64,000 nucleotides of DNA, taken from Trichosphaerium sp. ATCC 40318 (taxonomy: Eukaryota > Protista > Tubulinea). This document shows positions 1 to 64,000 of the stretch, one piece after another. Positions within the stretch are counted from its first letter, which is position 1; the number at the start of each line of letters is the position of its first letter. Position numbers and translations under genes: made by a program. The notes under the pieces were generated by a model that saw only the letters and a program-made list of their open reading frames with translations, did no database searches and was not told the DNA's origin. The stretch spans positions 496,001 to 560,000 of the forward strand of contig JALMLS010000062.1 in assembly GCA_038496445.1 (NCBI GenBank). Direction: 5' to 3'.

Positions 1-1
1 G

Positions 2-94
2 TATGATAACGGCCAATTAAAGGAGGTATGTAATTATGTAAATGGCGTGAAAGAAGTGAAACAGAAGACATGGGACAGAATTATAGACAACTGA
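2..94 (+). CDS. 3' end of a MORN-variant repeat protein (truncated by window edge)
   Basis: Frame 2 reads YDNGQLKEVCNYVNGVKEVKQKTWDRIIDN*, the same W/Y-x-NGQL...Y-x-NG repeat as the MORN genes at 52348 and 60753. Confidence 0.75.
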   Translation, partial: YDNGQLKEVCNYVNGVKEVKQKTWDRIIDN

Positions 95-456
95 AAATGA
101 TTAGAGAAACATCACGTGTGCTGGCACAGATGTCTATTATTTACTAGTTTAGATATTTTGTAAGTACAGCTGCGTAAGGTATATTTACATTGAGTGATTA
201 TTATTACCATCAAACTTGTAGGTGATTATACAAAACGTCAAAGAAAATACCTTGTGTACTATTTCAAATAATGGTCAATTCACGTGTACTCTTCTAGCTT
301 TTTTTTACCTTGATAGTTATTATTACTGTCACAGTTTCTTCGTCTGAAGGTTCACAAGAAGCAATACCGTACACAACTATAGGTTCACTTGACAGAAGGA
401 AAAAAAGTAGTCCTTTATTTACAGAGTTTTACATAACAAGTCAGTTATTTATGCTC

Positions 457-1834
457 TCACCATTGCAGTACTGGGTTTGGAAAGTATTTCTTGATGAGCG
501 ATTTGTAGTAAGGCACAAGTTTCTCGACATCAGGCAGTGCACCACTTTTAGTGTACAGATCATATTCGTTAAACAATAGCACCCAACGCTTTGTTTCTGC
601 GTCATTCTACACACAAAATGTTAAGCTATTTAGATCTAGCTTGTAGCTATTGTACCTCTGATAATAGGTGAGTGTATTCACCTTCCTTATGCCATGGATA
701 GAAGCTGTGATAACTAAAAAAAGGTTAGCATAGTTGTTGTTGAACGAAGGAACTGTTTTTTTTTTGGGTGTTTTCTTTAAGGTTTGCTGATTTGTTGTAC
801 CGGATCATATTAAGTCCTTGCTGCGGAATAGTACACTTGTTATGCTTACACACTTGGTACATGTATTCATCATGACCTAAGTATTATGAGAAGTCTAGTA
901 AAGGCATAACATGTGTTTTTTTTTGTTGCTATCCATAAAATTAATACGTACCCCAAGACATCTCCAAGTTATCCAAACCAGTTCCCTTCTCGTACATACC
1001 ATAATGGGTATTGTATTTATGGTTGTTGGAATCCGGGTTTTCTGAAAAGAACTAGATAAACCACGTGTTAAAAAACAACTGTCATTAAAACGTCATGGAG
1101 GACGTACTTGTGGAGCTACAATTTTTTGAGAGAAAGCGCAACCAACAGGAAAAGTATCACCGACAACTGCCCTAAACGGATATTTAGAAAAAAAAAGGAA
1201 CTGGGGACTAAAACCGACACTTACCACTGCTCAAGCCCTCCGAACTCAGGAAGAGCTAAAATCTTTCCTAAATCATGGAGTAAACCTACTAATGGCATCC
1301 AATCCATAGACTCATCACTGTAATCAACACGAATAGCCTAACAACACATCAAAGAAGAATTCAATTTTTTTAGAGTTCACAATCACGTGTTGTAAAAACG
1401 GCGTTCACGTTGTTCCCTGAAACATTGTAAAAACGTACCTCTGCAGTTTGAAGTGCGTGGATAATTTGAGGATAGTCTGTATCCGGATCACTCTCATCAA
1501 CAAGTTCGTCTATCGGAGTTTTAACGAAAAAACTACAAGGATTTGTTTTAAAGAAACGATGTTTTCTCTCAATCACTACCTTGTTTTTGAAAAAAGAATG
1601 CGTACCTAGCTTCCTAAGCATATCCCAAATGCTGTACGACCCTTTATTGAAAGCCAAGTGCTCTTTTTTTTGAGCGCGAACAAAGTCGACTGTTTGGTTC
1701 TTGTGGTTCAACCTGTATGTCTCAAGTACTTTATCGAGCCTTGTTGACGTTTCGTAGTTTCTAAAAGCGTCTCTTGGTCTATTTTCATCGTGAAGGGATT
1801 GATCAGTACTGGGTTGTAGAAGAGCTGTGGCCAT
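457..1834 (-). CDS. MIOX: Myo-inositol oxygenase (multi-exon)
   Basis: Spliced exons give FRNYE...YRLNHKNQTVDFV, DELVDESDPDTDYPQIIHALQTAE, GLLHDLGK, VVGDTFPVGC, SWGHDEYMY, HSFYPWH and FNEYDLYTKS...KYFPNPVLQW*. These are the diiron HD-domain motifs of MIOX. Confidence 0.95.
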
Positions 1835-1862
1835 TTGTTACGTGAGTTTGGTAAATTCTGTG

Positions 1863-1919
1863 AGTATGGGCAATTGCCCAAAAAACCGTTTTATTGCTGT
1901 TTGGGCAATTGCCCATACT
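1863..1919. promoter_or_regulatory. Perfect 20-bp inverted repeat; each arm carries the 14-bp palindrome TGGGCAATTGCCCA
   Basis: AGTATGGGCAATTGCCCAAA (1863-1882) and TTTGGGCAATTGCCCATACT (1900-1919), 17-nt spacer, 28 bp upstream of the MIOX ATG. The regulatory role is inferred from position only. Confidence 0.55.
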
Positions 1920-2463
1920 TTGGGTGTAAAAAAGATGGTTTTGATAGGTAAATCTCGGTGGAATTCTATGATTTTCTTTACGGCTTTTTTCAAGCCGTAA
2001 TGTTCTTTAAATTACTAAACGATAATTGTAATACATAGGAGGGTTCGTTGGTGACTGTAAAAGAATAAATGCGAGTTGCAAGACGTACGTTAAGCCACGA
2101 AATTGACACAACATCAATGTGACAAAGAGTTCGTCGTGTTGTTCGTAAATGGGCACAAACGATTGTTTTTATAACCACATCCGCTTAAACAATATGACAG
2201 TAGTATACTAACGCCGTTTAGATCGCTGTAGTGTATTTTGAGCCAAATTTGTTGCAAACTAATTATACCTCTTCATAATCATAAACAACTTTGGTTTATA
2301 GCTACAACGATAGATTTCTTGCTTATGTAAACAACAATTATCCTGAATAAGTCCACATAATCCTTTTTTGGTTAAATTCTTCATACCACGTCCCTCCTGT
2401 TGTGCCATGTCATCTACTATAACAAGAAGGATAAAAAGGTACGTAATATAGTATGTATAATAA

Positions 2464-3633
2464 ATGAAAATAATGTTGTTTAAATGTAGTAAAGCAGTTT
2501 CGCTTTCTGTTTTTAACGAACAATTATTGTTTATAAAATTACCTCTTGATGATATATTTCATATCATAGAAGCATTATGTCAACTCCATTGGCAGTCATT
2601 ATTTATTTTGGCACGTACTAATAAAAAAATGCTTCGTATATGCTTCTCAGATGTCACGTGGCGTAGAGCTCTTATTTTTAATATACCAAATAAAATGAGC
2701 TGGGGACCAAAATCTTTGGAAAAAAAAAATGAATCGGCAAAAGAATTCTTTAAACGTGTTATTCTAGCTCAAGAGAAGTCAGTACAAGCGCCTAAAGACA
2801 ACTTAACACCTTCATCAAATATCGACGATTTCTTAAATATCACGTGCGAGAATGAAGAGATCAGCGGTATAGATGTTATTACTGGAGAGAATATTATTTG
2901 GGATAAAGCGAAACAAAAAGAAATCAAGGCAAATGTGAACGTTGTAGTAAGTTTGGAACATACAGATACTGGCACTATATTATCCGCTATAGATACAGGA
3001 ACAAGAGAACTCGTTTTTAAGAAACACTTAGAGTTCAGCGAAGAAGACAAGGAACTTTCGTTACAATTGGTTGTAAGAGATACGAATAATTCTTATGCCA
3101 TAGTGAGTGGGACAACATCTTCCGTTGTCCTTGAAACGGATACTGGAAGACGTGTACTAACCCTTGAGCATCCAATAGACGGATGTACTTATAATAGCAA
3201 CGATAGACTACTATACGCTACAGAGGGGTCATGTATTTACTGTTACAGTATCGGAGATCGAAAGAGTTTTTTGCTTTGGGCAAAAAAATACCGACACAGG
3301 ATGAAAAAGTGTTGTGCTTGTTTTTACACGATGCACGATGACTCAGTCATTCTTGTCACTTATAAGACCGATTCGGATTCGGGAGCATTCGTATCGCATA
3401 TTACTAAAAAAGGATGCACGTGGTTACATTATCTACCACGTGCGGAAGTCATGTATCATTCGAGCTATAAGCATAGAATTACAACAAAGTTTTTAAGCGG
3501 TGGTGTTTGTATTCATTCACAGGGTAGTTATGCGCATTGGAATGAAATGATATCATGGGATGGTGTTATTAAATGGCGTAGAGGTTCAGGCGGATTAGTA
3601 GCGATGCGTTATAATAATAGAAGCAAATCGTAA
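2464..3633 (+). CDS. Intronless F-box-like protein with a beta-rich C-terminal region
   Basis: 389-aa ORF. N-terminal LPLDDIFHIIEALCQLHWQSLFILARTNKKMLRICFSDVTWRR fits the F-box pattern. Confidence 0.65.
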   Translation: MKIMLFKCSKAVSLSVFNEQLLFIKLPLDDIFHIIEALCQLHWQSLFILARTNKKMLRICFSDVTWRRALIFNIPNKMSWGPKSLEKKNESAKEFFKRVILAQEKSVQAPKDNLTPSSNIDDFLNITCENEEISGIDVITGENIIWDKAKQKEIKANVNVVVSLEHTDTGTILSAIDTGTRELVFKKHLEFSEEDKELSLQLVVRDTNNSYAIVSGTTSSVVLETDTGRRVLTLEHPIDGCTYNSNDRLLYATEGSCIYCYSIGDRKSFLLWAKKYRHRMKKCCACFYTMHDDSVILVTYKTDSDSGAFVSHITKKGCTWLHYLPRAEVMYHSSYKHRITTKFLSGGVCIHSQGSYAHWNEMISWDGVIKWRRGSGGLVAMRYNNRSKS

Positions 3634-4039
3634 ACGAACTATTTTGTCATAACTTTTTTCTTTTGAAAATTGTTACTTGTCTTGTACTGTAGTCTCACCT
3701 GGTGAATAAATCAATGTATTATAATAAAATCAAGGAATCTATTGAGATTAGAAATATACACGCAAAAGATAGCTACTTTGGAAACAGAACATTCCTCTAA
3801 TTCGTCAGTTTTATACTCGCTATGAACATTAACATTAAAAATACTGATAAGAAGGTACCCAAAAACCGCAATGGTAGAATTCTCTTTAACTCATACATGT
3901 ATTAACAACTGGTTGAGAGCAAAGACTGCATCATGCAACTCTTGCATGGTCCTTGTGGAACATTGGCTACTTATTGTAAAAGTTCATTTTGTTTTTTATT
4001 GTCAGAGTATGTCTTTCACCATTCATCATCTCTGCCAAC

Positions 4040-4730
4040 TATTTTTACACCTTTTGTTTTAGTGTCTTCAAACAGTCATCTGTAACATTTGGGGTGATAT
4101 TAACCCATAATTCTTTTATGTTGATAAGTTGGTTAAGCCATTCATCTGATGCGTTTGTAAGTGCTAAACCAACCGTGTTTACATTGTCAGCATGTTCCTG
4201 TGATGTATCTACAACCTCGAAGCTTGATTTTATACACCAGACATTTGTTTAATCCAATCATCTGTTGCATACGTTTTGACAAATCAATGGTGTGGACACC
4301 AGCAAGGCTTTTCATACATTCACCACCAATGTATATGCTTCGGTGAAGTGAGATAGTGTGTACACCAGCCAAAGCTAAAACGCCATAGTCTGCCACACGT
4401 GTTGCAGTTAAATTTATAGTATGTACACCAGACAAAGCCTCAATGCCTTATGAACTCGCAAAGCCTAGATTTATAGTATGTACTCCTGATAATTCGATGA
4501 TATCTTTGGCAGACTTTGGTAATAAGATAAAGTAGTTTCATACTGTCTGGAGGCAACTTAGTCATTGCAAACAACTCAATGGACTTGAGGTGCTTCAGCA
4601 ATGGTTTTAATCCTCTTCAGTGATGTGTTTGCAGTTCCACAACTCTAAGTGACGTACACCTGTTAAACACGCTAATCCAGCATCTGAAATATCGCTGTCA
4701 TACATATTTTGAACACCTGAAAGCAACGTA
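4040..4730 (-). pseudogene. Decayed LRR gene (LAGVHTI-type repeats)
   Basis: Repeats ALSGVHTINL, ALAGVHTISL and SLAGVHTIDL, interrupted by stops and frameshifts. Paralogous to 6781-7970. Confidence 0.6.
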
Positions 4731-4989
4731 AACCTAGAGTCATGTGGTCGATGTGCACATGGTCAAGTCGCGAGTAAAGAGCGAAAGCAAGAATTAACTT
4801 GTATCTGTACTGTGAAAACAAAGAAACGTGCAATTACAAATTCTTTTCACGATAGGAGTACTGAATGATGAACTGCTCATGAGCTTTAAAGATTTTTTGG
4901 GTTAATTCTCACCTCACAGGTACAGAGCAATATCTAGAACTATAAATAAAAGAACCTTAAAAACCGGATTGAAAAAGAGCTGTGAATTC

Positions 4990-6583
4990 AAGAATATTGT
5001 AGGTGGTTTATTGATCCAAAGTAATAGCTGTGCTAAGAACCTCTGTTTTTGAGGTAGCCAAAGAAGCTGTAAAGTTTCCATAGCCATGTACACTGTCATA
5101 GCCTGAGCTGTAATTGACTGACGTTTGTACTGTATGATCAGGGAAATTGTACTTAACAGAATAAGGAACGAGAAAGAGTGCTTTAGAGATTTCTTTTGGG
5201 AAATGTAGATAGGTCTCACAGCTTTTGTCGTCAACATTTTCACAATAAAAGGTCCTAAGAGAGTTAATCATCACCTATGAAAAGATGACAAACCAGAGTA
5301 AGCCTCCACCATAGTGTATTGTGCGTGTAACTTGCTTTGCATGTTGAAAAGCAACAACATCAGTTTTACCTTTTGGACTCTTTACAGTGCAAGGAAGCTC
5401 GGATGAGCTACACACTTAACAAACTGTACTGTACTTAAAATGTAAACCGAGCGCTGCTAGCTTTGGCTCAGAGACCTCGTAGTTGACAATATCACCCCAC
5501 ATAGATGTCCACCAATACGAATTCGCAGCAGACATCTTCCACAGATATCCTGCAAACGCACAAGGAAGCGATCCTTCAATATCAGAAGCCAACTCATAGC
5601 GTGATCCCATACCTGAGGATAGGGTTCATGAGAAAATCCACAGCTAATGTAACGCACAAGCAAGAATCCACAAGTCAGCCGAAGAGCTGATGTACTTTCC
5701 ACGTGAACTTCCAGACTTGTAGTCTTCCCACATCAGAGTAACGATGTTCAAAGGAAGGATTGCAGATGTTTTAGAATCTACAAGATGCTTGATGAGAATA
5801 GAAGTGTCATTCTTGTAAACAAATGTTAGTCGATCCAGTGCAGCAGCAGTTTCAACACAATCAGAACCATTCAACACACGCTCAAATGTGCGAATGTCAG
5901 TAGCGTTTTCTATGACCTTGATAGCCAACTGCTTTTCGAGGAGATGTTCTGATAGCTAGGAAAGAGTTATATTTATTAATAACATTGCAACCAAACGCAC
6001 ATTTTGTAGTTTCTTCAAAACAGCCATTACAACATCAATACTTTGTTCCACACATCTATCTAAACAGCTCATATCTGAAGTCTCACTTGACAAGATATTG
6101 AGACATTCAATTGCCGACTCTACAGTTTCGCCTTTCATGAGGTGATAGCAGACAACATTGTCAGCGTCATTCCCAGTAGTGCGTGTTAAAGTTTCTTTGA
6201 AAACGCTAAATAAACAATATTAGTATTTGACTTATGAAACTAGTAAATAGTACCTGGACTTTACAGCAAGCCGTACTTTAGATGATGAACGTACTTTAGA
6301 GGCTGGTTTCGTAGCACCGATTTTGAAAATGTAGACGAGAAGATCGCAATACTCGTTACATCTTTCAGACAAGGTATTATTCTTTCTGGAGTGTCAAATG
6401 AGGCCAGAGTCCTACGGTTTAACTCACGAACCTCTAGGTTGTAATTGCCTTTCTACATACAATAGCGGGAGTTGCACAGTTCTAACAACTTTGTTGTCGT
6501 TTTCTGTAGGAATGTCGGTTGATCTCTGAGAGACATTATTACTCAAAACGTTAGACTTGTTTTCTTGTTGATATTTCTGTCAT
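4990..6583 (-). pseudogene. Fragmented gene of unknown function
   Basis: Several protein-like minus-strand ORFs (5008-5274, 5416-5610, 5644-5928, 5956-6138) are broken by stops and frameshifts that I could not reconcile by splicing. No family recognised. Confidence 0.3.
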
Positions 6584-6780
6584 GTCCAATATTAGTTTAC
6601 GCTGTAGCGGTACACTTCTTGAAAGTAGACTTAAAACGTATTTAAGTGATACAATAAATGGTTATTGGCACGTGCTACGAACCGTTTTTAGTCAACATTA
6701 GTCACAAAGGAAATAAAACGTTTAACACGTGGCTGCTGCTACTAATCCTAGTTTATCTTCGTTAACTACAACAAATAAGT

Positions 6781-7970
6781 ATGAATTTTTATGCCGTATC
6801 AGTAGAACAGGCTCTAGGATACTATCGCAAGCACCATAAAGAAGCGTTTAGTAAAATTACTGCGAATCATACATTCATAACACAGATTGAAAGTATCGTT
6901 AATGCCGTGAATGCAAGCTTCGTAGAACAACTGGATGAAGCCATTTTAAAGCACTCCTATTCACTTATTAATACAACAAATAAGCGCTCGGCACGTGCTC
7001 ATGATTATGGGGTGCTTTCGCGTAAACAAAAGGAAATGTACGTGAAAAAAAGCGACCAAATCACGGATTTACTACTCCTCCTTTTCTGTTGCATTGAATT
7101 TTAGAAATAATCTAACATCTACTTTTATTATTTTATCTTAAAACTTGGTTCGTATTTATTAACGTTTTCAAGAACGCAAATGAAGCATCAAAGAGTAGAT
7201 TTGAATATCCTGTTTTTCCTCCTGAAATCACATGTCATATTCTACACTACGTGGATGCAAAGGATTTATTTTCGGTTGCTCAAGCATGTCATTTTATGGC
7301 TGATATTATTCATGATATTGTTGGCTATAGAAATGTTTTTATCGAGCAATACTCAGATATTCAAAAGATAAGACAATACAAGGGTATTATGGATAACAGC
7401 ATAGTTAAATTATCTCACACAAACAATACAGTCTTTTCATTACTTGCCGGATATAATAAACTCATAAAACCGTCACACATTTATGTGAATGATAGTGACT
7501 TGAAAACAATTGTGGGTGCTAGGCACCCAAGTTTTATTGATATCAGTAACTCAAAATATGTTACAGATGAAGGCGTCAAATTACTAAAAGGATCGCATAC
7601 TATTAACATTAGTTGTTGCAGTAGGGTGACAGATAAAGGTGTTATAGCACTTGCTGGAGTTCATAAAATTAATCTCAAATCTACTTCAGTGACAGATAGA
7701 GGTATTAAAGCACTTGCTGGGGTTCATACTATCAATACCTCCTATTGTGCTAATATAACAGGCGAAGGATTCAAAGCACTATCTGGGGTGCATATTATGT
7801 ATATTGTTAGTTGCAATATCACAGCTGAAGCCATAAAAGCACTAAAAGGTGTGCATACAATTGTTGCCAGCGAGAGACAAATTAAACATGAAGTAATAGA
7901 AGCTATACAACAAGGAGGAGTTCATACATTTGAACTTATAACTTATACAGAAGAGCTGTTGTTTTATTAG
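6781..7970 (+). CDS. F-box + leucine-rich repeat protein (spliced)
   Basis: The exon from ~7199 reads FEYPVFPPEITCHILHYVDAKDLFSVAQACHFM (F-box), followed by ~24-aa LRRs of the form VTDKGVIALAGVHKINL. An upstream exon starts at ATG 6781. Confidence 0.75.
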
Positions 7971-8152
7971 TGTTAAAAGTTCCTCTAACATTGTATTCAA
8001 TAAGAACATGTCAATCAGGCGTAAAACTACACTTGAACAATAAAGCTGTTTCGTAAGGTTTCGAATAATATGCAATAAACTAGTATTTGTAGAGTCCAAA
8101 ATTGCGTATTTCGTAAGTCACGTGATCACAAATTTCTTCTAATTATATCGTT

Positions 8153-8977
8153 ATGGCAAGCACAGCTTTGTTCGATTGGCCAAAGGTAACCTTCAAACAG
8201 CAACTCAAGCATACGTTATGCCCTTTATTACAAAATGGAGGTGTTGAGGTATGGTGGCTCTATTTAAAAGCTAAACGTCTTCAAGAACCATCACACATAC
8301 CTCATTATTACTTGACGCTCGTTGCGCACCTTGGTAGATCTCCAGGAGACGTTCTACCCGATGAAAAAATACCTTTAAGTCGTTGGGCACTCTCAAAGCT
8401 TTCAAACCCACAAGCAGCTCGAAGCCTTGAGTATCATTGGATTGACTTTAACATTGAAGATGCTGAAGCCAAATGCGTACCGCTTCGCATGGTATTATGT
8501 CTAGGCTCCGCTGACGCAAACACTGGGAGTTGGGGAAGCGTGAGGCATCGTTACAGCAAAGAATTGGTTTGTACAATAGAAGACGCCTCTTCGAGCCATA
8601 ATCGTATCACTGCTGATATGGAAAGCTCTGTGGTAACAAAATGGCGAAGCCATGATCCCTTTGACAAACGAGAACTAGAAAAAGTAAGTTTCCTATCAAA
8701 CAACTACACTAACGACCACGAAATCGAACATATTGTCAGTGTAGTCATGTCAGCACATAATGCAAAGTCTGGTCTTTTCTATAACTATGTACCAAGGTCA
8801 TTTCGGTTGGTTATGTGGACACGTGTACTTGAACTATGTCTTGGACGCTTGAAGGATCTTCCAAAGCTCCCTAAAGAGATTATTGTTAAAATAGTGTCTT
8901 ATTGTGTACCTGGCCTACCTTCAGGTTTAAGAGGGGCCATGAAACAATACAACAAAGCAACAAACAAAGATACCTAA
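8153..8977 (+). CDS. Intronless hypothetical protein with a C-terminal F-box-like motif
   Basis: 274-aa ATG ORF. LPKLPKEIIVKIVSY lies near the C-terminus. Confidence 0.6.
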   Translation: MASTALFDWPKVTFKQQLKHTLCPLLQNGGVEVWWLYLKAKRLQEPSHIPHYYLTLVAHLGRSPGDVLPDEKIPLSRWALSKLSNPQAARSLEYHWIDFNIEDAEAKCVPLRMVLCLGSADANTGSWGSVRHRYSKELVCTIEDASSSHNRITADMESSVVTKWRSHDPFDKRELEKVSFLSNNYTNDHEIEHIVSVVMSAHNAKSGLFYNYVPRSFRLVMWTRVLELCLGRLKDLPKLPKEIIVKIVSYCVPGLPSGLRGAMKQYNKATNKDT

Positions 8978-9466
8978 ATATATCACGTGATAAATATTTT
9001 AGCTAGTTTCCGTCAAAAAGAAAAAATAGCCAAACCCAAAAACGCTATTTTTTAAACAAAACTTAGTAGAATCACTGCGCCTTTCATTCATCTTATTTTC
9101 GTGTGTCTATCCATGTGGTTATTTAAACAATAGCATACTGTATAACCATGCCTTAATTCCAAATTGCATGTTATACTACAATATTATGTGGGCTATCATA
9201 AATGGTATTTACCAAAAAATTATGCCATTTAGGCAAGTATTCCCTGAAGTACCCAGAAGTATGCATGTACTTACAGCATGTGAAAATTGTAAAATCATCT
9301 ACAAACATGCTGTAGATGTTGTGGAATGAGCTATGTCATAATTGTAACAAGCACAAGAAAAGACGTTTCTGTTTTTACCAGGTAACAAATTACAGATGAA
9401 GAAAAAAAAATGCAAGCATGGCTTAGATTCTGTGAAAGTCAGCAACAGACAAAAAGAAAAACGGTA

Positions 9467-10500
9467 ATGGGTAGCAAAAGCAGTAAAGGAAGTAACAGCA
9501 AGCGCGAAAAAAAAGGTGACGATAATTAAACGTTGATTTCCCACATATTTACGTCCAAACTCTACAATCTGTTTATCAATCCTATTACAGCTACTTTTAG
9601 CTGTACTTTTTTGGTTAATATCACAAGCGATACTGACACTCTTTATTTAATTAGACTCGACAGGTACAAACAAGCCTAAACCAGACATGCCCACACAAGA
9701 ACAGTATAATACTTTCGTCGGTTCATCCCATTTTTGATTTACATTTGCTAGTGACTTTCTATTCAAAATACTCCTTGTTGGAGATTCTGGTGTTGGAAAA
9801 AGTTGTACTATACTTAGATTTGCTGATGACACATATACAGATTCATTCATCTCCACAATTGGTGTTGACTTTGTACGTACCCATGGATACCTCAGGGGTA
9901 ACCATTCTTTTTCTTGAGCCTACTTTGAAACAGTCTACAGATTTAACACGTGTCAAATGTAGAAAGTAAAAACCATACAAGTGTATGGTAAAACTGTTAA
10001 GCTGAAAGTTTGGGAATATTTAAGTGAGTCCTTAGCTAGAAGATAGTGTTGTTTAAGGCTATTTGTAGGTCCAAACAGATTTCGAGTGGGAAATTACAAT
10101 CCTTTTATAGTAGTCCACTGTGCTTTGATATTGTTTGACACGACAGACCAAAAGTCTTTTGACAATAAAATGAAGTGGCTTCAAGAGATTGAAAGATATA
10201 CATTAGAGAGTACTATAAAAATGCTTGTTGGAACAAAAAGTGATCTAATTGAAGAGCGCATTGTTGACCCTGAAGTTGCCAAGGTATTACACGAATCTTT
10301 GCTTTGTTATGAAGTGTTAATAACGTGCTAGGAATTTGCTACTGACTTTGGGATGGAGTACATTGAAATTTCATCAAAAGATGCAATCAATGGTATGTGA
10401 TTCACTGTCGCTATGTAAAGGTGGTTAACTTGAACGTTGTAGTTGAGAAACCTTTATTCTGTCAGCAGCCCAGATAATTAAGAAACTTGAAGAGGATTGA
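9467..10500 (+). CDS. Divergent Rab1-like small GTPase with an N-terminal MGSKSS extension
   Basis: Exons give [16 protein letters not shown] / [17 protein letters not shown] / [40 protein letters not shown] / [20 protein letters not shown] / SPNRFR...LVGTKSDL / [20 protein letters not shown]. The last exon may carry a 1-nt frameshift near 10449. Confidence 0.8.
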
Positions 10501-10702
10501 TTGGTAGACTTTAGGAAGTATTCACGCACTGTATCCAACAACAGATTCTCTTTCACAAACTTTGTAAGGAAGCCACTTCATGGACCTCATTGTCCTTGCT
10601 AGTGTACCGACAGTGTTTTTATTTTCAAAATTGTCTGAATAATCCTACAAAAGTACAAAAGGTTCATGCAGCTATTTTACTATGACTGATTTATGTGAAT
10701 AA

Positions 10703-12055
10703 TTAAAGCATCGCAAGAAAGTTACAAGCCACTATCAGTAGAATATAAAGTGTAGTATCTGGAATACCACTCTTTTGTCTACATTTTGGTGGTAGTAAAG
10801 CAAAAATGCTGTGAATATCTAAACACGTGTAAGAACAAGACTCAAAAAAAACGGCTCAAAAAAAAGTACCTTGACGAATTTCGAGTTCACATCCATCTGT
10901 AGTTCTTGCATTTACTTGTGAAACATCGACAATACAATGAGATGATAGTTTAATTATTAACAAAGGATGTCCATCATGGCCATCAACGATAATACTACCA
11001 TCAAGGAACGCACATCCACTAACATCAATTACAGCACCAGCTGTTATTTGTAACGTTCCGTTTAGTTGTAGCACCAGGTGACCTAAAAAAAAGTACATTA
11101 GAGAAGTAATGTTGTTTAATGTATCTAAAGCATACCGTCTATATTTGTGGGTACATCAACTATACGTGTATCATCAATCACATCTTGTTTTACTAAAACA
11201 CGTGAGTGTTTTTTGAATGGTTTAGAAATAAGAAGTAAGCGATGGTACCACAAGGACTTTTAGAATAAGCGTATGCAATAGCAGTGCCAATGAGAACTTC
11301 TCCAACCGTTGTGACGGTCGAATTCGTTCCAACAAAGAGGCCTATGCGTAGGGAAGGTGATATAGAGTTATCAGTGAGCATTGACCCCTACATATTTGTA
11401 AACATGATTTGACATTGTATTACACACCTTTTCGTACGCAAAGAGTGCGCTCTTACCGAGGAGTTGGGCAATAACTGATGCATCTGGACCTGTACTTGCA
11501 GTAATCATACATTTTTTGGAACAGTTTGATACTACAGTATGATTACCGCTTGCAAGGTTTGCTGCTAACGAATGTGAAGAATCTACAATGTCGAGGAAAT
11601 GCTCTTTTCTTGTTGAAATATTGCCCATTTTTAAATTCTGTATTGCGAACTCCTCGGACACAATTATTGGAGTGGCAGAGATTGAAAGACGTGGCACTCT
11701 ACCGGACTTGGCTGATTGTAATATAATCTAAAGTTGGTAAGTGGTAGTTAGAACGAAGAGACCTTACAATCATGGCGTATTCTGTTGTTTCAGAAGTAGC
11801 TACAGAGGCCGAACATCTAACGTCAGCTTTAAAGCCTGCTTCCATGGCTAGTCGTATTAAGAGCTCGTCTCCTTGGCCATCAGCTGTGCAGTTATTGACA
11901 TCAGCCTTGGTTTTTTAGTTAATTCGGAAAATACAACAAAATAGTGTCACGTGTACCAAAAAGAGCACTGTATCGCATCGTGTAGGTAAAGCACGTGATT
12001 GTACAAAAAATGCAAATAAGGCCAACAATAATATTGCTCTACAATAAGAAGACAT
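10703..12055 (-). CDS. Secreted or cell-surface protein, possibly GPI-anchored (multi-exon)
   Basis: Signal peptide MSSYCRAILLLALFAFFVQSRA; exons match ORFs 11371-11697, 11193-11381 and 10856-11098; hydrophobic tail TTLYILLIVACNFLAML*. Confidence 0.6.
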
Positions 12056-12434
12056 GGCAATATAATAGGATGTATTGTTCAAAACGGAATATCTACAGCG
12101 ATTTTAGCGTGTAATTTATCTCAAAAAATAATTAACCTCTTCGACGTACAACAGTGGTTTTCGAGCTTATACTTTTGTAAAACAGAAATTACAATGACCT
12201 TTGTAGAAAAGGTTGAACAAATTGCTTATTGTACTCGTTTAGTTAAAAACGAAATTAATCCCGTTGACCATCATCCTAATTCCGGTGGCTTTGCAGAGTA
12301 AGGTCCCTTTTAGAAGTCAAGTTTAGAAGTTTCGAAGAGCAAGGAATAGGCTAAAAGAAAAATGGACTTTATTGTTTTTTTTTTTCTTTTCTATGTACAT
12401 TTTATCACGTATTGCATCGTGTTTTGTCTGGTAT

Positions 12435-15400
12435 TTAAACTATGTCTTTACGTTGTTTTGGGCTCAAGTAATCAGTAAGAGTTGAACGTGATGATGAATT
12501 ACAGAATGCGTTTAGCTTTGTTTTTTGATATGTTGTCAAGTTCTTGATATTTTTAAAATTGCTGTGTTTCAATTGATACTTTTGATCCTTTGATGGTGCA
12601 CTAACTGCCATGCTGTTTATAGAAGATACTACTTTTTTACCTTGTGCAGACTTTTTTGCTTCCTTCTCTTGTGATTTTTTATGGATGTAAATGATATCAC
12701 CATTTTGGTTTTTTATAGCATGTTTAATAAGTTTACCGATTGGTAGAATTGTCGGGTTAAAAGTGACTTCGACAACCTACTCAGTTTATAAATAACAAAT
12801 GATTGATAAAAAGAAAACAAACTTGTTGTCAAATTTTTGGCAATTGCACGTGATACTCTTTGAGTGATCAGAATAGTATATTCTTGGTCAATGGCGAAAA
12901 AAAAGTCATTCTACTCAAATTTTCATGGTCGTGAATTCGCAAGGAACTTGTTCCTTGCGCATGACACGCATGAAAATGAGTAGAATGACTTTTTTTTAAT
13001 GACCAAGACAGTGGTTTCTATGCACTTTCCTTTTTGAAACAACGCGGGTTTTTTATAAAATTTATGAGCGGTTAGTAAACCGTCATAAACCGCCGTAACC
13101 CGTCGAAAACCGTCAGAATATTCACAATAAACATGGCTAGCAACTCTTCCCGTGTGTTGACATTCATTAACTCGTTTAAATACAACAAAGATGCTGGTGC
13201 GACACAACCACCTCCAGCAGCACAAGAAACTGTTGTTGACAACAGCCAAACAACGGAAGACCCTTTCTCGTTGATAAAACTTCCTATTTACAATGTCGTT
13301 CCAGAGAAGAGCAAGAAAAGATACTTGAGAGAGTGGCAGAAGTATCAAATTTGGGTATGCCGTTTGACTATTTTTCTGGGTAATTTTTTTAACCTCTATT
13401 TTCAGGCATCAAAAACCAACAATTTCCTTACCAATTTGGAGAAAGAGAGGTTCTTGGATCAGCCCGAGGCATTTGAGGCGTATTTTGCCCACATTACTCA
13501 ACAATATGCTCCGTCAACTATGTGGACCATCTACAGTTGTTTACAGACCATGCGTGTTCAAATCTACGGCCGTAACTTTGACGATGTACCACGCATCAGA
13601 AAATTCCTCAAAAAGCGCAGCAAGAACCACAAGAAGAAAAAGGTACACCTTGCGCACAGTAACTTCGTTTCTAACTCCTTACAGGCTCCAAATTTCACTT
13701 TGTCTCAAATGAGAACCTTTGCGCTTAACGCACCTACTACCCTTGAAGATAACTTCCTTCAACAGAAGGTAGTGCTGTTTTTGGGTTTGTATGGGGCCTG
13801 TCGTGCAGACGATATGCATAACTTGTGCTGGGAGCACGTGCAGCTGTACCAAGATCCGACAAACACACACATCACGGTACAATTTTTTTTTTTTGCTTAT
13901 TCTAAATGCGTGTAGGTTGTTGTTCCTCCAGGAAAGAACAGCAAACAACGTAGCTTCACCATACCAAAACAAAACCATCCTATGTCTCCTTTTCAAACGC
14001 TATTAAAGTACGCATCTTACTTTAGTGTTGACGCAAGGCACCCAACAACAAAATTTCTTCGTTGTTTTAAAAATGGAAAACCGATTAAACGCGCTCTGTC
14101 AAAAAGAACAATTGCTGCAGTTGTTCCGAAAATAGCAGCTTTTCTAGGGCTTGAAAACCCTTCTTCCTACACTGGGCATAGCCTCAGACACACTGCAACC
14201 ACTTTTGCAGCAGATGCTGGTGTTTCTGAAATGAATCTTCTCGATTTTGGTACGTTTTAAAGGTTTTTTTTTTTTTTGTTTTGTAAAACTCACTTTTGTA
14301 CAGGTGGTTGGACGAGCACAGCATCCATGCAAGGATACATTCACTCCAACGCATCAGTAAAAAACAGTAATGCTGCTGTTATTACTAAGGCACTAGCAAT
14401 TGAGGAAGAATCACCAATTCCAATGGCGGTGGAGGAGAAGGAACCCCAAATTTTGAAGTCACGCAAAAGAAAAGCTCCGCCAGCTGTAGAAAAATTACGC
14501 AAACACTTGAAGCTTACTGTAAATGAGGCTGTTGAAAACAAGGAAAACGTAAATGACGAAAACGTGAAAAAAGTCTGTGTAAACCATGATGGCAAAAATA
14601 TCACGATAAACCTCTCCTTCAACTTTTAAATGTTCACAAATAAAACACACCTTGGTATTCAATTCTTTGTTGTTCGTGCATGCTCACTTTGTTTTTCTAC
14701 GCCAAAAAGTCATTCTATTTGTTGTTTCCGTGAAATTAGAATGAAAAAAGTGACTTTAGAATGAGAAAAGGGTTGGAATCGTACAATAAGTCATTCTAGA
14801 ATGTTGTCCTAATTTGCTCACTTTATATCACGAACTTAGAGGGAAAAAGGACCAATCAGATGGGAGAAAAGTCGAATAAATTTTATAAAACCCGCGTCAA
14901 AAAGGAAAGTGCATAGAAAAAAAGTTTGTTTCGAAACTTGTAGAAAACTCCGTTTTGTGACAATTCTTACCTCGTGAAAGTGGTGAAATCCAGCTCTAGT
15001 TGCAACTACACCATCTAGGGATCCAAGATTACGTTCACCGCTCCAAAAACAGTACTACAAAGAAGCGATTAGTCAAAGAATAAAAAAAAGTTTTTCTTTC
15101 TCAAAAAACGTACCATTGCGAATGTTATTTGTTCTAATTCAGGCTCTGTAGACTTTTTGATATCGGATAGATACTTTGGAACTGTTCTCTTGCATTTTTC
15201 AAGAGACTCTATGAGCATCAAGACGAAATTACGCGATTTGATTTCCTTCGTTTTTGTTTTTTCTACAATTGTTGCTCCAGATGCGTCATGGATACTGAAC
15301 GTTCTGTGGCTTTTACGAACTAAACGGTATGATCAGATTTAACGTTCTTGCGTATTTTTTGACTTAAAAGAGTACGTACCACTCTCTGCAGTATGTACTA

Positions 15401-15587
15401 AGATGAATTCAGCGTTTAAGAGCTCTTCTAGGATAGGATACTTGGAGAATAGAGAGCTTGGTAGTTTAGCTTCTTTAGCGTATACCTATGGTTATTTAGT
15501 CGCGTATGGACTTGTTTTTAACGTTACGTTAAAGATTGGCTTTCCATTAGCTTTCTTCATAGCTTCGTTAACTGTGATAGTGAGCAT
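12435..15587 (-). CDS. Thioredoxin-like + MsrA-like protein; its last intron (12777-14970) holds the recombinase element
   Basis: In-frame GT-AG splicing gives MLTITVNEAMKKANGKPIFN / VYAKEAK...YPILEELLNAEFILVH / ...PKYLSDI...LEQITFAM / YCFWSGERNLGSLDGVVATRAGFHHFHE / VVEVTFNPTILPI...KDQKYQLKHS...LSPKQRKDIV*. CFW...GV..T..G...E-VVEV is the MsrA core. Confidence 0.8.
12882..13008. repeat. ~127-nt imperfect palindrome (hairpin) at the element's left end
   Basis: Nested arms: TCTTGGTCA/TGACCAAGA; A8GTCATTCTACTCA/TGAGTAGAATGACT8 (21 bp perfect); ATTTTCATG/CATGAAAAT; CGCAAGGAAC-TT-GTTCCTTGCG. Confidence 0.95.
13015..13064. repeat. Left copy of the element's inverted repeat
   Basis: TTTCTATGCACTTTCCTTTTTGA...ACGCGGGT6ATAAAATTTA is the reverse complement of 14877-14919, with a 23-bp perfect block and a second block differing by small indels. 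Confidence 0.95.
13133..14629 (+). CDS. Tyrosine recombinase (phage-integrase fold), 5 exons
   Basis: Removing introns 13355-13405, 13643-13684, 13877-13915 and ~14250-14303 gives an open frame with catalytic R (GLYGACRADD), K (PPGKN), HxxR (TGHSLRH), W (FGGW) and Y (MQGYIH). It also has a YAPSTMWTIYSCL core-binding segment and a basic NLS-like tail (KSRKRKA). Confidence 0.92.
14877..14919. repeat. Right copy of the element's inverted repeat
   Basis: TAAATTTTATAAAACCCGCGTCAAAAAGGAAAGTGCATAGAAA. Confidence 0.95.
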
Positions 15588-17106
15588 TTATTGTATTAGG
15601 TGTATTGAGTAAGTATTAATGATGCCAGCGTACGTGTTATGACGATTTTTTTTCAACGTTTTTTCGACGTTATTATTTTCGGAATTTAGCGTCAAGCGGA
15701 AATTTCCGTAATTTTCAAAGTGCCAGCTTGACGAGCTGTACGGAAGTGTTCTTGACCGCCTTGTGGCGTAGCTGTAAGCTAGATTTCCTTTAAATCAGGC
15801 TGGATATGTTTTGCTGTTGCGAGATGCTGCTTGCGCTTTTTTTTGTTGCTTCTGTGATTGCAAATGTAATGCGATCAAACGCAGGATAGTGGCCACAGAG
15901 ATAAACGGGTACCTTCAAGCGTATTAAAATTACACTTGCAAGTAAGACAACAATCTAGTTTGACAGTCAAATCATAATCTTCAATCATTTCAAACATCAT
16001 ATGTTTGTGATAAAATAAAACAAAAGTATCCTCCCTAGGTGAGGACACGGTATTTTTGTTTGTTTTCATTCAGATGCACTTCCTAGGTAAGGCCGCTGGT
16101 TTTTTTTGAATTCTTTTTTTTTTTTAGGTACCAAGTAAGTTCTATGTTCACCGATACTTTTAGATCACGGAAGCCGCTCATAGATTTGTTACTTTTTTTT
16201 TTTTTTTTGGATTTTTTGTTGGTTTTATAGACCGACCATTATGTGTCTACTTTCGTCAGCCACTACGAAAGGTTTAAGGGGGTTTTATGTGAGTCGCTTC
16301 GGTTAGTCAAACCGAAACTAGCTGTGGAGAACTACTTCCATCTGATATCTAGAATATATTCGTTTGTTTTTATACCCATAAAGTTGTCGAAAAAATAAAT
16401 TGTGGGAGATCGAAGCTTCTAGAAGCTTTTATTTTTTCATAAAAAACAGACCACGCCACTGGCATGTATTGGTCTTAAAACTACCAACGGTGTTGATTTC
16501 AGTCGTATTCCTGCTGTGGATTTTTTGGATATTTAAATCAGAAAAAAAGAGGAAAGCTCTATTTTTACTATCGTATATTCTGCGATGCCTGAGCTATGCA
16601 CCTCAACATACACTTCAACTTATGCGTGAATTTTTTCAACACATTTCCTTTGCACTAGCAACGCTGGTTAGAGGCAACGCCATAATACCATGCAAAGTTT
16701 ACAGGACATGGAGCTTAGTTAAAATTCGTATTTTTGTAGCAACGCTAGCTTTGAAACCTGTTTTGTTATTGCACTCGTGTGTAGATGTAGCTCGCTTACT
16801 GGCTAAGTTAGTGCCTATTGAGTCTTGCTATAGCGACATTAAGCAGCTGTAGTTTCTAATATTTCACAAAGAGCCACCAACAACAACAAGTTAAAACATC
16901 TGTGTACTTGTCAGAATCGCCATGAGACGCAAGAAAACGCCACTATAGTGAGCCATGGTGGATAATCAACGCAATAAGTGATATTGGTGCTTTTGAAACA
17001 GGTGTTACCAGATCCAGGGCACTACAATGTGCCACTTACATTAAGTTGTGTTTCCAATCGGTTGGTTCTCTGAATTCAATTAATACTAAGATAAAACAAT
17101 CTAAGC

Positions 17107-17851
17107 ATGACTGAAGGTACAATCCATTCTGTAGAGGTAGTTTTTTGGTACTAGCTCATTGATATCGGTATCTAAGAGTTTTTATTATAAATAGGCAAAA
17201 GAGGTTTCTTTCAACATTATAGTAGACCACGACGCGTCCAGCAAGTTTATTGTCACTATTTCAAACAATTGCACTATTTTAGACTTAAAACAGAGAATAC
17301 ACCAGATAAAAGGCGTTGATATAGGTACTTAATATCATACCAGTAGTTTTAGACCAATAACTTAATCGTTTCGATCAGAACGGCAGCATATACGTCCAAT
17401 TGGCATTATGGGGTCAGAATGGGGTAATAGTCTAACTCTGGATAACAAAAGCAACGACATTCGCGTAGTACGAAATAACACAAACCAAAATAGCAAAAAT
17501 CGAAATCTCATTTTTTTTTTGTTCCTAGATTGTAACCGATAATCTCATTCAATTATTCTTTAAATTGCTTACCTTTGGGTATGCTACTCAAGTACCTCAT
17601 GATGCTTCCCTTGAGTATATCTGTCGTATCATAGAAGAGAATCACGGTAAGAAAAGTGTTTTTTTTTTGAGAAAATTGTTCTTTTTTTAGCTCTTTGACA
17701 TCTTAGCTGACATTGGTTTTTTCTTTGATCAAAAGGCAGCGCACACTTCCGTCTTATATTCGCAGGTGCAGTATTAGATAAGTCCAAAACTTTAGCAGAC
17801 TATAACATTACAAAAGAGTCAACCATACACGTTGTGATGCTGATGAAATAA
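17107..17851 (+). pseudogene. Tandem ubiquitin-like-domain gene, probably disrupted
   Basis: Exon 2 reads ...TISNNCTILDLKQRIHQIKGVDI; the last exon reads [35 protein letters not shown] (no diglycine). There is an apparent in-frame TAA near 17357. Confidence 0.55.
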
Positions 17852-18510
17852 GCAACAGAAATGTATTTGATGCTTCGGCTAGCAATGACTTGTAATATTC
17901 TTTAAATGTAAATACCTAACATTTGTGTCTTGCCATCACTTGGAATAGAATCATACTACTTCAAAACAGATATTCTCATATCTGTAGTGAGGTTTTTAAT
18001 ACAATGCAACTGACATTATAATTATATTATTCTTGTTGCTCTAAAGGAGTAAGAAGTCTTACAACATGTGTACAACTTGATGACACTAGAATAGTGTCAT
18101 GTGTCATTTGGCAGAAGCTGTAATATCTGAACATTCTTATAATTGCCTCACTCGCTAAAAAGTAAAACAAAGTCTTAACCAATTTTTTCTTTGGTGCAGA
18201 TGTTTGTTCGTGTGAACTCACGCGCTATTATCAGCCGCAGATGGTGTTTTCTATCAACCACAGTACGCAGCACCACTCGCTACTGCTTGAAAAACACCCA
18301 GAGGGCATTTTGACTCTGTTTATGTCAGCCACCTGTAGTGAGATGCTTTTTCGTCGTTTGGCGTCTGTGAAGTCAGTGTTAACTGTTTGGTAGAAAATTC
18401 ATCAGTTTTCAAAACGAAACAACGGAAAGAACAATGAAGCTTTCAACGAAACGTGTAGCTCTGTTATTACACGCTATTACACTAGCGAGCAACCAGAGAA
18501 CACACAAAGC

Positions 18511-20835
18511 ATGACAGAGTTTGATACAAAGACGTTTATAGTGCCAGAAGACTTTCAAGTCGGTACACGGCTTGATAAGTACCTTGCGGCGCAGTTGAAT
18601 CTATCAAGAAGTGCGTACTAGCGTGGTTGTAAAATAATTATCAAAATGACGTTGTTTCGGTGTCACACACTTTCTTACGCGTTGACAACAATAAAATAGC
18701 AATAATGCGCCTATTTATATTTATTTAGGTCGTGTCACGGCTCTACACAACGAAAAACGCATTTTAGTCAATAACTATGGTGTAAAAAAGGTTTATAAAG
18801 TAAAACCAAACGATAAAATCGAAGTACAACTACAAACATCAGAATTGGAAGAAAACACAAACCAAAACGAACAAAAAAAAGATTCAAAGCCAACGACGTA
18901 ACATACCTCTTATTATTTCTTTCTTTTGTATTCAAACTAACACGTGATCTACAGGGTTTCTTTAGTTGAACCCAACATTGTAGAGAAAGATGGTGTTATA
19001 CAGATTGATGGGTCTATGATGGAAGGAGGTGGTCAGGTTTGTTTTTTTTCCTTTTTCATTCCTTGTCTCGCATGTTCTTGCTTTTTTCCAAGTCAGCTTA
19101 TGGATGTATTCAGGTGTTACGGGTTTCTATGGCACTTGCAGGTATATTGAGTAAACCAATACACATACACAAGATACGTGGAAAGCGAAGACAACCTGGT
19201 AAGACTTGATCGGTGATCACTCTCTTTATTTTTCTGTTAACTTTTTTCTTTTTCTTTCAGGACTTCGTGCGCAGCATGCAGCAGGTACAGCGCTTATTTG
19301 TAATATGTATGGAGATTCAGTTGAATTTGATACTGGCTCTAATGAACTTGACTTTGTTCCAAAATCATGGCGTAATCAAAAATTCGAAGCAGACGCCAAA
19401 ACAGCCGGGTGAGTTTTTTCTCAAATTTATTCACGTCTTTGTCAAAGATTTCTTATCGTTTCTAAAGGAGTATCACGTTGATGGTTCAAGTTGCTTTACC
19501 TTGCTTGGTGTTTGGAGGTTGTAGATCAAAAGCTGTATTGAAGGGAGGAACAAATACTTCCATGTGTCCTCATATTGATTATGTTTCACGTGTTTTCCAA
19601 CCACTTGCATCCAGAATGGGATTATCATTTGCTATTGGTGTAGTGAACAGGTAATTACTTCGACACAAATTTTTACACAATTCATTGTTCGTACTATTCT
19701 TTGTGTGAATTTACGCAGTCGTCAAATAGGCAAAGTTTTATTGCTGAGCGAAAGTGTTGAAACCACTTTTTTCTTACATATTTTTTTTCGCCTCAATTTA
19801 TCTTTGCTTACTTATGGCTTTTTTATTAGAGGGTATTATCCTAAGGGAGGTGGTATAGTAAATCTATCAGTAAAGCCTACAAGAAAATTGAAACCGATAA
19901 CGATTGTTGATTTCGGAGAAGTAGAAAAGATAGAAATCCGCGCTTTTGTTGCAGGTTCTACAACAAACAAAACTGTTAGATCAAAGGAGTTCTCAAAAGA
20001 AGTATGACTACCCACCCTCGCCTAACCTTAACTAATTTGTGTAAATAATAGATGGGACAACGTATAGCTAGGAAGGCTTATAATATGTTATCACGTGATT
20101 ACAAAGAACCTCAAGTACGTCAAGAAAATTATCAGAATTTCATACTCTAACAAATAAATAGGTTCGTTATGAACTGGAAGTCGTTAAGGAGGAGAAAGCT
20201 TTTGGTAATCAAGTTGGTGCAATGTTCGTAGTTTTGTTTTCTTCTTTGCGTATAGTTCTTTGTATTGACTATTTTGTAGTGCTATTGCTACAACGTCAAC
20301 TGGCTGTATTTTGGGGTCTGAAGCATTAGGCGGAAGAATGATTACACCAGAGAAAGTACGGTTGTATTTATTGTTATTGGTCTAATTATCGTAACTCAGG
20401 TTGGTAAAACTCTTGCTGTAGGATTGATGAAGGAGCTCAAGTCATGTGGAAGCGTTGATAGGTAGATTGTTTAAAATTAATGTATCTACAAACAACTAAT
20501 TATTTCGTAGTCACATGCAAGATCAGCTCATCATTTACATGGCTCTGGCGGATGGAAAATCTAAGATTCGTATTGGAGCAATGACTGAGCATACTAGGAC
20601 AGCTATTTATTATGCACAACTATTTACAGGTGTACGTGGAAGCTCTCAATGCATATTTTTCCACCAAATACGATTTTCTTAGTCACTAAAACACCTTTTG
20701 TTTTAGGCCAAGTTCTCTCTTGAAAAAGTACCTGTTGAAGATCGTAGAAATGATTCTGAACAATGCTATGATATAATTTGTAAAGGTATTGGGTTTGAAA
20801 ATAGTATTTGCAAGGAGGATGTATTAGATGAATAA
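18511..20835 (+). CDS. RTCA: RNA 3'-terminal phosphate cyclase with an N-terminal S4 domain (multi-exon)
   Basis: IDGSMMEGGGQVLR, IRGKRRQPGLRAQH, LKGGTN, RGYYPKGGG, VDSHMQDQLIIYMALA and MTEHTRTA (adenylated-His motif, which favours RtcA over Rcl1). Exons 1-2 encode an S4-like domain in frame. Confidence 0.92.
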
Positions 20836-20899
20836 AAAAATAAACATCTTACACTCCGACACTCAACGTTCTAGTTAGGCGTTTCATTTAGGTCAAATT

Positions 20900-21300
20900 A
20901 TTTCCTGCAGGCGTAAGAACAATTCTTGTGCTTTGAACAAAGAGCTACCGCAGGTTAATCGCTTCGGGACCAGAATGTTGGTGGCAAGAAAATTTGAACT
21001 ATATTGTTTGGTTGTAATAATACCATCTACACTTTATTCTAAGTACAGCGTATTGGGCACTTCTTGTACTTATCCGTATCTCATTCTGCATTGTCTCCAG
21101 CACTTGGGATATTTTCTGATACAACTTTGAGTCGGACATTTGTTTCGTCTGTAACATCTTGCTACACCTTTCTAAAGGGCTTTTGCGTCTGACCTCAGTT
21201 TCTTGTTATTACCATCCTTGAATCTATGTATATTTGGTTACCATTTGTATCTTGTCGTTACAGGGTTTGGTTTACAGAAGCAACCGTAGTACTAGGCTGT
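20900..21300 (-). pseudogene. Possible decayed paralog of the 21938-22592 gene
   Basis: Broken frames give YT*I, DGNNKKLR and DETNVRLK, versus YTQI, SDGKKELR and EVTNVRLR in the neighbour. Confidence 0.3.
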
Positions 21301-21937
21301 TGTGACTGTTAAGCTAGATGGTGCTGGTGACTACCATTGTTTTTCGGAATCTCAACAGCTTATCAAGCGCTGTGGTATTGACACTGGTGGTTTCTCTAGT
21401 AAAACCAAATATGATATCCCAATCGATAGCACTGGCGATTTTTGTGCTCCCTTTAAGCTTAAAAACCTGGTCTGCAAAGTGAAAAAATAGGTCTTTCATT
21501 GTAGCCACTGTCATAAATTACTGGTAGCGTCTTATTGGTACAGATTGTCAAATACTGGTAAAGAATACAGTTAAGAATACAGTTGTCAATTTGTGCAGCA
21601 TTTCAACAGTTTCTAATTGCCACCTTTCAAGTATGTTAAAATATAGGAAAAAGCCCTTTTGCCTTTCGGCGGTATCGTTAATACAAAAGCCGGAAGACGA
21701 GTGGCATGTATGGGAAGAAAAAAGAGTTACACATTATATAGGCGTTGTAAAATTTGGAAAGTAGCACAAACCCAAGACCTTCTCAGCTACAACAACAAGG
21801 GTATCAAAATAAAAGGTTCGAGTTTGTGATTTCTTCTTGTGCACGTGTGATTTTGCTTGCGTTATAAGTTAGACGTAGCAATTTTTTAACGGATTAACTC
21901 ATTTGTCAACTGATTTATTGGTTTTGACATTATTACG

Positions 21938-22592
21938 CTATTGGTCTTCGCTAGTTTTGTTTTTAACAGCATTGTAGCAATAAATTGCTGCAGCGGCTCC
22001 TACACCCGCAATAAGAGCCCCACCAGTTATGGCGATTGCTGTAGACGCGAGTATTCCTCCTACCAAGGCACCACTAGCTGCTGCTGTCGCTGTTAGCGCT
22101 GATGCGCCGCTGGGTTTAGGCCACCAACTAGGTTTGTTTTTAAAGCTGTGCCATAACAAAAAGTAGTCACAAACATCGCTGTCCATGTGACGGTGTTTTC
22201 TAAGTGTGACTCCAACGAATATTCCTTCATTAGAATCTGGGGCTATCCTAAATCACGGGTTATAATTTTGAAACGGTTTTTTTCGTTTTTTAAAAATGGT
22301 ACCACGTGAAAATAAAATTATGTTCCTTTTCATCAAACGGCAGATTTTTCATGTTATCTTTCATATTATCTATCTCTAGCTCCATTTCTGGAGTCACTGG
22401 GAATTCTTCGATAATACTATCCATATTTCTTATTGCAGCCCTCAAACGAACATTGGTTACTTCTTTGATTGTATGTGATGATTCGTCTGTGTTCTCGCAT
22501 TTTTTTAAAAACTCATCCCAATAGGCTCGCAGTTCTTTTTTGCCATCGCTTTGAACATCTGTCTCAATTTGAGTATATCTACGTGTCAACAT
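21938..22592 (-). CDS. Hypothetical two-exon protein with a C-terminal Gly/Ala-rich hydrophobic segment
   Basis: ORFs 22290-22592 and 21938-22186 are joined by a short intron. The tail reads ASGALVGGILASTAIAITGGALIAGVGAAAAIY. Confidence 0.65.
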
Positions 22593-23028
22593 TGCTGTTT
22601 GAACACTTCCATTAAGTCAGGAAACTGGCTTGTCAAGACAATAGAAAATAACAGTATGCATAACAACCCATCTAATGGATGTACCGTAAATAGTAGTTAA
22701 ACGTAGTTGCCAAGCCGTATACGTGCATAGTAGCAAAGGTATTTAACAAGTGCTGACGTAAGTGCTCCAAATAATCCGCTAATCAGTCCCCTCTCACAGG
22801 ATGATCCTATCTGTATCAAATGACAAGGCACTCGGCATCAGTGTTTCTCCGAAGCTGCTAAGGATCTTCCCTTTGTTGATGCTCTTGTGACCTATTGAAC
22901 CTTGTGAAGAACTAACTGTCGTAATCAATATTAACGTTAAACTTTTGGAATTTGGCAACTAATTTATTCCACGTGATATATTTTTTGTCTTGATTTGGAA
23001 TTGAATAATCACCACATGTGATGTTCTT

Positions 23029-24340
23029 TTAAAGCTCATCATTATCTTCTTGCACCTCGTCTTCCTTGTTATCTTGCACATCATCCATGCTAATAACAAT
23101 AGCCTTGTTTATAATAACAGGCTCTTTTGGTACATTCTGCATGTTATTTTTCATACCAGTCTCAACACCCTAAAGAACAATTAACACTTTGTACATCTAG
23201 TACCATTGTTTTTTTTGGAAAAGAATGCGATTCAATCTCCTTGCCTTTATTTTGTCTACGACCCTCATGCCTTCAATTACTTTACCAAAAACAGCATATC
23301 CTGCACCATCGCTCTGTGGTTTATCCAAAAACCCATTATCAACGACGTTGATGAAGAACTAATCCAGTCAGTCACGTGCAGAAATATTTTTTGAGTAAAT
23401 GACGTACCTGATTTGAGGCGGAGTTTGGCCTGCCGCCAAGGCGCTAATTAACGATAAGACTGTTTTAAAATAAATATACGTCTACGTACAGCCATAGCGA
23501 TGCTACCACGCGTGTTCTTTAATCCTAACAGAAGGTCAGAGTAAAAAAAAAAACCAAAAAAAAAAAGGGTATTGTTATCGTAATTTTTTTAAATTGATAA
23601 GTACAATACAATTTCTTTCCCTCATTGGAGAAACATTGTCGATTCAGGTCAAGTTAACGGTCTGGTTTGGTAAATCTTTTTTCCATATCCGTCATCAAAC
23701 CGCTCTCAACAGAGCTGATACGAGTTGAACATGTACATTGTTTGTTACGACAAAATGGGTAACGTTCCTGTACCAGAGTTTGACATTCTGTAACTGTTCC
23801 TACTCAACAAACGTCCAAAGAATGAGACCGTAGGGCGCTGTACTACAATTTAGCGATAAAGTCTGCTTTTAGAAAAGTCTGAAGCGTTAACGCCTGACTC
23901 GACAATAAGGTGACGTTTCGTTTTGTTTTATCAAAATTAGTGACTCACCATTGGTCCATTCATTACGAACTTTAGGTCTTTTGGTAAATCTCTTTTCCAT
24001 ATCCTTATCAAAACCGCCACCTTGGTACGAGTTAAAGAGATTGGTTGAGTACAAAATGGGTGATTATTAAATATCGCTTTCTTACCTTGTATCATAAACG
24101 TAGAGATAACCTACGATAGAATTTAGCGCTAATATGTTTTAACCTGTCACGTACGCGATGAAAAATGGTTCCATCGTATTCTCCGTTGGTTACATACGCA
24201 AGGAAATTCTCCACGGACAGTGGAGCCTTCTGAGGGTTGAGCTCAAGAACAATATCGCCTAAAGTAGTTTCGAGGCGAACTTGCGTAACGGCTAGCGTAA
24301 GAGCCAAAGTGGATAAGAAAACAACAACAAGTAATCGCAT
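23029..24340 (-). CDS. Secretory-pathway cyclophilin (peptidyl-prolyl isomerase), bacterial PpiA/PpiB-like
   Basis: Signal peptide, then [76 protein letters not shown] and [12 protein letters not shown]. Ends in acidic ...EDNDEL*. Confidence 0.9.
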
Positions 24341-24803
24341 TGTAAGACCAGGTGATAACAGTTCTAGCAACACTTAATCATAGTTAAGCCAAGCTGTTGT
24401 ATTCATCAACAGACGCTCAATCATGCAGGCAGGAGATATGGAACTGTCACATTAATAATGGCTGATTATTCTATGCTAATGAGACAAAATATCTGATTGA
24501 ATACAACTGTGTTATTGTCGCAATCATGCGCATTTCAATTCTTTTGTGAGCCTCTTCTGGCTTTGATAAAAGCGTTGGAGTCTGTTCTCACCACACGAAA
24601 ATAGCAGCACGGAGAACAAATTTATATCGAGTGTTATTCTTTGTGTTGTGTTTTTGCTATCAATAGAAGGATGCATCTTTCGTATTTCTGAGCATAAACC
24701 AAAGCTATATTCTCAGGCTAACTGAGTTGTTATCGTTAGAACCATAAACAAGAGCAATATGACAAGGAATATAAACTTGTTTTATTGGTTCTGGCTTGTT
24801 GAT

Positions 24804-27593
24804 TTATCGTCTAAGTCTTTTTTCGTACTTCCACAGTGGCTGTGGTGGTTGACGAGGAAGTCCCTTTATACCAAGGAGATGTAATCCAATATCCATAACA
24901 ATATATGCCCCATGGTACAGTAGTGCATGGGTGGAGGAAAACAAGTGTTGCTCTCGCTTGCAAGCACGTATTGATGCTAAATACATTTATTAGATTAACC
25001 AGCCACTTGACTTAGCGTCATCGTACCGAGTGTACACTTTCTTAGGCTCATCAAGTACATTATAATAATAAGCGGATCAGTTGATTCTTCCTTGCTACAA
25101 GAACGCAGAACTTGTGGAAAGTCCGCAATGCAACAAACTAAACTTTCAAGTTGAGGGACATTTGAAAGAAAACCAAAATCAACAGTCTCCATTTCAATAT
25201 CAACGCCATCCTATAAAACAGATATAAATACAGAGAGTGATAATGTAAACACCAATATAACCACATACCGTAAAATCACGAAGCTGTCTGTGTATGTTCT
25301 GTAAGTATGTTGTTGTCTCCGAATAGTTCCACACTCGCTATAAAACCAAAAGTTAGTAATCGGAAGGGTTGATCTTTTGTTGTTGCAACTCTTTGAAACA
25401 TTATGTGACTTACCTCAATGAAGCATTCTTTTGTTCGTTTGTTTTTACAAAAATATAGAACAAGAGCACAATTAACTCTAGCATCAAGCTCATCATCATT
25501 GATATTAACAAAATTAGTTGAAAAAGCAGTCCTCATGCACTGTAATTGTTCACGTAATGGCATGGGTAACCGCCTTGTCATTCTATAACGTGGCTGCATA
25601 CAACCTACAGATACAAATACATTCCGTACAGGCCATCTATCTGGGTCTACAAGCTCTAGTATCTTGAACATTTGTTTAAATTTATCCTTTTCTCTTTCAG
25701 AAACAACATGAAATATACGATCACTTTTATAGATTATTAATCTCATTGTTTCAGTAATAGCTTTAATGTACTAACCTCTTCTCCATCTGTAGTTGTAAAG
25801 CCATATCTCTAGCGATATACAAATTATATCCTTTAGAAGTTTGTAACATTGCATCCTTTAAATCATATTTCTACACGTGTTAGCAAAGTAAAACAAACAG
25901 AAGAAAAAAACAGTTGCAAAGGTTTTTATCACGTACAGATAAATCCACGAATTTACATCCCTCTCGTTCAACGAGGGTGACACCACGTTCTTTAAGTATT
26001 CGAAATAAGTTTTCAACATTAGCCTCTGACTGAAAAGTAATAGAGTCAGGTGAAATATTTAGTTTAGATAGAATTTCATTATGCTCATCCATGCACTCAT
26101 TTCTTATATGATGCCATAGTTTTAAAGTTTCGGGTACACCTAATAAAAACCCAGTAAGAAAAGTATCAATACATATTGGTTCAATATTGTTGAAAGAAGT
26201 TGTAAAGAAAGAGATAAAAGTGGTGTGGAACTTACCTTCATCAATTTCTTTTCTAAATTGCTGAGCTATTTGCATGGTGGTTTTATGACTTGACTGTTCA
26301 CAATATGTGTTCCATATCATTCCAAAGTCATGTAATGGATCTAAAGTTCGAGAGCCTGGGTTATTCTTTTCTGTTTGGTCAATCCACTTGTCTAAAGAAA
26401 AAAAAAACATATTGAGAATAAAGTAAGAAAGGTAAGGGTATACGTTGACACAATTTGCAGTTCAAGGGCTAAGTAATAGCGTATTCAAAAACAAGTTTAT
26501 TGACGAATATCAAAATGGCATACCTTTGAATACAACATCATTGCGTAGTTGCATTTTCACACCTGATTTTAAAGCAATTCTCTCGTCCCTTCCATGACCG
26601 TAAATAGTATGTAACTTTTTGCAAATTGATTCTCCTGTATCCTTATATTCGCCTTTTTTAATCAGCTCACTCAGGGTATATGCACTAAAGTCTGAACTGA
26701 ATTAGGACTTGTGGAGTTCAATTCAATTGGCGTAAAAAAAGATATTACCTTGTTTATGATCAATGTCTCCTTCTAAGCTCACTAAGCGTACATTCGCACC
26801 TAAATGACTAAACAGCCTTGCTAAGAATCCCCCGATAAAAGAAGCACGAAGAGTCTCATGGGTTAGTGGCTCAAGGCTCGCATGTCTAAATACTTTAATT
26901 AATGAGCGAAAACACAAAAAAGAAACAAAACAGAACGAAAAGAATCTGTCAAATGATCCTATTCTACGTTCTCTGTATTCACCTAATCTCTACAATGAAC
27001 TTGCTTCCTTTGTATATATTCGAGCAGCCATAATTGCTCTTCAATTTGAATACTTCCAATAGCGTTTTCTTCAAAAAAAGAGTCCTATTTACCTGTTTTT
27101 CACGTGTTAAAAAAAAGCAGTTACCAATCCCATCCCTCGGTACCTGAAATACGATCATAGAATTTTTGAATGTCGACAGCGATGTTACATACATGTCAGG
27201 GACGAACTAGGTTTGTCAATAAAGAAGTAATTTTTTTGTAGAATAAACACCGAGGCTTTCGTTTGAATAATAGTTATTGCCTACGCGAGTGGTCTTTGAT
27301 ACTTCAATAAAACCGATTTTGGTGCGTGTTTAAGCGAATGAAATTAGTACCTTTTTAATCCAGTTGTTGTACACCACATCGAATGATTCAATGCCAATTG
27401 ACGCTATTGAGACTCTTCTTATGTAATAATAAACATTTCGTTCAGAATGCTTCCATTTTACATGTGATAATGCTATATCTACACTAAGAGCTGGTTCTAG
27501 CTTATTACATAGCTTCGCAACAGCATAGCGGAAAAACTCTACAACAGAGAGGTTTTCAATGTCGTATTCATCACCATTCTTTGGCTCTGCCAT
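24804..27593 (-). CDS. Arginyl-tRNA synthetase-like protein with degenerate HIGH and a C-terminal DALR domain
   Basis: NRTLFLKKTLLEVF...YGCSN...KFIVE, then PLTHETLRASFIGGFLARLF at the HIGH position, IFHVVSERE..KFKQMFKILEL, and DALR-like LVCCIADFPQVL...YLMSL...IVMDIGLHLLGI. Confidence 0.75.
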
Positions 27594-28295
27594 ATTTACA
27601 GAACAAGCGAGTATATAAACGGTTGTAGCTAGTCAACAGCATTTGATTACGTGAATAGTTTGCGTGTAGTGTCACGTTTTGTGACTTTTCGCATAATCGA
27701 ATCTCACATTCCGCGTAGTTTCCTGAAAGATGGCAATGTATGCGATGCAAGACACAACAAAGAATACCTGCTCTGTACTTTGTGGCTCCGTGCTTGAGTT
27801 GTATTATCTCATTACTTTCTTTTCCTACTTGTGTTGCATCGGCAGGCTGTCTTTTAAGGAGCAACTAGTATGCGTATTGCTTTGCACGTAATTACAAATG
27901 ATCAGTGTATTTAGGTGCATGACTCTTACGCACGTGATAACCGCAAGAACGAGTATCTGTAGCGAAAAAAAAAACATACAAAGTAAATGGGAAGAAGGTA
28001 AACCTTGTGGTTCTCGTACTGTACAGTATATTACGCCATTATCTACCAATGACGAAGTAAACGACGTTTCTAACTCATGGAGAAACTTCCCTACAGCTGT
28101 ACTAGATGTACTTTAAACGTCGGTGTGATGTTCCTTGTCGCCGTCATGCATGACTCTGCTTGGCTGCGCTATAAATATCAGTTTCCCTTTTACTTAATTC
28201 GAGTGCACGTTGTCTCTAACAGTCGCCGTAGGCATACTTAACCTGTTGCCAGAAAGTTCAACTTACTCTTCTTACGAAATATCCTAACAACACGA

Positions 28296-29643
28296 ATGAT
28301 AAAGCTACTGATTTTTGTGCTCTCAATCGTATTGGCGGTAAACGCTGCGGATTATCCAACTATACAACGACCACCAATGTTTTCATTCAAAACAGTACCT
28401 GTATTTGCCCACGTGACCAAAGAGGCACCTTTTAACGCAACGGACCTTGATTTTCTTTCAAAATTCCAAATAGTACAATTCGATAAAGGTCAAGGCTTGA
28501 GTTTAGGAGGTAGCCAAGAGGACCGTTTTATTGCGGCTTCAAAACAAATTAAAGATAAAAATCCAAAAATCTTCACTCTCATGTACGTAACTGCTTTCTA
28601 AAATGACGCTTCTAACTAAGTTTATCATTACAGGTATTATAACTCAGTCATCAACTTTCCAGAGTTTGCTTTGTACAATAAAACACGTGGACGTTCTGAT
28701 TTGCTTGTATCTTATCCAAATGGAAGTATCTTACCTTTTCCTTCACCTAAGAAAGGACTGACAACGTTTGATTTGAGCAAACCAGCTATGCGTAAGCTTC
28801 TTATTGACGACTGCTTGAATGGTATAAAAGACGTACGTTGTCATTGTTTTTTTTTGAGAAGTGAAGGCAAGTGTTTAAAGGTTGATGTTCTTTTTAGGGT
28901 TTTGATGGATGTTTCTTTGATAGAGCAAACTGGGCAAAGCAGCTGTATGCAACAAAAGCAATACCCAAAGGATGGACAACAGAAATGATCTATAGTCTTG
29001 CTGAAGGTGGTGTAGCGCTTCTAAAAGAGGTTCAAGGCAATGTCACAGAAAACAATATTGTTTTAGCAAAAGAAACAACTGTTATTGTAGCAGAAGACTG
29101 GCAGTACGCAAATGCGATGATGTTATCGGATAAATTCTGTTCTACCAAAGGAAGCGAATCATCATACGATCCGGATCAATGCGTGATTGATATCGCAGAA
29201 GGTCAAGGCGCGGCTAAAAGGTACGCTGAAACAGATCAACCTGCCTCATAAACAAAAGATGCTTTTTTTAGACCTACCCATGTGCGTTTGCACATGGCGA
29301 TTGTTAGTGTTTTTTCGGAATAATTGGGTTGTTTAGGGGTCAGTTGACTCAAATGCACGTAATTGGACAAAATCAACATGACTTTGAGTTCGGACTAGCA
29401 GCATACCTCGTTGCAATGGGAAAGCTTTCATACTTTTCTTATCAAACTAGAGGCAATGCTTGGACTCTTGCTGGGTTATCTTGGCATAAGGAATACGATT
29501 ACGACCTCGGTGAACCAAAAGGTGATGCTGTTAAGAACGGTTACATCTACACAAGATCATTTGCTTCAGGTACAACTGTTTGGGTCGACGTCAAGAACCG
29601 AAATACAACAATCACATGGGGTAACTCAATAAGTGTAAACTGA
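28296..29643 (+). CDS. Secreted putative glycoside hydrolase (GHL15/GH168-like)
   Basis: Signal peptide, FSFKTVPVFAH, GFDGCFFDR and C-terminal WHKEYDYDLGEPKGDA...YTRSFASGTTVWVD. The family call is from recalled motifs. Confidence 0.65.
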
Positions 29644-30005
29644 GTCCAGGTTATCACCGTGTTGAAATTTACAATAAAAAAAGACTATTTTCAGTACTAG
29701 TAGATGCCAATATGATATAAACTGTTATCACAGTCATTGGGATTTGTTGAGTCGGATACTAGATAAGTCAACTAGTGGATACTGATTTTGAAAATGAGCA
29801 AGACTACAATCAGACATAGTTATAGGTAAACGTTTGAAGACTTTACTCATGGACTGATATGCAAATTAATGTGTCTTTTGTAAACCGAAATAAACATGTG
29901 ATTTTATGTTCTTGATAAAAAGAGATCACGATCACATCCTTATACCAGCCTATAACCTAAAAAGACCTGATCTATTAAGTGCAGCAGTGTAAAAACAGAA
30001 ATGTT

Positions 30006-33000
30006 TTATTTCAATGAGTCTAATAGAGCCTTTGCTCTATTATAGTCAGGCGTATCTACTAGATCTTCGATTACTTTATCAATAGCTGATTGTATAAATA
30101 AAATTGTTTTGTGAGTTTCTTCCTTATCATTAACAGTTTTTGTTGCTTCTACAAGTGTCTCAAGACCATCGACAAGTTTCTTCATTTCTTCAGCCTCTTT
30201 GAACCAAAATACTGTTTGAAGGGCTCTACACTGGTGTCTTCTATATAATAAAGCCTATTCAGGGTTAGTAAGAACACAGGTTGTCGCTTGGATAGCAAAG
30301 ACTTTAAAACATGAATGATGTAGTTGATTTTTTTATGTGTTCAACATTCAGTCTTTTATTGCTTTTGTACCTTATTAAAGTCCTTGAATCCGTGCCAATA
30401 CTTTGAGAATACAGCCCATAAATCGGCGTTAGATGATATCTTTTCGGTTATCTTTGTCATTAATGTAGCAAGTTGTTTACCAACGAATTCAACTATGTAG
30501 CAAATTAGTATTCTTTTTTCCTTCTTTAATTTCTTTTCCGTACCATCGTCTTTATCGCTGTTTTGCTCAATAACAAGCTCAACAAGAAAATCCATAATCT
30601 ACAGTAATACATTAGAATGATATACGTATACTTAAGAGGACTTTCTAGACGAAAAAACGAGTGAAGAAAACTGACATACTTTTACATTTACATATTTCTC
30701 TTTTAGCTCTAAGAGCTCTGACAACGCATGAATTGCTTCTGAAACATCTCCTAGTCTCTTAAGGAATAAATTAGTAAAAGAGAGTAAAGTCTTATACGAA
30801 AAAACAAGCGTACAGTGCTGAGAATTAAATAATTTTCCCACATTTGCCAGCGTCCTCTTCTTTGCCTTAAAGCTTCCTTAAGTGCTGTTTGTGCCTCTTT
30901 ACTATAAATGTGTTTAGTTTAATTGCGAGCATATAGTACTCATATCTCACGTACTTTTTACCAACATGCATATAAATTGATGCGAGGTTACTCCAAGAAT
31001 CTGCGTCCTAATCATAAAAATATGAGCATGTTTTCACGGAAACGAAGGGTGAGACTTTGCACATACGTCAGGGTTCACAGCTGTGACACGTTTGAAGGAT
31101 TGGATTGCTAGTGACCAATTTTGTACCTTAATAGCTGCACAACCCTAAATTGATGCATCAGTAAACAACCGCAAGAAACATCATAGTTTAAAGGCATTAT
31201 TTGCGCACCAAGGTGAACCAGGATCCAGAGAAGCTAGGGTTTACTGCCAGAGCTTCACCGTAATGTTGTATAGATTCTTTCCACTAAATGAGTTGTAAGC
31301 GAAGCGACTTACCTACCAAACGTACATTTTGTTGGTGGAATTTTAATAAACCGAGCTGACGCTTTGCCTTTGCATATCGATTTCCTGATAGAGACCATGA
31401 CTTGTGATAGTGTTCCTCTTTATTCTGTAAATCACCCAATATACACCATAATTCTGGTGTTTCTTCAAGTTTCAATTGACGTAGTACAATCTGCTCAGCC
31501 TAACAATAAAGTCAACAAAAAAAAACTAGTGCGAAACGATTTGCATTGTTTTAGTTACCTTTGATGTTTCCTTCATGATACGGTAACATTGAACAATCTC
31601 TGTCCATAAATCAAGCTTCTCGAATATAATCAAAGCTGATCTCGCAACACCAAGCCTCATATAACCCAAACCAAGATTTTTCTTGAGTTCAACACGGTTT
31701 GGAAAATCCAAACAAAATATATATCTCATACGCTCATCAACACCATGCTTGTACTCTTCTGCTGCCTCGTATTGATCAACAAGTACCTAAAAGCAACTTT
31801 CAGTGACATCTCAGTAAAAATCGAAGTCACGTGATAAACACGTGACCGGCGTTTTCTTGTACCTGGTGTTGCAATAGCCCTCTATCTATATGTCTGTGTT
31901 TTTTGACGTCTAAGTAGCATTGCCATAAAAGTGCGTTGGAGTACACCATCCAGTTTATTGGATTTTTGCGTACTCTTTCAACATACGCTGATATTTTCTC
32001 AACGGAAATATTTGATGTTGGCTGGTTACGTTTTACATCCAAACTAGATAGAAAATGTCAAAGAAGAATGATAGCTGCACGTTCACGAATACAATGAAGC
32101 AAATACTACGAAAAACACAAGGTGTGAACAAAAAAACATTGGTTTGCATTATTTGTGTTGTTTGTACTCGTACCATAATGCCAAGATTATACATTGATCT
32201 ATTGAAGTTAAACTGTCCTTTGGTTTATCTTTATTTGGATCTATAGTCAGGTTGACATAAGGAAGAACCAAGTCATCTTGTGTTTCTGCTTGTTTTGGTA
32301 ATTCTTTCTTTTCTTCGTCTTCCTTCACTACAATAACAGCATGTTAATTACTGCGACAAACTTGCTGTGCTGTGAATCACGTACAGTTACTCTTTGCTTC
32401 AACAGTAAGTTGAGGAGTGTCAAATTGTTGATAGCGAGTTCTTTTTCCCATTGCACCTGTGAGCTTCACCTCGAACCCTGACTTCTTTATAGCTGTTTCA
32501 ATTGATTTCTAAGAGTATGTGAGTATACTTTAAAAACAAAGTCATTAAAGTAATGAGCCACAGAAGAAAAAACAAACAGGAAAAAAATATTTGACAATCC
32601 GCACCTCCGCAGCGCGAGTTTGGTCCATGTACGCCTCCAAAAATAGCGCTATTTCGATATATAATCTTGTACGTAGTATACTATAGATCTATGTTAGTGC
32701 TGTTTACATAAAACCAACAAAAAGGGAGAAACTCACGCTGTAGATTTATCATTATCAAAAATAAACGATGCCTTTTGGAACATTGAGATGCCCTTGAGTT
32801 TTAATGTCTCTGTAGAAGATTCAAGTAGTTTAGCATAAATCTTAACTGTCCTGGCAGCCCACCAAGAAGCAGACTATTGAAATTAGATAACCCACAAACG
32901 AAGGAAAAATAAAGCAAAAAAAAGCCACAAACTGGATTTTTTTTGCCAAATGATGTTACTCACCTTGAGCTTGTCAAAGCACTCTGTATTCTCCAATAGA

Positions 33001-33598
33001 ATCATTTTTGAGAAGTAGAAATACTCTTTAATATCTAGATGCTTGTATACGTATTCTCCATCGACCTCAAGAGCCACACGCATTTTTTTTTTGTCCAAAC
33101 TTCCAAACTATTCATCATCAGTGGGGTTTTTATAATAGGATGCGTAAACGCATTGAATAGTTTGTATTACAGCGATTTAATGTATTTGTAGCGACGTACG
33201 AGTTTTGGTGGTACAATTGGCGGACCAGTCCAATTAGACTGCATGAATATAAGCATGTATACTATACCAAGTAGTAAAACTTGAAATTGGTCCGTTCTTG
33301 ACGTGTGTTTTTGTAAATACGTCTCAATAAATGTACTGGCATCAGCATAGTCTTAATACGCGTTAGTACGTTACCAAACAGCGTTATATACCTTTACAAT
33401 GGTTTGCAATGTCTATTTGTGCTTTAACCAATGTCAACGCCTCCAAATACGCTCCTTTTTCTATCGCATTGATTACGGGAAGAAATTTCTATTATTGTTT
33501 AGAGAAAGTAAGACTAGGGCGCTTACTTTTACTTCTTCTGAATCCTCTACGCCTTTAGGCGATTTAAGCAACAGTAGAGCACGTTCTAAAGCGTCCAT
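30006..33598 (-). CDS. TTC27: Tetratricopeptide repeat protein 27 (Emw1 homolog), many exons
   Basis: QSNWTGPP, LEVDGEYVY, LTGAMGKRTRYQQF, NWMVYSNALL and the TPR blocks LWCILGDL...SGNRYAKAKR. Confidence 0.85.
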
Positions 33599-33916
33599 GC
33601 CTGAATTCCTGCAATTCTTCGCTTTTTCCAGCCACAGAAAGAAAAAACGCGACTTTTGCTTTTTTGGCTCCTAAACACTAAAGTGCTTGCTGTTGTGAAT
33701 AATGTCACCTCATTCCTGATAGACTACGCGCAGTATGTAGCTACGAATTACATTATTCTAGCTGACTGTGGTATTTTAAGGAAAATTGAGACTATCACGT
33801 GACTATTTTGACGAATAATAGACAAATCTAGTGCAAAGTTTAAGCTGAAGCAGTGGACATGGAAAATAAAATAGCAAAAAACTGATCGTGGAGACAAGGA
33901 AATATTATGTTACAGT

Positions 33917-36647
33917 TTATAATAAAACTACAAGTGCAGAGAATAAAACTCCAAGTATTACACTTGTATGAGGTGCTTGTGATGAGCTAGGTATAGTTGT
34001 AGTTGTTGGTCTAGGTGTAGTAGGTGCGATAGGGCCTCCAAGCTCTACCAAAGGATTGCATATTTCTGTATAAGGAGTATAGTCTATACCAGATGCTTGA
34101 ATATTAACACCAATATTAAGCCATCCGTTTGCTAGCCATCTGGGTATATCCAAGTTCTAGAAAATCAGTCAACACTTGTTTTACATGCCAAATGGATAGG
34201 TTTTTTTTAGTACAACAGAACACCGTACTCTTAAATTAGATGCTTCCTTGTAAGGTGCACAAATGCCCAAGCTATATCTAACACCAGTGAGAGTGTAGTT
34301 AGATTGTGTGCAGATCTCCATAGTGTTAACACGAGGGTAGTAGGAAATATAGTTAATACACATTTCTTCATTTGACGCTTCGCCCCACGTGACATTTTCA
34401 CTCCTAGACGAACTATCCCATTCACAATGCAAATGTAGTGAATCGCCTAAACGTGTAAGAAATTTGAACAACCAGTCTAGTCAGTAAGTACCTGGCATGA
34501 TTTTACGACCACGTGGAGGTGCACTAACATCTTGTCTATTGAAATCGTATTGCTCCATATAACCAAGAGGTTCAAGTTCAACACCTATAGCAAAGAACTT
34601 TAGAAACAAAAAACCCGAACACGTGTTTCGCATGAAAATACGTACCATTTCGTATTTGCTGAGTATATGCTTTTGCTCCCAAATTGTGCATGTGAAAGAA
34701 GGTGCTCTGTTGAAATAAAGTTAGTAACTTAAAAAAAAAGAAAAAAAAATTGTGGTTTTTTGACGTACTAATACGTTAATGCCTTCAGCTGGAATATGCT
34801 GACTTGTGCATACACTAGGACATTGGTTCTCAATTGCATGATTTCCAGTATTTGCTGGTATTACAAACTCATAGTCAATAAGTACCAGCAGTCCAATATC
34901 ATGTTGACGAAGATTGTCACTATAAAACAAAATCTAGTGTCAGGTATAATGACGCGTTAAGCAAGTCATGTGCGTACGTATACGAAATCTTAAATCCAGA
35001 GGTATCTTGTAACCCTGAGACTGCATTAACATTATCGTAATGAATCTAAAGTTATGGTGAGTATAATTAGAGTTCGTTTTTGGAAGAAAAACAACTACTG
35101 TCTTAAATGTACCTGTAACATGATATACGTTGGATTAGTTCCATTATCTCCAGCTCCAAAAGGTAGTCCAGCTAAGGGAACAATTAGAATCAAAAAAACA
35201 TGAGAGCAAAGGACAAAACTGTGGGACACCCGTCGGCTTCCGTACCAAACTCAGGCATTATGTTTGTTCCTGCGCCCTTGGCCCAACCAGACCAATTTGC
35301 TCTACAATTAGCGCTCATATCAACACTCCTACATTTTCTATAGAACAGCTCAGTTAATATCAAGCGAATATACGCTAGAAAGAAAGTACCCAGGTCCAGT
35401 AAAGTCTGGTTCAACTAGACAATGATACATAATCATGTGGTGAACAAGATCAGGATGATCAATAATAGGTTCAATGCGAACTGCATGATACTTCGTATTG
35501 TTAGGGAGTGCGTGTTTTGAGCAAATATATGTTGTCCGTTCAGGTGAAATATCATGTGTTGGTGTACGGATACTAAGCTCAGAGTAAACTGTAGTATCAA
35601 CCTAAAAAACAAACACGTGAGTTTTTTTTCTAATTTTGCAGTTTCAGTCAACAAAGTATTCGTTAGGGCTGAGTATACCACGTATGTGATGTTCACATGT
35701 TTGTTGTTTTAATTACGGTAATGATAGCGCAGTTAAAAAACGACAAGCCTTCTAAATTGAGCAATTGCAAAAAAAGTTTTCTTGTCAACTTTCTTTCGAG
35801 AAACAATAACTTACAACTGGCTCCTCTATCGATAGAAGGTTGATAAACTCTGATCCACGGTTTGCACTATGATATGCGAATGTATCTGTTTCACCAAAGG
35901 CGTATATTATCCATTTTTCTCTATCGTAGACGTTGTAATCTTCTTGGACGTCACAGCTTATTAGTGGTCTTTGAAAAACAAATACAGTTACTACATCGTT
36001 TCCATTACCAACACGGTATCCCTACGAGGTAGTTTTTAGTTAGTTTCCAGCTGGTGCCCGGGTAAAAATTGTGATTTAAAGGTCGAACAGAACTCACCTC
36101 AATGAGCTTCTTTTGGTCTTGACTAGCGTCCATTGTTGGCATTTCAAACTCGGTAGAGAATCTATCCTCAATAACAAAAGAATTTGTACTTTCTTCTCTA
36201 AGTACAGCAATATCAGCGCCTTTCATTCCACCATTCGCTGAGAAACCAAAACCGACCCATCCGCCTGTATTTTAAGTTAGCACGTAGTTTTGAATTACAA
36301 CTACTTTACTGACTCGCAGGGCTACCTAGTACAGCCAAAGGCAACGAACGAACCATAAAACAATTCGATTTAATAACAAAAAAGCAATGTGTTATTTTCA
36401 GCTTTATGTGCCCTAACGGTAGTGATTTATACGTACCTGTGCGTACAACGCAAGCAATAGTGATTTGTTTTTCTTCAGCGTTTACTTTCCAAAAAGCAAC
36501 ATAGTCATCGTTCAATGCTGCGCCGGAAGTGTATGGAGTTGCATCAAAAACACTAGAAAAGGGATGCGTTTGGGTAAAGCCTTGGTGCGCTGTTACCAAA
36601 CCGCACAAAAGCACTAAAAGCGATAGTGCACAAACGCTTAATCTCAT
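33917..36647 (-). CDS. MOXD1: DOMON + copper type II ascorbate-dependent monooxygenase (DBH/MOXD1-like), probably GPI-anchored
   Basis: Signal peptide, GWVGFGFSANGGMKGADIAV (DOMON), HHVLS, WAKG, FFHMHNLG, QYDFNRQ and WGEASNEEMCINYISYYPR, followed by a Thr-rich linker and hydrophobic tail. Confidence 0.88.
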
Positions 36648-36822
36648 TGTACGACGATTCGCGTGGTAAATACTTTACTAAATTCTGTTATGAATTTGGG
36701 TGCCAAATACTATCACAAAACAAGTCCACCCCTTTTTTCCAATTTGTCTACAATTTATTTCTTCTTTATTTACAACTGCTAAAACAGGACCAAAATGATG
36801 ATTTTTTCTTTTTGGGTGGTAT

Positions 36823-38535
36823 TTAGAAGTATACGCTATCTGTCATTGCTACCATATTTCTATTGAAATCTTGTGTGATCTATGGTAGTATGAGACCAAG
36901 AAGTCAAAAAAAAAAAATACTTACAACTTTATCTTTACGGGCCAGGTAAAGAAGCTCTGTCTCTTTCTTGCCAAAAATTTCTTCATAGTCTGATATGAAT
37001 AGAGCCATTATTGTGCGGTTTACTTGAGAATTTGCAAAGTCCTTAATGACGTATGGACCAAAAGTTTCAACAAGTGAATCTAATAACCAAAAATAAGTTG
37101 TTGCATTCATTCAGCACTAAGTACCAAGTGTTGTTTGATTTTCTTCCTTGCATAAGTTTACTTTCCTATCCGCTCAGTAAGTAATTGAAAATTAATTAAG
37201 AAGCTTCAAATACACTCATACCTAAGGAGTCCGCAAATCTTCGCAAGTGTCATCGAGTTACATCTTGGCATAGCTTCAGAGTATACAATATTAGCCGCAG
37301 CTAGTGTTAGCATATCTACACTAGAAAAGTCCTCAAGGGAAGCTGTATCGCCTTTAAGTAACGGTTCAGGTAACCCACTAAGAAAGCGCTACAATTAAAA
37401 AGAGTAAGTACAGTACGCGCCAAACAATAGAAACAAACCAAACAAAACAAAAACACGCGTTTCGTGGCAAAAATAGCACGTGAATTTTTGTACAAACGTT
37501 ACGTACAAGCAATAGGCCTGCGATAACATGTACATCATAGAGATACAAATCAACAGGTGCACCAGCATTACATCTATCAACAAGTCCATTTATTTGTGTT
37601 TGGTTCCTCTCTTCTGTATGTAAAACAAATATACCTGGCTCATGCATGCCTAACACTCGGAGTTAAACGAACCAAGAAAACTTTCAAATAAAACTATTTT
37701 TTCTGAGCCGGCTGTTGGCCAGGAAGCGTCAAGCGTTTAAAAACAAGAGGCTTGTTGGCGTTCAAGATCAGATAAAAAGCTATAAAAGAGAATTCTGGAT
37801 TTCTAGCTTTGGTACATACCATCATCTTCTAGCCTGGCAACGATTTGTACTACAATTGGTGGCATTTGTTCATCACTTGCACAAGCAAACTGTAGAGGTA
37901 CATCGAACACACTTGTATCATCTATTGCGTATAAGACAACGATAAACGAATTATTTTTGATGAAAGTGGTTGGGTAAAACGGTTTTTTGTAAACTGAACA
38001 TTGACGCGTAGAAAGTAATGACATGCAAACAGAGAGTAATTGTACCGAACAAATAGCGTTTTGAGCTTTGAGCAAGCTCAGCAGTTTTTCTTCCAAACGA
38101 CTGTAGCTCTTGCTTCGCCTTCTCTAATAGGATTGACGACTATGTAGACTTGTAAATAGAGGAATCTACAAAACAATACGTACTTTTGTTTTAATGGCTG
38201 GCATTTGCTCCTCTGAACTCTTACTCAAGCCTGCCCACGCGTTTGAGAACGATAGGGATAAACTTCTGCCCCTAAAAACGTACGTTACGTTTGTTACACA
38301 AAAAACACGTAGAAATCTACACCTACCAACGTGTGACCTTTTCAGACACCGTAGGCTCTACAGCTGAGCTATTGCTGAGCGGGTTTTCTATCTTATCTTG
38401 TGTAGCTCCTTCTCCGCCAATATGTTTCGTGCCGTTCGCTGTGGTACCATTTGATGGCTCTAACGGCGAACTGACATTTGAATAGTTCGCATCATCGAGA
38501 AATGTTACACTTTCTTCCGGAGTATCCTTCTCCAT
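36823..38535 (-). CDS. RhoGAP-domain protein (arginine finger apparently absent)
   Basis: VFDVPLQ...MPPIVVQIV, MHEPGIFV, YDVHVIAGLLL, PEPLL and LVETFGP. The 3' end is uncertain. Confidence 0.7.
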
Positions 38536-38781
38536 GTTGTGATTATAGACGTAGATACTAGGAAGCCAATTTCAATCTATTCGGTCAAATACGTTCTGCG
38601 TACTTCCATCGAAAATCCTTTCAAATAAAACAAGTGATGGCGCAACTGTGCCTCAAACAACCACAATAATAAGTAAAAGTAAAGATATGGTTTTGTTTTT
38701 ACGGTGATGTATCACGTGACACGCTTACGCAAACGTTACACGTTGCTACCAACGTAGTTAGGCCAAGAAGGATTTTATTCT

Positions 38782-40620
38782 TCAATTTTTGTTTAATGCG
38801 TAGACTTTCTTGCCAGCAATCCATACTTGCTCAACTTTAGCGTCACGAAGTTTCTCAGGGTGCTCGTGTACGTGCGTATCGACAACGATAAAATCCGCTT
38901 GATAATTAGGTTCTAGCTTGCCCAGCCTGTGTTCTTCACAAGCAGCGTAGGCAGCACCTTCAGTGTAGATGTAAAGAGCTTCTGCAAAGCTTAAGCATTC
39001 TTGTGGTCTCCAGCTCTTCGTTGTGTTTTCTTCATACCGAAATATAGCAGCGTGCATACCAGTGAAAGGTGTAGGTATCTCAATAGGTGCATCACTTCCT
39101 CCAGCACAAACTATGCCCTCGTCCATTAGAGTCTTCCAAGCGTAGCTGTATGGTAGCACATCATCCTTTACACGCTTGTGTACCCAAGCAGAATCAGTTG
39201 TAACGAATTGTGGCTGTATATTAGCGACAACATTCAGCTTTTTCATTCTGTCTATCAAATCCCTACCTTCGTTTTGAAAAAGTTAGTGCAAAATCTTTTT
39301 TACTTTTTTTCATTTTTTCGTCTTCCTTCTTACCTAGTATCTGACAATGAGTGAGTATTGGTCTGTCTTCTGGTTTTACACCAGCATCTTCGAATGCAGT
39401 TAAAACAGCCTCAGCTGCACGATCACCAATAGCATGAACTTCTAGTCTATATCCACGTGTTATAATCTTTGATACAATTGACGTGAGTTTATCTTGGTCA
39501 TAAAGAAGCATCCCATGTTCGTCTTTTGTACCAACGTAAGGGTCTCTCATAGAAGCAGTTTTAGCTCCTAAACTCCCGTCTGAAATGATTTTAACACGAT
39601 GGCACTCAAGAAGTTTGCCTAGAGAGGAAATAAACAACTAAGAAAAAAAAAGGAATAAAAAACCCAAATAAATATACAGCTCAGTCGCAACAAATGAAGT
39701 TCAATTTTGTACCAAAGGTTTCCTTAGGTTTTGGGATATAATCTTTATCAAGTTCATCATGGAATATTGTCAAGTAAACACGCATTGGAACCAAGTCTTG
39801 TTGACATAATTTTTTATATAAATTCCAAGCTCTCTTATCATTTGTTTGTACTCCAGTTACTCCATTAGACAAGCAAAAGTTAAGAGCATCAACAGCCCAT
39901 TTTTCTCTCATAGAATCACCCGAGTCAATGTAAAATGTGCCCTTGACATTGAATAACGCCTTTTCTCGTAAAATCCCTGTCGGTTCACCATTTTCATCTC
40001 TAAATTCGTTGGTCATGTCACAAGTGTTAAATGTACTCAACTCACCTATCAATCTTGCCTCCAGGAGGATCTGGTGTGTCTTTGGTTATCTACAAAGACA
40101 AGTTAGATGCGATGAAGATTAGGAAGAAATGTTGTACCGACATTCGTTCCAAGGCGGCTGAATTCAATACACCGATATGAGAGCACGCGCGTAATAGTAT
40201 AACAGGTCGATCAGAAACAATGACATCAACATCTTTGCGGTTTAAGAGTCGTTTTTCTTGCAGGGTGTCTTGATCCCAACCAAGTCCATAAATCCACCCT
40301 GTGGGCTGTTTTGCTGCGTACTCACTTAGTTTCGTTTGGATATCTTTTATAGTTCCACATCCGCGAAGTTTGACGTTTGAGAGGGATCTGCCGAACGCAA
40401 GAACGTGTATATGAGCCTCAATAAGACCAGGTAGAACCAATTTACCGTTCAAGTCGATTTTTTGCGACACTTGCGCGTGGTGCTGTTTAGCGGATTCTAG
40501 CGTATCTGTGACACCCATTTCAACGATTTTACCACTCGACACATCTATTACCATCCAATTCACTATTTGAGGCTTGGCAAAAGGCCTATAGATTACACCA
40601 TTGTAAAATAGAGTTGACAT
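38782..40620 (-). CDS. Amidohydrolase 3 family protein (YtcJ-like)
   Basis: IDLNGKLVLPGLIEAHIH, RDENGEPTGILRE, VKIISDGSLGAKTA, VHAIGDRA and AGGSDAPIE. Confidence 0.92.
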
Positions 40621-40683
40621 TTCGTTAGTTAACGTCAATTAAATCTTTAATGATTTTGACCTTCAAATGCCGTTGAGTCTTAA

Positions 40684-41259
40684 ATGGAACCTACAAATAC
40701 CACAGATGAGGTGGAGTACCAGTTGTTCGCTATTGGAGACCCTGTAGTCGCATGTAGCTTCGTTGATAGTCAACGTGCTTTACTACCAACAGAAGGTGAA
40801 ATAGATGATTATTTTCGCCTTCACTATACCGTAGATGGCGAAAAAATGCGAATCATAGTTCTTGGGCTGGAAAGTGATGAATACCCTGGTCAACGCGCCA
40901 AACAGATGGAAACAGCAGATGGGTTCGTTTTGTGCATTAAAGCGGATAATATAGAAGGTCTAACAGCTGTTGTGGATGGTTTGAAACGTGTTGTTGACTT
41001 GGAAGATGAGCATCTTTTTCATGTCCCTTTTATTCTTGTTTGTGATGGTGAAACTCTAGAGGAAGAATCTCGATTAAAACTAGAGCAACATGCTTCAAAG
41101 TGGAGGTGTACATTTATACATACAAATTCGTCACGTGCAGAAAACGTGACAAAAGTTTTTGATGAGTTAATACGAGTGATAAAAGAAAAACAAGGTTGGC
41201 GAGCTACAATAGCAGAATTAGCGCCAACAACGAACCGTCGGAGATGTACAATATCATAG
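40684..41259 (+). CDS. Intronless, highly divergent Ras-family protein with a CaaX tail
   Basis: PTEGEIDDYFRLHYTVDGE (switch I region), ADGFVLC, VPFILVC, FIHTNS..AENVTKVFDELIR and C-terminal CTIS. Confidence 0.75.
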   Translation: MEPTNTTDEVEYQLFAIGDPVVACSFVDSQRALLPTEGEIDDYFRLHYTVDGEKMRIIVLGLESDEYPGQRAKQMETADGFVLCIKADNIEGLTAVVDGLKRVVDLEDEHLFHVPFILVCDGETLEEESRLKLEQHASKWRCTFIHTNSSRAENVTKVFDELIRVIKEKQGWRATIAELAPTTNRRRCTIS

Positions 41260-41553
41260 CAATGCTATATAACAAACTACATAGGTGTAATCTACAAACT
41301 AGTTGGTATGAACACAGCGTCGGTTCAATGTTATCTAATTTTCGAAAAAAATCCGTTGAAATTTTAATGAATTCTCACGTTGACAGCTTTTTTTTTATGT
41401 TCTACGTTATCCTTATTAATAAACCGATTGTTTATTCCTTCATCAATGCAATATTAGATTTTCTTAAGCTTCCTAGAATGACATCAATAACACTTAATAA
41501 GGGTTATACTTAAAAATCAATACCATTTACCAAACAACAATACACGATAAGCA

Positions 41554-42589
41554 ATGGCAAACTACATGGTAGCAGTAGATAACTCTCTTTACAGCCAATG
41601 GGCCTTTAACTTGGTACATTGCACTCGACTATATTCTGTAACGCCGTTCTCTTCCAACGTTCTGTTTAGGCAATCGCCCAGATGGATGTTAAAAACGATA
41701 AGCTATTTGTTTATACTGCCGCACGTGATCTTCAAATAAAATACGAAGGGTTATCTTCTACTGCTTATGAGTACTTGAAAGAACACCGAAATGAAGAGGT
41801 ACACAGGTTAAGGCAACAATCTTGAAAGTAACAGTTGTTGTTAGACAGCAAGATGCAAGAGAATTTTGAGAAAGTACTTTGGTGAAGCGAAAAAAGAAGG
41901 TGTAACTCCAACTCTCTTGATGGGATGGAGCGACCATATTGGTGACGCTCTTTGCAAGGTACGCTTTAACCGTTACTAAATTATAGTAACTTTGAGCGCC
42001 TAGACCGTCATTGAGAAGAAAATCCATCACTTGGTGCTAGGAAGACGAAATGTAGATTCAACAACTCGGTACGTATTTGTTTTAAACTCCAATACCTAAG
42101 AATTTTTTAAGAATGTTTATCGGCTCTGCAACATCGTTTTGCCTTGAAAACGCAGCTTGCAATGTTTTCGTTGCTAAGCGTCCTTTTGGGCCTGGCGAAG
42201 AACATACTCCTCTCGAGGCAACAAAGTATCTTGAAGAAAAGGAAAGACAACGAAGAGTACGCTAAAAAATATCGTTCCTTTATTCCGCAATCAAAACAAT
42301 CACGTGATCTCTTTATTTTTTGTTGACATACACATTAGCTTGATGAAGAAGAAGATAGAAAGCTTTTAGACGAACTTGAAAGACAAGCAACCCTAATCCA
42401 AGTCAAAGCAGCTGAAGAGAAGGAGAGAAGAAGACGTATGAGACTTCAGCCTGAAAAAATGGATACTGAAGAAGGAGTTGAAGTACGTTTTTGGGAACAG
42501 CAACCACCACGTGTTTCACAAGTTAATAAGTCTATTTTTAGGTAGACTTGGAAATTTATGACTTTTCTGCAGACCCATCTACTGAGTGA
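41554..42589 (+). CDS. Universal stress protein (USP) domain protein with a charged tail
   Basis: MANYMVAVDNSLYSQWAFN, HIGDALCK, LVLGRR and FIGSATSFALENAACNVFVAK. Confidence 0.85.
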
Positions 42590-43382
42590 TACGATAACTC
42601 GTTTGGACACATACAAACGTTTTGAGTAATACCTACATTTGCTTTGTATAATCTAACATGAAGTTTGCGTGACAATAAAGCTTTAACAAAACTTTGAACA
42701 TTGATCCAAAGTACTGCGAAATCAAGTGTCATTCATAACTATTAAAGAGCACTAGTATTTTGTTTAAAAGCGGCATGACAAGCATGCTTAGAGGTGAACA
42801 CTACAAATTGGATTTTAATGTGCTATTAAATCACCCTTCTAATACAAAGCATTGTGAGATACTCGATCCTATTTAAGGGTAAAAAGATTGAATTTGTTTA
42901 TGAGTGATTCAGTCATTGCACAATTCAGTCGTTTTATAATTATCCTCAAACTTCAGAACGATCACTCAAACATCTTTTCTGGATAGCCTATCAATAAACT
43001 TGTCGTTCATTGTTAATCGTGCTTCATCACTATTTGAAGAAGTTTTCGCGTTTAGTTGTATACTCATCTAACCGGGGCAAATACTGATCTATACAAAGTC
43101 AAATTTTATTTTTCACTCAATGTAGATTGAAATAATAACCGACTATTCTCAATCAAAAAAACCGTTTAGTTTTAAATCAGCACGGTTTGTATCGAGTGTA
43201 TATACTGCAAACACAGCTTTTTTAACTCATCTTATTTATCAGGAACTATGATAGCAAGATTTTAAGGGCAAAACCATGTATTCAACAAAGATTGATTTCA
43301 AGCTTACAAAATCAATCAGTACAAACATTCATTATTTATCAACCACAACAACATACGCATCAACTCCTCAATACTACAAACA

Positions 43383-43823
43383 ATGACAGACAACACTTCA
43401 AACAAAGACGCCCGTCTACAAATGTTAACCCAAAAGCTATCACCAAAGATGAACGATATGCTACGCAAAGTTCTAAAAAAAAATCCAAAAGCCATCCGCC
43501 AAGTACCAAAAAGCAACAAACAAATCACTTGGCCAAAACCAAATGCATGGCATCTTGTACAGGATAAAGATAAGCACAAGTCAATTCTGGTAACCTTTGC
43601 ATGTCGTGAGCATCGCCAAAATATAGAGGCTGGGCTTGAAACGAATGTGGACATAGAAGAGCTTGTGCAATATGTGCTATCAATCAATGAACATTACTTA
43701 GAAATGTGCTCAACGATTGAGGGAAGAGCATTCCCAGCCCGAAACTTTTTCCCTGAGTGTTCTTGTATAGGATACACTAACTATGTTGTGAACTTAATAA
43801 TCGAGGAACAAAACAGAGATTGA
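43383..43823 (+). CDS. Hypothetical intronless protein (146 aa)
   Basis: ATG ORF with an A-rich leader and a downstream AATAAA. No recognisable domain. Confidence 0.5.
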   Translation: MTDNTSNKDARLQMLTQKLSPKMNDMLRKVLKKNPKAIRQVPKSNKQITWPKPNAWHLVQDKDKHKSILVTFACREHRQNIEAGLETNVDIEELVQYVLSINEHYLEMCSTIEGRAFPARNFFPECSCIGYTNYVVNLIIEEQNRD

Positions 43824-44679
43824 CAACAAAAAAAATGACTCAATGTTTACAGCCTAATAAAAAATACATGACCTATTATCCACCTTGTGCAAGTTCTTCA
43901 AGCATACCAACGAGATTCGCCTTGTTGTAGTTGACTGTTTCGAGCCTACAGCATCCTTCGTTTTTAATTCTTTAAGAGATGTGCGAGCTAGGATTAAGTA
44001 GCTACATACACTGTAGCGGGCGTGACGCCTTGACTAGAATAAAGCAAGGCTAGTGGTATCTCAAAAGACAAATTTCATCACTTGTTCACCGTTTATATAT
44101 GCTAAAAAAAAGAACATTATGGTAAAAGCGCCCTTTATCACTATAGAAATAAGGAACACATCGCTACAGCAAGAGGCATCCTGCAGTCGCAAACACAGTT
44201 AAAGTTGGGTTTGATGCTTTGTATTTTTTGATTTATTAACGGAGGTTAAACAGGAAACTACATCCTTTCAATGCTATATAGCTGGCTCATGGTACGTACG
44301 TACGGTTTTATAATTTCACTGAAAATGTGTTTCACGAGTCATCTCTAAAAAAAGTTAAGTCAAAACTGTGTTCTAATTTCACGAGGTATCCCTGAAAAAG
44401 TAGTAGTATTCTTAAACAACCACCCAAGGCAATGTTTGTAAACAAAATCACGTGCTGATTTGTAGTAAACTGTGGGGTGAAACTTCGTGATACCACTGTT
44501 CACCTTCCACATCATGCTTTTTTTTAACAACTATACGCAACAGTCAATAGATAATATGATGCGTGTAGTGAAGTGTGTACGACGTACGTTGAAGTTTTTA
44601 GTTTTTAGTTTTAAATATGTAGTATTCAACAAATAAATCAAACTAAAAAACAAAAACATAAACAACAATCAATATCTCA

Positions 44680-45575
44680 ATGACAACGCATCTCTTATTT
44701 TACATTTTACTTATCATTGGCGTATCGTATGCTGCAACTAGTACTGATACACCATCAACTACAGTTGCAGGATGGGATCGTCATCCATACACTCGCAATC
44801 TGGTACAGGTCGCTATTGGACCAAGTGATGAATGGGGAATAACTCCTTGTGAAACCATCTACCACGTACCCAACGACAATCGTATATCAGGACAACTCAA
44901 ACAACTTGATGTTGGTGTTAACGGTCATGTGTGGGGTGTTAACTATGACAACCTGATATTCTATCGCCTTGGCTCTTCAGTGCGTTCTTTTTAGTAGTTT
45001 AAAAGTACTTAATGTCTTACTATCTTTACAGGGATCTAATACCGGTTCTAATTGGGTTCATGTACCTGGTATCTTGAAACAGCTGAGCGTGACTCCAAGT
45101 GGAGGTATCTGGGGTGTAAATCCAAATAACTTCATTTACTACAAAGCGAGCTCTACTGCTCCTTGGCAACTGGTACTTTTCTTTACAGTTTTTGAAACAA
45201 CACTCATTGCTTGTGTAGGTCAGTGGTAATCTCAAGTATGTTGATGTAGATGAAGATGGTGTACCTTACGGCATTAAACCGAATGGAAAAATCAGTTACA
45301 GGGATGGTGTCACCCCCACAGATCCAATTGGAACAGCATGGGTTGATCTTGATGAATCATTCGCACAACAGTTTGTTCAGATTTCTGTGAGTACATTCGG
45401 TATCTATGCCACCACTGCAACCAATGGAACATTCTATTATGTTGACTTTGCTGGTTGGTCTACAGTCACCACAATCTTCAAACAAGTGGATGTGTACAGA
45501 AATGGGATTGTGTACAACCTGCGTGCTGTAGATGTAGATGGATGCCTGTGGACAAAAACAGTTAGCATTGGTTAG
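44680..45575 (+). CDS. Secreted tectonin-type beta-propeller lectin
   Basis: Signal peptide and three exons with tectonin repeats GQLKQLDVGVNGHVWGVNYDNLIFYR, GILKQLSVTPSGGIWGVN and GNLKYVDV...PYGI. Confidence 0.85.
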
Positions 45576-45984
45576 CTTAATAAACCTAGAACCCTTTGCT
45601 TTAAAACAGTCTTTGTTTCTTAAACTTGTTGAACCAGTTCTTTAAAACACTAAACTGTTCCACGTTTAGCAATTTCTGTTCACATTGCCAAGCTTTAATC
45701 TGTACCAAAGGTTATTGTGCTTTAAAGTAGTTGTAAAAGGAAGCGCCTTGAGCTTGTGACCAAAACGTGTGGAAATCTTACACAGTATGATGAAACAGGC
45801 AACCAACTCATTGAAGGTAGACCAAACAATATCCAACAATAAATAGCAGTAGAAAAAAAAAAAATTAAAGTAGTTTATTTGCCTTGGCACATTATTACTG
45901 TTGTGAATAGTCAGAAGAAAAAAATTGTAAATTGAATATCTACGCCGTGCTTTTTGAATCAAAAACCAAAGTGAGTTCTTGTCA

Positions 45985-48664
45985 TAGAAAAATAGTTGAG
46001 AAGTACTTTTTGTGTACCAAACATTTTACATGCTGATGAACTACACTGGAGCTATTGCTTGGTCTGTCAAGTATTATCACTCAAATCAATATAAAATATA
46101 TAATGCCAGTATTTTTTAAGGACGTAATAGGGTTGTAACGAAACTGAAGATGGCAAAAAGTCAAAAACAGATAGACATACTCAGGACGCACATGGATACT
46201 TGCGCTCGTTTCTAGTTAGTATCTTGGTTGGTAGAGTTTTAGGTGACGGGCCACTTACTATACCATCGTAGTCTTTACTGCACTTCCTAGAGTACAACAA
46301 CTTAATAAGTTTTGTGGATAGCACACTTTGTTTCTTTATCGTACAGTTTAGCTGCCTGACGCATCTCTTTACAACTCATAGAGTAATTAAAGCATTCCTG
46401 GAATCAAATTAAATATGTAACAAAGTGTTGGATACGAGAGGTCATGTACCAATGTCATAACAATAAACTGTATAAAATCGTGATTGTCAGGTATTTCTTC
46501 AGATTCCAGCATTTCTAGATTCATTTGAAGCCTATTATAAGTATAAATTAGCTAACAAGCAAGCAGTTAATAATCATGAAAAACACAGTACGAGAGTTTT
46601 TTGTATTTGGCTAGAGAGCCTGGGATGTATGCTTTAACCTTTTCGATTTTCACAGAATAAGGGTCACCTGCAGATATTGTTATGTTTAACGATCTTAATC
46701 ATTGTATATGATGAACATAACGTACTAGGTTTGTAAACTTTGTTTTTTACTAAGAGCGGTTCCAGTAATGTTAAATACTCATCTTGTTGTGGTGTTCCAA
46801 GTTTTTCAAGAAATTGTTGCAAACAAAAAAAATCGGTGCGACGCAGTCCTGGATCTTTACCGTATGCGCGCCATAATGCGTTTTCCAGTGCATCTGCTCT
46901 TTGAATGTTTGTAATATCTTTTAGTACTTCATATAAGTCCTTCATTAAGAATGTTATGAGAAGAGAATACACGACATCTTTGCCGATGAGAAAAAAGAAA
47001 GAAAACTCACTTTTGGCGTTGCTGTTTTTGCGTTAAAAGAGGGAATTGCATCGGTAAACTGTTTAACGTAGTGCATGAATACTGGATTGCTGAAAGCAGA
47101 TCTACCGAGTGAATCTTCATAAACAGCCAGTAAGTTTTAAAAAAGGAGCCAGCAATGACATACTACAATGGTCAAGTATCCAAACACCTGGCGAATGTCC
47201 ATCCTTTATGTATTGCCAATCAATTGGTACTTCCGTATACTAAAGCGCTTTTAAACATTTAAAATTCTAGAGTACGTACTATGGGTACTACTGGACTCTT
47301 CAATGGATGGATCATACCTGCATTATGGCTTAGACCTTTTATTTTAAAAAACGAAAAGAAAAGTTGTACGTTCACATTTCTTGTCAATGTATGCAATCAC
47401 ATCAAATCTAAATGGTTCTTTTCCAAAGTTTACACTGCATTTAGCATTTTTTGATTTCATACCAATTGTAGGAAAGAACATATGACCCTTAATGTCAGGC
47501 TAAAGCAGTCATGAACAAAGTACAAAATAATAAGAAAAAGAAGCAGTAGTACATAAGGAATAACGCCAATAAAGTTGCCATTCTTTGTAAAGAACATTTC
47601 GTTTTCTTGAAAGTCAAACCCACATCCAATCGTATCATGAAGTCCCCACTTTTCTTTAAACATGTATGTCCATGTATTTCCTTTTCAAAAGTATATTAAT
47701 ATTAAAACATCAAAATGAAACTGAACAGAAAACCTACGAAAAAAGAATGCACCGTCATCTCTAAAAACAAACAATCAATCAACGCTTTGTATTTACAAAC
47801 TATTACCCATGGTATCCGTAAGAAAAATTAAGCCACCCAGGCAATGCCTTGGCTTTTGCAAAATACTTGAGAGCCGCCCCGATACTAATAATGCTATTTG
47901 TACAACATTAGTAAGTACACTTTATATTTTATGCCACAGCAACCACTTACCCAGGATGGTCACCACTATCAATCACATAGATCTCGTAGTACGATACTGA
48001 TGCGATTGTACCAAAAGGAAGTGGTCTCATTGGATGTGATGCTTGACAACTCTAAACAACATCAAACTAGCAACCCGCAAGTATTTTTGTTAACCGAAAA
48101 AATTACCAAAAAGACAAAAAGCTTCCTTACCATAGACCTATCTTCACCAATATATGTGACCTCTGTATTGTCATTTGAGAAACGTAAGAGTTGATCATGT
48201 TCTTCTACAAGAATAATAAAAGTCACGTGCGTGCATAAATAACATAAGTTGTAGTTGTACCTTCTTTTACAAGTCTAAGTGATGACATGTATTCATGGAG
48301 CGGGTATCGGTCTTTGAACAGTTGTTTCCATGTCATACCTTTTGGAAGATGGTGAACCCATTTATATTTGCTACAAATCATCGCCTATTGTTTGTCAGGG
48401 AAAATATTGAATGCGTAAGATGCGTACCCATAGAGATTCAGCGGAATACATCTTTTTCCAACTCTTTGACACCAATGGAATAACAACTATTCATGTTAGT
48501 GTCAACACAAGTCAAAAAACAACTTGCCAGGCTGTTTGATAGGTATTAACATAAATATCTTATGACTGATCTAATCCGTTACATGAGGATCGCAAAGATT
48601 AATATATTATAAACGGTACCTCAAGGGGTATTTTAGAAATAGGTACATCGTCAGTTGAGTTCAT
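45985..48664 (-). CDS. F-box + SPRY domain protein (many exons, 3' end uncertain)
   Basis: N-terminal ISKIPLE...LVSKSWKKM (F-box). SPRY motifs SYYEIYV, LPGW..SYGYHGDDG and DTIGCGFDFQENEMFFTKNG. Confidence 0.75.
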
Positions 48665-49345
48665 TGTAGATAACTCAATGAGATGTATTGCCGTTCCCCT
48701 CTGTTCTTTCACGCAGCGCTTTAACAGCAGGGAGTTGCTTAATTAATGAGAGTACTTAAGCACACACGTGACAATTTTAAGAACATTTTGAGAAACATTT
48801 AGGAAACACGTGGTAATTCAACAAATACAGTAGAGTCTTTTCCTTCTACACATCGTCTACCTTTTAGGTTTTGAAAGCCGGTTAACTTCGACTTCTACCA
48901 GCAATGACTCAGCGAAATATTGTGGTAGCTACTTCAGCATTATCCAAACAAAATTCAAAGCTACAAACAATAGTTTTCTCACTTTAATTTAATCTTGGTT
49001 GTAGGTGACCACTTATTGAGTTGAAACTTTATTTTATTGTGTAGTAGTAGGTTTATTTTTGCCAAATGTTAATTCTTAATTTACTACCTGATGAGTTACA
49101 GTACACTTTTAGTGAGTTAATAGTGACTAGTTGCGGAAGCCTCTCTGTCACAACACTTACAATCCTTGTTACTAATGTGCTGCAAGAAGTTTGTGAACAA
49201 TGCCTTACACTTTCATACGTAAATACTGTAGCGGTGTAAATAGTATGAACACCAGAAAGAGCTTGTACACATTCATCCAGAAATTATTGCCTCGTTTTAT
49301 TTACCAAAGTAGGAAAAACAAAAAAAACACAAGTTTTTCAATCCA

Positions 49346-50934
49346 ATGCCGCTTCGTGTATTGGTATTTTTATCTTTATTAGCTCTAACAGGTTGCGAAA
49401 ATAATGTATCTGTATCTGTAGGCCAAGTTATAGCAAACACGCTACCAGGTGGTTCTTGCGTTTATCAATCTTTTATTTAACTGCCCTAGCTAGAATTCGC
49501 TTCGTTTACGCTCGACTGGTACTCTAAAGACGCTGTACGTGTTTCGTTAAACTTATCCTAACAAATTTACCTTAATCCTCAATTAGGGATGCCAACCAAA
49601 CGGTTGGGGAACTGCAGGCATTCTCACACTAAATTTAAAGAGCCAACGACTTAAAAACTTGGCTAAAGCGTATTCACCTGGTTTTCTTCGTATAGGAGGC
49701 TCTTTAGATAACGTAATTACGTATCTAGTGACAAAAAATATCACGTGCGATAATCCAGAATATTGCTTGAACATGACAAGGTGGCTTGAGGTACTCGACT
49801 TCGTAAAGGAAGCCAATTTGAAGTTGATTTTTGGATTGTCGTATCCAGTGATTGGTGAGAATGTTTGGGACCATAGAAACCCTGAGGCGTTCTTGAAATA
49901 CACTGCTGAACAAGGTTATACATTGTACGGGATAGAATTAGGCGAAGAAATGGAACCTCCTAAGACACCACTTGGCTCCCAGAACTTTTCAAACTATGTT
50001 GCAGCTTACAAAAAGTGCAAAGAAATTATTGAAGTTATATGGCCTGAAGGTGTATCACAGCCTAGACTAATGGGACCGTGTCCCGGTATGCAACAATTCA
50101 ATGATTTGGCATGGATGGATACATTTATCAATGGTACACTAGGGTACGTCATAGTTGAAAGCTTCCAAAACTGTTCCTTCTTGTGATTCATCGAAAACAA
50201 TGTTAACAGTCTATTTAAGTTATTTGGATGATTTGGTTTACCACTCTTATGACGAGAAACCTACTCCTGGGTTCATCGAACAGACTTTAGCACAGGCTAA
50301 AAGTATGAACGCTATAGCTGACAAACATAAACCGCCAATACCAGTTTGGTTAGGTGAAGGTGGGCCTCACAATCATGGTGGACTTCCAAACATCTCAAAC
50401 ACGTTTTCAGACGGGTTTTACTACCTTGATGCTCTTGGCCAATTATCTAACCTTGGACATGCCGCTTTTAATAGACAATCTTTTGTAGGTTGTCACTACG
50501 AGCTTGTTGATACAAACACATTTGAACCGAATCCAGATTACTACACAGGTCTTTTATGGAAAAGGTTGATGGGATCACGTGTTCTTGGCTTGAAGTTGGT
50601 CCCTTCTGATGACTTTCATATCTATGCTCATTGCGGTTTGGTAGCTTCAGGAAGTGTTGCTTTTGCTGTACTTAATAATAACCCTGACAAAACCGTTGAA
50701 GTAACGATTGAAGGGCTAGCAGGAACTGAAAAAAGGAATGATTATTTTTTTACTTCAAAGGAACTATTATCTAGAGACATGTACCTCAACGGTAATTTGC
50801 TCAAAATGAACGGCGACGATTTACCTACAATTACACCTACAGTTAGTTCAGGGTCTTCTTTTACTGTACCTGCCCAGTCATACGGATACGTAGTATTCCC
50901 AAATACAAAATACGCTTTGTGTGCATCTCAATAA
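49346..50934 (+). CDS. GH79 heparanase/beta-glucuronidase-like glycoside hydrolase
   Basis: Signal peptide, FTLDW, LAKAYSPGFLRIGGS, ELGEE, nucleophile motif WLGEGG, FYYLDALG, RQSFVG and PNPDYY..LLWKRLMG. Confidence 0.9.
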
Positions 50935-51559
50935 ATAATCTTAGAGATTGTTTAATTGCTCTACATTTATTGACTTGTATAGACCCCATTGTGTCCGAGC
51001 AAATAGAAATTGAAGATGAGCACGAAACCTACAACACAATGGTAGATTCAATCGAACTTGTTGAACCTAAACAAGAAGTAAGAGATATCCTAATAAACAC
51101 TGAACTTCAAGCATTTGCATGTTTTAATAGCATGTGAAGATGATTGTTTTGGGTAAAATATGGTGTAGCTATATCAGCCTGGTCCCGATAGCGTAAGCCA
51201 CAAAACGAGAAAAAAGAAAAAATTGAAGTAGATTGTCGTAAATATTGTATATTGGTGTAACTCAATTATCGAGATGTAGCTCAAGGGAAGTTGTAGTAGA
51301 TAACAGATGTCGGATTTAAGTGTATTAAGCAAATGTTTCAGTACGGTACATTTAACAACTAAACGATTACCAATAGTGTTATGATTTATATATGTACAGT
51401 AACACAGATAGTGGTATTTAAAAGAACATGGTAGGCTTGATAAACATGAGTTTGTATCACTTTTTTTTTTTTTTTTTGGACATCTTGTTTTATTCTCAAG
51501 ATTATGGGAGTACGTGGAAAGCTATGGAAATTGTTGACTGCAAAACGTGGATATATTAG

Positions 51560-52293
51560 TTAATTCTGTAATACTGGTCTGTTATGTTACTAGACCATAG
51601 AGATACTGTGTGTACACCAGCCAACGCCTTAACACCATTATCTGTTATGTTGCTGCACCACCGCAGAGATATTGTGTGTACACTAGCCAACGCCTTAATA
51701 CCATTATCTGTTATGTTGTCGCACCTACACACCAAAGCTTAATGGTATGAATGTTGTGCTTTTCAAAATGACAATACAATGGCCCAAGCCATTTACAAAC
51801 AATTTTAGTATGTTCATCTGTGAGAGCTTTTAATGAAACATCTGATACATCTATATCTGGTAAACCACTGAATTGACTTATATTTTGTTCCAATAGCGAA
51901 AAAAATGGCTTCATCATCGATATCTTTGGAGCAAACAGTCACGTTTGAAAGATCAATATTGCGAACACCAAAAAGGCAAGCAAAGTCATGCTTCGAAATA
52001 TCAATTAGAGCACTTAGTGCGCTAGTTTCGCCGAATAAAATGGCTGTGTTTTTAAGTAGTGGACTTCCTTTTAAAACACGACAATCTGATGATTGTTTCA
52101 ATCTAATCGAACAAACTCCAATAACATGGCGAATGATGTCGTGTATACAAAAATTGACTCAATCGCCGAAACAAACCACGTGCGAAAATTCGATTTTTTC
52201 GACCTTAACGCAACCACTACTAGCATTGAAACTATCATATACTTCTGTAATATGCCCCACATGTAGCCACATAGCTATTCATCTTACTTTCAT
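51560..52293 (-). pseudogene. Decayed LRR gene (LAGVHT-type), paralog of 6781-7970
   Basis: ITDNGIKALASVHTISL and ITDNGVKALAGVHTVSL repeats with frameshifts. The N-terminal YYR...IESI segment resembles the 6781 exon. Confidence 0.6.
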
Positions 52294-52347
52294 GTATTAA
52301 CAGCCTCACAACAAAGCTCAACCAGTTGATTAACAGTATTTCTTTAT

Positions 52348-53376
52348 TTACTCCTCTTTGGAGTCTTTAATTAGTACTTGACCATTATAATACCACTCTT
52401 GGTACTTTCCTTCTACCTCACCATTGACATAAGCCATTTTCTTCCATAGTTGGCCGTTACAATACCACACCTTGTACTCTCCTTCAAGCTTATCATTTTT
52501 ATAGCAACACTCCTTTTCTTGTTGACCATTTAAATACCAGCGCTTGTATACTCCATCTTTAGATCCGTTTACACAATGATAGTGAAGCAACAAAGTACCA
52601 TCGGTTCGCCACTGTTTATGCTCTCCATGTTGAATACCATTCGAAAAGTGACTGTGAAATTTAAGTTGGCCGTTTTCATACCAATCTTTGGACTCTCCTT
52701 CAAGTTTATCATTTATATAGTGACACTCATTCTTCAATTGACCACCGTATGGATACCATTCCTTCTGAATCCCTTCCTGTTTACCATTGGCATAATTAAA
52801 TTGTTGTTTAATTTTACCGCTTCTTCTCCATATTTTTCTCTCTCCTTCTAGTTTGCCTTTGACATAATGACAATGTTCCTCAAGTATTTTAGCAGTATGC
52901 CACTTCTTGTACTCTCCATCCAATAAACCATTTTTATAAAAACAAAGTTTATCTAACTCATCAACACCACAATACTCTTTGTACTCTCCCTCAAGTTTAT
53001 CATTAACATACTGATGATGATAATCTAATTTTTTTCTGTTCAACGTGGTGTTCCACCTCTTGAAATCTCCTTCACGTTTACCATGTTTCCAGCATTGTTG
53101 AGTTATACCTTTCCTAAGTCTGTGTTGTATCCATTTTCCGTGCTTGTTACAGTCACTATCAAACCGTGTTGTAGTCGCTGTTTGTTTTGAAAGGAGAGGC
53201 CATTTTGCGTATATTTCGCGGTCTAGGTCTAATAAATCAAGATGTAACTCAACTGGAAGCTGTAGTATGTGGTTGTATTCTATTTTCCTGGCATTCAGCT
53301 AGTAAATTGTTTTAGGTAAAGCGCAGATATGTTTAGTTAAATAAGGTACCTTGCGTTTCATAGTTGAGAGGCTCAT
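52348..53376 (-). CDS. F-box-like + MORN-variant repeat protein
   Basis: Exon 1 MSLSTMKRK, then ILQLPVELHLDLLDLDREIYAKWPLLSK and ~9 repeats of the form WYxNGQL...YxNGKLEGE. Confidence 0.85.
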
Positions 53377-54925
53377 CTTTCTATTGTCAACGGCTGTAAG
53401 ACGTTCTTTGACTACAAGCGGTTTAACGATTTTCACGGAATCTAACAGCTTCATAAAGATAAAAATGGCGCGAGTGGCATTACAACCGAAGCGGTATCAA
53501 CGCCGCCTTCACCGCTTCGCAACCCGTGGGTTGGTTCACGACAAGAATGCGTTGCGATGTCTAGTATGAAGTCTCCTACGGCGTTTGTAGTTAGAATAAG
53601 AAGCGTTTTGGGCATGTGCAGTAGTCCGGAAAAACGTTTGGCCCAAACTTTCGTTTGTAAATGTCTGTTGCTAGAAAAATGTCCCGTACAGCATAAATAT
53701 TATAACAACATGAGTGTTACATCTATATCACTTGCTTGGGCTGCTTTTACAGCTACTCACATGGTTTGTGCTTAAACGAGCTTTGATGTTTATAACTTTG
53801 CTTAGGGACTCTCTCATTCGCCTATACGGAAGCATTTAATAACTAGCATGGGCACAAACCTGTTTTTGTTTGCTTATTCAGTAATTTCATTTGCAACCTT
53901 CATTCCGTTGATTGGAGAATACTTGCAGTGCGTAGCGGTGCTCATTCCAAATGTAACATGTTTTAGGCTATCTTTAAACGTAGCCCCTTTCGCTCCCATA
54001 GCACTATGGAGGGACATCCTTTCAACAGCGTTAACATACACAGGAGTTTTAGGCGTTTTTAATGCCTTTTCAAATCCTCCTCCATCAAGTTTTATAAAAC
54101 AACATTTCGTTACTGAAGAAAAAGATGTTTGCTATGGTACTTAACGCTGCTAAACTACTTTGAGTAACACATTTGATATAGGTCTGGCACGTGCAACTAG
54201 ACATCCACTAGGATGGTCTGCTATACTGTTAACTATTGGTAAAACTATTGGAGCTTCTAATTCTGCTGACTTGATGTTCTGGGGCGTGTACGTATCTCTG
54301 AAATTACAATTATGTGGAATTGTATTTCTGATCTTTTCCGTAGATTACCTGTCTTTACACTGGCGTCATTGTATCACCAAGATGTAAGACACAGAGAGTA
54401 TAAACCAAAGCGATACTTTGATGAAACATCGTTCTTGCCATTCATGTCAATTGCATCAGGTTTGTTTAACTGTGGCTTGCGCAATTAAATGGCGTAGGTA
54501 AACAATCTTTGAGTGGAATTTGGAAGGATAGTACCGTCTTGCCGTCTTTGTTAGGTTCTTTGTTCGCTTTAGGCGTATGGTATTTAAGACCGAGCTTTCT
54601 ATTGACGTACCCTTATTTTGGGGTATTTCCAATGACCTTGTAGCTTGTAGAGCGTAAAATACTGTGTACACTTAAACCCTTGTCTTTTGAACGTACAGAC
54701 GTATAATAAATGGTGTATAAAACAAAACCGTATCGTTTTCTCAACAGTAGCTACTTTGTACTCATTGTTACACTTTGTACGTGACCAAGCGAGGTGTTTG
54801 ACTGCTTAATTAGGAAATTGATAATGGTGATCGCAATCGAGCTTTGTTTTAGAGCGGAGTCTAACATGGTCACTTGAGCTTTTTTTATTGTACCAGAAAC
54901 TGCAAGTGAAGTAACGCGTTGTATC

Positions 54926-56879
54926 ATGTTCAAGAAGCTTTTTGTACGCAAAAAAAAGAATAAGAAGGGCACAGGAGACGGAAAAGCAAAAAGACGAGCT
55001 GCATCTGTCTCCAACACCCGGACTACCTCCGCCAAGTCAGGTTCCGCTAAAACAAAATCAAAACGGTCTGTTTCAAGCGCACCAAAAGTAAAAGCAAAAA
55101 AACAAAGTGTCGTGCCAGCTGCTACCATAAACTCATTACCAGAGGTAAGGTTACTAACATTAGGGTATTTTCAGTCTAACATATTTTTACAGGAGCTTCT
55201 GAAGCTTGTTTTCAGAAGTCTAGATAGCAAAACTTACTTGGCTTGCGTTTTAACATGCAAAGACTTCAATAAAGTAAGCACCTGTGAGTAACATACTAAA
55301 ATGCTAAAAAATTATATTAGCGCTCAATTGTGGATTACAAAGCTTTTGTTGCAGGTACGTTGATGAGAAACGAACTTGCAATCAATACTAAATTTAGTTA
55401 GAGCAAAAAAAAGCAGTACAAGCCACCAAAGGTATTTATTCTTTCTATTTTGCGCGCCCATATCAATTACTGATTAGTGCAATCACCATCAGCGTCAGGA
55501 AGAATAAAACGCGCTGACGCGTACGAATGGGGAAGTGTACTAGGTAAAGGAGCTTTTGGGGACGTAGTAAGCGCTGTCGAGAAGGAGAGCAGAAGAAAGG
55601 TGCGCATTTTTGTTTGGTATGTTGTACTGAATCCTAAATCATAAAAAGGTGGCTATCAAGGTACTCAACAAACAACACGTAGTCAGAGAGAAGAAGCATA
55701 AATACGTGAAAACCGAACGTGATATTCTCGCTTCTACTACCCACCCTAATATTATAAGTCTATACAATACGTTCCAAGACAAAGAGAATTTATGTATCCG
55801 CCACAGAAGCAACATCTAGGAGTTTTTTTTTTTCAACGTTTGCTTTTCCTTTTTCTCTCCCTGTATTATACCCTTTGACTTTATAAGATTATATTATGGA
55901 GCTTGCAGAAGAGGGCGAGCTGTTTCATCACTTGAAAAAGGTAAATGACGCAATTACTTTTTGACATTTTCGGCTTTTTTCTTTTGGCCGTTTGTATCGT
56001 ACATACTTACGCATGGCGTTTAGCATGGTAAATTTACTATTCCTGTGGCTGCTTTTTACCTTGCCGAATTGATTTTGGCGTTAACGTATTTACACTCTCT
56101 TGGTATTGTTCACAGGTAGGTTGTGCTAGTTAACTCAGGAAGTTTACTATTTTTTGTAGAGACGTAAAGCCCGAGAATATTTTATTGGCCAAGGACTTTC
56201 ATATTAGACTCACGGACTTTGGTACTGCCAAGGTATGCGTAAAAGACCGTTGGAATTTAAGTTATTGTTTACGCATAGTCACTCCTAACGAATTATCAAG
56301 AAACTGGATACAACATCTCGCACAGCTCGTGCGTACTCGTTCACAGGTACGTATTTTTGAAAAAGAGAAAACGTTTTTTTAATCGGTAACTGTTACCTTT
56401 ATCTTATCTATCTCAAGGCACACCAGAATATATACCACCTGAACTACTCCTTGGCGAGGTGAGGCTAACCGTTTAGAAAAAAACAAACAGTTTTCTCTAA
56501 TCTCCGTTTAGGAAGCATACAGTTGTTTCTTGTCCGATTTTTGGGCTTGTGGATGTGTATTGTACCAAATGCTGGTGGGTAAACCACCGTTCACTGGTAT
56601 GTCACGTTCTATCGCCAACAAAACCAATTCTACTTTCGGTGAAATAACTCCGCCTTAGGTGCAACACAGTACCTCACTCTACAGGCTGTAAAAGAAGCTA
56701 ATTTATCCTTCCCTGATGATATGGATGAAACAGCCAAGGATCTCATCAGCAAACTTTTACAATCTGTTCCTGAAGAGCGCCTTGGTGCTGAAAACTTGGA
56801 CGATTTAAAAAGCCATAAGTTCTTTGCAACTGTAGACTGGGAAAATATCCACACGTGTACACCACCAAAAATGCCTTGA
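54926..56879 (+). CDS. F-box + PDK1-like AGC protein kinase (no PH domain)
   Basis: F-box INSLPEELLKLVFRSLDSKTYLACVLTCKDFN. Kinase motifs LGKGAFGDV, VAIKVLNK..VVREKKHKYVKTERDIL, HRDVKPEN, LTDFGTAK, RAYSFTGTPEY and SDFWACGC. Confidence 0.88.
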
Positions 56880-56979
56880 GGTCAAGGTACAAAGAAATAA
56901 AACACAAAAAATATTGCAACAAAGTTACAAACAACTGAAAGCTTGCAGAACCAGTAAATTTCAATTTTGTCATCAGACC

Positions 56980-57052
56980 GGCTGAGTAGCATAGTGGTTA
57001 TTGCACCTGCCTTGTAAGCAGGGGGTCGTGGGTTCGACTCCCACCTTAGCCT
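56980..57052 (+). tRNA. tRNA-Thr(UGU)
   Basis: Acceptor stem GGCTGAG/CTTAGCC, D-arm TAGCATAGTGG, anticodon arm CCTGC-CTTGTAA-GCAGG and T-loop GTTCGAC, followed by a T-run Pol III terminator. Confidence 0.95.
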
Positions 57053-57202
57053 TTTTTGCTCCTTATTTTTCCTTTCTGAAACGTATGCTTGTAAATCCCT
57101 TACACAAGACGCGCAAGCTTACGTCATGTCGGAAAACCACCAATCACAACGATTTGTTCACATTTTATGTCATTTTACCATTGTCAATAAGTTTCCAACA
57201 TC

Positions 57203-58836
57203 ATGAAAGCTTTTCTCCTCATCGCACTTGCGCTCGTTGTAGTCTCCGCAATAACGCCCTTATGTACCGTTGTATTACTATGTCGTCGTCTAATCTCTCT
57301 TGTAGCTGATCCTCAATGGCTTGCGTTCAAGGAGGAATACGGTAAATCGTACGAAAGCATTGAAGAGGAGTTTAAACGCTACACCATCTTCCAGGCACGT
57401 GCTTCGTTTGTCACTTCACCACTGTTTATGCCCAGTATTAATTTACATGTTAAACGCTCTCTTTGATAATAAAATCGCGATTTCTGGTTTTTTAGCTTTG
57501 CTTTTTGACTTATTTTCTGTTTTAGGTTAATTTGGAGCGTATCATGGTTTTAAACCAACAAGATACAGCTGAGTATGGTGTTAACAAATTCAGCGACTTG
57601 AGCCAAGAAGAGTTCGCTGGAATGTACCTCACATACAAACCAACACCTATCCCTGATGACGTCAGAGGTACATACGATTTAAAGCGAATTTTCGTCACGG
57701 TTTTCAATTTTTTGTCGTTTTGCTAACGTCTTGCTTCTCTTTCTAGTTCCTCCTGTAAGCCAAGAACGTGTTTCTCAGCTACCAAAGACTTTCGATTGGA
57801 GAAAAGAACGTCCTAACCCAGTCACACCTGTCAAGAACCAAAAACAATGCGGAAGGTAATGGTTTTTCACTTTCGAAATTTTTTTGATTGTCGTATCGTT
57901 ATTTTTCCGCACGTGATTTTTTTTTGTTTGGCTTTTAGTCACTTACGATTCGATTTTTAGTTGCTGGGCTTTCTCCGCTACAGAGAATATTGAGAGTGTA
58001 TGGATTCGTGCTGGTCACTCAGCTGTTGAACTCGCTCCACAACAAATTGTTGATTGTAAGTTGTTTTGTTTAAATTTCTGTGTATTGATCCCTGATCTCA
58101 CTTCTTAGGTGATACTACAGATGATGGTTGCCAAGGTGGATTCCCATCTAGAGCTTTTGAATATGGTACGACTTGTTTTCCCGTGGATATTTCTAAGTTC
58201 TTTTCTTCGCATTTTTTTTTTCTTTTCAATGTGTTGATGTTTTGTTTTCAGTTATCAGAACTGGTGGTATGGAGAAAGAAAGTGATTACCCATACACTGC
58301 CAAAAACGGTAGATGCGAATCTGAAAAGGATAAGTTTGTCGTCAAAATATCAAGCTTCAAATACGTAAGTAAAACAAGTGCACTTGTTCCGTCTCAAAAA
58401 AAACTCCACCAGTTTGCATCTTCTTATGCACCTTTTAGGCTACGCAATCCAGAAACGAAACCGAGATGCAAGTACGTCTTCAAGACTGGGCTCCTCTATC
58501 TATCTGTCTTGATGCGAGCCAATGGAGTTCTTACAGAGGTGGCGTTTTAACACGTACGTTCTACCATCATTACAACAGTTTTTGTACTTATATTTTTCGT
58601 AGACTGCGGTAACCAACAAGATCACTGTGTACAACTTGTAGGCTGGAATAAGGAAAGCAACCCACCATACTGGATTGTCCGTAACTCATGGGGTAAGCTA
58701 GTTTATCTGTGTTTAAAACTGTGTTTCTTATTTTTTTAATCAAGGTGAGGACTGGGGTATGAATGGTTACATTCACTTAGAAATGGGCAAGAACATGTGT
58801 GGTGTAGACAATACTGTAACATCAGCTTTTGTTTAA
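57203..58836 (+). CDS. Papain-family (C1A) cysteine protease with an I29 propeptide
   Basis: Signal peptide, YGVNKFSDLS, FDWR, VKNQKQCGSCWAFSA, CQGG, DHCVQLVG and YWIVRNSWG. Confidence 0.95.
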
Positions 58837-59600
58837 AGCATTAAACTTGTAGTGGCAATACGCATCACCCGCGTATCTGAATAAAACCCTGACAAAGAAA
58901 ATTGTTCTCCTACTTTTTTTTGCCGTAATCGTGTGTACCCGCAAGATGCGTGAGTAAGCTAGTGTCAGGTTCTTAACAGAGTCATTCACCTTCAGAATGA
59001 ATACCACCGACAAAAACACGATTAACAACAAACCAAAGTATGTCATATGAGTGTATGTATAACCATTGTGGATACAATAAAGGAGCTAAAGTTGGTCCAT
59101 ATTTTCGCTTTTTTGTTTAACACATGGTTGTACTATTCGTTGAAACATAGTCTCAACAAAGAAAGAAGCTTGGTGTCAAAGTTGTCTGTTTTGCGTTTAA
59201 AGTGCCTGCTGTTATATGGTACTTCTACAATGAAGTTGCAAAAGTACCCTGAATGCAGAAAATAGAGTGAACATTTTTCGCTGAATACTCAAGAGTAGAG
59301 AGTGTAAATTTGCTTTACTTGGTGGCCGTTGCAAGATAGATTATTAGCAGTAAAGATAAAAAACTCTTTGCTTTTTTTTTGTGCACCACAAAACCGTCAA
59401 TGGCTATCAATAGCACGTGGCAATTTCAGATAATACTTCACTAATATTTCCTTTTCTTTCTCGCGTACTCATTACATAAATCTACAAACATCAGCACAGC
59501 GTAATGGATCCTTCTTGCCAGGTTTTTTCTGGCAGTACGTTTCCCCCTCTCAGTTAATAAGAACCTGTACATAGAGCTAAAACTCGCTTCTTTAGTAAAG

Positions 59601-60191
59601 ATGGAAGTGAAAAAGGGCATTAAGGGAAGCAAACGAGCATTTCACTGGGATACACAAGTAAGAAGCCATTAAACGCTCTGTTTTATCATCTAAAGGCGTC
59701 TGTAGCAAGAATGGGAGCCTTCAAACTGGTTCTATGAACCTATTGACGCAAATCTTCTACACAAGCTTAAAATCGGCGATATCGTGAGGTTACGCGCAAT
59801 ATTCAAACAAGGAGGCTGGGAAAAGGTCTACGTTCAAATTACAAAAATATCGCACTACACAGCCGGTAAGAAGGGCAAAACAGGTGCGCATCGACAGCGC
59901 TAGTACATTTTACTGGCTAAACGCCGATTATTAGCGATCAGGAAGCTTTGGGGAGTTCTTTTGTATGTTTACCATGAAGACTGCTTTGACAGGCCTGACA
60001 GCGATCTGGTAGAAGGTGAAGAGGTTGCTTTTCAACGTGCGAATATTATAGAACTACCAGGGTGGTCTGCAGACGACGAGGAAATGATAAAAGCTGCAAA
60101 AAAAGCAAAAAGACCTGTTCCAAATTCTGTGCAACGTCAAGGCAAAGAAAAGCTGTTTTCTAACAGATATGATGGCTCAGACTATTTTTGA
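59601..60191 (+). CDS. Small hypothetical three-exon protein
   Basis: In-frame splicing gives MEVKKG...WDTQ / QEWEPS...LKIGDIVRL...EKVYVQI / AIRKLWGVL...VAFQRANIIELPGW...*. Confidence 0.6.
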
Positions 60192-60752
60192 TGTTTATCA
60201 CGTGAAGCTGAGCGAACAAAATAAAATTCCAAAAGAATCACGTGACAACATCCAAAAAAAGATGATAAACAAAATCAGTTACTTCTGACACGTGATTTGG
60301 GGATGTATAAGTGAATAGGTATAGAATGTAATCCAAACAACAAAATAAAGCAGCAGAATAAGTTATGAGACTCACAGTGTAAACCCTAGTGCTGACTTTG
60401 CATTTACAATGTGATTAGTTCCCTTTTGTTTAGTAATTGAGTATGTTGGTAGAGGAAGCATTAGAGTTATTACACTCTCAACAAAGCAAAAACTCAGCGG
60501 AGGAAAACAAAATGTATTGAGGCATCAAGTGTTTGTTTGTTAAAACACTTGGTTAGATCAAACCTCTCCAATCAGCAAAGACAATCTGGAGAGAAACACA
60601 TTGTACCTGGCAGATATCTATAGCACAAAGCGAGCATGTGTGGTTTATTTGCAAAACGTGTTCATGAAATGGAAAATACAATTTTTAGAAAATACTGTTT
60701 TGAGGCAAAGTTGTCAACAGACAAAGTCAAGTATGCTAATCTGGCATACACA

Positions 60753-61664
60753 TTAATAAAATGCAACTCTGTTTCCATTTTCATTCCATAATATTTCTTC
60801 ACCATAGTGCCTACCTTCAACCCAAACCATATGAATAAGAAGTTGTCCATTTGCATACCATTTCTTTTCATCACCATGTTTGCGACCATCAACCCATAAA
60901 CTCTGTACTTTAAGCTGTCCATTAGCATACCATTCTTTTTTTTCGCCTTGTAGTTTATCATAGATGTAGTAACAAAGTGAGCCCAATTGACCATTTTCAT
61001 GCCATGCTTTATATTCGCCATGTAGTTTATCATAAATGTATACACATTTTTCTAAAAGGTTCCCATTCTCATACCATTTGTTAAAAGCACCATGTCGTTT
61101 ATCATAAACAAAAAAGCATTTATGTGAAAGTTCTCCACTTTTATGCCATGACTTAATTTCACCATGTCGTTTATTTTCAACCTTAAAGGTCTGGAACATT
61201 AGTTGTCCGTTATCATACCATACCTTTTGTTCACCATCTAATTTACCATCAACCCACATATTTTCACTTTTAAGTTGTCCATTTTTATACCACACCTTAC
61301 ATTTACCATTTTGTTTATTATCAACCCAAAAGATCTGGTCCATCAATTGTCCATTTTCATACCATCGATTACTTTCACCTTGTAGTTTACCATCAACCCA
61401 CATACTTCTATATTGTACCTTTCCACTTTTATACCATTGTAGCCATACTCCTTTCTTTTGTAATGTTTCATCAAAGTGAGTATTAATCGCAGCTCTCTTT
61501 GATAAACTGTGGAATTTGGTAAATACTTCTTTGTTGAAGGTACAAATGTAAGTTTGAAGTTCATGTGGAATATCCAATAACCCCAAGGAATCCAATTCAC
61601 TGTCTAGTTTTCTTTGCTTTGTACTTGACTGGTAAAACAATGTTAGAGGAGAAAAAAGGTGCAA
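60753..61664 (-). CDS. F-box-like + MORN-variant repeat protein (true start probably in upstream exons, possibly ATG 61827)
   Basis: LLDIPHELQTYICTFNKEVFTKFHSLSK followed by ~10 WYxNGQL repeats. Paralog of 52348-53376. Confidence 0.85.
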   Translation of the reverse strand: MHLFSPLTLFYQSSTKQRKLDSELDSLGLLDIPHELQTYICTFNKEVFTKFHSLSKRAAINTHFDETLQKKGVWLQWYKSGKVQYRSMWVDGKLQGESNRWYENGQLMDQIFWVDNKQNGKCKVWYKNGQLKSENMWVDGKLDGEQKVWYDNGQLMFQTFKVENKRHGEIKSWHKSGELSHKCFFVYDKRHGAFNKWYENGNLLEKCVYIYDKLHGEYKAWHENGQLGSLCYYIYDKLQGEKKEWYANGQLKVQSLWVDGRKHGDEKKWYANGQLLIHMVWVEGRHYGEEILWNENGNRVAFY

Positions 61665-62777
61665 GAATAAAAGACTTTATGGTGGGACAAAGAACGACTT
61701 CAGTTTTTTGGTCACAAAAATTTGAAGACTGTTTTAAACTGAATGTGGAAGAGTGCCGTTGTTTATCATGGGTAGTACTATAAAAAAGAAAGCGTCAAAA
61801 TAATTTCCTTGCTTTATTTGTTGACATTGTAATTTTTTCAAGAGCTCAAAAAAAAAGCTGAAGTCACTTGACTTCCACAAAACCGAAGACCGAAATTAGA
61901 ACCGTTTTTCTCACACTATTGTCCCGCTTTAATTAGTGTAAGGAAGTGGTCTTGACTGCTTTTGGAATAGCTGTAAGCTGCACATCCTTTCAATTGAAGA
62001 AACAAAAAGCTCCAATACAAGTTCTTGGAAAAACAAATAAAGAGCTTTGATTTAATTTAGAACTTTGCTCTTATTGGTGGACAATCTAGCTGCGTAATTG
62101 TATTTACGTACCATTACACAATTTATGTACTGATTGTAGTTAAACCTTGTATTTACAGTTTAACTTTCTGCGTTGTGTCCGCGTAGTACCGATTCAACTT
62201 GGTATGACTTTTTTTGAAATAGGTCCTACTTGGTCTTTAGATTTACACTGGTTCGACCGTCCGGTTGGTGACGGTGCGATTTTGGTTTCAATGACGTTCG
62301 TCACTCAAGTAGTGATTGTCATTTTGGACTCGGTTTGGCCGGTTTAGATATTTTACAAAAAAGATCTACGCTGACTTAAGTGGTCATTTGATGTTTGTTT
62401 GAGATCACCGAAGCAACTAGCGTCCAACAAAGAGACTCGAAGTGTATTATGGCAACTCAACCACATAGTCTAGTCAAAACGGCAAAAATCTTGACGCTAT
62501 GGACTGTGCAGTCGGTTGTGAAGGTAGTTTTCGGTTAATTATAAATCCATATCCTGTTGGCTATTAGTACTTTTCAAAATCACGTTTTTATTGTACAAAA
62601 ATGTGGCTGCGTAAAAACAGAGGTATAACGGCGCTGATACTACCAACGTATACTATAAACCATACATATGATTGAGGCGCTATGATATCGGTGAGTTTCT
62701 TATTCACTGGATAGAAATTTCAAATTTTTTTCAATTTCATAATTGTTTTGGCGCCACACACAAAGAATGATGCAAAG

Positions 62778-64000
62778 ATGAACATAGAACAAACAGAAGA
62801 GGCCAAAAAGTTCTCTGCGTTGGGAGACGCATCATATATCATTAATTCAGAGCTTCAGCCTGATGAGAAGGGCTATGAGTTAAATGATTTTTATATGACG
62901 AAATCGCTCTCAAGGGATCTATATAAGAGCAGACCAAATGATTTTAGATGTTCGGAGCTCATACCTTTGCCTAATGCATTGCGAGAACAATTTCAATGTA
63001 AAATACGTTTTTTATGACGTTTATGCGCTTACCAAGGTAATAGATATGCAATGTAAGAGTTTTATGGGCATGTTTCCTGAAATACAACGAGCATGGCTAA
63101 CATTTGATCATAAACTCTTCCTATGGGACTATGTTAACGGGTACAGTGTTTTTGAAGCGCCATGACAGCAAAAGTTGATTACTCCTTGAACAGGTCGAGT
63201 TATGAATCATACGGCGGCTTGGACCAAATAATCAGCGCAGTAGCATTGGTAACACCAAAACCATCAGTATTCGTGTACGTCAGCTTTTAAAATATTTTAG
63301 CGTAAAAAAGTACCCTGGCGATCTCGTGGTCGCTGTGTTATTACTTTGGCGTCAATAAGAAAAACTTTTTAAAACAAAATGTCTGTTTTCAACAAATACG
63401 CTCATACGCCCTTATAAACAAAAAAACCAACGATTATATCTTAAACAAAACATTTAAAAACGGTTTAACTCTTTCGACGCGCAAATTTCAAAAATCAGCC
63501 TAAACACGCCTCTAAACAATATACAGGCCTGAAGTAAAACATCTCCTTATAGTAGGTACGCTAATAAACGCTTATACGTCATTTTTTGGCTGTCAAACCA
63601 AAAAACAATTCTTTACGTTGCATAAAGCCTCCTATATAGCTCATACGCGCTTAAAAAAATACTACGTATGATTGACATGTTTATTCAAGCGACTACTGTG
63701 GAAATTGTGATCATCGCCGTCCTTAAAAACCCCAACAACCCTCGGGATCTTAAACTTCGTGCCAGTACGTTTTAACAAATTTATATACACAGGATTAAGT
63801 GTTATTGCATTAAAACCATGAAACACATGTGTCACAGCATTTTTAATGTACCATTTCTGACGTTTTTTGTCTTTTAGCGAACTTCAGTTGTGGTACTGAT
63901 AATGTCAATATGACAAAGATTGTTGGCACAAAGAATGGTAGAATATTCGCAAGTGGTGTTGATGGACACTTATACGAAGTACATTATCGTCCTGAGAGTG
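62778..64000 (+). CDS. NUP155: Nucleoporin Nup155/Nup170, 5' part (runs off window)
   Basis: IPLPNALREQF, MGMFPEIQRAWLTFDHKLFLWDY, LDQIISAVALVTPKPSVF, ATTVEI and GTKNGRIF..GVDGHLYEVHY. Confidence 0.92.

What the first reader, a model, noticed from the sequence alone, without database searches (positions are those of the whole stretch)
12871..14930. Intact Crypton-like tyrosine-recombinase element nested antisense in a host intron
Seen: the spliced YR frame keeps all catalytic positions (R-K-HxxR-W-Y) and has four short host-style introns. The element sits in the opposite orientation inside the intron separating HFHE from VVEVTF in an MsrA-like gene. That intron (12777-14970) keeps its GT and AG and would be only ~130 nt without the element. 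Known: YR-only DNA transposons are Cryptons. Inference: this is a recent, potentially active insertion that is tolerated because it is spliced out, and it may be an undescribed protist family.
Basis: partly seen in the sequence, partly recalled or inferred. Interest (0 to 1): 0.85.

Follow-up and report, generated by a model that had tools for sequence, protein, structure and literature searches.

The report
Crypton-like recombinase element in intron
An intact, expressed "jumping gene" that encodes only a tyrosine recombinase sits backwards inside an intron of a host gene and is spliced out cleanly. Its non-coding ends have a folded-back layout, shared with distant relatives, that has so far been described for DIRS retrotransposons but not for Cryptons.

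Summary
A 436-aa tyrosine recombinase (YR) gene with five exons and four introns of 39-54 nt lies on the + strand at 13133-14629. It keeps R193, K224, H305-x-x-R308, W331 and Y340. Introns 2-4 and a poly(A) site at about 14662 are seen in RNA contigs. It lies antisense in a 2,194-nt GT..AG intron (12777-14970) of a weakly MsrA-like gene, and RNA contigs from two runs join the flanking exons.

The protein is Cre-like in fold. By sequence it belongs with the insect-type CryptonI recombinases, at 32% identity or less to anything found.

The new point is the non-coding layout: a left end reading AATAGTATATTC, a 127-nt hairpin, an inverted repeat, the gene, then the partner repeat ending in an A-run. 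Joining the right end to the left end gives a sequence mirrored by the internal hairpin-arm-plus-repeat segment. This is the geometry of the DIRS "internal complementary region". Four related elements from three other sources share it, and all five fall in one supported clade.

Not shown: recency, copy number, an empty site or circles. The host lineage was not identified. The scan has a second note on this same stretch (s1-372589) and none on other DNA.

The parts
12872..14923 (+). Whole element, best estimate (ends +/- about 5 nt; 2,052 nt)
   Evidence: The left end is set by the motif AATAGTATATTC, shared with both L007 elements at the same offset from the hairpin. The right end is set by the outer end of the inverted repeat plus an A-run, as in four relatives. 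No second copy was available to fix the ends to the base.
12872..12883 (+). Conserved left-end motif AATAGTATATTC
   Evidence: It occurs once in the 64-kb window. It is near-identical to AATAGTATATTTC at the start of L007 E1 and E2. L002 has AATAGCTATTTTC and L005 has AATAGAAATTTTC.
12882..13008 (.). 127-nt imperfect palindrome (arms A and A')
   Evidence: Self reverse-complement match of 81% over 136 columns. Folded as DNA it gives -46.3 kcal/mol, z -13.1, with 0 of 200 shuffles as good.
13015..13065 (.). Inverted repeat, left copy (B'), containing TATAAAA at about 13054
   Evidence: Pairs with 14876-14919 at 86% over 51 columns, including a 23-nt perfect core. Its use as a promoter is inferred only.
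13077..13114 (+). Four AAMCCGYC repeats spaced exactly 10 nt apart
   Evidence: Start positions are 13077, 13087, 13097 and 13107. The window holds 9 matches against 3.75 expected. A related motif lies in both inverted-repeat copies. Their function is inferred: protein-binding sites or a promoter.
13133..13354 (+). YR exon 1 (ATG; N-terminal motif)
   Evidence: There is no RNA cover.
13406..13642 (+). YR exon 2 (core-binding, SAM-like helices)
   Evidence: The transcript contig starts at 13434.
13685..13876 (+). YR exon 3 (catalytic Arg193)
13916..14249 (+). YR exon 4 (Lys224, His305-x-x-Arg308)
14304..14629 (+). YR exon 5 (Trp331, Tyr340, C-terminal tail, TAA stop)
14640..14662 (+). AATAAA signal and poly(A) site
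   Evidence: Transcript contig L001 ends in a run of A after window position 14662.
14704..14798 (.). 3' subterminal cluster of the TCATTCTA motif (two + and two - copies)
   Evidence: Six of the window's ten TCATTCTA sites lie in the element: two in the hairpin arms and four here.
14876..14923 (.). Inverted repeat, right copy (B), with terminal A-run
   Evidence: One RNA-run contig ends at 14920.
12777..14970 (-). Host intron that holds the element
   Evidence: GTAAGAAT...CTGAGTAG on the minus strand. The 2,194-nt skip is seen in X2 and X4.
14971..15054 (-). Host exon ending ...GFHHFHE (CFWSGE motif)
   Evidence: PMSR, E 0.015.
12438..12776 (-). Host last coding exon, starting VVEVTFNP
   Evidence: No Pfam hit.
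14697..14784 (-). Cryptic 88-nt minus-strand intron inside the element
   Evidence: An X1 contig runs 14996-14785, joins to 14696 and continues to 14504. The joint ends are CT..AC on the + strand, and the host donor at 14970 is left unspliced.

Best explanation
This is an autonomous YR-only DNA element of the Crypton kind, in the CryptonI-like lineage. It is integrated antisense in an intron of a host gene.

Shown: its single gene is transcribed, spliced at introns 2-4 at least, and polyadenylated. It encodes a complete Cre-like recombinase. The host removes the whole element with the intron.

Inferred: the recombinase binds the repeated motifs in the hairpin arms, next to the inverted repeats and in the 3' subterminal region. 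It pairs the two ends and excises the element as a circle, joining the A-run of the right end to AATAG of the left end. It then re-inserts the circle without a target-site duplication.

In the circle, the junction arm (B+A) and the internal segment (A'+B') would form one long palindrome of about 240 nt, carrying two mirror copies of the junction. I propose that this palindrome is the recombination site or part of it. It may act in a folded or cruciform form, as with integron attC sites or the CTX phage attP. This last step is speculative.

Whether this copy still moves is unknown.
For: The gene model and its expression are supported. Pfam Phage_integrase scores 44.8 bits against a cut-off of 27.1. 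The AlphaFold model has pLDDT above 85 over most of residues 20-250. It matches Cre-loxP structures at Foldseek E 3.5e-10 and TM 0.59-0.65 over about 280 residues. The catalytic hexad is conserved. The recombinase shares the diagnostic stretch ..NGKC..Q.IG.NT.. / YTGHS.RR / GGWKS..AEGY with the published CryptonI sequences, but not with the DIRS or CryptonF sequences in that alignment. The element has no RT or second gene. The same layout occurs in the window, L002, L005, and L007 E1 and E2. In each, the predicted right-end|left-end junction aligns with the reverse complement of the internal segment: 100/106, 63/76, 72/86, 67/81 and 68/82 identical, with scores 63-138 against a highest shuffle score of 34. 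In L007 two elements lie head to tail, so a real B|AATAG junction can be read. All five hairpins fold far better than shuffles, z -5.2 to -13.1. The five recombinases fall on one side of a branch with support 97/93, apart from four relatives without the layout and one with plain terminal inverted repeats. The TCATTCTA and AAMCCGYC motifs are concentrated in the element. No target duplication is visible at 12872 or 14923.
Against: Only one copy was seen. No empty allele and no circle or tandem junction was found for this element. A contig of another sample crosses the same right junction. In the window the centre of the mirror is imperfect: 5 nt against 9 nt between the arms, and AATAG itself is not mirrored. 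The four introns, absent in the relatives, fit a long-resident and possibly immobile gene. The termini rest on analogy with relatives, not on copies from this genome. Some relatives lack the layout: the firefly cluster L004, and L003, L006 and L009. Whether L002 and L005 are DNA or RNA contigs is unknown.
Confidence: 0.6

Rival explanations
1. It is an immobilised or domesticated recombinase gene. A former element now persists as a single-copy, intron-bearing, expressed host gene lodged in another gene's intron.
For: There is one copy in the window. The same right junction is present in another sample. It has four host-style introns with GTAC-type donors like the host's, while the relatives' genes have none. 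It is steadily expressed in runs of 2015 and 2023.
Against: It keeps every catalytic residue and the whole non-coding layout (left-end motif, hairpin, inverted repeats, motif clusters) that is conserved in mobile-looking relatives. Domesticated Cryptons usually lose both (Kojima and Jurka 2011). A first-stage note reports another intact intron-containing recombinase with the same Tyr-after-intron-4 feature elsewhere in this genome (s1-372930, unchecked).
Confidence: 0.25
2. It is a non-autonomous DIRS-type retroelement. It keeps only the recombinase and the end/ICR geometry, and is copied through RNA by a reverse transcriptase supplied in trans, with the internal segment acting as the splint that closes the cDNA circle.
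For: The order left end, L'R' internal segment, right end is that of the DIRS-1 ICR. That ICR is essential for retrotransposition, and DIRS-1 RT acts in trans (PMC7192593). A first-stage note reports a YR retrotransposon in the same genome (s1-372461, unchecked).
Against: The recombinase groups by motifs with CryptonI, not with the DIRS sequences. Every relative that has the layout is also YR-only and 1.4-2 kb long, so the RT-less state is ancestral to the clade. The mRNA is efficiently spliced and ends at 14662, about 260 nt short of the right end. A retro-copy would therefore lack the introns and the 3' end. No full-length transcript was seen.
Confidence: 0.08
3. It is an introner-like event: the insertion itself created the intron in a previously uninterrupted exon.
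For: Crypton-derived introners have been reported (PMC12130899). The residual intron of about 142 nt is two to three times the 39-88 nt of neighbouring introns.
Against: About 95 nt on the left and 47 nt on the right of intron sequence lie outside the conserved element ends. The splice sites are not at the element termini.
Confidence: 0.05

Closest known systems
CryptonI elements of insects (Kojima and Jurka 2011, Mob DNA 2:12)
   Same: It is YR-only, with no C-terminal GCR1_C or peptidase domain. The catalytic-domain motifs are the same (FGAxR..EL; K in a beta-hairpin; NGKC..Q.IG.NT; YTGHS.RR; GGWKS..AEGY), as are the N-terminal KSK..Y..W motif and the helical core-binding domain.
   Different: Identity is about 30% or less, on a long branch. 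The host is not shown to be an insect. The gene has four spliceosomal introns. The published CryptonI and CryptonA elements are said to have no terminal repeats at all. This element and its clade have a hairpin, 44-51-nt inverted repeats and a mirrored junction.
DIRS-1 and DIRS-like retrotransposons (ITRs plus internal complementary region)
   Same: An internal segment is complementary first to the left extremity and then to the right extremity of the element, that is, to the circle junction (PMC7192593). The integrase is a YR.
   Different: There is no Gag, RT, RNase H or methyltransferase. The internal segment lies directly next to the left end and 5' of the gene, not near the right repeat. 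Complementarity is 80-94% rather than exact. The recombinase motifs are of the CryptonI type.
CryptonF-1_cRei, the active Crypton of Chlamydomonas (Genome Res 2023;33:45)
   Same: It is a YR-only DNA element for which insertion and clean excision by site-specific recombination at a short terminal motif have actually been observed. It is the working model for mobility here.
   Different: It belongs to a different Crypton group (F) and has a short CACCG terminal or target motif. No hairpin or mirror layout is reported for it. No transposition was observed here.
Folded single-strand substrates of bacterial YRs (integron attC; CTX phage attP with XerCD). From my own knowledge, not tested here.
   Same: They are imperfect palindromes whose pairing is conserved while the sequence drifts. 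They have conserved unpaired positions, and a YR is the enzyme. In L002, L005 and L007 the hairpins keep same-strand CGAG motifs that cannot pair, and three of them share the loop CGAGC(G/A)(T/C)AGCGAG.
   Different: These are bacterial systems with no sequence relationship. There is no evidence here for single-stranded intermediates.

Membership tests
Tyrosine recombinase / phage integrase superfamily | Catalytic domain recognised by PF00589 above its gathering score | tested here: met
   P0001 (residues 85-436) scores 44.8 bits against 27.1, E 1.5e-11.
Tyrosine recombinase / phage integrase superfamily | Catalytic R, K, H-x-x-R, H/W and Y all present | tested here: met
   R193, K224, H305, R308, W331 and Y340 lie in invariant or near-invariant family columns.
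Tyrosine recombinase / phage integrase superfamily | Two-domain Cre/Xer-type fold | tested here: met
   The AF2 model has pTM 0.65. Its best PDB matches are Cre/Tre-lox complexes, TM 0.59-0.65, E down to 3.5e-10.
Crypton (YR-only DNA transposons) | The YR is the only element-encoded enzyme, with no reverse transcriptase or DDE transposase | tested here: met
   No other ORF of any size, and no other Pfam domain, lies between 12872 and 14923.
Crypton (YR-only DNA transposons) | No TIRs or long repeats; only 4-6-bp direct repeats at the termini | tested here: not met
   There is a 127-nt palindrome plus 44-51-nt inverted repeats. A possible 4-nt ATAG at both ends (12874 and 14913) cannot be told from chance. 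This feature is a description of the known members rather than a mechanism.
Crypton (YR-only DNA transposons) | Multiple copies, insertion polymorphism and a circular intermediate | not testable with these tools
   The assembly and the DNA reads were not searchable. The window has one copy. Two metagenome scans were empty.
CryptonI group | YR sequence clusters with the CryptonI references | tested here: inconclusive
   The motifs agree with CryI1_NVi, CryI1_TC, CryI1_RPro and CryI1_AA in the published alignment. The best database hits are arthropod YR-only proteins. No tree with labelled Repbase references could be built.
CryptonA / DUF3504 group | Recognised by Pfam DUF3504 (PF12012) | tested here: not met
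   Only PF00589 is reported at E up to 0.1. DUF3504 clusters appear only as second-rank look-alikes in the Atlas.
DIRS-like retrotransposons | Gag, RT/RNase H (and methyltransferase) ORFs | tested here: not met
   None is present in the element.
DIRS-like retrotransposons | Internal region complementary to both extremities (ICR) | tested here: met
   The junction-versus-internal alignment is 100/106 identical in the window and 63-72 of 76-86 in four relatives. The geometry is as described in PMC7192593.
Introner | Element termini coincide with, or supply, the splice sites | tested here: not met
   About 95 nt and 47 nt of intron lie outside the conserved ends.

The most novel reading that the evidence does not exclude
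A whole clade of Crypton-type, RT-less YR elements carries the DIRS hallmark, an internal complement of the circle junction. Here it is built as a hairpin abutting an inverted repeat. If so, this geometry belongs to the recombinase's own reaction, for instance as a palindromic or folded recombination site. It would predate the capture of a reverse transcriptase, making such Cryptons the likely ancestors of DIRS retrotransposons and giving a first handle on how animal-type Cryptons find their ends.
Probability: 0.3. Interest if true: 0.8.

Novelty: new variant of a known kind. Interest (0 to 1): 0.6.

Why it matters
Cryptons are the least understood class of eukaryotic DNA transposon. Their ends are described as featureless, which makes them hard to annotate and leaves their mechanism mostly a matter of analogy. 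Here one complete, expressed element and four distant relatives show a conserved and easily searchable end structure: a left-end motif, a hairpin and a mirrored junction. This gives a way to find and delimit such elements. It predicts the exact circle junction to look for in reads or by PCR. It also ties YR-only elements to the DIRS architecture. The locus is also a clean, RNA-supported case of a 2-kb autonomous element tolerated inside an otherwise short-intron gene.

Tried and rejected
(1) Wider element bounds, set by a 7-nt direct repeat AGAAAAC (12812-12818 and 14942-14948) and by apparent similarity to the extreme ends of contig L005. The local-alignment scores (31 and 32) lie within the range of 300 shuffles (maxima 32 and 35). 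The left alignment also conflicts with the AATAG anchor. Rejected as probable low-complexity chance.

(2) The hairpin as a separate foldback or MITE outside an element bounded only by the inverted repeats. Rejected because each of the five elements has its own hairpin on the same side. In the L007 pair there is no hairpin after the second element and no repeat before the first. The 14-nt AAAAAGTCATTCTA is also shared between the hairpin arms and the 3' region.

(3) Looking for more copies or flanks. The exact 260-aa read-through ORF is not on record. Two exact-pattern scans of metagenome contigs, one with the right-end core and one with exon 1, found nothing. The scan's own index has no look-alike.

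(4) Host identity. An Atlas search and a homology search with a 389-aa ORF of the window gave nothing usable.

(5) The word-index homology search with the family alignment returned only 9 proteins, none named.

(6) Rfam gave only a sub-threshold miRNA-precursor hit on the hairpin, 27.7 bits against 90. There are no tRNA genes nearby.

(7) The firefly cluster L004, and L003, L006 and L009, were checked for the layout and do not show it.
Full report
**What is there.** On the + strand an ATG at 13133 opens a reading frame. Once four short GT..AG introns are removed (13355-13405, 13643-13684, 13877-13915 and 14250-14303; 51, 42, 39 and 54 nt), the frame runs uninterrupted for 436 codons to a TAA at 14627-14629.

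A transcript contig from a JGI sample (L001, product P0001) equals residues 85-436 exactly. It aligns to the window as four perfect blocks with introns 2, 3 and 4 removed, and it ends in a poly(A) run after 14662, 17 nt past an AATAAA. Logan contigs of two further runs (X1 of 2023, X3 of 2015) skip introns 3 and 4 as well.

Intron 1 and exon 1 have no RNA cover. They rest on the frame, on the splice signals, and on the fact that exon 1 encodes the N-terminal motif of the protein family (..PEKSKKRY....W).

**The host gene.** On the minus strand the exons ...YCFWSGERNLGSLDGVVATRAGFHHFHE and VVEVTFNP... flank an intron at 12777-14970 (GTAAGAAT...CTGAGTAG, 2,194 nt). Contigs of runs X2 and X4 join these exons exactly, and the X4 contig also skips the next intron upstream, so these are mRNAs and not empty alleles. 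The neighbouring introns are 39-88 nt long.

The label 'MsrA-like' is thin. Only the 28-residue exon touches Pfam PMSR, at E 0.015 and below the cut-off, and the last exon hits nothing.

A further X1 contig runs from the host exon across the unspliced donor into the element, and there removes an 88-nt minus-strand intron (14697-14784). The element is therefore also transcribed antisense as part of host pre-mRNA.

**The protein.** Pfam places it in the phage-integrase family at 44.8 bits against a cut-off of 27.1. An AlphaFold model built on a 15-sequence alignment is confident over the two folded domains. Its best solved matches are Cre and Tre bound to lox DNA (TM 0.59-0.65 over about 280 residues, E down to 3.5e-10). 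R193, K224, H305, R308, W331 and Y340 occupy the invariant or near-invariant columns of the family.

An exhaustive phmmer search with exon 4 against 1.84 billion representatives found 466 relatives at E up to 0.001. Apart from its own transcript, the best are at 30-46% identity in that segment. The named ones are arthropod 'Tyr recombinase domain-containing' proteins from Ignelater, Pseudolycoriella and Anoplophora. The Atlas look-alikes are an arthropod YR-only cluster first and DUF3504 clusters second.

The supplementary alignment of Kojima and Jurka (2011) shows that this family is their CryptonI group. The stretch RFF..Y..GKC..Q.IG.NT...P..IA..L.L..P..YTGHSFRR...LL.D.GG....LK.HGGWKSS.VAEGY is shared. 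The DIRS and CryptonF sequences in the same file lack it. The window's protein has a diverged version of every one of these blocks. Pfam DUF3504, the CryptonA signature, is not hit.

**The non-coding layout.** Reading from left to right, the element contains:
- AATAGTATATTC at 12872-12883.
- A 127-nt imperfect palindrome at 12882-13008 (arms A and A'; DNA fold -46.3 kcal/mol, z -13.1).
- Six unpaired bases.
- An inverted-repeat copy B' at 13015-13065, which contains a TATAAAA.
- Four AAMCCGYC repeats spaced exactly 10 nt apart, starting at 13077, 13087, 13097 and 13107.
- The recombinase gene.
- A cluster of four TCATTCTA motifs at 14704-14798. The same motif, within a 14-nt identity, sits in each hairpin arm.
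- The partner repeat B at 14876-14919, running into an A-run that ends at 14923.

Six of the window's ten TCATTCTA sites lie in these 2 kb. There is no second copy of any part of the element in the 64-kb window.

**The same layout elsewhere.** I fetched the contigs that encode relatives.
- L002 (P0006) and L005 (P0008) each show a 125-150-nt hairpin immediately followed by an inverted-repeat arm, then an intronless YR gene, then the partner arm at or near the contig end.
- L007, a 64-kb metagenome contig (P0160), holds two diverged elements head to tail. Each starts with AATAGTATATTTC, a hairpin and a repeat arm. The first element's right arm runs straight into the second element's AATAG.

For all five elements I joined the right end to the left end and aligned the result with the reverse complement of the internal segment (A' plus B'). 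The alignments run through the join with 100/106, 67/81, 68/82, 72/86 and 63/76 identities. Scores are 63-138 against a highest shuffle score of 34. In four of the five, both the join and its mirror read ...AAAA(A)ATAG...

All five hairpins fold far better than shuffles (z -5.2 to -13.1). In a maximum-likelihood tree of 48 family members, the five recombinases lie on one side of a branch with support 97/93. Four relatives whose loci lack the layout, and one with plain 51-nt terminal inverted repeats, lie outside it. The layout is therefore a trait of a subclade and not of all CryptonI-like elements.

**Bounds.** By analogy with L007, where the homology between the two elements begins exactly at AATAG, I place the window element at 12872 to about 14923 (2,052 nt). 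No target-site duplication is visible. A wider pair of bounds, suggested by a 7-nt direct repeat, did not survive a shuffle control.

**How this compares with what is known.** The literature I could search describes Cryptons as lacking terminal inverted or long repeats. Fungal and stramenopile Cryptons have 4-6-bp direct repeats, and animal Cryptons have none. I found no paper that joins Cryptons with a hairpin or an internal complementary region.

The geometry found here, an internal segment complementary first to the left and then to the right extremity, is the one that defines the DIRS-1 internal complementary region. That region has been shown to be essential for DIRS-1 retrotransposition (PMC7192593). 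Here it occurs on elements of 1.4-2 kb that have no reverse transcriptase.

**Mechanism.** The shown steps are transcription, splicing of introns 2-4, polyadenylation, a complete catalytic set in a Cre-like fold, and clean removal of the element with the host intron. The inferred steps are binding of the recombinase to the repeated motifs, excision as a circle joined A-run to AATAG, and re-insertion without duplication, as observed for CryptonF-1_cRei in Chlamydomonas. It is speculative that the 240-nt palindrome formed in the circle (B-A-loop-A'-B') is the recombination site, perhaps in a folded form.

**What is not established.** Copy number, age and current mobility are not established. A contig of another sample crosses the same right junction, so the insertion is at least shared between the sampled strains. 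Runs X1 and X2 show no differences from the window over about 1.2 kb of the element. They show about 2% differences left of it and about 0.3% right of it, and this unevenness is too large to interpret.

The four introns, with the same GTAC-type donors as the host's, argue for long residence in this lineage. First-stage notes mention many other YR elements in this genome. One of them is another intact, intron-containing recombinase whose catalytic Tyr follows intron 4. I could not read those pieces. I could not identify the host lineage either.

**Verdict.** This is a new, highly diverged member of the CryptonI-like recombinase lineage with a conserved end architecture not described for Cryptons, so I class it as a new variant of a known kind.

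Noticed in passing
window 14697-14784 (minus strand): An 88-nt GT..AG intron on the host strand lies inside the element. It is spliced in an X1 contig that keeps the host donor at 14970 unspliced. The removed piece spans three of the four 3' TCATTCTA motifs.
   Followed up: partly
window 13077-13114: Four AAMCCGYC repeats lie at exact 10-nt spacing between the left inverted repeat and the ATG. A related CGGGTT..ATAAA motif sits in both inverted-repeat copies and is repeated in the 51-nt terminal inverted repeats of relative L010.
   Followed up: partly
L002 about 88-100; L005 about 89-103; L007 about 2366-2378: The hairpin loops of three relatives, whose proteins are about 34% identical, share CGAGC(G/A)(T/C)AGCGAG. 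Their stems carry same-strand CGAG motifs that cannot pair. The window's hairpin lacks these features.
   Followed up: partly
L007 5313-5854 versus L008 about 5311: A 542-nt insertion polymorphism with a CCATT duplication lies 13 nt after the right end of the second YR element. It looks like a solo LTR or another transposon.
   Followed up: partly
L004 3800-21343 (Ignelater luminosus contig): At least five YR element copies, 79-86% identical, are clustered within 18 kb. They lack the hairpin and mirror layout. The annotated proteins P0002-P0004 read through two or three adjacent units.
   Followed up: partly
window 14913-14919; L007 5300-5307; L002 1-8: GTGCATA(G/A) recurs at or just beyond the right end in three elements: inside repeat B in the window, as the flank in L007, and at the contig start in L002. 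This is unexplained.
   Followed up: no
window 12847-12852: A CACGTG lies in the residual host intron just left of the element. First-stage notes report this hexamer as highly iterated across this genome.
   Followed up: no
window 12438-15600 (minus strand): The host gene keeps a CFWSGE motif and ..HEVVEVTFNP, but it lacks most of the MsrA domain by Pfam. Its last exon is a lysine- and serine-rich tail with no family match.
   Followed up: partly
window 12000-12800 versus 12872-14996, runs X1 and X2: The contigs differ from the window at about 2% left of the element, at 0% across about 1.2 kb of the element, and at about 0.3% right of it. This may reflect haplotype structure or recent identity of the element.
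   Followed up: no

Follow-up and report, generated by a model that had tools for sequence, protein, structure and literature searches.

To our knowledge, no other class of eukaryotic DNA transposons is as poorly understood as Cryptons, whose mechanism has yet to be tested. On the yeast 2-micron plasmid, recombination between identical FRT repeats inverts the unique segments that lie between them. Cryptons (Goodwin 2003; Kojima and Jurka 2011, PMC3212892) are described as lacking terminal inverted repeats and any conserved structure apart from direct repeats of 4-6 bp (PMC3212892, PMC13465315, PMC12130899), and because their ends are called featureless they are hard to annotate. In the retroelement DIRS-1, an internal complementary region (ICR) is essential and acts on single-stranded DNA (PMC7192593, PMC3266345). 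Folded sites are known from the CTX phage, where attP1/attP2 form a folded-hairpin site (PMC3089051), and from integrons, where a tyrosine recombinase (YR) recombines folded single strands at attC (PMC2727003, PMC3458562).

We analyzed a 64-kb stretch of DNA, referred to as the window, in which the segment from about position 12872 to 14919 is plausibly a single Crypton-like YR DNA transposon of ~2.05 kb. Its order is core, palindrome, spacer, B', YR gene, right subterminal region and B (Table 1). Like a Crypton, the element is small and has a single intron-bearing gene with the YR catalytic set, no reverse transcriptase (RT), DDE transposase or other transposition enzyme, and no classical target-site duplication; the ORFs and an exon-by-exon Pfam scan revealed one gene in the 2.05 kb and no Rep or RT, and neither ORFs nor Pfam matches for RT or RNase H were found in the element. 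Unlike a Crypton, it combines a conserved 11-nt core with a palindrome of ~120 nt, a mirrored site, and inverted repeats (B'/B) of 20-50 nt. The B'/B pair, at 44-51 nt, departs from the description of Cryptons as free of terminal inverted repeats, although B' is subterminal. An earlier note on this DNA had wondered whether such a layout was already known as Crypton subterminal repeats, but the literature searched describes Cryptons without this structure.

Table 1. Features of the element and its immediate flanks, with positions in the window.
Feature	Positions	Strand	Basis or remark
Left flank	12851-12871	+	Taken as host intron DNA; unique in genome
Terminal core AATAGTATATT	12872-12882	+	Same 11-mer at the same position in relatives
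Palindrome A...A', 127 nt, imperfect	12882-13008	+	Repeat comparison, folding
Internal spacer CAGTGG, mirrored core	13009-13014	+	6 bp between A' and B'
B', internal inverted copy of the right terminus	13015-13065	+	Alignment to B
YR gene	13133-14629	+	ORFs, Pfam, transcript; catalytic R, K, H-x-x-R, W and Y all present
YR exons	13133-13354 (predicted only), 13406-13642, 13685-13876, 13916-14249, 14304-14629	+	
Right subterminal non-coding region	14663-14875	+	Motif and repeat comparison
B, right terminus, A-run at end	14876-14919	+	Inverted copy of B'; solo right ends
Right flank AAAAGTTTGTT	14920-14930	+	Taken as target DNA; loosely core-like (8/11)

The gene between B' and B is intact, spliced and polyadenylated. 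Its introns are 51, 42, 39 and 54 nt long, and a JGI transcript (L013) that is 100% identical to the locus has introns 2-4 removed and a poly(A) tail after 14662, so that the mRNA ends before B. The product of the database transcript (P0001), which was the longer protein used in our searches, matches the Pfam domain Phage_integrase (PF00589) with E = 1.5e-11; this domain was also the sole match when the exons were searched singly. In a 20-member alignment, the residues R109, K140, H221, R224, W247 and Y256 are invariant or nearly so. Among solved structures, those of Cre and Xer come closest, and the family profile gave a weak match to IntI4 (E = 5e-4). As leads towards a place in one of the named Crypton groups (F, S, A or I), the nearest protein clusters in the Atlas are eukaryotic (arthropod) Phage_integrase proteins and Crypton-derived proteins of the DUF3504/QRICH1 type, while DUF3504 itself had no match at E <= 1 on the transcript product.

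All of the repeats that the earlier note had described, namely the A/A' hairpin of ~127 nt, the 6-bp spacer and the B'/B pair, are present where it had placed them. The terminal core sits within a near-palindrome, TGATCAGAATA-GTA-TATTCTTGGTCA. To its right, A (12882-12890) pairs with A' (13000-13008) and closes the imperfect palindrome. Within it, the core arms (12897-12917 and 12977-12997) show complementarity at 21 of 21 positions. As single-stranded DNA, the palindrome is predicted to fold at -46 kcal/mol, compared to -12.7 +/- 2.7 for shuffled sequences (z = -12.2; none of 200 shuffles folded as well). The mirrored core that follows is shorter than the terminal core and has no complementarity to it, the centres of the two sites being 10 nt (terminal) and 6 nt (mirrored) long. 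B' is the reverse complement of B, with 44 of 44 aligned bases identical and indels of 5 and 2 nt, and it contains TTTTATAAAA, a TATA-like sequence located 68-82 nt before the ATG. With the exception of its centre, the A'-spacer-B' segment (13000-13065) is therefore the complement of B joined to A, which bears out the proposal that it mirrors the B|A junction. Four copies of the 11-mer AAGTCATTCTA are present in the window against 0.03 expected, all of them inside the element: two, inverted to each other, lie in the palindrome and two lie in the right subterminal region (14707-14717 and 14788-14798). The latter region also holds partial inverted AAGTCATTCTA copies near 14737-14765 and a block with CCAAT at 14850-14870.

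A DNA search of this genome found no second full copy of the element and no other copy of the palindrome. Besides the one full copy, the genome contains two solo right ends (contigs C99 and C103) and one decayed YR-like gene (C39), which has no core, palindrome or B pair. Similarity to both solo right ends stops at the end of B (14919); the one on C99 has no inverted partner within 4.5 kb, and a possible B-like repeat upstream of it is borderline (E = 0.11). Because the element is single-copy here, its layout was tested on relatives instead, and its own termini rest on these relatives together with the two solo right ends. A word-based protein search yielded almost no relatives, and an exhaustive protein search was used in its place. 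At least 13 distant relatives on metagenome contigs, with recombinases 25-37% identical (about 30%), have the same layout: the core AATAGTATATT, a palindrome of 105-150 nt, a shorter mirrored core, B', the gene, and B with a terminal A-run. Gut-metagenome contigs (L064-L070), which we do not regard as human DNA, were scanned in bulk, and the conclusions do not rest on them. One further candidate, L018, proved to be a tandem array of recombinase-domain units and was uninformative on termini.

The core-like site that the earlier note had recognised at the left end is conserved: AATAGTATATT is identical, and at the same position, in nine elements (two in L017 and one each in L021, L036, L044, L055, L060, L063 and L079), and exact matches number 10 against 0.54 expected. 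Its conservation places the true left end at about 12872, ten bases to the left of A, where the terminus had originally been set. From this comparison, AATAGTATATT is probably both the left terminus and the region of strand exchange. Natural B|core junctions are found in two tandem arrays, between E1 and E2 of L017 and between E1 and a 476-bp mini element in L044; in both arrays B directly abuts the next core. The palindrome, mirrored spacer and B' may well form a conserved recombination module and not an insertion accident.

The imperfect repeat formed by AATAGTATATT and AAAAGTTTGTT, which had been suggested to mark the crossover, matches at 8 of 11 positions and alone is not significant; the only repeat common to both boundaries is a short A-run. 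The outer flanks have no significant direct or inverted similarity to each other, none to the element interior, and no further copy in this genome. The left flank matches the left flank of the unrelated element in L044 at 17 of 21 bases. Separately, this flank is also similar to the B end of the element itself (AGTG.AT.AGAA).

We favor an explanation in which the YR element recombines through a hairpin or cruciform junction, and we give this explanation as a whole a probability of roughly one half. In a circle or a tandem, where B meets the core, the sequence would run from B through the core, the A-arm, the loop and the A'-arm to the shorter mirrored core and B'. The strand with AATAGTATATT would then fold in the cell, or be extruded as a cruciform, into one long hairpin in which B is paired with B' and A with A', and since the core faces a shorter, non-complementary mirror, an asymmetric bubble would result. 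The recombinase would recognise this folded structure, cleave between the A-run and TAGTATATT, and exchange one strand or two with an A-rich target loosely like the B end plus the core, giving the integrated order as found. The single strand would have to be supplied by cruciform extrusion or by replication, the element being without Rep or RT.

The folded-site explanation has close parallels in bacteria. As in the CTX attP(+) site, there are two inverted sites ~90-130 nt apart with common arms and with centres of different sequence and length, one strand is predicted to fold into a hairpin of roughly 150-240 nt with an unpaired centre, integration would leave one complete inner site beside one end, and tandem arrays occur. 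CTX differs in that it is a filamentous phage of bacteria, has a single-stranded genome and relies on the XerCD of its host, whereas the present element has a eukaryotic host and its own recombinase and is not known to pass through a single-stranded stage. The resemblance to attC lies in the imperfect palindrome, in the preservation of structure and not of sequence, and in the extrahelical bases on one arm, which in attC set the choice of strand; attC sites differ in that they are bacterial, have a shorter length of about 60-140 nt and flank cassettes that lack a promoter.

The strongest competing explanation, which we consider possible but clearly less probable, is a classical double-strand Crypton cycle, in which the B|core|A junction of an excised circle recombines with the target and the palindrome, mirror and B' are accessory and never fold. 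Such a cycle predicts the integrated order equally well, and published Crypton models assume double-stranded circles (PMC3212892). In the window, moreover, the motif AAGTCATTCTA of the palindrome is reused in the right subterminal region, a pattern expected of arm-type sites. In phage lambda, the arm sites of attP are accessory sites for protein binding and architecture. When the window is compared with the relatives, however, this reuse is significant in the window only. The arm sequences are completely different between relatives, yet their pairing is kept, which speaks against a palindrome that never folds. The covariation check proposed for A and A', run on the relatives, found compensatory double changes at 16 of 17 pairs of the basal stem.

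The irregularities of the palindrome, which are specific to one strand, also bear on this choice. In the predicted minimum-energy folds, from which bulge placement derives, every one of the 30 one-sided bulges falls on the core-proximal arm (30 to 0, p = 2e-9); these include the three of the window (GGCG, AA and GT), each of which is on the 5' arm. On the core-sense strand of the 13 relatives, CGAG outnumbers CTCG by 46 to 1 (p = 7e-13), and pairs of CGAG on the same strand give rise to C[GA]G/C[GA]G loops that recur both at the apex and further down the stem. This hallmark of the relatives has no copy in the palindrome of the window. The asymmetry tracks the core and not the gene, the orientation of which is inverted in L021, L063 and L079. 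In a duplex, neither the same-strand CGAG/CGAG pairs nor the strictly one-sided bulges would make obvious sense. When the junction strand was simulated for the window and for six relatives, it folded in each case into one hairpin whose internal loop coincides exactly with the core. The predicted folds thus combine features of a folded-strand site: conservation of structure and not of sequence, an unpaired centre, and extrahelical bases on one side. As far as sequence comparison and modeled folds can indicate, these strand-specific irregularities favor a folded-strand or cruciform site like those of integron attC and CTX phage attP, and they lend support to the single-stranded fold-back that the earlier note had put forward.

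A second explanation, which we regard as rather improbable, is an end repair of the DIRS type, in which the ends anneal on the internal mirror as a template so that a precise junction is made or eroded termini are rebuilt. The parallel drawn earlier with the DIRS ICR holds formally: both are YR-encoding elements with an internal stretch complementary to a junction of the right and left ends. The ICR of DIRS-1 is essential and its intermediates are single-stranded (PMC7192593), and one structural neighbor of the recombinase in the Atlas includes YR retrotransposon proteins. DIRS elements, on the other hand, are retrotransposons that encode RT/RNase H, have long inverted terminal repeats and carry the ICR near the right end, whereas here the mirror adjoins the left end across the palindrome and has a centre unlike the terminal core. 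The absence of an RT and an mRNA that stops at 14662, short of B, also argue against end repair. In all of the elements examined, the terminal and mirrored centres differ both in sequence and in length, and a mirror so systematically unlike the terminal core could not template it.

The same difference weighs against inversion or copy-number amplification between two inverted sites, which the earlier note had modeled on the FRT repeats of the 2-micron plasmid and which we now hold to be very improbable. A circular form would indeed hold two inverted copies of a recombinase-site-like sequence on a small element, as the plasmid does. Unlike the FRT repeats, the two sites have different centres and enclose the palindrome alone, so that inversion would change nothing. 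Least probable of all is a palindrome that is an unrelated foldback, MITE or target hairpin beside a TIR-bounded element (13015-14919) carrying the recombinase gene: B' and B do frame the gene as clean inverted repeats, but positions 13015 and 14919 show no target-site duplication, the palindrome is without another copy in the genome and has the motif AAGTCATTCTA in common with the right end of the element, and the order of core, palindrome and B' recurs in at least 13 relatives, which makes the palindrome part of the element, as first described, and not a nested MITE.

By analogy with integrons and the cholera phage, the conservation of this layout in the relatives suggests that these elements recombine via folded DNA. 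More tentatively, a widespread eukaryotic Crypton-like group might recombine by a folded strand or cruciform, with the ICR of DIRS as the same device, inherited or shared. The core, palindrome, mirrored core and B'/B pair provide an easily searched signature for annotation as well as defined substrates for biochemistry, and recombination sites that are flexible in sequence and defined by structure are of interest as genome-engineering tools. The literature searched contained no eukaryotic counterpart of attC. If the folded-site explanation is true, integron attC and CTX phage attP would have their first counterpart in eukaryotes, structure-specific tyrosine recombination would reach from bacteria to eukaryotes, and there would be a concrete reason for DIRS retroelements to carry an internal complement of their termini.

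All of the repeats that the earlier note had described at the ends of the Crypton-like tyrosine-recombinase (YR) transposon are present in the sequence (see table). The left repeat A, TCTTGGTCA, is complementary to A′, TGACCAAGA, and together they close a 127-nt imperfect palindrome whose central arms are complementary at 21 of 21 positions. Folded as single-stranded DNA, the palindrome reaches -46 kcal/mol compared with -12.7 +/- 2.7 for dinucleotide shuffles (z = -12.2), and none of 200 shuffles was as good. B′ and the right end B are identical at 44/44 aligned positions, and the alignment needs two indels (5 and 2 nt). Four copies of the 11-mer AAGTCATTCTA are found in the 64-kb window, compared with 0.03 expected, and none lies outside the element: the palindrome holds two inverted copies, the right subterminal region the other two.

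Coordinates of the element, its gene and the adjoining features
Feature	Position	Detail
Flanking exon	12642-12776	minus strand
Core	12872-12882	exact core
A	12882-12890	TCTTGGTCA
Palindrome, central arms	12897-12917 / 12977-12997
A′	13000-13008	TGACCAAGA
Spacer (mirror)	13009-13014	CAGTGG, 6 bases between A′ and B′
B′	13015-13065	reverse complement of right end B
Exon 1	13133-13354
Intron 1	13355-13405	51 nt
Exon 2	13406-13642
Intron 2	13643-13684	42 nt
Exon 3	13685-13876
Intron 3	13877-13915	39 nt
Exon 4	13916-14249
Intron 4	14250-14303	54 nt
Exon 5	14304-14629
CCAAT/TATA-like block, window	14850-14891	points outwards across B
CCAAT/TATA-like block, locus L003	~1500-1545	points outwards across B
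CCAAT/TATA-like block, locus L012	~1521-1480 (minus strand)	points outwards across B
B	14876-14919	right end
Flanking exon	14971-15051	minus strand

The window element has one copy in the 70-Mb assembly, so genomic copies could not be aligned and relatives were used for comparison. An exhaustive protein search returned 2396 relatives at E <= 0.001, every one at 37% identity or less, and a scan of metagenome contigs added 69 further loci. At least 13 elements share the order of core, palindrome, mirrored shorter core, B′, gene, and B ending in an A-run (two different family members in tandem, E1 and E2, on the 64-kb ENA contig L017; L021, L028, L036, L039; L044 E1 and the mini element after it; L055, L060, L063, L078 and L079). 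Their palindromes measure 105-150 nt, and the shared core is the 11-nt AATAGTATATT or a variant differing by one to two bases; 8 loci together contain 10 copies of the exact core, always at the same position, compared with 0.54 expected from composition. B′ and B pair at 24/24 positions in L055, 21/21 in L021 and 21/23 in L017 E1. The predicted junction of B with A has a natural example in the tandem elements of L017 and L044, where the B end of one element directly adjoins the core of the next. The gene of L021, L063 and L079 runs in the opposite direction with respect to the end structures, indicating that the module goes with the ends and not with a promoter, and the 476-bp mini element directly after the full element in L044 (1838-2313) has core, palindrome, B′ and B without a gene, showing that non-autonomous derivatives of the family exist.

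These relatives also place the left boundary. It lies at the core (~12872), ten bases to the left of A, and not at A itself as first proposed; the remark that TGATCAGAA-TAGTATA-TTCTTGGTCA resembles a core site was correct, since the conserved core of the relatives is found there. The proposed flanking direct repeat is treated as unproven because the right flanks across elements share only the A-run and a loose AT-rich similarity with the core, and the crossover most likely falls where the A-run meets TAGTATATT. The 21 nt to the left of the core (12851-12871) match L044 101-121, from a soil metagenome, at 17/21 positions, including an identical GTGATCAG, despite the otherwise dissimilar sequences of the two elements; this may be a preferred target half-site resembling the B end, or an extra terminal segment in both. 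Separately, L017 carries a 542-bp insertion (5313-5854), bordered by the 5-bp repeat CCATT and 13 nt past the right end of E2, that the near-identical assembly L019 (~5311) lacks; it is probably a small, unrelated transposon that is polymorphic between the two.

There is almost no sequence in common between the palindromes, but every one of them is far more stable when folded than its shuffles (z = -7 to -16). In an alignment of 13 elements, 16 of the 17 basal pairs show compensatory double changes. When B is set before the core in silico, the strand forms one hairpin in which both B/B′ and A/A′ are paired, with an asymmetric internal loop exactly at the core (10 versus 6 nt in the window, and likewise in six relatives); the mirrored core is consistently shorter than, and different from, the terminal core. 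In the predicted minimum-energy structures from which these fold features derive, one-sided bulges fall on the core-proximal arm in 30 of 30 cases and on the other arm in none (14 palindromes; p = 2e-9), the window's own GGCG, AA and GT being among the 30. The core-sense strands of 13 relatives have 46 copies of CGAG and a single copy of its complement CTCG, where a true palindrome would give equal counts (p = 7e-13); the folded copies are predicted to form C[GA]G/C[GA]G loops of tandem G.A mismatches just below the apex and again lower. The window palindrome has no CGAG but does have the one-sided bulges, core, mirror and B′/B, and so belongs to a divergent branch of the same design.

The joined form would have the order B, core, A, loop, A′, mirror, B′, gene, and a single opening of it at the core, followed by insertion into a target, would give the integrated order observed. 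This order does not discriminate, since a double-strand circle and a folded single strand both predict it. The conserved mismatches, one-arm bulges and non-complementary mirror make ready sense only in a folded strand or in a cruciform extruded from the duplex. A similar logic is known from the CTX phage, in which two inverted Xer sites ~90 nt apart, with identical arms and centres of 12 and 7 nt, form a forked hairpin on the plus strand; one strand is exchanged, and one inner site stays intact next to an end after integration (PMC3089051). The centres of 10 and 6 nt in the window are likewise unequal between shared arms. In integron attC sites, structure is kept and sequence is not, extrahelical bases on one arm set strand choice (PMC2727003), and the recombination product is resolved by replication (PMC3458562); the Crypton-like palindromes show both the pairing without sequence and the one-arm bases. 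On these modelled folds and analogies we favour, at a probability of roughly 0.5, a recombination site that would be read by its structure, as a folded strand or cruciform. Without Rep or reverse transcriptase, replication or supercoiling-driven extrusion would be candidate sources of the single strand. A classical duplex reaction with palindrome and mirror as accessory sites equally yields the integrated order but leaves the mismatches, bulges and mirror without ready meaning, and we rank it second, as less likely. DIRS-like templating by the internal mirror is still less likely because the element has no reverse transcriptase, its mRNA ends short of B, and the mirror could not serve as a template for the core. 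The 2-micron-like inversion between the two sites suggested in the earlier note is unlikely, as their centres differ and nothing but a palindrome lies between them.

The single gene between B′ and B encodes a recombinase. When exons were searched singly, only exon 4 matched a Pfam family, Phage_integrase; the 352-residue JGI product P0001, a database sequence found by word-based protein search and not a joining of our exons, matches it at 1.5e-11. Its transcript contig (L013, 1100 nt) matches the window at 100% identity, lacks introns 2-4, which were spliced out at exactly the listed junctions, and is polyadenylated after 14662, 33 nt beyond the stop codon; intron 1 is predicted only, since the transcript begins within exon 2. 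Aligned with 19 relatives, P0001 has the catalytic Arg, Lys, His-x-x-Arg, Trp and Tyr invariant or nearly so. In the ESM Atlas it falls closest to eukaryotic Phage_integrase clusters and to Crypton-derived DUF3504/QRICH1-type clusters; among solved structures, Cre and Xer recombinases come nearest. All four intron lengths are divisible by three, and introns 1 and 2 lack in-frame stops, leaving an unspliced 260-residue reading frame (13133-13915). A CCAAT-containing block, GACCAATCAG, followed ~25 nt on by a TATA-like TTTTATAAAA, is kept in each of the three right-end copies; were the element circular or in tandem, the block would be directed into the palindrome and recombinase gene, as a possible junction promoter. 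Among the relatives, L018 (1-4341, Logan SRR19201369) has five ~1-kb tandem recombinase-like domain units in two or three long ORFs, and a 693-residue beetle protein, its best named relative, matches in three stretches too; such units may be multi-domain arrays that have been domesticated.

The element lies antisense between minus-strand exons that read through in one frame and, by sequence, weakly resemble methionine sulfoxide reductase A (PMSR, E = 0.017). These host exons read ...CFWSGERNLGSLDGVVATRAGFHHFHE / VVEVTFNP..., with ~16 residues of the usual PMSR domain apparently absent, and the host intron minus the element is still ~155 nt, compared with 39-54 nt for the element's own introns. 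The flanks are unique in the genome and have no significant similarity, inverted or direct, either to each other or to the element. Contigs C99 and C103 repeat about 150 nt of the right end, C103 in more diverged form; both similarities end at the final AGAAAA, supporting B as the right terminus. A diverged second YR-like gene on contig C39 (~194289-195362; L009 7289-8362) has 40% identity over exon 4, with Arg replacing the His of H-x-x-R; no core, palindrome or B repeats were found for it, and it may be decayed or domesticated.

Cryptons have been described as lacking terminal inverted repeats and long direct repeats, with direct repeats of 4-6 bp only (Kojima and Jurka, PMC3212892); a 2026 CryptonA paper repeats this and notes that for some families no repeats have been described (PMC13465315). 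The earlier worry that the layout might be known as Crypton subterminal repeats found no confirmation: in the literature covered on Cryptons and palindromes and on eukaryotic transposons and folded single-stranded sites, with subscription-only papers and Repbase notes outside its scope, this end architecture is undescribed. The parallel drawn to DIRS holds formally, as an internal mirror of joined ends. The internal complementary region of DIRS-1 exactly complements the outer ends of both terminal repeats and is essential, with single-stranded intermediates (PMC7192593), whereas the window element has no reverse transcriptase. Pairing of the junction with an internal mirror, as a shared principle, is still an attractive link between Cryptons and DIRS.
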